32,014 bases of DNA from Anaerolineae bacterium (GCA_041479415.1 JBGOXY010000003.1:1-32014); one strand, 5' to 3'. Positions 1 to 32,014 are shown, counted from the stretch's first letter. The notes: generated by a model not told the origin, from the sequence alone. Made by a program: numbers and translations.

Positions 1-1
1 A

Positions 2-505
2 TCCCTGGCGGTGATCAAACTTTTGGGAGCGGGTGAATACATGGCAGAACTGCCCGGTGCCCCCGCCCCCGGACACTTTGGTCTCGCCGTCAAGGACTAT
101 GCCCACTCCACAGCTCCCAATCGCCGTTATCCCGACCTGCTTACCCAACGCCTGCTGAAAGCGGCTATAGACGGCCAGTCTGTGCCCTATCGCAAGGATG
201 AGCTGGATATTCTGGCTGCTCATTGCACCGAAGCAGAAGATGCAGCGACCAAGGTCGAACGCCAGGTTGGCAAATCCGCGGCTGCCCTTCTGCTGGAATC
301 GAGAATCGGAGAGCAGTTTGATTCGATTGTCACGGGCGCTTCCGAAAAAGGAACGTGGGTCCGTCTGCTCAGTGTTCCGGTTGAAGGAAAGCTGGTTCAT
401 GGGTTTGAGGGGGTAGATGTCGGGGACCGGATTCGCGTGCAGTTGTCATCCTTGGATGTTCAGCGAGGATTCATTGATTTCAGGAAGATCACTTCCTCAA
501 CCTAG
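2..505 (+). CDS. RNase II/R-family (RNB domain + S1) exoribonuclease, C-terminal part; 5'-truncated by window edge
   Basis: HFGLA..YAHSTAPNRRYPDL is the RNB signature (HFxL...YxHFTSPIRRYxDL), followed by an S1-like tail ending RGFIDF; frame is open to position 2. Confidence 0.9.
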   Translation, partial: SLAVIKLLGAGEYMAELPGAPAPGHFGLAVKDYAHSTAPNRRYPDLLTQRLLKAAIDGQSVPYRKDELDILAAHCTEAEDAATKVERQVGKSAAALLLESRIGEQFDSIVTGASEKGTWVRLLSVPVEGKLVHGFEGVDVGDRIRVQLSSLDVQRGFIDFRKITSST

Positions 506-557
506 GCATACCGAAGCTCTGGTTGCAGTCCTCGAATCGAGCAAAGGAGGCATCTCC

Positions 558-947
558 GTGAAGAAGCAAGCGGGTCTGTGGATCGATCATCGCAAGGCCG
601 TGATTGTGATTGTTACAGATGAAGGGGAAGCAATTCACGAAATAACCTCACACATGGAGAAACACGTCCGCTTTGCGGGTGGGACGGAATCGGAAGACGG
701 CTCGACTTCGGAAGACGTGCGGGACCGGCAATTTGGGAACCGCCTCAACAGCTACTACGATAGAGTCGTCGCTGTTGTTCGTGGCGCAGAGAGCATCCAG
801 ATCTTTGGGCCCGGCGAGGCCAAAGGGGAGTTGTCCAAACGGCTTGAGCACGAAGGACTCCAAGGTCATGTCCTTGCCATTGAAACCGTCGACAAGATGA
901 CAGATCGCCAGATCGCAGCCAAAGTTCGAGGGCACCTTCCGACCTAG
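558..947 (+). CDS. Small hypothetical protein, eRF1-domain-2/host-attachment-like fold
   Basis: GTG at 558 after RBS AGGAGG (545-550); motifs GLWIDHRKAVIV and IFGPGEAKGEL resemble the RNase H-like eRF1_2/baeRF-type small proteins. Confidence 0.65.
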   Translation: MKKQAGLWIDHRKAVIVIVTDEGEAIHEITSHMEKHVRFAGGTESEDGSTSEDVRDRQFGNRLNSYYDRVVAVVRGAESIQIFGPGEAKGELSKRLEHEGLQGHVLAIETVDKMTDRQIAAKVRGHLPT

Positions 948-1015
948 AGTGAGGCACAATGGCCAAGACAATACCATCCATCTGAGGCAGATCGATACCG
1001 AATCACGAGGTTATT

Positions 1016-1273
1016 GTGAGTGGCAAGTGACAGATCTCGGCTGAGGAAGCTCGTTCAACCGGAATGCGGCTCGGCCCCGACTGGGCAAGAATCGACCTGC
1101 AGCAGTTTCGGCGAGGGCTCGAGATGGAACTCGAACACGGCGCCCGCGATCCGGGAACCGACGGAACGAATGATGACCTGATCCTCACCGGCACGATTGC
1201 CTGGCTGCACCTGAAAGAGATACGGGATTACTATAGACGGTTGGATCAGCTCGAGGCAGGGGCCCAATCCTAG
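1016..1273 (+). pseudogene. DUF5661-like protein with an in-frame TGA at codon 5
   Basis: RBS GAGG (1007-1010), GTG 1016, then MSGK*QISAEEAR...FRRGLEMELEHG..D..TNDD...HLKE..DYY.RL; TGA at 1028-1030 interrupts the family-like N-terminal helix. Confidence 0.6.
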
Positions 1274-1397
1274 ACGCCCGGCCGCCAAGCTGTTGCACGC
1301 AGAAAGGATCGATCAAGAAAGCGCGGCCTGCATCTCGAGGCTGCGCTCTGTCTGATTGGCCCGACGTTGCCGTCCCGTGCATCCTGCGGAGGAAACA

Positions 1398-4022
1398 ATG
1401 AGATTGCCCAAGAATGCACCGATTGATGCGGGGACTCCGGCAAGCGTAGATCAGGCCGTGGTCTCCGATCAACTCATCGAAATGGCGCGCACGGACGGTA
1501 ACGCGGTCCTCAAGGAGCTTGCGTCGCAATTGAGCGGCCTGAGCGCGGCAGAAGCCGAGGCGCGGGTCAAACGCTATGGATTGAACGAGATCGCACGCGA
1601 AAAGCGCCAGCCCCCATGGCTACGCCTGCTGGACTATCTCAAGAATCCGCTGGTGATCCTGTTGACGGCGCTGGGCATACTTTCGTATCTGACCGGCGAC
1701 CTGCGGGCGACCGTCGTCATTTTCGTGATGGTGTTGTTGGGCGTAGTGCTGCGCTTCTTTCAGGAGATGCGCGCCGACAATGCTGCAGAAAAGCTCAAAG
1801 CCATGGTCAACACGACCGCCACCTTGGTGCGAGATGGCAAGGAATCCGAAGTGGCGCTCATACGATTGGTGCCGGGGGACATCGTACGTCTGGCCGCCGG
1901 GGACATGGTGCCCGCCGACGTCCGTGTGCTTTCCGCCAAGGATTTGTTCTTGAACCAGGCACCCCTGACCGGCGAATCCCTGCCCGTAGAGAAAGAGGCG
2001 GCCCCGCCGTCCGGCGAGATTCGCAATCCGCTCGATCTGCCGAACATCTGCTTCCTGGGATCGGATGTGGAAAGCGGCACTGCGACGGCAGTTGTCATTC
2101 GTACCGGGGACCGCACCTATTTTGGCGCGCTGGCTGCAAGCATCGTTGGGCGGCGACAACTGACCAGCTTCGACAAGGGCGTCAATAAGTTCACCTGGCT
2201 GATGATCCGTTTCATCGCCGTGATGGTGCCGGCCGTCTTCTTGATCAACGGGATGACCAAGCACCACTGGCTGGAAGCCTTCTTGTTTGCGATGGCTGTG
2301 GCGGTCGGACTGACACCCGAAATGCTGCCCATGATCGTTACCGTTAACCTGTCGAAGGGTGCCCTGGCGATGGCGCGCAAGAAAGTCATCGTCAAACGTC
2401 TGAACGCCATCCAAAACTTCGGCGCGGCAGACGTGTTGTGTACCGACAAGACTGGCACCCTCACCCAAGGCAAGATCGTGCTGGAGAAACATCTGGACGT
2501 CCACGGCCACGAGAGCGAACGCGTCCTGCACTACGGGTTTATGAACAGCTACTACCAGACCGGCCTGAAGAACTTGCTGGATGAGGCCATCCTCGAGCAC
2601 GGTCATCTTGAAGAGGACCTTAACGTCAAAACGGCCTACCGCAAGATAGACGAAATTCCCTTCGACTTTCTGCGGCGGCGCATGTCCGTCATCGTGGAGG
2701 ACAACCAGAACCGGCACATCCTGATCTGCAAGGGCGCGGTGGAGGAGATCATGCGCCTTTCGACGCGCGTGGAAGTCGAGGGGAAGGTGCTGGATGTAAC
2801 ACCCGAGCACGACGCCCACCGCAAGCATCTCGTGCACGAGTTGAACGCCCAGGGCTTTCGCGTGGTCGCCGTGGCCTACAAAATCATGCCTGGCGATGAC
2901 GATGACCCGCACTATGAGATGCAGGACGAATCCGACATGACCCTGCTGGGCTACCTGGCCTTCCTCGACCCGCCCAAGGAGACCGCAACGGAGGCCTTGA
3001 AGCGATTGAAGGCTCTGAACGTGGATGTCAAAATTCTGACCGGCGATAATGAAATCATCACCGCCTATATCTGCAGGCAGGTGGGCATGCCGGTGGATAC
3101 AATCCTGCTCGGTTCACAAATCGAAACCATGAGCGAAGCAGAACTGGCAGAAGCCGCGAGTGCGACCAGCATTTTTGCCAAGCTGGCACCGGCCCAGAAG
3201 GAACATCTCATCCACGCATTGCAGAGCAAGGGCCATGTCGTCGCCTTCATGGGGGATGGCATCAACGACGCTCCGGCCCTAAAAGCCGCCGACGTGGGCA
3301 TCTCCGTGGACAGCGCTGTGGACATCGCCAAGGAGTCGTCCGATATCATCCTGATGGAGAACAGCCTGTTGGTGCTAGAGCAAGGCGTGCTGGAAGGCCG
3401 GCGCGTGTTTGGCAACATTATCAAATACATCAAGATGGCGGCCAGCTCCAACTTCGGTAACATGTTCAGCGTGGTGGGCGCCAGCGCCTTCCTGCCCTTC
3501 CTGCCCATGCTCCCGATCCAGGTGTTGACCAATAACCTGCTCTACGACTTCTCGCAGACCACCATCCCCACCGACCAAGTGGATGCCGACTGGTTGACCA
3601 AGCCGCGCAAGTGGACCATCGGAGAAATCCAGCGCTTTATTCTGTTCATCGGCCCGATCAGTTCGATCTTCGATTACGCCACCTTCTTCATTATGATCTC
3701 TGTGTTCAAGGCCTGGAATAATCCGGCGCTATTCCACACCGGCTGGTTTGTGGAGTCGCTCTTCAGCCAGACACTCATCATTCACATCATCCGCACCAAC
3801 AAAATCCCGTTCATTCAGAGCCGGGCCAGTTGGTCATTGATCATCAGTTCTTTCATCATCGTCTCAGTGGGCGCCTGGTTAACAGTTTCACCTCTCGCCA
3901 ACACGCTCGGATTTGTGGCCCTGCCGCCCCTCTACTGGCTGCTTCTGGCAGGGCTGCTGGTGGGCTACGTCATCCTGACCCAGTTGGTCAAGACCTGGTT
4001 CTACCGCAAGTTTGGCACATGA
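1398..4022 (+). CDS. mgtA: Magnesium-translocating P-type ATPase (P3B)
   Basis: RBS GGAGG then ATG 1398; TGES, AVGLTPEMLPMIV (MgtA-typical TM4), DKTGT, GDGIND, SSNFGNMFS, LFHTGWFVES. Confidence 0.95.
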   Translation: MRLPKNAPIDAGTPASVDQAVVSDQLIEMARTDGNAVLKELASQLSGLSAAEAEARVKRYGLNEIAREKRQPPWLRLLDYLKNPLVILLTALGILSYLTGDLRATVVIFVMVLLGVVLRFFQEMRADNAAEKLKAMVNTTATLVRDGKESEVALIRLVPGDIVRLAAGDMVPADVRVLSAKDLFLNQAPLTGESLPVEKEAAPPSGEIRNPLDLPNICFLGSDVESGTATAVVIRTGDRTYFGALAASIVGRRQLTSFDKGVNKFTWLMIRFIAVMVPAVFLINGMTKHHWLEAFLFAMAVAVGLTPEMLPMIVTVNLSKGALAMARKKVIVKRLNAIQNFGAADVLCTDKTGTLTQGKIVLEKHLDVHGHESERVLHYGFMNSYYQTGLKNLLDEAILEHGHLEEDLNVKTAYRKIDEIPFDFLRRRMSVIVEDNQNRHILICKGAVEEIMRLSTRVEVEGKVLDVTPEHDAHRKHLVHELNAQGFRVVAVAYKIMPGDDDDPHYEMQDESDMTLLGYLAFLDPPKETATEALKRLKALNVDVKILTGDNEIITAYICRQVGMPVDTILLGSQIETMSEAELAEAASATSIFAKLAPAQKEHLIHALQSKGHVVAFMGDGINDAPALKAADVGISVDSAVDIAKESSDIILMENSLLVLEQGVLEGRRVFGNIIKYIKMAASSNFGNMFSVVGASAFLPFLPMLPIQVLTNNLLYDFSQTTIPTDQVDADWLTKPRKWTIGEIQRFILFIGPISSIFDYATFFIMISVFKAWNNPALFHTGWFVESLFSQTLIIHIIRTNKIPFIQSRASWSLIISSFIIVSVGAWLTVSPLANTLGFVALPPLYWLLLAGLLVGYVILTQLVKTWFYRKFGT

Positions 4023-4089
4023 TGGCTAGGGATGTGTCAGAGAATGACCTGTCGCAAGATGAAACCCTCGTCGGGAAAGGGCAAAGAAG

Positions 4090-4116
4090 TGAGCGCCCCA
4101 TCAGTTGGGGCGCTCA
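4090..4116. terminator. GC-rich hairpin downstream of mgtA, possible terminator
   Basis: TGAGCGCCCCA-TCAGT-TGGGGCGCTCA, a perfect 11-bp stem; no clear U-tract on the + strand. Confidence 0.4.
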
Positions 4117-4396
4117 TCGGATCTCGTCATGGATCGTGTCTATCTACGCTTGCGGTCCATGCAACATGTTCATTGAGGCGTCTTCTTGCACCCGCCAAGT
4201 ACCGCCGTCCCCTGCCCCCCGCAACCTACCTTCGCGCGACGTACGACAACCATGTTCGTTTTGATAGACTAGGTCTTTGCCGCTTGGGAAGGACCGATTG
4301 GCCCGGCGAGATCTAGCAACTTGATTCCCCCCGTTGCAATGGAACGTGAGAAACTGATTCGCTCAAGCTTCCAGGATTCCACTGCGCGATGATGAG

Positions 4397-4469
4397 TGCC
4401 CCCAACGAGTTTCGAACTCGTGTTTTGGCCTTGAGAGGGCCACGTCCTGGGCCGCTAGACGATGGGGGC
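4397..4469 (-). tRNA. tRNA-Glu (anticodon CTC); CCA not encoded
   Basis: Reverse complement GCCCCCATCGTCTAGCGGCCCAGGACGTGGCCCTCTCAAGGCCAAAACACGAGTTCGAAACTCGTTGGGGGCA: acceptor stem GCCCCCA/TGGGGGC, anticodon arm TGGCC-CTCTCAA-GGCCA, T-loop TTCGAAA. Confidence 0.96.
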
Positions 4470-4509
4470 CCGAGATGGCAAGCGCCCAACCGGGCGCGTA
4501 GTGCGCAAC

Positions 4510-4538
4510 ATTCTAACATGAGGCCATGGGTCGGTCAA
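4510..4538 (-). promoter_or_regulatory. sigma70-type promoter of tRNA-Glu
   Basis: Minus strand TTGACC-N17-TAGAAT with extended -10 TG, about 40 nt upstream of the tRNA. Confidence 0.7.
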
Positions 4539-4658
4539 ACGATTCGCCCCGACCTCGGCTGGCGGCAATCAAACCTGGGCGGCAGGCGAAGACGCCCCTC
4601 CGACTCACACTGCAGATCTCGCGCCGCCTCGCGCCGCGAAGCGCTCAGGCCTTTCTGT

Positions 4659-4688
4659 TTGACGCCCCTTCCCGCTTGCGGTTATAAT
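4659..4688 (+). promoter_or_regulatory. sigma70-type promoter of the DUF4388-GTPase-V4R operon
   Basis: TTGACG-N18-TATAAT. Confidence 0.7.
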
Positions 4689-4759
4689 CCCCCAGCTTCC
4701 CCCAGGGAAGCGATTTCCTAATTGCTCGCGGCGAATCGCGTCCCCTCGGACTCCCAAGA

Positions 4760-5575
4760 ATGGCCCTCCAGGGCAATCTACACGATTTTAGCGTGACCCA
4801 GCTTCTCAATCTGGTCCACCTGGCCCGCAAGACGGGGACGCTTACTATCCAGGGAACGAACGACCACGCCAGCCTCTCCTTTGCCGAGGGCAAACTGATC
4901 TACGGGCAGAGCCGCTCCAGCGACGGCACACTGATCTCGATCCTTCTCGCCGGCAAACAAATCTCCGAAGAACAAGCTCAGCTCCTGCGCTCGCGACCTC
5001 AGGCGTCGAACGACAAAGAGCTGGGGCTGCTGCTCATTCACGCCGGCTACCTCACTCAACCCGCCATCCTCCAGGCGGTGCAGAAGTACATCACCGAATT
5101 GGTGCTGCGCCTATTCACCTGGAGTGAGGGCGGCTTCCGCTTCCACAGCGGCGTGCTGCCCCCCGAAGACCGCATCACCGTGCGCCTCGACCTTGAGAAC
5201 CTGATCATGGAGGGCGCGCGGCGTATGAAGGAGTGGGAGCGCCTGCAGGAGGAGCTGCCCAACCTGGACGTAGCACTCAAGTTCACCGACCGGCCGGATT
5301 CGCGGCTGCGCAATATCAACCTGAGCGTCGAGGAATGGCGGGTGGTGTCGTATGTCAACCCGAAAAACACCATCCGTCAGATTGCACGGGCCAATCGCCT
5401 GAGCGACATCGAGATCCGCCGCATCGTCTATGGGCTGATGCAAGCGGGCATCGTCGAAAGTATCCGCCTGGAGGGCGATACCGCTCCACGCCCGCCGGTC
5501 ATTCAGCCGCTGGCCAAGGGGCCAGACCAAGTGTCGCTCATCAACCGCCTGATCACACGCATTCGGTCTTTGTGA
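4760..5575 (+). CDS. DUF4388 (PatA-N-like) domain protein with C-terminal wHTH-like segment
   Basis: MALQGNLHDFSVTQLLNLV...KTGTL...F.EGKL and LFTW.EG.F.F are typical of DUF4388; C-terminal EEWRVV..V.....IRQIA....S.......VYGL...G. Confidence 0.85.
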   Translation: MALQGNLHDFSVTQLLNLVHLARKTGTLTIQGTNDHASLSFAEGKLIYGQSRSSDGTLISILLAGKQISEEQAQLLRSRPQASNDKELGLLLIHAGYLTQPAILQAVQKYITELVLRLFTWSEGGFRFHSGVLPPEDRITVRLDLENLIMEGARRMKEWERLQEELPNLDVALKFTDRPDSRLRNINLSVEEWRVVSYVNPKNTIRQIARANRLSDIEIRRIVYGLMQAGIVESIRLEGDTAPRPPVIQPLAKGPDQVSLINRLITRIRSL

Positions 5576-5585
5576 GGATCGCAGG

Positions 5586-6122
5586 GTGTCAATCCGCACC
5601 GTCAAGATGGTGGTGACCGGCCCCTTCAACTCGGGGAAGACCGCCTTTATCCACTCGATCAGCGAGATCGATGTGGTTTCCACCGAGCGCAAGATCACGC
5701 TCCAGGCGGAAAAGATAAAGGACACCACCACGGTTGCCATGGATTTCGGGCGCATCAGCGTCGACGAGGAGCTGGTGCTGTATTTGTTCGGCACCCCCGG
5801 CCAAAAGCGCTTCGACTTCATGTGGGAAATCCTCTCGGAGGGCATGCTCGGCTTTGTAGTCATGGTCGACAGCACACGCCCTGAGACGTTTCGCGAGGCG
5901 CGCTATATCATGGAGACCTTCCGCGCCTATGCGCCCACGCCTTTCGTCGTGGCCGCCAACAAACAAGATCATCCGGATGCCTGGTCGATCGAGGACCTGC
6001 GTATTGCCTTGCGTCTCGATCCGCAAATCCGATGCCTGGAGTGTGTCGCAACTGAGCGCGAAAAGGTGAAGAACGTCCTGCTCGAGCTGCTGTACTGCAT
6101 TCTCGAAGAAGTTCAGGAGTGA
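5586..6122 (+). CDS. Small Ras-like GTPase, MglA/CvnD-like (ATP_bind_1 type)
   Basis: G1 GPFNSGKT, G2 TTVAMDFG, G3 FGTPGQKRF, G4 NKQD. Confidence 0.9.
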   Translation: MSIRTVKMVVTGPFNSGKTAFIHSISEIDVVSTERKITLQAEKIKDTTTVAMDFGRISVDEELVLYLFGTPGQKRFDFMWEILSEGMLGFVVMVDSTRPETFREARYIMETFRAYAPTPFVVAANKQDHPDAWSIEDLRIALRLDPQIRCLECVATEREKVKNVLLELLYCILEEVQE

Positions 6123-6162
6123 CACCGGCCTCAGGCCGCTCCCTGCCTCGGCCAACCCGCCT

Positions 6163-6822
6163 ATGACCGACCCATCCGCCTCCGCCCTGCAAAGCCCTTC
6201 ACCCGCGGGTTCATTCCCCTACCGGTTCGGGCGCATCGTGCTGCTCGCCTGGGAAGAAGTGCTGGGCAAGGAGGCCTTCGAGCGCGTCCTGCGGGAGGCC
6301 GATGACCCCGGCTTGCAGGCCGTGCATCTCGCCGATCCGCGCCCTTCGCACTTCAAGCTCGAGGCGCTTGGCCAGGTAGAGGGAGCTCTCGACACGTTGT
6401 ATGGCGAGCAGGCGGGGCGGGGCATGAGCTTACGCGCCGGCCGCATCGCCCTGCGCAAAGGCCTGCGCGAGATCGCCGGAGCGCTCACCGCCTCGCCGCA
6501 ATGCCGCGGCCTGCGGAGTTTGCCGCTGCAATCGCGAATCCTGCGCGGGGCCGAGCTGCTCGCGGAGGTTTTCAACCGCAACAGCGATCAGGTGGTGCGG
6601 CTGGCCACGGAGGGTCGATCGCTGCTGTGGACTAACGAGCGCTGCCCCTACTGCTTTGGCCGGCACACCCAGCGCGCATGCTGCCACCTGCTCGTGGGCA
6701 CTTTCCAGGAAGGCTTGGCCTGGCTGAGTGGTGGCAAGCACTTCGCCGTCGAAGAAGTGACCTGCGCTGCGCGCGGCGATCCGGCCTGCACCTTTCGCAT
6801 GGCCACCGCCCCCCTCGAGTAA
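6163..6822 (+). CDS. V4R (4-vinyl reductase) domain protein
   Basis: CPYC...CCH..VG...E.L.W.SGG..F.VEEVTC.ARGD..CTF Cys pattern of V4R. Confidence 0.85.
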   Translation: MTDPSASALQSPSPAGSFPYRFGRIVLLAWEEVLGKEAFERVLREADDPGLQAVHLADPRPSHFKLEALGQVEGALDTLYGEQAGRGMSLRAGRIALRKGLREIAGALTASPQCRGLRSLPLQSRILRGAELLAEVFNRNSDQVVRLATEGRSLLWTNERCPYCFGRHTQRACCHLLVGTFQEGLAWLSGGKHFAVEEVTCAARGDPACTFRMATAPLE

Positions 6823-6945
6823 GCTCTTCGCCCTGCCAGCGATTGACCCACAACGCCGGCGGCGGGCCGAAAAACGTGCAACGCCAGCCCATCGCCATTG
6901 GCCAGGGCGTGCTCGCCTCGCCGACCCCGCCAAGGATTTGCCTTG

Positions 6946-7962
6946 ATGCAACACATGATGCGTGCCGCCCAGCTCGATCAACCGGCCCCCATTGAGCAGC
7001 GCCCGTTGGTGCTGCGCACCGTCGCGCGACCCGAGCCCAACTCCAGCGAGATCCGCTTGCGGGTACTGGTCTGCGGCGTGTGCCACACCGACCTGCACAC
7101 TGTGGAGGGTGAGCTCTCCCTGCCGCGGCTGCCCCTCATCCCGGGCCATCAGGTGGTCGGCGAGGTCGAGAGCCTTGGCGCTGCGGTGGCAGGGTGGAAG
7201 CTCGGCGAGCAGGCCGGCGTCGCCTGGCTCAACAGCGCATGCGGACGGTGTGCATTCTGCGCTCGCGACGAGGAAAACCTGTGTGACAGCGCGCGCTTCA
7301 CCGGCCTCTCAACCGATGGGGGCTACGCCGAGTATCTAACCATCGACCCGGCGTTCGCCGTTCGCTTGCCCCGCGGACTTGCGGCGCGCCAGTCGGCCCC
7401 GCTCTTGTGCGCCGGCATCATAGGCTACCGCGCCCTGCGTCTCGCGCAGGTGCAGCCTGGAGAGCGAGTGGGCCTGTTCGGCTTCGGCGCGAGTGCCCAC
7501 CTGGCCATCCAAGTCGCCCGCTTCTGGCAATGCGAGGTGTATGCCTTTACTCGCGGCGAGGGCCATCGCCGGCAGGCCGAGGCGCTCGGCGCCGCCTGGG
7601 TGGGTTCAGCCGAGGAGAAACCGCCCGCGGATCTCGACCGCGCAATCATCTTCGCGCCGGCGGGTGCCCTCGTGCCCCTGGCGCTCGAGCGTCTGCGCAA
7701 GGGAGGGACCCTGGCAATCAACGCCATCCACATGAGCCCCCTGCCCTCCATGCCTTATGCGCTCGTGTACGGCGAGCGCATATTGCGCACGGTCGCCAAC
7801 GCCACCCGCCGTGACGCGCAGGAGTTCATCCGGCTGGCCGAAGCGATTCCCATTCACGCAGAAGTGACAGAGTTCCCACTGGCCGAGGCCAACAGCGCCT
7901 TGGCCCAGCTCAAGGCCGGCCGCCTCACGGGCGCCGCCGTGCTGCGCATTGCCCCCGATTAG
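6946..7962 (+). CDS. Zinc-dependent alcohol dehydrogenase (MDR, AdhP/CAD2-like)
   Basis: CGVCHTDLH, PGHQVVG, structural Zn C-x2-C-x2-C-x7-C, GFGASAH; start could be 6946, 6955 or 6958. Confidence 0.92.
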   Translation: MQHMMRAAQLDQPAPIEQRPLVLRTVARPEPNSSEIRLRVLVCGVCHTDLHTVEGELSLPRLPLIPGHQVVGEVESLGAAVAGWKLGEQAGVAWLNSACGRCAFCARDEENLCDSARFTGLSTDGGYAEYLTIDPAFAVRLPRGLAARQSAPLLCAGIIGYRALRLAQVQPGERVGLFGFGASAHLAIQVARFWQCEVYAFTRGEGHRRQAEALGAAWVGSAEEKPPADLDRAIIFAPAGALVPLALERLRKGGTLAINAIHMSPLPSMPYALVYGERILRTVANATRRDAQEFIRLAEAIPIHAEVTEFPLAEANSALAQLKAGRLTGAAVLRIAPD

Positions 7963-8012
7963 GGCACTCCCCGCGTCACAATTCCACAGCAAGCACGCAC
8001 CGCCTCATTGAC

Positions 8013-8154
8013 TGTCATCGCGAGAAGGCCACAGCCCTTATTGAGGGACGTCATGGCCTGCCCCTCCCCTCATTGCGATCATGCGAGCAGGCAAGGGGTG
8101 CTTGCGCGTGAGTTGTCGCCAAGATTCCTTGGGACCTGCGGCCCCTCGCAATGA
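8013..8154. repeat. Degenerate cluster of REP-like palindromic repeats
   Basis: TGTCATCGCGAG (8013), GGGACGTCATGGCCTGCCCCT (8045-8065, decayed REP core) and GATTCCTTGGGACCTGCGGCCCCTCGCAATGA (8123-8154), matching units at 14061, 19218 and 22958. Confidence 0.6.
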
Positions 8155-8189
8155 TCGAGGGGGGTGCATTCGTCAACAAAACGTCGGGT

Positions 8190-8711
8190 TCAATTCACTC
8201 GCGTGCGGCGAGAGGAGTCCGCGAAGCGAATCAGCCGCACGAGACATCGCTGGGAGTCCAGAGCCTTCGCCTGTTGGGCGAGGCGCGCCAGCGAGGCCGG
8301 TCGTACTGCGCCTCGCGTGCGGCGACCACCGCTCTCGGCCGCAGGCAATTGCCGGGCCAGGGCGGCAACCACGGCCAGTTGCGCCACGAGGTGGGCTTCA
8401 TCCAGCGTCGTCCTGCGCTCGAGGAGTTGCTGCATGCGCCGCATGATCTTGCGCACCAGCTTGAGGTCGGAGTGGATCGCCGCGAGGGCCTGCACATCAT
8501 CGAGCGGCGCGCTCCGGCGCACGCTGCGCGCCATCTGCCGCAGCCCCCAGTTGAGCAGCAGCTCCGCCTGCCGATCGGGCAGCGCCTGGCCGATGGTCGA
8601 ACACAGAAGCGGGTCGCTGGCCCAACGCATGCGGCGGCGTAGGCTCGCACGATCGACGGCTCGCGTGCCATGCAGGGAAGGGCGGGCTCGAGTTTGGGAG
8701 GCGTTCATCAT
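8190..8711 (-). CDS. Hypothetical alpha-helical protein
   Basis: Amphipathic helical core (DPLLCSTIGQALPDRQAELLLNWG...); upstream promoter-like TTGCGC-N16-TATAAT; start uncertain. Confidence 0.5.
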   Translation of the reverse strand: MMNASQTRARPSLHGTRAVDRASLRRRMRWASDPLLCSTIGQALPDRQAELLLNWGLRQMARSVRRSAPLDDVQALAAIHSDLKLVRKIMRRMQQLLERRTTLDEAHLVAQLAVVAALARQLPAAESGGRRTRGAVRPASLARLAQQAKALDSQRCLVRLIRFADSSRRTRVN

Positions 8712-8775
8712 TCGAGCGCTGTGCGCCCCGCAGGCCTTAGAACCCACCTGCCGAGGCAAATCTCCGCGAGCCGCG

Positions 8776-8803
8776 ATTATAGTCATGCCCGGCGCGAGCG
8801 CAA
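8776..8803 (-). promoter_or_regulatory. Putative sigma70 promoter for the 8190-8711 ORF
   Basis: Minus strand TTGCGC-N16-TATAAT. Confidence 0.5.
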
Positions 8804-8897
8804 CTGCAACCGCTGGCTCGCCCGACGTGGTCAACGTACAGGAAGGGGGGCCAGGCCCTCCGCAGCGCATGCCCAAGCCCCCCTTCATCAGGAATCT

Positions 8898-8928
8898 AAA
8901 GCGGCCGCCCACATGGGTCGGCGGCCGC
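8898..8928 (-). terminator. Putative intrinsic terminator of tpx-response regulator
   Basis: GCGGCCGCC-N10-GGCGGCCGC followed by TTT on the minus strand, about 23 nt after the stop codon. Confidence 0.5.
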
Positions 8929-8951
8929 AGGATGATCACGGCGCGAGGCGA

Positions 8952-9605
8952 TTACAGATAGTCCTTGAGGTTGTGGGCCACGGCATACGCCGCCGCCTCG
9001 GCGCGATTGGCCACACTGAGCTTCGAGAGGATGCTCGAGACGTAGTTGCGTACCGTGCCCTCGCCGAGGAAGAGTGCCTGCGCGATTTCACGGTTGGTCT
9101 TGCCTTCTGCAACAAGCTGCAGCACATGCATTTCCTGCTGGGTCAGCTCGGCAAAGGCGGAGGCCTCTTCTTCGCGCGCCACTTTGCGCATCTCGGCAAA
9201 GACGCGTTTGGTCACCGCCGGGTCGAGCAGCGCTTCGCCCCGCCCCACCGCTTCGATCGCGCGCACCAGGTCCTGCGCGCCGATTTGTTTGAGCACGTAG
9301 CCGGCCGCGCCGGCGCGGATGGCCGAGAAGAGCATCTCGTCCTCGGCATACGAGGTGAGCATGATGACTCTGGTCTCGGGTAGAGCCTGGGTAATCTCCT
9401 GGCAGGCCTCAATGCCTGAACCGCCTGGCAGGCGGATATCCATTACCACCACGTCGGGTTTGTAGGCCAGGCACTTCTCAACGGCTTCGCGAGCTGTGCT
9501 GGCTTCGGCCACCACTTCAAAACCGTGATGGCGCTCGAGCAGCGACTTGAGACCCAGCCGCACCACTTCATGATCGTCGACCAATAAGAGTCTCTGATGG
9601 GGCAT
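8952..9605 (-). CDS. NarL/FixJ-family response regulator (REC + LuxR HTH)
   Basis: [18 protein letters not shown] (phospho-Asp), [35 protein letters not shown]. Confidence 0.95.
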
Positions 9606-9608
9606 GCG

Positions 9609-10175
9609 TTATCCTTGTTCGCCGCGCGGCCCGGCATCCAGCGCCCGGCGCGCCGCGTCGAGTATGGCGTCGTACTCGGGTTCGTCCCCGAGTTTGGCCG
9701 TGTAGGCCGCGTACACAATCCGATCGTGGCGGTCCACGACGAAGGTCGCGCGGCGTAAGATGCGGCGCTCCTTGATCAGGCATCCGTAGCGCAATCCGAA
9801 TTCCGCCGTCATGTGGTCCGAGAGCGTGGTCACTTGGTCCACACCCGCCGAGCCGCACCAGCGCTTCTGGGCGTAGGGCAGATCGGTGGAGACGACCAGG
9901 ATGTGCACGTCCAGGCCGAGTTCGGCCGCCCACTTGTTGAAGGTGCGCGTCTCCACGTCGCACACCGGCGTGTCGAGCGATGGCACGGCGGCGATGATGC
10001 GCACCATCCCGCGGGTGGCCGCGAGTGCGGGCAGCCATTGCCACTCCTGGGTGTGTGCGCTGAACTCGGGCGCGCGGTCGCCGGGATGTAGATCCGCCCC
10101 GACGACCGTTGCGGGTTGGCCGCCGACCTGTATCAGGCCGGCGCGTTCGATGGGTGCAGAAGAGTCGTTGGTCAT
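9609..10175 (-). CDS. tpx: Thiol peroxidase (atypical 2-Cys peroxiredoxin)
   Basis: VPSLDTPVC (peroxidatic Cys), STDLPYAQKRWC (resolving Cys), LRRATFVVD, EPEYD. Confidence 0.93.
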   Translation of the reverse strand: MTNDSSAPIERAGLIQVGGQPATVVGADLHPGDRAPEFSAHTQEWQWLPALAATRGMVRIIAAVPSLDTPVCDVETRTFNKWAAELGLDVHILVVSTDLPYAQKRWCGSAGVDQVTTLSDHMTAEFGLRYGCLIKERRILRRATFVVDRHDRIVYAAYTAKLGDEPEYDAILDAARRALDAGPRGEQG

Positions 10176-10194
10176 GTGGCTATCACGGCTGATA

Positions 10195-10245
10195 AGGATA
10201 ATTCAAGTGACATTGGTTGACAAGCCCATATCGCTCTGTTACACT
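10195..10245. promoter_or_regulatory. Back-to-back overlapping promoters for dgt (+) and tpx (-)
   Basis: Plus: TTGACA(10217)-N17-TACACT(10240) with extended TG; minus: TTGTCA(10223-10218)-N17-TATCCT(10200-10195). Confidence 0.6.
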
Positions 10246-10268
10246 CGCGCCACCCCGGAGGATTTTCA

Positions 10269-11420
10269 ATGCTGGTCACTCGCCAGGACCTCGAAACCGC
10301 CGAACTGCGGACGCTGGCTCCCTACGCGTGCCTGAGCAAAACCTCGCGCGGCCGGGAGGTTGCGGAGGACGAACCCGAGTTCCGCACCGCCTTTATGCGC
10401 GACCGGGACCGGGTTCTCCACACCACGGCCTTTCGCCGCCTGGAATACAAGACCCAGGTCTTCATCACCTACGAGGGCGATTACTACCGCACACGCCTGA
10501 CACACACGCTGGAAGTCGCTCAGATCGGGCGCAGCCTGGCGCGCACGTTGGGTGCCAACGAGGACCTGGTGGAGGCCATTTGCCTCGCGCATGACCTGGG
10601 CCACCCGCCGTTCGGACATTCGGGCGAGGTGGCGCTGGCCAAACTTATGGAGGGGCACGGCGGGTTCGACCACAATCGGCAGTCGTTCCGCATCGTGACC
10701 ACGCTCGAAAAGCGCTATCCGGATTTTGCCGGGCTCAACCTGACGTGGGAAACGCGCGAAGGCATGGTCAAACACGAGACAGAGTACGACGTTGCGGATG
10801 CGGCCGGCTTCGAGCCCGACAAGCGCGGGCACCTCGAGGCCCAGATCACCAACCTGGCGGATGAACTTGCTTATACGGCGCACGACCTGGATGACGGCCT
10901 GCGTTCACAGCTCATCTCGGCCGAGGATTTGGCCGGCCAGGCGGCCTGGGAGATGTTGCGTGAGAGCATCGGCTGGCAGACCGGCGCGCTGGACGAACTG
11001 ACGCGCCACCGCCTGATCCGTCGCTTTATCGGGCTGGCTGTGCGCGACGCGAGCCGTGCCACCGACGCGCGCCTGCGAGAAGGCAAGGTGCGCTCGCGGG
11101 ATGACTTGCAGCGCTTGCCGCACAACGTCATCGGGTTCTCGGACGGGATGGGTAAATCCATCCGCGAGTTGAAGGGCTTCTTGTACGCCAACATGTACCG
11201 CCATTACCGCGTCGTGCGCATGGCGGTGAAAGCGGAACGCTTCATCGCGGACCTGTTCTTAGCTTACATTGCCGACCCGGAGATTTTGCCCGCGCCCGTC
11301 CAGGCCCGCGCGCAGCAGGAGGGTGCGCAGCGCGTAGTGTGCGATTACATCGCCGGGATGACGGACCGCTTCGCCCTCGAAGAACACGAGAAACTGTTCA
11401 ACCCGAACACGTTGCCTTAG
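10269..11420 (+). CDS. dgt: Deoxyguanosinetriphosphate triphosphohydrolase (HD domain)
   Basis: RDRDRVLH..AFRRL.YKTQV, RTRLTHTLEV, HDLGHPPFGH.GE, DYIAGMTD. Confidence 0.95.
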   Translation: MLVTRQDLETAELRTLAPYACLSKTSRGREVAEDEPEFRTAFMRDRDRVLHTTAFRRLEYKTQVFITYEGDYYRTRLTHTLEVAQIGRSLARTLGANEDLVEAICLAHDLGHPPFGHSGEVALAKLMEGHGGFDHNRQSFRIVTTLEKRYPDFAGLNLTWETREGMVKHETEYDVADAAGFEPDKRGHLEAQITNLADELAYTAHDLDDGLRSQLISAEDLAGQAAWEMLRESIGWQTGALDELTRHRLIRRFIGLAVRDASRATDARLREGKVRSRDDLQRLPHNVIGFSDGMGKSIRELKGFLYANMYRHYRVVRMAVKAERFIADLFLAYIADPEILPAPVQARAQQEGAQRVVCDYIAGMTDRFALEEHEKLFNPNTLP

Positions 11421-11449
11421 CCTGCCAAGGGAGCAGGTCCTAGAGCCGC

Positions 11450-11917
11450 ATGCCGGAACCGAAACTGCTCACGCCGCAAGGCGCCAGCCGTCTGCGCGCA
11501 GAGCTCGCAGAGCTCACGGGACGCGAGCGGCTCAAGCTGGCCGAACGCCTGCGCGCCGCGATTCAGCAGGGCGATCTTTCGGAGAACGCGGATTACACCG
11601 CGGCCAAGGAGGCCCAGGGCTTCCTCGAGGGTCGCATTCTCGAATTGGACGCGTTGTTGCGGCATGCGACGATCGTCGAGCCCGGGCAGGCGCCGTACGG
11701 CGAAGTCGCTCTCGGCTCGCGGGTGACGGTGGCGGTGGAGGGAGATGCGCCCGAGGTGTTTGTCCTGGTGGGCAGCACGGAGGCCGACACGCGGCAAGGA
11801 CGTATCTCGCACGAGTCCCCATTCGGGCGTGCGCTGATGGGCCATCGCGCGGGCGAGCGGGTCACGGCGGACACACCCGCGGGACCGCAAACGCTGACGA
11901 TCATCAGCATTGAGTAG
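11450..11917 (+). CDS. greA: Transcription elongation factor GreA
   Basis: GDLSENADY with both catalytic acidic residues; IS.ESP.GRAL.G. Confidence 0.95.
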   Translation: MPEPKLLTPQGASRLRAELAELTGRERLKLAERLRAAIQQGDLSENADYTAAKEAQGFLEGRILELDALLRHATIVEPGQAPYGEVALGSRVTVAVEGDAPEVFVLVGSTEADTRQGRISHESPFGRALMGHRAGERVTADTPAGPQTLTIISIE

Positions 11918-11949
11918 TCGCCGCTAACGGGTTGCGGAAGACCAACCTA

Positions 11950-12076
11950 CCTCACCCCCAGCCCCCTCTCCGCCGAGACGGTTTTCTCGGCAGGATGGGA
12001 GTCGGGCGGAGAGGGGGGTGAGGAAATCACTTCGAGGCTCTGACTCGCCGGGGGAGGGATAAGGGGTGGGGGTGGG
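11950..12076. repeat. CCTCACCCC..CCCCTCTCC-type palindromic intergenic repeat
   Basis: CCCCCTCTCCGCC (11962-11974) pairs with GGCGGAGAGGGGG (12005-12017); CCTCACCCC/GGGGTGAGG outer arms; followed by G-rich half GGGGAGGGATAAGGGGTGGGGG. Confidence 0.65.
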
Positions 12077-12120
12077 GCCCGGCCGCCCGTTTCACGCAAG
12101 CTCCTCGGAATGATGAAACT

Positions 12121-12150
12121 AACGAGCCGCCCCAAGGGGCGGCTCGTTTT
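12121..12150. terminator. Intrinsic terminator between convergent greA and membrane-protein gene
   Basis: AACGAGCCGCCCC-AA-GGGGCGGCTCGTT, perfect 13-bp arms, ending in TTTT. Confidence 0.75.
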
Positions 12151-12170
12151 CCTCATTCGGCATGGGCATG

Positions 12171-13247
12171 TTACGACTTCGCCCACACCTCCAGTTGCAG
12201 CGTCATCCGATCAAAGAACGAGTTGGCCGGCAGCGCCCCGCGGCCGTATTGCACCTCACGCACCTGGACGTGCGTCTTCAGGGTTTGCGTCTCCATCCAG
12301 AAGTCCGTGCCGGCCAGCGCCTCCAATTGCGTACCGCGCGGCGCCAGGCGTGAGCGAACATCGTCGCGGTGCATTGCGTAATCACTCATCATCACATAGG
12401 TCGAGGTGCGTGTGTCGCGCTTGTCGAACAGCCACACCTCGAAGGCCGTCACCTTCTTGGGTTCGCCCACGCCGACCTGTTCGGAAATCCCTACCCCGCA
12501 TTCGCCCAGGAACTCACCCGCCGGTGAGTTGATGGTGAAGCTGTCTTCGTACAGGTCATCCCCCAAAACATAAGTCGTCACAAAGCGTTCGAGCGGGCCT
12601 GTTCCGCTCAAGGCAGCGGTGTCCGGCGCGCCCGCGGCCAGTGGTGCTGTACCGGGCGCGGGGGGTGCTCCCGCCGGCCTTTCTCCCGAAGCAGCCTGAG
12701 CCTCGGGGGGGTGCTGCCCTTCGTCCAGTTGTGCGCCAGCCGCCGTGCTGCGCCGCCGGCGCAGGACGAGCACCAGCACGCCTCCCAGGACCAGAGTGAC
12801 CAGACACAGACCAAGGAAGACGAGAACCAGAGAGCGCGTAGCACCCAACAGCGAGGTGCCCGGCGCCGGAGTCCCGCCTGGCGGCGGTGTGACTTTGCCC
12901 CCTCCCGTTGGAATGATGTCGCTGACGACTGACAGGTATTGGCTGACGCGGCCCTGGTCTACCGACGGATCGCGCTGCAAGAGACCCAGGGTCTCGGCGC
13001 CGCTCGATCCGAGGGCGGCAAAGCGCTGGCGTGCGGTATTGGCGTCGCCGGTCACGGCGAACGAATCGACCGCGGCCCGCAGATAATCGATGCGCAGATC
13101 CGCACGCAACTCCGCCGGCGTGGCATCGATGAAATCCACCGGCCACACCCACCAGCCTAAGACAAGCAAGCCCAGGATCAGCCCGGCCAGGAACGCCTCC
13201 CCAGCGATAATCCAAGGGTTGCGCAGCCGATCGCGTATTGATTGCAT
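12171..13247 (-). CDS. Hypothetical membrane protein (two TM segments, Pro-rich linkers, C-terminal beta domain)
   Basis: RBS GAGAGGAG; TM1 AFLAGLILGLLVLGWWVWP, TM2 LVLVFLGLCLVTLVLGGVLVLVL followed by RRRR; globular C-terminal domain FVTTYVLGDDLYEDSF...GEFLGECGVGISE. Confidence 0.8.
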   Translation of the reverse strand: MQSIRDRLRNPWIIAGEAFLAGLILGLLVLGWWVWPVDFIDATPAELRADLRIDYLRAAVDSFAVTGDANTARQRFAALGSSGAETLGLLQRDPSVDQGRVSQYLSVVSDIIPTGGGKVTPPPGGTPAPGTSLLGATRSLVLVFLGLCLVTLVLGGVLVLVLRRRRSTAAGAQLDEGQHPPEAQAASGERPAGAPPAPGTAPLAAGAPDTAALSGTGPLERFVTTYVLGDDLYEDSFTINSPAGEFLGECGVGISEQVGVGEPKKVTAFEVWLFDKRDTRTSTYVMMSDYAMHRDDVRSRLAPRGTQLEALAGTDFWMETQTLKTHVQVREVQYGRGALPANSFFDRMTLQLEVWAKS

Positions 13248-13325
13248 GGCTCGCCTGCTCCTCTCTTATTGCTTCGGCCAGGGCCCCGAGCGCCGGGGCC
13301 ACCTGCGCTGCCCCTCAGGTGCGCG

Positions 13326-13769
13326 CTACGGCTCGCCCTGCCACCCGTAGCTATCGAACCAGCGCCCTGCGCGGAAGTTCTCAGTGCCGCGCCTCACATA
13401 CGGCACGGTGTCGCTTGGAAGGTCGATCAGCGAAAACCATCCCGTCTCACTGCACCGGCTGGGCTCGGCATTGTGTGGCTCGCCCTGCCAGTGCTCTGCC
13501 GCCAGGAAGAAGTCGATGCGCTCGGTGTTCGACTTGCGGTGCATCACGCCGACCACGCGCACGTCTTCAGGCGCGAGGTTGACGCCGGCTTCCTCAGCCA
13601 CTTCGCGCACCGCCGCGGCGATGACCTGTTCGTTTCCGTCCAAATGTCCGGCCGGGACGCTGAACAAACCGTCGCCCCAACCGGTGTTCGCCCGGCGGAG
13701 CAAGAAGATCTCTCCTTCGCGCAGCAGGAACACGTGAACCGCGGAGATCAGACGGAACCGATCGGGCAT
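13326..13769 (-). CDS. NUDIX hydrolase
   Basis: Nudix box GHLDGNEQVIAAAVREVAEEAGV; start MPDRFRL after purine-rich GGAAAGGG; upstream TACAAT. Confidence 0.9.
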   Translation of the reverse strand: MPDRFRLISAVHVFLLREGEIFLLRRANTGWGDGLFSVPAGHLDGNEQVIAAAVREVAEEAGVNLAPEDVRVVGVMHRKSNTERIDFFLAAEHWQGEPHNAEPSRCSETGWFSLIDLPSDTVPYVRRGTENFRAGRWFDSYGWQGEP

Positions 13770-13860
13770 GCCCTTTCCGACAGCCGGCAGCATCGAGATG
13801 ATTGTACTCAGTCGGCCGCGGGGCGACAACCTGCCGTGGCGGAGATGCCCAAGGTGAACT

Positions 13861-14168
13861 GAGGGCGCATGGCGCCCAAGGAATCTCAGTGCGCGATCGC
13901 CCTGCCTGTCATTGCGAGGAGGGCGCGCCCGACGAAGCAATCTTGAAGCCTTCCCGACCTGCGAGCCGCTGGTTGAGCACCTGTTGCTCCAAGTTTGCCT
14001 GGGCGCCTCACCCCGCTACGCGGGGCAAGGCTTCTCGCAATAATAGGAGGGGTCCTCTTCGTCATTCCGAGGGGCAAAGCCCCGAGGAATCCCGGCCTGC
14101 GATCGCAAGAGGGGTTCCCACTGCAAGCGAGCCGCCACACAAAGGGGCACGCCATGGCGTGCCCCAAC
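13861..14168. repeat. Cluster of REP-like palindromes between topA and NUDIX
   Basis: GAGGGCGCATGGCGCCCAAGGAATCT (13861), TGTCATTGCGAGGAGGGCGCGCCCGACGAAGCAATCT (13907-13943), GTCATTCCGAGGGGCAAAGCCCCGAGGAATC (14061-14091), GGGGCACGCCATGGCGTGCCCC (14144-14165). Confidence 0.85.
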
Positions 14169-14210
14169 ACCGACCGCGATCCTTGACCCAGGAACTGCCC
14201 TCTCCCCCCG

Positions 14211-16568
14211 TCATCCCTCGGGCGCGGCTTGCTGCAATTCTTCAAGCTTCACTTCGGTGCCGCACTTCGTGCATTGCGCCGTCTGACGATTGGCCTGGAC
14301 CAGCAACCCACCGCATGTGGGGCAGGGCTGGGCCAGCGGCCTCTTCCAACTGGTAAAGTCGCAGGCCGGGTAGTTGGCGCAGCCATAAAAGGTCCGTCCC
14401 TTGCGCGTCTTGCGCGCGACGATCTCCCCGCCGTCATTCGGGCAGCGCACGCCGATCTTCTCCAGCCAGGGTTCGATGTAGCGGCAGGTGGGGAAGTTCG
14501 AGCACCCGATGAACTTGCCGTAACGTCCCCACCGGATGACCAGCGGCTTGCCGCACTGCGGGCAGTCGCGCCCGGCCAGCTCCGGCCCGCCGTTGACTAC
14601 GGGCATCTCCGCTTCGGCCGCCGAAATGCGTGCGCTGAACGGAACATAAAACTCGCGCAGCGATTGCACCCAGTCGGCCTCGCCGTCGGCGATCATGTCC
14701 AGGCGGTCTTCCATTAGCGCCGTGAAGCCAAGGTCCATCACCTCCGGGAAATGTTCGACCAGCAAGTCGTTGACCGTCATGCCGGTGTCGGTCGGCACCA
14801 AGCGCTTCTCTTCCTTGGTCACGTAGCCGCGGGCCTGGATAGTGGAGAGAATCGGGGCATAGGTTGAGGGGCGGCCAATCCCGTTCTCTTCGAGGGCCTT
14901 GACCAGCGCGGCCTCGGTGAAGCGTGGCGGGGGCGTGGTGAAATGCTGCTCGGGCAGCAGTTGCAGCAGGCGTAGCAGGTCGCCATCTTCCAACGATGGC
15001 AAGTTGGGGAATTCCGGCTCCTGGTCGCCGTTCACGTCCTCGTCGCGCACTTCCTCGTATACCATCTGATAGCCGCGGAAGCGCAGCGTCGCGCCCGAGG
15101 CGCGCAACAGGTATTGGTGTTCCGCCTGGGCCTCGATCTCAATCGTCAGCGTGTCGTACACCGCCGGCGCCATCTGGGAGGCCACAAATCGCTGCCAGAT
15201 GAGCGTGTACAGGCGCATCTGCTCACGGCTGAGATACTCGTGCAGGCTCTGCGGGTCACGCCGAACGGCCGTGGGTCGGATGGCCTCGTGCGCCTCCTGC
15301 GCGTTGCGCGAGCGGGTGCGGTACTGCGGGGCTTGCGCCGGCAGCATCTCGCCGCCATAGCGCTGGCGGATGTACTCGCGCGCCTCCTCCTGAGCCGAAG
15401 CCGCCACCTGCATCGAGTCGGTGCGCATGTAGGTGATGAGACCCACCGAACCCTGCTCCCCCAGCTCGATGCCTTCGTACAATTGCTGGGCAATGGCCAT
15501 GGTGCGTTTGGGGGCATACCCCAGCCGGCGCGAGGCCTCTTGCTGGAGAGTGGACGTCGTGAAGGGGGCCGAGGGATTGCGCCGCCGCTCGCCGCGCTTG
15601 ACGTGCGCTACGCGGTAGGCGGCCCGTTCCAGGTCCTTGAGCAGCGGGTCCACCGCCTCGCGCGAAGCCAGGCTGGGTTCTTTGTCGTCCACCCGCACCA
15701 ACCGCGCGCGGAACTGCTTTCCGGTCTCCGCATCGCGCACGAGTTCTGCTTCGACCGTCCAGTATTCCTGAGGCACGAAAGCCAGGATTTCGCGCTCACG
15801 CTCGACGACCAGCCGCAGCGCCACCGACTGCACGCGCCCCGCGGAGAGGCGGCTGCGGACCTTCGCCCACAGGAGCGGGCTGAGCGAGTAGCCTACCAGG
15901 CGGTCGAGGATGCGCCGAGTCTGCTGCGCATTGACCAAGTTCATGTCGATCTCGCGCGGGTGGCCGAAGGCCTCGTGGATGGCGCTCTCGGTGATCTCAT
16001 GGAACACAACGCGCCGCGTGGCTGCCGGGTCGAGTTCCGCCGCTTCCACCAGGTGCCAGGCAATGGCTTCGCCCTCGCGGTCGGGGTCGGTGGCGAGGAA
16101 TATCCCTTCCGCTTTGGCCGCCATGTCACGCAGCTCTTTCACCACCAGCCGCTTCTCATTGGGCACGCGGTACTTAGGCGTGAACCCATTCGCCACGTCC
16201 ACCGAGAGCTGCGACCGCAACAGGTCGCGCACGTGCCCCACCGAGGCGCGCACCGTGTATCCCTTGCCCAAGAAGCGCCCGACGGTTTTCGCCTTGGCCG
16301 GCGATTCGACGATCACCAGTTTGCCTGCGCGGTGCCCGTTACCGCCCGCGGCGGCGCCTGCGCCATTGCCGCGCTTGCGGCGCGGTGCGGCAGGCTTGGG
16401 CTCAGGTTTCGGCATCCCCTCGTGGGCTTCGGTGCGTCCCATCTTGTTCAGCCCGCTGCCGCATACCGGGCACGTGCCGCGCGTGGCGGCACTGCCGTTG
16501 GAGAAGAACACTGGCTGCGGATCGACCAGATCGCGTTTGGTCTTGCACTTGAGACAGTAGGCTTCCAT
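14211..16568 (-). CDS. topA: DNA topoisomerase I with extra N-terminal zinc ribbon (DUF5679-like) and C-terminal C4 zinc fingers
   Basis: LVIVESPAKAK, ATDPDREGE, SAGRVQS, LITYMRTDS (catalytic Tyr), QEAHEAIRPT, GIGRPSTY; start ATG 16568 or GTG 16571. Confidence 0.97.
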   Translation of the reverse strand: MEAYCLKCKTKRDLVDPQPVFFSNGSAATRGTCPVCGSGLNKMGRTEAHEGMPKPEPKPAAPRRKRGNGAGAAAGGNGHRAGKLVIVESPAKAKTVGRFLGKGYTVRASVGHVRDLLRSQLSVDVANGFTPKYRVPNEKRLVVKELRDMAAKAEGIFLATDPDREGEAIAWHLVEAAELDPAATRRVVFHEITESAIHEAFGHPREIDMNLVNAQQTRRILDRLVGYSLSPLLWAKVRSRLSAGRVQSVALRLVVEREREILAFVPQEYWTVEAELVRDAETGKQFRARLVRVDDKEPSLASREAVDPLLKDLERAAYRVAHVKRGERRRNPSAPFTTSTLQQEASRRLGYAPKRTMAIAQQLYEGIELGEQGSVGLITYMRTDSMQVAASAQEEAREYIRQRYGGEMLPAQAPQYRTRSRNAQEAHEAIRPTAVRRDPQSLHEYLSREQMRLYTLIWQRFVASQMAPAVYDTLTIEIEAQAEHQYLLRASGATLRFRGYQMVYEEVRDEDVNGDQEPEFPNLPSLEDGDLLRLLQLLPEQHFTTPPPRFTEAALVKALEENGIGRPSTYAPILSTIQARGYVTKEEKRLVPTDTGMTVNDLLVEHFPEVMDLGFTALMEDRLDMIADGEADWVQSLREFYVPFSARISAAEAEMPVVNGGPELAGRDCPQCGKPLVIRWGRYGKFIGCSNFPTCRYIEPWLEKIGVRCPNDGGEIVARKTRKGRTFYGCANYPACDFTSWKRPLAQPCPTCGGLLVQANRQTAQCTKCGTEVKLEELQQAAPEG

Positions 16569-16618
16569 CACACCTCAACAATGAGCGGCGCACCCAGCCA
16601 TCGGCTGGGCGCGCAGGG

Positions 16619-17716
16619 CTAGAGATAATTGCGCGTGCCGCGTTTCTCCGCCAACTCGCGTACCAGGCGGCGTACGTCTTGGGATGCCCCTCGCCCGCAC
16701 ACCAGCAGTGCGTCGCCGGTGTCGACGATGACGACATCCTTCATTCCGATCGTGGCAATCAGCTTCCCTTCCACCCCGTCCGCTATCACCTCAACTCCCG
16801 AGGAGTCGATGGCCACGTGTCGCGCCCCAGGTTTGCCGCGCAAGCGAGGTTGGCGGACATATATGTCGAGCAGCGACTCCCACGTCCCCACGTCGGCCCA
16901 ACCCAGCCCGGAGGCCGAGATCACCAGAACATCCCACGCGCCCTCCATCACGGCATAGTCAATCGATTGCCGTGGGATTCTCTTCCACAGTCGTGCCAGC
17001 CCCGCCCGCGAGCCGCGGCGACCCAACCGTGCGGCAAGGCCGTCCAGAGCCTCCGCCAGTGCCGGCACCTGACGCGAGAATTCCTGGCGTATGCGCTCGG
17101 TGGTCCACACGAACATGCCCGAGTTCCACAAATGCCGTCCGTCGGCCACAAACCGCTCGGCCATCTCCTTATCGGGCTTTTCTTTGAAGGCTACAACCCG
17201 GTGGGCTGTCATCCCGCCGAATTCACCCGCCGGCTCCCCGCGTTCGATGTAGCCAAACCCTGTCACTGGAGCGGTGGGGTCGATTCCCAGCGTAACCAGA
17301 TGGCCGGCCGCCGCCGCGCGGTAGGCGGCCTGGAGCACCTCGCGGAAGCGCGCCTCATCTTGAATGAAGTGATCCGCTGTCAGGCAGGCCATGGCGGCCG
17401 GTCCGCCGCGCTGCCCTATCTCCGCCAGCGCCAGGGCGATGGCCGGCGCGGTGTTGCGCGGCTCCGGCTCAATCAGGAAATTCTCCCGCGGCAGGCGCGG
17501 CGTCTCGCGCCGCAGCCGGCTCGCTAGCCCGGCATGACAAACTACCAGCGTGTGCTCCGCATCGAACAGCGGCCGCAGGCGATCCACCGCGACGCGGAAC
17601 AGGCTGCGCCCGCCCAAGAGCGGCAAGAGTTGCTTGGGTCGGCTCAAGCGCGAAAGTGGCCAGAGGCGAGTGCCACCACCTCCGGCCATGATGACGGCGT
17701 AGTATGGAAGGCTCAT
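16619..17716 (-). CDS. manC: Mannose-1-phosphate guanylyltransferase
   Basis: AGGGGTRLWPLSR..PKQ, EPEPRNTAPA, ADH, FKEKP, WNSGMF, SIDYAVME, W.DVG.W. Confidence 0.9.
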   Translation of the reverse strand: MSLPYYAVIMAGGGGTRLWPLSRLSRPKQLLPLLGGRSLFRVAVDRLRPLFDAEHTLVVCHAGLASRLRRETPRLPRENFLIEPEPRNTAPAIALALAEIGQRGGPAAMACLTADHFIQDEARFREVLQAAYRAAAAGHLVTLGIDPTAPVTGFGYIERGEPAGEFGGMTAHRVVAFKEKPDKEMAERFVADGRHLWNSGMFVWTTERIRQEFSRQVPALAEALDGLAARLGRRGSRAGLARLWKRIPRQSIDYAVMEGAWDVLVISASGLGWADVGTWESLLDIYVRQPRLRGKPGARHVAIDSSGVEVIADGVEGKLIATIGMKDVVIVDTGDALLVCGRGASQDVRRLVRELAEKRGTRNYL

Positions 17717-17783
17717 TGTGGTCGTGCTCCGTCCCGTCCTCGCTCTGCGGGCCTCGCGCCCATTCCCCTGGTGCCCGTGCGTC

Positions 17784-18869
17784 CTAGAAGCGTATCACGT
17801 ATTGCATCCCCCCGACGTGGCGCACCAGCCCCTTGAGCTCCATCATCGCCAGTGCGCTGCTCACCTCTTCGATGGGCAGCTCCGCCCGCAGGCGGATTGC
17901 GTCCACGTGCAGTGGATCGCGCCCCAGGATCTCTAAGAGCCTCGCCTCGGTGGGCGAGTCTGGCAGGAGCATTCGCGCCTGGCGATGCTCGGCGACGCGT
18001 ACCAGATCCAGCGCCAAGGAAATGTCGTTCGGTTCGATCGCTGGCTGAGCGCCATCCTGGATCAGGCGATTGGTCCCGCGCGAGGCGGGGCTGAACACAT
18101 TCCCCGGTACGGCAAATACGTCCCGCCCCTGGTCGGCCGCGTAGCCCGCGGTGAGCAGCGCGCCGCTTTGTTCGCCTGCCTCGACCACGATCGTGGCCAG
18201 TGACAGCCCGGCGATGATGCGGTTGCGCGGCGGGAAGTTGGCCGCATCGGGCGGCGTGCCCGGCGCGTAGTCGCTCACCAGCGCGCCGCATTCCATGATC
18301 TGCTGCGCCAACCGGGCATGCTCCGCCGGGTAGATCGTATCCACGCCGCAGCCCATCACCGCAATCGAACGCCCGCCGGCCACCAGCGCCGCGCGATGCG
18401 CCTCGGCATCGATGCCGCGCGCCAACCCGCTGACGATGGTCAACCCCGCGCCGGCGAGCGTGGAGGCAAAGTGCACGGCGGCTTCACGTCCGTAGGCCGT
18501 CGGGCGGCGCGTGCCAACAATCGCGATCGCCCACTCATCTTGCGTGCTCAGCGCTCCGCGCACATACAACACCGGCGGCCCTACTGGGAGCTCCGCCAGT
18601 CGGCGCGGATACGCACCCTCCTCCCAGGTCAGCACCTCGATCCCGCGCGCCTCGATTGCGGCCAGCAGGGCCTCAGGATCCAGTCGTTGGCGTTCTTCGC
18701 AAAGGGATTCCGTGCTGCGCTCGTCCAACCCGGCGGCGAGCAATTCGTGGCGCGGCGCATGCCACGCATCGTGGAGGGTGGCGAAAGATTCCTTCAGCCG
18801 TCGCACACGCGCTGCACCGACGCCGCGCACGTGATTGAGCGCCACCCAGTACGGACGGTCGCCCGGCAT
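17784..18869 (-). CDS. dprA: DNA-processing protein DprA (Smf)
   Basis: AIVGTR, IVSGLARGID..AH, FPPRNRIIAGLS, VVEAGEQSG.L.TA, FAVPG, C-terminal wHTH. Confidence 0.96.
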   Translation of the reverse strand: MPGDRPYWVALNHVRGVGAARVRRLKESFATLHDAWHAPRHELLAAGLDERSTESLCEERQRLDPEALLAAIEARGIEVLTWEEGAYPRRLAELPVGPPVLYVRGALSTQDEWAIAIVGTRRPTAYGREAAVHFASTLAGAGLTIVSGLARGIDAEAHRAALVAGGRSIAVMGCGVDTIYPAEHARLAQQIMECGALVSDYAPGTPPDAANFPPRNRIIAGLSLATIVVEAGEQSGALLTAGYAADQGRDVFAVPGNVFSPASRGTNRLIQDGAQPAIEPNDISLALDLVRVAEHRQARMLLPDSPTEARLLEILGRDPLHVDAIRLRAELPIEEVSSALAMMELKGLVRHVGGMQYVIRF

Positions 18870-18897
18870 GTGCCCTCCCCCTTGGCGAGACCTGCGC

Positions 18898-18927
18898 AGA
18901 ATACCACGAGGTTTGCGGAATGGTCAA
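18898..18927 (-). promoter_or_regulatory. Putative sigma70 promoter of dprA-manC-topA
   Basis: Minus strand TTGACC-N18-TATTCT with extended -10 TG. Confidence 0.55.
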
Positions 18928-19125
18928 GCGATGCAATTGTGCAACGTGTGAGGGACTCTCCGGAGGAAGCGAGTTCGGTTGTTTATGGCGCTCGCGCACG
19001 CCCGCCACATGCATTCAGCAGTCCAATCAGCGTGATGGTTGCTCTGCGTGTGCCGTTCGCGGAGCACACGATGATGGATGGCGCGTGATGGTCATTGCGC
19101 TCAGCGCTCCCCACAAATCTCACCC

Positions 19126-19154
19126 TTGAGGTTAGAACATGTGTTCTATATACT
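19126..19154 (+). promoter_or_regulatory. sigma70 promoter of the PolB cassette
   Basis: TTGAGG(19126-19131)-N17-TATACT(19149-19154). Confidence 0.75.
19133..19148. promoter_or_regulatory. LexA (SOS) box, Gram-positive/Chloroflexota type
   Basis: TAGAAC-ATGT-GTTCTA matches GAAC-N4-GTTC and lies inside the -35/-10 spacer. Confidence 0.85.
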
Positions 19155-19217
19155 GTAGCTGCGTTGAAGGACGAAAGCCCTCCGTCGTCGCGACGAGGGG
19201 CGTGGCATACACCCTCC

Positions 19218-19484
19218 GTCATTCCGACGGCGCGTAGCGCCCGAGGAATCTCGGCTGGCGATAGGAAAGAGGGTTGCGAGCAAGGGGCGGCCTCTCCGTG
19301 TAGGGGCACGCCATGGCGTGCCCCTACACGGAGAGGCGAAATCGCCATTGCGAGCCCCGGTGGGTTCCGGGGCGAAGCAATCTTGGAGCGGCACCGCCAC
19401 AGAGTAGCAGGTCGTGCACAAGCCTCTCCCAGATTGCTTCGTCGCACTGCACCGCTGCGCGGTGCAAAGCTCCTCACAATGACA
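19218..19484. repeat. Cluster of REP-like palindromes in the leader of the PolB cassette
   Basis: GTCATTCCGA..GAGGAATC (19218-19250); perfect 48-bp palindrome 19290-19337 with GTAG-REP core; inverted pair CATTGCGA..CGAAGCAATCT (19346-19383) and AGATTGCTTCG..CACAATGACA (19431-19484). Confidence 0.85.
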
Positions 19485-19511
19485 AACGCAACTACGGTCG
19501 AAGGTGGTGGC

Positions 19512-20180
19512 ATGGTGTATCCCCAAATGCTGGTACGCAGAGTTGAAAGCGAGGCGGTCACACCGCTGCCGCTGGCCGCGGTGGGCCTGGTGGCGCTGCA
19601 CGGCACGGCGCTCATGCCGGTGGCGTTAGCCACGGTCGCCCGGCTCGCCGCGCAACGCGGCCCGGTGTGGGTGGTGGATGGCGGCAACTGCTTCGATGCG
19701 TTATGGGTCGCACGTTTCTTGGCCTCCAGCACGCCGGGCGGGCCGGCGCCGCACCTGGCGCTGGCGCGCATTCACGTCTCGCGCGCGTTCACCTGTCATC
19801 AACTGACCGAGCGTCTGCTCACGCTGCCGGCCTCGGCCAGCCCGCTGGTGATCCTCGGCCTGCTCGACACCTTCTACGACGAGAACGTTCCCTACGAAGA
19901 GACGCGCCGCCTGCTCAACTGCATCTGGCCGGTGGTGCGCGATCGCAGCCGGGCGGCGCCGGTGCTGGTCACGCTGGCCGCACCGCGCGAGACGGAGGCC
20001 GCCGGACGGCGTGCCTTCTTCGAGACCTTCCTGCGCCTGGCCGATCACACCCTCGGCCCTGCGCCGGAGGTTGCGCGCCCCTCGCCGCAGCTGCCGCTGT
20101 GGCACGCGCCGGCGGCAGGCATACCCGCCGCGTGCGAGGTGCCTGCCTTGCTCCACGCACCGGGTGCCGCGGCGCAATGA
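19512..20180 (+). CDS. Inactivated RecA/RadA-fold protein (iRadA/ImuA-like)
   Basis: No Walker A GKT (GLVALHGTALM instead); VWVVDGGNCFD, LARIHVSRAFTCHQL and LVILGLLDTFYDE follow the RadA core order; ATG 19512 after AAGGTGG. Confidence 0.75.
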   Translation: MVYPQMLVRRVESEAVTPLPLAAVGLVALHGTALMPVALATVARLAAQRGPVWVVDGGNCFDALWVARFLASSTPGGPAPHLALARIHVSRAFTCHQLTERLLTLPASASPLVILGLLDTFYDENVPYEETRRLLNCIWPVVRDRSRAAPVLVTLAAPRETEAAGRRAFFETFLRLADHTLGPAPEVARPSPQLPLWHAPAAGIPAACEVPALLHAPGAAAQ

Positions 20181-20236
20181 CATCGGCGGAGGAGGGGCGC
20201 GCCTCGCAATGACAATCGAGATATTCGGAGGTACGT

Positions 20237-20545
20237 ATGGGACGCACGTTGGCTTCGGTCACCCAGCAGGTTCAACTCGAAGAAGAACGCTTGCAACGTT
20301 ACCGCCGCGCGCTGCCACACGACGACCAGGCGCTGTTCGACCAGCTCTTCGCCTTTGCCCGCAAGCGCATCGCCGCCACGGCCATGGCCGCCGACCCGCT
20401 GCCGATGCAGACCCTCCTGCTCAGCATGCTGATCGGCCTGTTCCACCTGCTGGCCCAGATGCACGCACGCCTGGAGCGGCTCGAGAAGGCGGCTCCCACA
20501 GCGAATGAACCCCGACCTGTCCTGCCTGCGCGGCTGGATCCTTGA
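20237..20545 (+). CDS. Small alpha-helical PolB2 partner protein (arCOG07300-like)
   Basis: RBS GGAGGT; MGRT..S......E...YRRAL...DQ..FD.LF..AR....A......P.P....LLSML pattern of the small protein encoded beside archaeal PolB2. Confidence 0.78.
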   Translation: MGRTLASVTQQVQLEEERLQRYRRALPHDDQALFDQLFAFARKRIAATAMAADPLPMQTLLLSMLIGLFHLLAQMHARLERLEKAAPTANEPRPVLPARLDP

Positions 20546-22871
20546 CCTGTACCCGAGCCCGGAGGGCATGGTGCTGTGGCTCATCGACGAGACGGGCCAG
20601 GCGCACCGGATGGTCGAGCCCTTCCCCATGGCGCTCTACGTGGGCGGGCCCTCGCGGGTGCTGGCCGCGCTCGAGCACACGCTCGGGGCGCGCTACCCGC
20701 ATCTGCGCCTGGCGCGCGCCAGGCGCTTCGATATCTTCCTCGACCGCGAGATCGAGGTGCTCGAGGCCACCGCGCCTAACCCGATCGCCTACCGCGCGCT
20801 GTTCCGCGAACTCGATGAAGAACACCCGCACCTGGCTTTCTACAACGTCGATCTGAACCCGGCCCTGGTCTACGGGCTTGAGCGCGGCGTTTTCCCTCTG
20901 GCTTATTGCGCGGCCCAGGCCGAGCAGGGCCGGCTGCGCAGCCTGGTGGCCGAGGACTCACCCTGGAGCCTGGATTACACACTGCCCCCGCTGCGCATGC
21001 TCACCCTACGTCTGGGCGGCGACCTGCGCGATCCGGGTCACGGTTACCGCGGCCTGCTCGAGATCGGCACAACCCAGACCACCTACCGCTGCCGCTGGGA
21101 GAACCCGCGCGTGCTGCTCACCACGCTGCGCGCCGCGATGTATGCCATCGATCCGGATATCTTGCTCACGGCCTGGGGCGATTCGTTCATCCTACCCGAG
21201 ATCTTCCGTCTCTCCGAGCGCGAGGGAATCCCGCTGCCGTGGAATCGCGACCCGGCCATTCCCCCGGCGCGCAAGCGCGGGCGCTCGTACTTTTCCTACG
21301 GGCAAATCGTCTACCGCGCCCCCTCCATCAGCCTGTTCGGGCGCCTGCACATCGACCGTCAGACGGCGTTTCTCTCCGACGAGTACGGGCTCGACGGCAT
21401 GTACGAGCTGGCGCGCATCACCGGCCAACCGCTGCAGCAGGTGGCGCGCACCTCGACCGGCACCGGTATCAGCGCCATGCAAGTGGCCACCGCGTACCGC
21501 GAGGGCTGGCTTATCCCCTACCGCAAGCGCGAACCGGAGTCGTTCAAGACGGCGCTCGAACTTATCCGCTCCGATAAAGGCGGGCTGAGCTTCCAGCCCG
21601 AGCCGGGGCTGTACGAGGACGTGCTCGAGCTCGATTTCGCCTCGCTCTACCCGAGCCTGATGGTCAAGTTCAACCTCTCGCCCGAGACGGTAAAGAAGAA
21701 GTGCCCGCGCTGCCGGCCGCAGCTCGTGCCCGAGATCGGCTATCCGGTCTGCCGCTGCAAAACGGGAATCGTGCCGCTCACCCTCGAACCGGTGGTGGCG
21801 CGGCGGCTGGCCCTCAAGCGGCTGGCCAAAGGATTGTTCGATCACCCCTCTCAAGAAGCGGGTGCAGCCCGAGAGGGCGACACGGACGACGAGCTCGAGG
21901 TGGCCGCGCGGCCCGATGAACGCAAGCGCGAGATGTACCGCCGCCGCCAGCTCGCGCTCAAGTGGCTGTTGGTGACCTGCTTCGGCTACCTGGGCTACAA
22001 GAACGCGCGCTTCGGGCGCATCGAGGCGCACGAAGCGACCACGGCTTATGGGCGCGAGATGCTCCTGCGCGCCAAGGAGATCGCCGAGGCGCGCGGCTAT
22101 ACCTTCCTGCACGGGCTGACCGATTCGCTGTGGGTGCACAAACGCGGCGCGACGCAGGCCGAGCACCAGGCCCTGGCCGACGCGATCAGCCAGGCCTGCG
22201 GCGTGCTGATCGGCTTGGAGGGGGTCTACCGTTGGGTGGCTTTTCTGCCCTCGCGCGTGCGCGCCGAGCTTTCGGTGGCTACCCGCTACTTCGGCCTGTT
22301 CGAGAGCGGCGAGATGAAACTGCGCGGCATCGAGGTGCGCCGCCACGATACCATCCTGTGGGTGCGCCAGGCGCAGCAGGCCATGCTGGCCATCCTGGCC
22401 GAAGCCCGCAACGCCCGCGAGTACCGCCGGCGGCTGGAGGATGTGTTCTCCCTGGCGCGCACGCTGCTGGCTCGCCTGCGCAGCGGCAAGGTCCCGGCCG
22501 CGCAATTGCTCATCACCAACCGCCTCTCCCGCAAGCCGGGCGAGTATCGCTCGCGCCAGGCGGTGGCTCTGGCCGCGCGCGAACTCGAGGCGCGCGGCGT
22601 GGCCCTGGCGCCGGGCGAAAGCATCGAATACATCCTGACCGCGGGCGGCGGCGCGCGTCCTTTTGAGGCGTGGTCGGCGGAAGATCGCTACGACGTGGCG
22701 CGCTACGAGGAATTGTTCATGCGCATGCTCGAGACGCTGGCCGTCCCAGCCGGGCTCGGGCGCAAGGAGATCGTCGAGCGCCTCACCGGCATCGGCCAGC
22801 CGGAACTGCTTGGCAGCGATGACGTCATTCCGCCGCCCGAGACGCGTCCAAGAATCTGGTCCTCAACATAA
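20505..22871 (+). CDS. Family B DNA polymerase, PolB2/Dpo2-like, exonuclease-inactive
   Basis: Motif A DFASLYPS, motif B KWLLVTCFGYLG, variant motif C HGLTDS, K.RGIE.RR.D; N-terminal GWILDLYP; Exo acidic residues not recognisable. Confidence 0.92.
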   Translation: MNPDLSCLRGWILDLYPSPEGMVLWLIDETGQAHRMVEPFPMALYVGGPSRVLAALEHTLGARYPHLRLARARRFDIFLDREIEVLEATAPNPIAYRALFRELDEEHPHLAFYNVDLNPALVYGLERGVFPLAYCAAQAEQGRLRSLVAEDSPWSLDYTLPPLRMLTLRLGGDLRDPGHGYRGLLEIGTTQTTYRCRWENPRVLLTTLRAAMYAIDPDILLTAWGDSFILPEIFRLSEREGIPLPWNRDPAIPPARKRGRSYFSYGQIVYRAPSISLFGRLHIDRQTAFLSDEYGLDGMYELARITGQPLQQVARTSTGTGISAMQVATAYREGWLIPYRKREPESFKTALELIRSDKGGLSFQPEPGLYEDVLELDFASLYPSLMVKFNLSPETVKKKCPRCRPQLVPEIGYPVCRCKTGIVPLTLEPVVARRLALKRLAKGLFDHPSQEAGAAREGDTDDELEVAARPDERKREMYRRRQLALKWLLVTCFGYLGYKNARFGRIEAHEATTAYGREMLLRAKEIAEARGYTFLHGLTDSLWVHKRGATQAEHQALADAISQACGVLIGLEGVYRWVAFLPSRVRAELSVATRYFGLFESGEMKLRGIEVRRHDTILWVRQAQQAMLAILAEARNAREYRRRLEDVFSLARTLLARLRSGKVPAAQLLITNRLSRKPGEYRSRQAVALAARELEARGVALAPGESIEYILTAGGGARPFEAWSAEDRYDVARYEELFMRMLETLAVPAGLGRKEIVERLTGIGQPELLGSDDVIPPPETRPRIWSST

Positions 22872-22884
22872 CGGTGCGGCCCTT

Positions 22885-22994
22885 GTTGGGGCACGCCATG
22901 GCGTGCCCCTACGGGATAGAGCTGCCTCGAGATTGTTGGCCTCTCATACACCGCAAGCCGGGATTCCTCGGGCACCGTGTGCCCTCCGAATGAC
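22885..22994 (-). repeat. Composite REP-like element (inverted relative to the copy at 19218)
   Basis: GTTGGGGCACGCCATGGCGTGCCCCTAC (22885-22912) and GATTCCTCGGGCACCGTGTGCCCTCCGAATGAC (22962-22994). Confidence 0.85.
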
Positions 22995-23033
22995 AGAGGG
23001 GCTTTTTGGTCCAGCCCGCCGCGCTGCGCTTCA

Positions 23034-23807
23034 TCAGAACCGCCCTTCGCGCAAAAGCGCGAGTAGGTCGCGTGCGCCCTGAACCCCCTGCCCTCGATAG
23101 TGGTTGTTGAAGTACACCAGCGCCAACTCCGACTGTTCTTCGAGTGCTTCCAGCCGTGGCACCCACTCCTTGAGTTCGTCGCGCGAGTAGGTGTAGTCGT
23201 ATCGCTCCCAGGCCTCTTTATGTTCAAACCACTTGGCTGCGTTCCGCCCATGGAAGCGCACGTACCCGATCGGACCGGTAACCACTGAGACGGCCGGCAT
23301 CAGCCCGCGCAACGATGGTTCATCAACACAGCAGTATCCGAGTTGAAGCGAGCGAAGTAGATCGTACGTGGAATCTGCCACCCACCCAGCGTTGCGGAAT
23401 TCCACGACGACCGGTAGATCCCCAAACCCTTCGCGCAATTGCTTCACGTATTCGCGGTTGGGAGGCGTCGCGTGAAAGGCGTAGGGGAACTGAGCCAGGA
23501 TGCAACCCATGCGGCCAGATTCGATCATCGGCCGAATGGCTTCGACAAACCCGTGGAAATCCGGTTCGGCCCGCTCGTGGGTGAGCCCTTGGAATGCTTT
23601 GACCGCGAAGAGGAACGACTGCGGGGTGCGCTTCAACCAGCCTGCAACGGTCTTCGCCGAGGGCACGCGATAGAAGGTGACATTAAGCTCAACGGTGGAG
23701 AACTCGCGCGCGTAGAAATCGAGCCATTCCCGCTCGGGGAGGTCCGGCGGATAGACCGGACCGACCCAGTCCTTGTACGAGAACCCCGATGTGCCGACCC
23801 GGATCAT
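23034..23807 (-). CDS. DUF72 (YecE-like) TIM-barrel protein
   Basis: IRVGTSGFSYKDW.G.VYP, VELN.TFYR.P, F.VKA...LTH, VVEFRN..W, YVRFHGRN, YDY.YS..EL..W, YFNNH. Confidence 0.93.
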   Translation of the reverse strand: MIRVGTSGFSYKDWVGPVYPPDLPEREWLDFYAREFSTVELNVTFYRVPSAKTVAGWLKRTPQSFLFAVKAFQGLTHERAEPDFHGFVEAIRPMIESGRMGCILAQFPYAFHATPPNREYVKQLREGFGDLPVVVEFRNAGWVADSTYDLLRSLQLGYCCVDEPSLRGLMPAVSVVTGPIGYVRFHGRNAAKWFEHKEAWERYDYTYSRDELKEWVPRLEALEEQSELALVYFNNHYRGQGVQGARDLLALLREGRF

Positions 23808-23877
23808 GGCTCACCTCGCACGTGAGCCTATCACGGTGCCGGAAGTGAAACAAGGGTGAGATGGCTCGACCACCCTG

Positions 23878-24966
23878 TTACTTGCGGCGGCGTCGGAGAT
23901 AGATTGCCACGGCACCGATGAATGCCGCCAGCACAATTAGGGTACCCATGGCCGCTGCAGCTAGAAGCGCCGCGCCCCAGGCGGGAAGAGTCTGGGATGA
24001 AGCCTCTTCATCCTCGGGCGTTCGGTTCTCGGGTGTCGCGCCCGCCAGGTTGCCCACCACGGCTTCACTGCCTACCCCCGCCGCACCTTGCTGCCACCGG
24101 TGATAGAAGAGGTTGAGCAACGGCACGAATTCCTCGGTTGCCTTTCGGTTTCCGGCGCGCGAAGGGTGATCATCCTCGGTCGGGTACGCCGTCGTGTCGC
24201 GTCCGGCCGCAAATATGTGCTCCACCACTCCGTCGACAACTCGGTGGTGATGCGTACGCCCCGTCAGCACATTGTAGAAATCGAAAACCGCGACATTCGA
24301 GTAGGGGTAGCCGTTCTCATCGAGCCAATCTTCGACAAGCCACTGGTTGAATGCCCGGGCGTTCTCGCCGTAGGCCGGGTCGCTCACCGGCGGGGCAGTG
24401 ACAACCACGAACAGCTTGTCGGGGCGTGTGCCGAAGTACTCGAGCAGTTGGTTGTAGACGTACTTGGCTCCCCCCACGGAATATCCGCCCTCCTCCGCCG
24501 GGGGATCCTGCGGGGATCCCTCGAGATTCGAATTCGGAAAGCAAGATTTGAAGAGGACGATCTCGTTCTCCCCGCCCGGGTTGGCCTCCAATCGCGTGTA
24601 GCTTGCGTTCTGCCGGTCTTCCGCGAACAGCGCCGCCATGTAGCGCTCACTCGCTGGCCCGCGGAACCACTCGATCCAATCCGGAATGTCGGTCCGATCT
24701 CCGATCGCATCCGGCCCCCAGCTGTAGTTGGTATCGCTGACAAAGTAGTTGTTGTCGGCCAGCGTCAAACCCAGCCCGCCGTTGTCATCGGCCAGCCAAT
24801 TCTCGCCCGTGGAGTGATGAATGAAGATGAGGCGCACCACGCGCTCGGGCGGGTCACTTGCTTGCGTCGCCAGCGCACCGCTTACGGGCCGGGCAGATGG
24901 CTGACTCAGGACCAATCCCAGCGCGAGCGAGGCTGCAATCACAATTCGAATGGCTCTCGGATTCAT
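23878..24966 (-). CDS. Secreted, C-terminally anchored protein with possible SGNH-like hydrolase domain
   Basis: RBS GGGGGAGG; signal peptide MNPRAIRIVIAASLALGLVLS; domain IFIHHSTG...FKSCFPNS...DDHPS; C-terminal TM plus RRRRK. Confidence 0.7.
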   Translation of the reverse strand: MNPRAIRIVIAASLALGLVLSQPSARPVSGALATQASDPPERVVRLIFIHHSTGENWLADDNGGLGLTLADNNYFVSDTNYSWGPDAIGDRTDIPDWIEWFRGPASERYMAALFAEDRQNASYTRLEANPGGENEIVLFKSCFPNSNLEGSPQDPPAEEGGYSVGGAKYVYNQLLEYFGTRPDKLFVVVTAPPVSDPAYGENARAFNQWLVEDWLDENGYPYSNVAVFDFYNVLTGRTHHHRVVDGVVEHIFAAGRDTTAYPTEDDHPSRAGNRKATEEFVPLLNLFYHRWQQGAAGVGSEAVVGNLAGATPENRTPEDEEASSQTLPAWGAALLAAAAMGTLIVLAAFIGAVAIYLRRRRK

Positions 24967-25340
24967 CATTCCTCCCCCGGGCGCCTTGAGGCCAATTTGC
25001 GGGATGCTTACAACTCGCCGGTCACCGGCGCGCGAGTGGCACGCGCCTCGCTCCTCTACCCCGATTCTGCGCCCTGCGTGTCCTACCCATCGCGACAGGC
25101 TCGAATGCCCCATGTGGCCTCTTCTGCAGCCGATTATCCCTCCGCCCTCCGACAGGCGAGCGGCGCGTCCGACAAAGCAAAGTTCGGAAACACGCATCAG
25201 ACAACTCTCGTCCACGCCGGGCCCTAGATTCGCTCCGCCCCACCCGCAAGGTCGCCTCGCTCATCATGTATACTTGCGGGGCACACTCCGCGGTATGCCT
25301 TATCCCATCCTGCCACAATCTCAGAACATGGAGGCCTTCC

Positions 25341-26600
25341 ATGTCACGGACGTTCGATGAATTGCTGCGATTGTATGCCGAGCTGACCATCAAGATCGGC
25401 CTCAATCTGCAGCCCGGCCAGCGCCTCATCATTTCGGACCCGCGACGCGCCGGTGTCCCGATCGAGATCGCTCCCCTGGTACGCTATCTGGTGGAGCACG
25501 CCTACAAGGCCGGCGCCCCGTTGGTCGACGTGATCTGGCGCGACGATGCCCTGCAGCGCCTGCGCTTCCAGCACGCGCCGCGCGATTCGTTCGAAGAGTG
25601 GCCGGTCTCGCAGCCCAAAGGCCTGCTCGAGCACTTCGAGCACGGCGGGGCGCTTCTCTCAATCCACGCCGCCAACCCAGATCTGCTGACCGACCAGGAC
25701 GCAGGCCGGGTGGCAATGGTTCAGAAGACGGCTTACGCTCAATACCTGCCCACCTCCGATTTCACTTCACGCAACTTGGTCCAATGGTGCGTTATCGCTG
25801 CATCTTATGCCGGCTGGGCCAAGAAGGTCTTCCCCACGTTGCCGCCGGCCGAGGCCGAGACCAAGCTGTGGGGGGCACTCTTCCGTGTCTGCCGCGCCGA
25901 CCAGCCTGACCCCATCGCCGCCTGGAAGGAGCACGTTCACCAGTTGGTGGCACGCAGTGACTACCTCAACCACAAGCGCTACCGCCGGCTGCATTACACC
26001 GGGCCGGGGACCGATCTGACCCTCGGCCTGCCGCCCGATCACTTGTGGAATGCCGCTCAATCGAAGACGCCAAAGGGCATCGCCTTCACCGCCAACTTGC
26101 CCACGGAAGAAATCTTCACCCTGCCGCACGCAGCCCAGGCCGACGGTCACATTGCCGCATCGCGCCCGCTCAACTACGGCGACACGCTGATCGACGGGTT
26201 CGAAGTGAAGTTCGCCGGCGGCCGTGCCGTGGAGGCCCACGCCCGAACCGGCGAGACGGTGCTGCGCAAAATGTTAGAGGCCGACGAAGGCGGCGCGCGC
26301 CTCGGCGAAGTGGCGCTCGTCCCACATTCCTCGCCTATTTCCCAATCGGGCGTCATGTTCTACAACACGCTGCTCGACGAGAACTGCGCCAGCCATCTGG
26401 CTTTCGGTCGGGCTTACAAGTTCTGCATGCGCGGCGGCGAGTCGATGTCGAACGAGACCTTCATCGCCGCGGGAGGCAACCACAGCATCCTGCATGTGGA
26501 CTTCATGGTCGGCTCGGGCGAGATGAACATCGATGGGATCACTCCCGATGGGACAACCGAAGCGATCATGCGAATGGGTGAATGGGCGTTCAAAGTATAG
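25341..26600 (+). CDS. M29-family aminopeptidase (PepS/AmpS/aminopeptidase II)
   Basis: RBS GGAGG; GLNLQPGQ, ANLPTEEIFT.P, LGEVAL, YNTLLDEN..SHLAFG.AY, N.S..HVDFM. Confidence 0.93.
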   Translation: MSRTFDELLRLYAELTIKIGLNLQPGQRLIISDPRRAGVPIEIAPLVRYLVEHAYKAGAPLVDVIWRDDALQRLRFQHAPRDSFEEWPVSQPKGLLEHFEHGGALLSIHAANPDLLTDQDAGRVAMVQKTAYAQYLPTSDFTSRNLVQWCVIAASYAGWAKKVFPTLPPAEAETKLWGALFRVCRADQPDPIAAWKEHVHQLVARSDYLNHKRYRRLHYTGPGTDLTLGLPPDHLWNAAQSKTPKGIAFTANLPTEEIFTLPHAAQADGHIAASRPLNYGDTLIDGFEVKFAGGRAVEAHARTGETVLRKMLEADEGGARLGEVALVPHSSPISQSGVMFYNTLLDENCASHLAFGRAYKFCMRGGESMSNETFIAAGGNHSILHVDFMVGSGEMNIDGITPDGTTEAIMRMGEWAFKV

Positions 26601-26632
26601 CGCCGGTGATTTCCAGCAGTCCGCCGATACGC

Positions 26633-26664
26633 AAAACGCCCGCCGAACCCGGCGGGCGTTTCTT
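26633..26664. terminator. Bidirectional intrinsic terminator
   Basis: AAAACGCCCGCCG-AACC-CGGCGGGCGTTTCTT between convergent genes. Confidence 0.85.
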
Positions 26665-26685
26665 CTCTCCACGTGTTGGCACCAC

Positions 26686-27078
26686 TCACATGGGGCGCAC
26701 AACCCACAGCAGGAGAATGACGATATCGATGATGACGCCCAACGAGAGCCAGGGGTGCCAGAACACGCTGATCAGAATGAGCGAGAGTACGGAGGCAATG
26801 ACCACCAGTGGTGCGAGTGTGCCGGCCATGGGCGGCACGCCGAGTGCCGCCATCCCGGCCAGAACGAAGCCTAAGGTCGTCAGAACGACAAGCGACAACC
26901 CGACTGCGCGCGTTGCGCTCGGCGTGAACCGCAGGCGGCGAAGCAGCCACGACCGGGCAGGATGGGTGAAGAAGGATCCCGGCCGCGATGTGGCATCTTT
27001 CGGGATGGGTGCTGCTGCCAACCCCGAGTGCACCAGCCCGTGCAAGATGAAGAACACCCCGATCATGATTCGCGTCAT
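26686..27078 (-). CDS. Small integral membrane protein (about 4 TM)
   Basis: RBS GAAGGGA; hydrophobic segments, FFILHGLVH motif, ends LGVIIDIVILLLW. Confidence 0.75.
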   Translation of the reverse strand: MTRIMIGVFFILHGLVHSGLAAAPIPKDATSRPGSFFTHPARSWLLRRLRFTPSATRAVGLSLVVLTTLGFVLAGMAALGVPPMAGTLAPLVVIASVLSLILISVFWHPWLSLGVIIDIVILLLWVVRPM

Positions 27079-27155
27079 GTCATCCCTTCGTGCAGTTCAG
27101 GCCCCACGATCGGCGCGCTCACTCGGCCGCGCATTCGCGAGGGCCGTTCCTCGAC

Positions 27156-28046
27156 CTAGAACAGCCGCAACCCCGGCTTAATGACTTCACGCACCATCGC
27201 AATATGGGTCTTGGCCTCATGCTCGCCCGCGCGAATCGGTTCGACAGCGCGTGAGAATCCGCTGAAGGCAGTGATGTCCGCCGGAATTTCGGGCCGGAGG
27301 ACCAGGTCGGGATGGGCGTGGCGCAGCCGATCCTGGGTAGCGGCATGGGCCATGATCAGGTAGCTCTGATAGAGATCGCGCGCCTGGGGCGGCAAGAAAC
27401 CAGGCGCCTGGCTCCCACGCGCGGCGCTCGGGCCGCGATGCGCGTGGGCCTTCGTTTCGGTCTGCCGAGGCCCAAACTCCGGGCCGACATCTACCGCGAT
27501 CACGACTTCGGCACCCAGGCGGCGGGCCACATCGGCCGGAACGTTGTTGAGAATCCCGCCGTCCGACAGGTAGCGGTCTCCCCAGCGAACTGGAGAAAAG
27601 ACGCCCGGCACGGCGCATGTCGCCAGCACCGCATCCACCAGCGGCCCCTGGGTCAGCACCACTTCCTCCCCGCTGTCGATATCCACCGCGACCAGCCCGA
27701 GCGGGATCGGCAAATCGGCGAAGGTCGTATCCTTGCCGAGCTTGTCGATGAGAAAACTGCGCACGCGATCCCCCTGCAACAGCCCACGCCGCGCAGGCGC
27801 AAGATCCACGAGCATCAGCAAGCGCCGCAAGTGGGTAAATTCCGAGACTTCTTGGGTCAGCGCTTCGGGCGACAGGCCCACGGCGTAGGCCGCGGCGACT
27901 AGGCCGCCCATGCTCGTCCCGGCCAACACGGCCGGACGAATCCCCTCCCGCTCCAACACACTGAGAATGCCGATGTGCGCCAGGCCGCGTACTCCGCCGC
28001 CGCCGAGAGCCAATCCGAGCCGGGGTTGTCGAATGAGGGGGGTCAT
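27156..28046 (-). CDS. Patatin-like phospholipase (RssA/NTE family)
   Basis: LALGGGGVRG.AHIG, GTSMG nucleophile elbow, DGG catalytic Asp. Confidence 0.93.
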   Translation of the reverse strand: MTPLIRQPRLGLALGGGGVRGLAHIGILSVLEREGIRPAVLAGTSMGGLVAAAYAVGLSPEALTQEVSEFTHLRRLLMLVDLAPARRGLLQGDRVRSFLIDKLGKDTTFADLPIPLGLVAVDIDSGEEVVLTQGPLVDAVLATCAVPGVFSPVRWGDRYLSDGGILNNVPADVARRLGAEVVIAVDVGPEFGPRQTETKAHAHRGPSAARGSQAPGFLPPQARDLYQSYLIMAHAATQDRLRHAHPDLVLRPEIPADITAFSGFSRAVEPIRAGEHEAKTHIAMVREVIKPGLRLF

Positions 28047-28088
28047 AGTGGTAGTCGCCGACCGTGCTCCAGGCTTCGGGTGCGAATC

Positions 28089-28772
28089 TCAGTCGGGCGT
28101 CTTCCCTTTCGCGCGACCAAAGAAGCTGGCCAGCTCGTCCGCGGCGCGCGCCTCTCCGATCGTCAACACTTCGTCACCCACCTCGAAACGCGTGGTACCG
28201 CGCGGGATGACCAGCTCGCCATGGCGAATGATGGCTGCGATGACCGCATTTTCCTTGAGCGACAAATCACGGATGGCCACGCCCACGGCCGGTGAGCCGG
28301 CCGGTATCTTCTCTTCGAATAGCGAAAACTGGCCGCGCCGCAGTTTGAGCAGAGTCATCATGTCGCCCATCGACATCTCCTCTGCGATGAGCTTGGCCAG
28401 CAGGTCGGCCTGAACAAGCGCCACATCCACGCCCATCTCGGGGCTGAACATCCACGCGTTCTTGGGGTTGTTGACGCGAGCGATGACCCGCGGCACGTTG
28501 AATTCGAAGCGCGCCAGGGTGGTCGTCACTAGGTTGGCTTCGTCGGCGCCGGTGACCGCGGCCAGCACCTGCGCATCGCGCACGCCGGCGGCCTCGAGCA
28601 CCTCCGGCGACGACCCGTCGCCGGCGCACAGGCATTCGGCGGGCAGCTCCTTACGCAGACGCTCCAGCACAGCCGCCCGATCCTCAACCACCCGCACCGT
28701 GTGCCCGCCGGCGATCAACATGGCCGCCAGGTGCGAACCCGTCTTGCCGCCGCCCACAATGATCACACGCAT
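28089..28772 (-). CDS. trkA: TrkA/KtrA-family RCK potassium-uptake regulatory protein
   Basis: MRVIIVGGGKTG Rossmann motif, GDG, A.TG.DE.NL, RCK_C tail; start after RBS GGGAGG. Confidence 0.9.
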   Translation of the reverse strand: MRVIIVGGGKTGSHLAAMLIAGGHTVRVVEDRAAVLERLRKELPAECLCAGDGSSPEVLEAAGVRDAQVLAAVTGADEANLVTTTLARFEFNVPRVIARVNNPKNAWMFSPEMGVDVALVQADLLAKLIAEEMSMGDMMTLLKLRRGQFSLFEEKIPAGSPAVGVAIRDLSLKENAVIAAIIRHGELVIPRGTTRFEVGDEVLTIGEARAADELASFFGRAKGKTPD

Positions 28773-28774
28773 GG

Positions 28775-29434
28775 TCAGCCTCCCTCTCCCAGGCCAAGCA
28801 TCCCCTCCAGGCGAGGCATAGCCGAGGCCTGCAGTGACATGTAGACCAGATCGCCGTCGCGCAGCTCCGTGCCCAGCGTGGGCAAGTGGGCGGCCCCTTG
28901 CCGCACGAGCGCCACCACCACGCCCTCGCCAGGAACGGTCAGGTCCTTGACCAGGCGGCCAGCGAGCGACGGCTCGACCGCGAAGGAGACCAGCACCACC
29001 TGCCCGCCGCCGAAGCTGGACTCGATATCGATCTCGCGGTGAGTGAGGAGGTGAAAGATGCGCCCGGCGCCCCACACCGGCGGTGAGATCGTCACCAGCC
29101 CCAGGCGGCGACACAACTCGGCGCGACGCTGGTCGTGAACCCGCGCCACAACCCGTGGTACGTGAAACACATTGCGCGCGATGCGGGCAGCGACGATGTT
29201 GGCGCTGTCGGAAGAGGTCGTGGCAGCAAAAGCTTCCGCTTGGTCGATGCCGGCCTCGAGCAGCACCGCCCGATCGAACCCCACCCCGCGCAGCGCCCTT
29301 CCGCGGAAGTCCTTGCCCAAGCGCTCGAGGGCCTCCTGGCTCGAATCGACAACCACCACCTCGTGCCCTTCGCGCACGAGGAGCCGCGCCACGCGCTCTC
29401 CCACCTGACCGCATCCCATGACGATGGCTTTCAT
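28775..29434 (-). CDS. trkA: TrkA/KtrA-family RCK protein (CeoB-like)
   Basis: MKAIVMGCGQVG, GVGFDR..L.EAGI, DSANIV.ARIA, RCK_C; ATG overlaps the ATPase stop (ATGA). Confidence 0.9.
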   Translation of the reverse strand: MKAIVMGCGQVGERVARLLVREGHEVVVVDSSQEALERLGKDFRGRALRGVGFDRAVLLEAGIDQAEAFAATTSSDSANIVAARIARNVFHVPRVVARVHDQRRAELCRRLGLVTISPPVWGAGRIFHLLTHREIDIESSFGGGQVVLVSFAVEPSLAGRLVKDLTVPGEGVVVALVRQGAAHLPTLGTELRDGDLVYMSLQASAMPRLEGMLGLGEGG

Positions 29435-32013
29435 GATGAGTCTGCTCCTTGGCGCACTTCGCGCAGCCGGCCCATCAGGCGCACCAGGTACCGGCGCGTC
29501 CAATCCAAGAGGTAGAGAATCAACGGGTAAAAGCTCAGCCCGATCCAGTACAAGGGAGGAATTGGCACGTGGCCGAAGAGCGCTGCAATCGGCTTTACGT
29601 ATACTAGCACAAGCAGCAGGCCGATCTCAACCAGAATTCCCACGAGGAGCAAGGGGTTGCCCAGCCACCCGATCTGCCGCACTTGCCCGCGTTCTGTCCG
29701 ACAGGCATAGGCATTGCCCACTTGGGCCATCACCACTCCCGCATAGAAAACCGTCACCGCCAGGGCATAGGCAGTGATGTCCTGGGCCGGCGCGAGCAAC
29801 CTCAATCCGCGTTCAAGCTCCGCGCCGGGCAGCAGCCCGTGGATCAGGCGCTCGAGCGGTGTACGCCCGGAACCCGCGGCAGCCAAAACGGCCAGGAACC
29901 CGGCGTAGGCCAGCGCCGTCTCAATCCCGCCCAGCCACAGGAACGCGCGCCCCAATAGCGCACCGTCGATGAGAGGTTGATTGCGTGCCCGCGGCGGGCG
30001 GTGCATCAACTCGGGTTCGGGGCGCTCGGTGCCGAGGGCCAGCGCCGGCAGCAGATCGGTGCCCAAGTCAATCGCCAGGATCTGCAGGATGCTGAGGGCC
30101 AGCGGAACGCCGAAGGTCGCTGAGAGAATGAAGGGTAGGATCTGGGGCACATTGCTGGCAAATATGTAGGTGATGAACTTGCGCAGGTTTTCGAAGACGC
30201 CGCGCCCCTCTTCGATAGCCAGCACGCCGTCGTAGATATTGTCGCGGGCCAAGACGACGTCGGCCGCCTCCTTGGCCACGTCGGTGCCGCTCAAGCCCAT
30301 GACGATGCCCACGTCCGCCTTGCGAAGCGCGGGCACATCGTTGACCCCATCTCCGGTCAGCGCCACCACGTCCCCTCGCGCCTGGAATGCCGCCACCAGA
30401 CGCACCTTGTGTTCGGGTGCCATGCGGGCGAAGAGGGCTTCTTCGGCAATCGCCACCTGCAAGCTGGCATCACTCATGGTTTCTAGATCGGCGCCTGTGA
30501 TGATGCGCGGACGGTCGCCGGTGACCATGCCCAGGCGTCGGGCAAACGACTCGGCCGTCAACCCGTAATCGCCGGTGACCATGACCAGACGGATGCCCGC
30601 CTCGCGGCAGCGGCGGACGGCGGCTTCTGCCTCCGGGCGGGGCGGATCCATCATCGCCACCAGGCCCAGCAGTACCAGTTCGCCTTCCACTCGCTCCGCC
30701 AGATACGGCGCCGAGCGTGGGGCCAGACGCCGCCGCGCAAGCGCCAGGACGCGCAGCGCATGGCGTGCGAAGCCATCGTTGGCCTCGACCACTTCGCGCC
30801 GGCGCGTGTCGTCGAGGGGTTGCTCGCGTCCGTCGATTTGGATGCCCGTGCAAAGCGCCAGCACTTCGCGCGGGGCGCCTTTGACGAACGCCACCTCGCC
30901 CTCGGGTCCGCGATGTATGGTGGTCATGCGCTTGCGCCGAGCATCGAAAGGGATCTCGTGGATACGCGGCATGGCGCTGGTCACCTGCGCCTCGTTGAGC
31001 CCGCCCTTGGCCGCCGCCACACGCAGCGCGGCTTCGGTCTGATCGCCGAGCGACGCCCAGCGCGGATGCTCGGGTGTGGGTGCAATCAAGCGCGCGTTGT
31101 TGCACACCAGCCCCGCCGTGAGCAGATCCGTCAAGTCCTGTCGCGCACCATCCGAGTCGGCCGCGGGATGGAACTCCCCAGACGGTTCATAGCCCACGCC
31201 GCTCAGGCTGCGCATGCGGCCGCCGCACCACACTTCGCGCACGGTCATCTGATTCTGGGTGAGTGTGCCGCTCTTGTCGGAGCAGATGACCGAAACCTTA
31301 GCGAGCGTTTCCACCATCGCCAGCTTTTTGACAATCACCCCGCGCCGCGCCAGCCGCTGCACGGCCATGGCCAAAGTGAGGGTCACCGTCGGCAGCAACC
31401 CTTCCGGAATGGCGGCGACGATGATGCCAACCCCGAAGATGAAAGCCTCGGCCACCGACCACCGCAGGTAGAAGATGCCCGAGAAGAAGACCAGCGTACC
31501 GACGCCGAGGGCGATGACCGAGATGACGCGGGTGATGCGTCGCATCACACGCTGCAGCGGGCTGGGCCCCTCGTGTACTTCCTGCGTGAGATGGGCGATG
31601 CGCCCAAACTGGCTGAGCATGCCTGTGGCAAACACCACGGCCCGGCCCGTGCCGGAGGCCACCGATGTGCCGGCGAAGAGCAAGTTGGGCCGTTCCACCT
31701 CCGAGATCCCATCCACCAGTGAGGCCTCGGCGGTGCGCCGCAGCGGGACCGCGTCGCCGGTAAGGGTCGCATGGTTGGTGCGCAGGCCGTACTCCTCGAT
31801 GACCCGCGCATCGGCCGGGATATTGTCGCCTTCGGCTAGGACGAGCACATCGCCGGGCACCACCTCGCTGGAGGCGATTTCGCATTCCCGCCCATCGCGC
31901 AAGACGCGGGCAAAGGCCGGCAATACCTTGCGCAACGCGCTAACGGCTCGCTGGGCGCGGTATTCCTGCCACAGTGAGAATCCGGCGTTGACCAGCACCA
32001 CCACCCAAATCAG
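29431..32013 (-). CDS. Cation-transporting P-type ATPase, P2/Na,K-ATPase-like; 5'-truncated by window edge
   Basis: IPEGL, DKSGTLT, KGAP, DPPR, TGDGVND, IDLGTD; frame open to the end of the window. Confidence 0.93.
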   Translation of the reverse strand: MIWVVVLVNAGFSLWQEYRAQRAVSALRKVLPAFARVLRDGRECEIASSEVVPGDVLVLAEGDNIPADARVIEEYGLRTNHATLTGDAVPLRRTAEASLVDGISEVERPNLLFAGTSVASGTGRAVVFATGMLSQFGRIAHLTQEVHEGPSPLQRVMRRITRVISVIALGVGTLVFFSGIFYLRWSVAEAFIFGVGIIVAAIPEGLLPTVTLTLAMAVQRLARRGVIVKKLAMVETLAKVSVICSDKSGTLTQNQMTVREVWCGGRMRSLSGVGYEPSGEFHPAADSDGARQDLTDLLTAGLVCNNARLIAPTPEHPRWASLGDQTEAALRVAAAKGGLNEAQVTSAMPRIHEIPFDARRKRMTTIHRGPEGEVAFVKGAPREVLALCTGIQIDGREQPLDDTRRREVVEANDGFARHALRVLALARRRLAPRSAPYLAERVEGELVLLGLVAMMDPPRPEAEAAVRRCREAGIRLVMVTGDYGLTAESFARRLGMVTGDRPRIITGADLETMSDASLQVAIAEEALFARMAPEHKVRLVAAFQARGDVVALTGDGVNDVPALRKADVGIVMGLSGTDVAKEAADVVLARDNIYDGVLAIEEGRGVFENLRKFITYIFASNVPQILPFILSATFGVPLALSILQILAIDLGTDLLPALALGTERPEPELMHRPPRARNQPLIDGALLGRAFLWLGGIETALAYAGFLAVLAAAGSGRTPLERLIHGLLPGAELERGLRLLAPAQDITAYALAVTVFYAGVVMAQVGNAYACRTERGQVRQIGWLGNPLLLVGILVEIGLLLVLVYVKPIAALFGHVPIPPLYWIGLSFYPLILYLLDWTRRYLVRLMGRLREVRQGADSS

Positions 32014-32014
32014 C

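Follow-up and report, generated by a model that had tools for sequence, protein, structure and literature searches.

Three genes encoded on one strand lie within a 32,014-nucleotide stretch of Anaerolineae bacterium DNA (GCA_041479415.1, JBGOXY010000003.1:1-32014; hereafter the window), downstream of a sigma-70-type promoter at 19126-19154. In order, they encode an inactivated RadA/Rad51-like protein of 222 aa (iRadA, 19512-20180, + strand), a 102 aa protein of the arCOG07300/DUF8156 family (PPB2, 20237-20545, + strand) and a family B DNA polymerase of 788 aa (PolB2, 20505-22871, + strand), the last overlapping the PPB2 gene by 41 nt. Sequence comparison identifies the three as homologues of the archaeal PolB2 trio. 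The neighbouring genes are housekeeping genes (topA, dprA) rather than parts of a mobile element, and a DUF72 gene adjoins. The iRadA-PPB2-PolB order was retained at 17 of 17 distant loci, bearing out the expectation, made in an earlier sequence-only reading of this DNA, that both partners would be found beside orthologous polymerases.

The open reading frame of the first gene spans 19095-20180. Alignment places its true start at ATG 19512, as this codon and its ribosome-binding site are conserved in four aligned close relatives while the sequence upstream diverges. A profile of the protein and its orthologues, searched against the PDB, matched Pyrococcus RadA (E = 9e-8), then Rad51, Rad51D and DMC1, with RecA at E = 8.4, and the GK[ST] pattern of Walker A occurred in none of 23 sequences, in agreement with the Walker-A-less RadA-like gene originally proposed. 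iRadA had no Pfam or NCBIfam match, and on those models we rejected its assignment as ImuA. A beta-clamp-like motif, QLPLW, occupies residues 193-197 (20088-20102) and is followed by a 25-aa tail. In relatives, QLxLF or QPxLF forms the C-terminus of iRadA; the QLPLW of this clade is internal.

The small gene that had been noticed between this partner and the polymerase is preceded by GGAGG, and its product, PPB2, starts MGRTLASV. The MGRT N-terminus is present in 21 of 22 PPB2 orthologues. Compared pairwise with the MGRT protein adjoining PolB on Haloarcula marismortui pNG600, PPB2 was 34% identical (E = 4e-12). PF26485.1 was found on all of the best 120 PPB2 profile matches, and the matches in the Atlas were DUF8156 clusters, both bacterial and archaeal.

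The third gene proved to be the overlapping family B polymerase that had been claimed (Pfam DNA_pol_B, E = 5.9e-33). Among solved structures, its product matched Deep Vent/Pyrococcus PolB with E = 5.5e-46 and E. coli Pol II with E = 3.7e-12 (48 bits). The best NCBIfam models were PRK05761.1-2 and -4 (380 and 336 bits; archaeal-type, short), both below their cut-offs, and Pol II models gave at most 77 bits. Its best plasmid matches were haloarchaeal PolBs of about 30% identity; in both that we inspected, PolB is directly preceded by a PPB2-like gene, and one has MGRT, iRadA-like and orc1/cdc6 neighbours. An E. coli-type Pol II was ruled out by the NF004421 score (76.7 bits vs a cut-off of 570) together with loss of the Exo II Asp, and a phage replicase by the phage records, only 4 of 50,697 of which matched, the single one inspected bearing the same trio as cargo. 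By sequence, then, the polymerase is PolB2-like and nearest to archaeal PolBs, as the sequence-only reading had it.

The active-site motifs of this polymerase are unevenly preserved. Motif A is intact (D377...Y382 P383), and motif C reads L538-T539-D540 (HGLTDS vs YIDTDG in Deep Vent). None of 22 orthologues carries the first Asp of the motif C DxD (20 by pattern; L053 and L055 read in the alignment), whereas D377 and D540 are invariant across 21 aligned sequences, which argues for retained catalysis. Alignment of the Exo II segment GDSFILP with GDSFDLP of Deep Vent puts Ile229 in place of the Exo II Asp. The Exo I region aligned weakly (6.2 bits), with no DxE at the aligned place.

The promoter of the trio has the form TTGAGG-17-TATACT (-35 at 19126-19131, -10 at 19149-19154, + strand) and matches 9 of 12 consensus positions. 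A scan of 18700-23300 found two promoter-like sites against 0.5 expected from shuffles, this being the sole one on the + strand. Its spacer holds the palindrome that had been reported there, TAGAACATGTGTTCTA (19133-19148, strandless, with the core GAAC-N4-GTTC at 19135-19146), which covers 16 of the 17 spacer bases, so that the predicted LexA operator overlaps the core promoter. With one mismatch allowed, this was the only match in the window, where 0.02 were expected and 2 of 100 shuffles reached one. The whole assembly (2.37 Mb, 65% GC) contains 22 exact GAAC-N4-GTTC sites, only 7 of which have the A/T-flanked form AGAACAnnTGTTCT; 2 of these 7 are one sequence at two contig ends.

Conservation of this arrangement was assessed among relatives of two depths, which are kin and not independent samples. 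Species-level relatives (PolB 94-97% identical) conserve the promoter and the box as well as the reading frames. The promoter is kept in L004, L006, L007 and L008, with the DNA 5' of it diverging, and promoter and box are present at four of five close loci, the contig of the fifth beginning at iRadA. At the distant loci (n = 17, PolB 37-42% identical) the box is exact in 11 and has one mismatch in 4; it is thus kept at 15 of 17 although the flanks are unalignable. The remaining two, L048 and L058, have no box within one mismatch. At the 11 exact-box loci the box lies within a TTGAC(A)...TATAAT promoter and is the sole exact one in the 6.6-6.8 kb of each locus. The boxes for which the sequence-only reading had proposed to scan upstream of orthologues were largely there. 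We also observed a GerE/LuxR gene within the operons of many relatives.

GAAC-N4-GTTC is the LexA box of Dehalococcoides. It is also the LexA motif described for Gram-positive bacteria (PMC3323433). The genome's own lexA, located on a separate contig (C114), scored 158.6 bits with TIGR00498 (cut-off 110.95) and has both the HTH and S24 domains. Its promoter, TTGACA-17-TAGCAT, carries CAGAACAGATGTTCGTG in the spacer, the same design as at the PolB2 operon, and GAAC-N4-GTTC was found in the lexA promoter spacer of all five relatives tested. The box had been expected at both lexA and recA; the first half of that expectation held, in this genome and its relatives, but no GAAC-N4-GTTC box was found at recA of the same genome. 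The recA gene in the assembly also has an in-frame TAA at a conserved RecA Lys. This may equally be an assembly error; if real, the strain could not induce the regulon.

Other candidates for a damage-tolerance polymerase were sought in the assembly, which is 89% complete. It showed no imuA and no dnaE2 or umuD, the last two being genes whose absence the sequence-only reading had proposed to check, and no second PolB was found. The one IMS-domain gene is Pol IV (NF002677, 324 vs a cut-off of 256; UmuC, 91 vs 431), the single DnaE scored 718 bits against a DnaE2 cut-off of 939, and the sole Peptidase_S24 gene is lexA. On these results we rejected an imuA-imuB-dnaE2 cassette, the first gene of the trio having no NCBIfam match either, and likewise Pol V (umuDC). 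The notion that PolB2 is used instead of DnaE2 fits this genome but not the order as a whole, since two further PolB2 carriers in the order (G076 and G148) bear a second DnaE-like gene too.

Between the promoter and iRadA lies an untranslated leader of about 350 nt (19155-19511, + strand), in which alignment with relatives reveals indels and no conserved frame. It consists mostly of dispersed REP-like repeats, the core of which occurs at about 15 places across the genome, and includes a perfect 48-nt palindrome at 19290-19337; the predicted hairpin (-56.6 kcal/mol, z = -10.5) is not followed by a U-tract. The promoter scan found no second promoter-like site in the leader. Such a leader is confined to this clade; in distant relatives the first ATG lies 6-11 nt past the -10. 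An effect of the leader on the transcript, by attenuation or processing, is conceivable. Downstream of PolB2, inverted-repeat pairs I1 and I2 mark an inverted copy of the leader element (22881-23010, + strand), with a short hairpin and then CTTTTT at its end (about 22984-23010). This element is a possible end of the transcript, a role that we infer, as a consensus terminator scan made no call there. Metatranscriptome contigs from four runs of one study matched portions of the operon with 95-99% identity, two of them bridging the PPB2/PolB junction. These contigs hint weakly at expression; they come from libraries without damage treatment, with DNA carry-over possible, and are uninformative on induction.

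Taken together, we think it likely that this locus is a chromosomal LexA-repressed, damage-induced iRadA-PPB2-PolB2 mutasome operon in an Anaerolineales-type Chloroflexota genome. One predicted sigma-70 promoter, its spacer filled by the palindrome of the lexA promoter, precedes the trio, and the box at lexA, the boxes at orthologous loci and the order of the trio all support the LexA-controlled mutasome that the sequence-only reading proposed. Against this explanation we count the lack of a box at L048 and L058, the internal position of the QLPLW motif, the possible effect of the leader and the in-frame TAA in recA. We also count against it that activity of a polymerase lacking the first motif C Asp is inferred by analogy with archaeal Dpo2 only.

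That last point bears on an alternative we consider improbable, namely that LexA controls a trio whose polymerase is catalytically dead and serves a role other than synthesis, for example at stalled forks or in the regulation of replication. The missing motif C Asp, the lost Exo II Asp and a RadA without its ATPase site would all fit, and non-synthetic roles were the original proposal for PolB2 (Makarova et al., 2014; PMC4104785). Sulfolobus Dpo2, however, has a similar motif C change and is a robust polymerase, needed for damage-induced mutagenesis (PMC7390963, PMC8764526), and the invariance of D377 and D540 also argues against a dead enzyme. We give slightly less weight again to the possibility that promoter and box are real but uncoupled from the trio in this clade, the REP-laden leader stopping or processing the transcript, with the genes expressed from elsewhere or silent; an interrupted recA would further favour silence. 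The clade-specific leader with its perfect palindrome, set against the short promoter-to-ATG distance in distant relatives, and the TAA in recA speak for such uncoupling. Yet 19155-19511 holds no other promoter-like site, the hairpin lacks a U-tract, promoter, box and frames are conserved among the 94-97% relatives, and the genes are covered by RNA-library contigs. Least probable, and in our view very unlikely, is that the palindrome belongs to another regulator or arose by chance, leaving the operon outside the SOS regulon. Although no box lies at recA, which classically belongs to the SOS regulon, the same motif occupies the same spacer position at the genome's own lexA and at lexA of all five relatives. 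It also survives at 15 of 17 distant loci with unalignable flanks, was expected 0.02 times per window and is the Gram-positive LexA motif (PMC3323433).

Under LexA control of the mutasome, a LexA dimer would sit on the spacer and block RNA polymerase until DNA damage led to RecA-stimulated self-cleavage of LexA, freeing the promoter. A single transcript would then yield iRadA, PPB2 and PolB2, the latter two probably translationally coupled through the 41-nt overlap. The products may assemble as Timinskas et al. predict, with one copy each of PolB2 and iRadA and with PPB2 as a trimer whose MGRT arm lies between those two proteins, the QLxL(F/W) motif of iRadA bringing the complex to the beta clamp. 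Insertion opposite a lesion would most likely fall to the genome's Pol IV; if it behaves like Sulfolobus Dpo2, the exonuclease-less polymerase would then extend primer ends opposite lesions, at the cost of mutations.

The system itself is not new. Bacterial iRadA-PPB2-PolB2 operons have been described (Makarova et al., 2014, PMC4104785; Timinskas et al., 2025, PMC11791011), with LFML04_0990-0993 of Leptospirillum ferriphilum as an example (PMC4104785), and it is likewise published that bacteria have a single arrangement of the three genes and that lexA and DUF72 are enriched in the neighbourhood (PMC4104785, PMC11791011). The novelty claimed by the sequence-only reading was therefore overstated, as publications of 2014 and 2025 already cover the trio in bacteria and its connection with lexA. 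A 2026 review still terms the PolB2 complex a prediction to be verified, and our literature searches turned up no data on the binding, induction or activity of a bacterial PolB2 system. The words promoter, LuxR, HTH and Chloroflex are absent from the main text of PMC11791011, supplements aside. What is new here is the operator-level evidence, the GerE/LuxR gene in many relatives' operons and the repeat-laden 350-nt leader; damage control of a PolB2 operon appears to be readable directly from the DNA.

The operon resembles the published bacterial PolB2 operons in its three families, its gene order (the only one reported), the MGRT of PPB2, the putative clamp-type motif on iRadA, the SOS connection and the adjoining DUF72 gene. 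The SOS link differs, being lexA in or near the operon in those cases and an operator in the promoter here. Features in common with the archaeal trios (Sulfolobales Dpo2, haloarchaeal plasmids) are PPB2, whose pNG600 homologue is 34% identical, the signature RIHV(S/A)R(A/G)FT(C/A)YQ in iRadA and a PolB without the full DxD; Sulfolobus Dpo2 is a damage-inducible, active, exonuclease-less extender (PMC8764526). The archaeal trios, however, have Orc1/Cdc6 as regulator (the orc1/cdc6 gene follows PolB on pNG600) and PCNA as clamp, in place of LexA and a beta-clamp-type motif, and the PolBs are only about 30% identical.

Among bacterial mutagenesis systems, imuA-imuB-dnaE2 is also a LexA-controlled cassette with an inactive RecA-superfamily protein first and an error-prone polymerase last (PMC3323433), but its polymerase is of family C rather than B, its ImuB-type Y-family adaptor has no counterpart here, and the first gene of our operon is RadA-like, not RecA-like, and matches no ImuA model. 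E. coli Pol V (UmuD'2C-RecA) is likewise SOS-controlled and offers a parallel in combining a polymerase with an N-terminal-armed oligomeric small subunit and a recombinase-fold subunit (PMC11791011). Pol V differs in being built from a Y-family polymerase, a RecA that is active and UmuD, which has the S24 protease fold; apart from LexA itself, none of the three has an encoded counterpart here. E. coli Pol II (polB) is, like the predicted PolB2, a LexA-regulated family B polymerase for damage tolerance, but it is a single-subunit enzyme with an active proofreading exonuclease and only low similarity to the polymerase described here.

The operon lies behind a predicted promoter, TTGAGG-17-TATACT, that a promoter scan placed at 19126–19154; the 4.6 kb scanned contain one other promoter-like site. 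Inside its spacer, at 19133–19148, lies TAGAACATGTGTTCTA, the single GAAC-N4-GTTC palindrome of this kind in the window (0.02 expected) and a predicted LexA operator (hereafter the box). The sequence-only reading had put this promoter and palindrome ahead of three co-oriented genes, and the analysis confirmed that arrangement. The genes, all on the forward strand, encode a RadA-like protein (iRadA, 19512–20180), a 102-aa protein preceded by GGAGG (PPB2, 20237–20545), and a 788-aa family B polymerase (PolB2, 20505–22871) that overlaps the 102-aa gene by 41 nt. We take the ATG at 19512 as the true start of iRadA because this start and its ribosome-binding site are kept in 4/4 close relatives aligned, and the alignment of these four is full of indels throughout the sequence upstream. 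The source assembly spans 2.37 Mb in 306 contigs (65% GC, rated 89% complete; the window is one whole 32,014-bp contig, C3), and near-identical loci occur in metagenome-assembled genomes labeled Anaerolineales or Chloroflexota. A divergent dprA lies upstream of the operon; in two close relatives (L006, about 3253–4336; L007, about 3513–4592) the dprA match is broken into several segments in differing frames, apparently through frameshifts or errors of assembly. An Rfam scan found no match in the operon region and one tRNA in the window (4397–4469).

Gene 1 (iRadA) matched no Pfam or NCBIfam model. A profile built from it and its orthologues (20 sequences) matched the ATPase core of Pyrococcus RadA at E = 9e-8, followed by Rad51, Rad51D, DMC1, and XRCC2, with RecA at only 8.4. 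The motif GK[ST] occurs in 0/23 iRadA sequences, so the earlier description of a RadA-like protein lacking Walker A held up. Reading gene 1 as ImuA or RecA was rejected, given the empty NCBIfam and Pfam searches and a preference of the profile for RadA/Rad51 over RecA of seven orders of magnitude. The RadA-like protein has invariant blocks DGGN, SRAFTCYQ, and LLxTFYDE and a putative clamp-binding motif, QLxLF, which is C-terminal in distant relatives and here reads QLPLW followed by a 25-aa tail. PPB2 begins with MGRT, as do 21/22 orthologues. Its profile matched 1,965 of 5,632 candidate proteins at E ≤ 1e-3; all 120 of these matches that were listed carry PF26485.1 (DUF8156), and its matches in a protein atlas are DUF8156 clusters from bacteria and Nitrososphaerota. 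PolB2 retains motif A (DFASLYPS) and the KxxxxxxFGYxGY block, with HGLTDS rather than DTD in motif C and GDSFILP rather than GDSFDLP in Exo II; the first Asp of motif C is missing in all 22 orthologues too. Among solved structures, Thermococcales PolBs come closest (E = 5.5e-46), ahead of Sulfolobus Dpo1 (3.9e-19) and of Pol II from E. coli (3.7e-12). Among NCBIfam models, 'type B DNA-directed DNA polymerase' PRK05761.1-2 and -4 ranked at the top (380 and 336 bits, both under the cut-off) and Pol II models ranked last, in line with the prediction that this polymerase is not of the E. coli Pol II type.

Searching 72,556 plasmids with PolB2 by tblastn returned 102 records, at about 30–32% identity over 82–95% of the protein; all 25 matches listed of the 102 are haloarchaeal, and the commonest genera of the remainder are haloarchaeal too. 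On Haloarcula marismortui pNG600 (L072, NC_006394.1, 720–6437) the order is a 313-aa RadA-like protein, a 107-aa MGRT protein, an extra 131-aa ORF, PolB, and orc1/cdc6. PPB2 is 34% identical to the 107-aa protein (pairwise E = 4e-12). The 313-aa protein is decayed, bears the signature RIHVARGFTAYQ, and aligns weakly with iRadA (hhalign E = 6e-4 over 43 columns), which fits the bad decay described for the haloarchaeal version in the text of Makarova et al., 2014 (PMC4104785). On a Haladaptatus plasmid (locus L073), PolB is preceded by an 83-aa protein that begins with MSQT, not MGRT. The homologous set on pNG600 identifies the trio here, by homology, as iRadA-PPB2-PolB2, with the clade placement of the polymerase drawn from shared features.

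Could the polymerase be that of a phage or another mobile element? Phage records do match PolB2, yet only 4/50,697, all Leptospira LE1-like at 32–33% identity, and the single record inspected, phage vB_LbrZ_5399-LE1 (L074, KF114879.1), carries the whole trio as cargo at 2683–5939. This trio consists of a 196-aa iRadA-like gene with IHLQRAFTPYQ, a 94-aa ORF with an MGRT start (the annotation has just a 55-aa CDS, 3332–3499), and an 817-aa PolB with ITD in motif C; a PolB2 mutasome therefore travels on a phage-plasmid. In the window, the wider neighbours are housekeeping genes (topA, a ManC-like gene, an M29 peptidase, and P-type ATPases), and the phage or mobile-element reading was rejected. 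Inverted repeats around the operon could likewise point to a composite transposon. The repeats are, however, members of a dispersed REP-like family with core GGGGCACGCCATGGCGTGCCCC, which has copies at 19171–19345, 22881–23000, and 14143–14170 in the window and some 15 sites genome-wide, among them copies near a box on contig C113 and upstream of recA. In relatives L004, L005, and L008, copies also lie between iRadA and PPB2. We rejected the transposon reading.

In the operon leader the REP-like core is extended to a perfect 48-nt palindrome (19290–19337; 22-bp stem, -56.6 kcal/mol, z = -10.5) with no U-tract after the hairpin, and an inverted copy follows PolB. The leader, 350 nt in the window and 170–400 nt across its clade, is found with its REP-like repeats in this clade alone. 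In the distant loci L042, L051, L052, and L054 and in loci with a LuxR-type first gene (e.g. L043, L053), the first operon ATG lies 6–11 nt past the -10 hexamer, which suggests that these operon mRNAs may be leaderless. Metatranscriptome contigs from one study covered much of the operon at 95–99% identity and bridged the PPB2/PolB overlap; as RNA contigs with possible DNA content, they cannot prove transcription or induction of the operon, and the stretches they leave uncovered carry no information. A joint from 19388 to 22885 in one RNA contig was repeat-mediated, with a shorter side of 20 letters, and was ignored.

PolB2 is patchy in the phylum, occurring in 17/401 sampled genomes, our own included, and 15 of the other 16 fall within the same order. 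These 16 genomes provided 17 distant loci, whose PolB is 37–42% identical to ours. The order iRadA-PPB2-PolB is kept in all 17, bearing out the expectation that the partners stay beside orthologues. An exact box within a TTGAC(A)...TATAAT promoter lies 1,050–1,430 bp ahead of PolB in 11/17, where it is in each case unique within 6.6–6.8 kb; in four more the box is placed likewise but has one mismatch, and the other two loci have no box. As the genomes are kin, these counts are not independent events. Among the five close loci (94–97% PolB identity), promoter and box are kept in four, two of which have unrelated DNA upstream, and the contig of the fifth starts at iRadA. Even so, when the surrounding intergenic DNA has diverged beyond alignment, retention of a 16-bp palindrome is what marks a functional operator, here a predicted one. 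The convergent DUF72 gene on the reverse strand (23034–23807) does not share this pattern: it has no LexA box of its own and adjoins PolB in the 5 close relatives and in 0/17 distant loci (stretches extending only about 1.5 kb beyond PolB), so we rejected it as a conserved partner.

The genome has a single lexA, with HTH and S24 domains (TIGR00498, 158.6 bits vs a cut-off of 110.95). Its promoter, TTGACA-17-TAGCAT, holds CAGAACAGATGTTCGTG in the spacer, and lexA has an exact box in a TTGACA-17-TAtaAT spacer in 5/5 relatives (five genomes). Exact GAAC-N4-GTTC sites number 22 genome-wide. A matrix from A/T-flanked boxes, circular for its own seed sites, sets apart seven sites (20–36 bits vs ≤17.5 bits for all others); a single sequence present at the ends of two contigs (C35:17 = C111:372) accounts for two of the seven. 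Besides lexA, three sites have the box within a promoter spacer: one ahead of the PolB2 operon, one ahead of an 87-aa GerE/LuxR gene on C111, and one, at C113:5388, ahead of a gene (5456–6160) for a multi-pass membrane protein of 234 aa. This protein matches nothing in Pfam and may be an SOS division inhibitor. Of the other strong boxes, one (C7:22235) overlaps the start codon of mraZ, whose ATG falls within the box spacer, and one (C202:3741) lacks a clear gene. Neither recA nor the Pol IV gene (dinB) had a box in the genome-wide site and matrix search, so the idea that lexA and recA use the box of the operon stood for lexA and failed for recA. Together these sites suggest a tiny LexA regulon in this lineage, one that besides lexA and the PolB2 operon would take in a LuxR-type regulator, a membrane protein, and perhaps mraZ. 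Separately, recA is interrupted by an in-frame TAA (C47, about 11586–11588; L002:2173–2175) in place of the codon for a conserved Lys (RRIQSI*VGAEVVG; …RRIQSI*VGAEVVGSRTRV…). Either the assembly or its consensus may be wrong at this point, or the strain may have a true nonsense allele, which would cripple its SOS induction.

The assembly encodes one Y-family polymerase, Pol IV (NF002677, 324 bits vs 256), one DnaE, which scores 718 bits on the DnaE2 model (cut-off 939), and one PolB. Accordingly, the PolB2 operon is the only polymerase locus with a LexA box in the assembly. No S24 protein besides LexA was found in this 89% complete assembly, so the proposal that PolB2 serves instead of DnaE2 or Pol V is tenable for this genome. 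It does not extend to the order: DnaE2 exceeds the cut-off in 4/61 genomes, and two of the genomes with PolB2 (G076, G148) encode an additional DnaE-like protein of about 1,030–1,095 aa, so PolB2 is no strict DnaE2 replacement in the group.

At 11/17 distant loci (L043–L047, L049, L050, L053, L055–L057), a GerE/LuxR-type HTH gene of 135–180 aa (Pfam GerE 1e-13 to 4e-15) comes first behind the LexA-box promoter, directly before iRadA. Our operon has no such gene, and tblastn found no remnant of a decayed one in the 350-nt leader. For 4/5 relatives' GerE proteins queried, the best match in our genome was the 87-aa C111 protein (436–699; GerE 2e-19), whose gene has its own promoter, TTGACA-TTTAGAACAAATGTTCTA-TATAAT. 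We tentatively raise the possibility, though we would not bet on it, that a small GerE/LuxR-type protein is a fourth conserved member of the SOS-controlled PolB2 unit in Anaerolineales. It would then be either a second-tier damage regulator that extends a LexA regulon of very small size or a mutasome accessory that binds DNA. A more speculative idea starts from the likeness of the GerE HTH to sigma region 4 (Pfam Sigma70_r4 matches it as well) and the reported resemblance of PPB2 to sigma region 2: the two proteins might derive from a split module of the sigma type or work as one. The main text of Timinskas et al., 2025 (PMC11791011) makes no mention of the gene.

Around the observed homology of the trio's parts and the observed position and conservation of the predicted operator, we infer the following mechanism. 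LexA would occlude the operon promoter until RecA-dependent cleavage freed it, and iRadA, PPB2, and PolB2 would then assemble as the 1:1:3 complex of the mutasome model in the text of PMC11791011, whose MGRT arm is likewise present in PPB2 here. The QLxLF-type motif of iRadA would engage the beta clamp, and PolB2, probably after insertion by Pol IV, would extend lesion-opposed or mismatched ends, as Sulfolobus Dpo2 does and as the text of PMC8764526 suggests for bacterial PolB2.

A full-text search on PolB2 with LexA, with most subscription journals and supplements outside its reach, returned only PMC4104785 and PMC11791011, the texts of which already give the operon type, its bacterial gene order, an archaeal origin, nearby lexA and DUF72, and the mutasome model. 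Of the novelty claimed at the outset, the operator-level evidence is new; the bacterial trio and its link to lexA were in print. Searches on bacterial PolB2, iRadA, PPB2, or Dpo2 and on LexA in Chloroflexi, Dehalococcoides, or Anaerolineae found neither a bacterial experiment nor an operator-level analysis; bacterial PolB2 mutasomes are so far known from comparative genomics and structure prediction. What we add is modest but real: evidence at the operator, a GerE/LuxR gene in 11/17 relatives' operons, and a LexA regulon that looks very small. One predicted 16-bp operator in one promoter, common to lexA, is a precise, testable regulatory element, and it turns the published 'lexA often nearby' into 'LexA should occupy the PolB2 promoter'. 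If confirmed, this control would bear on variation in uncultured sediment and soil Chloroflexota. Were the regulon so small, a B-family mutasome would be the only inducible polymerase, in the role held elsewhere by imuABC or Pol V, and would, if confirmed, represent a third independent solution to SOS mutagenesis in bacteria, this one acquired from archaea.
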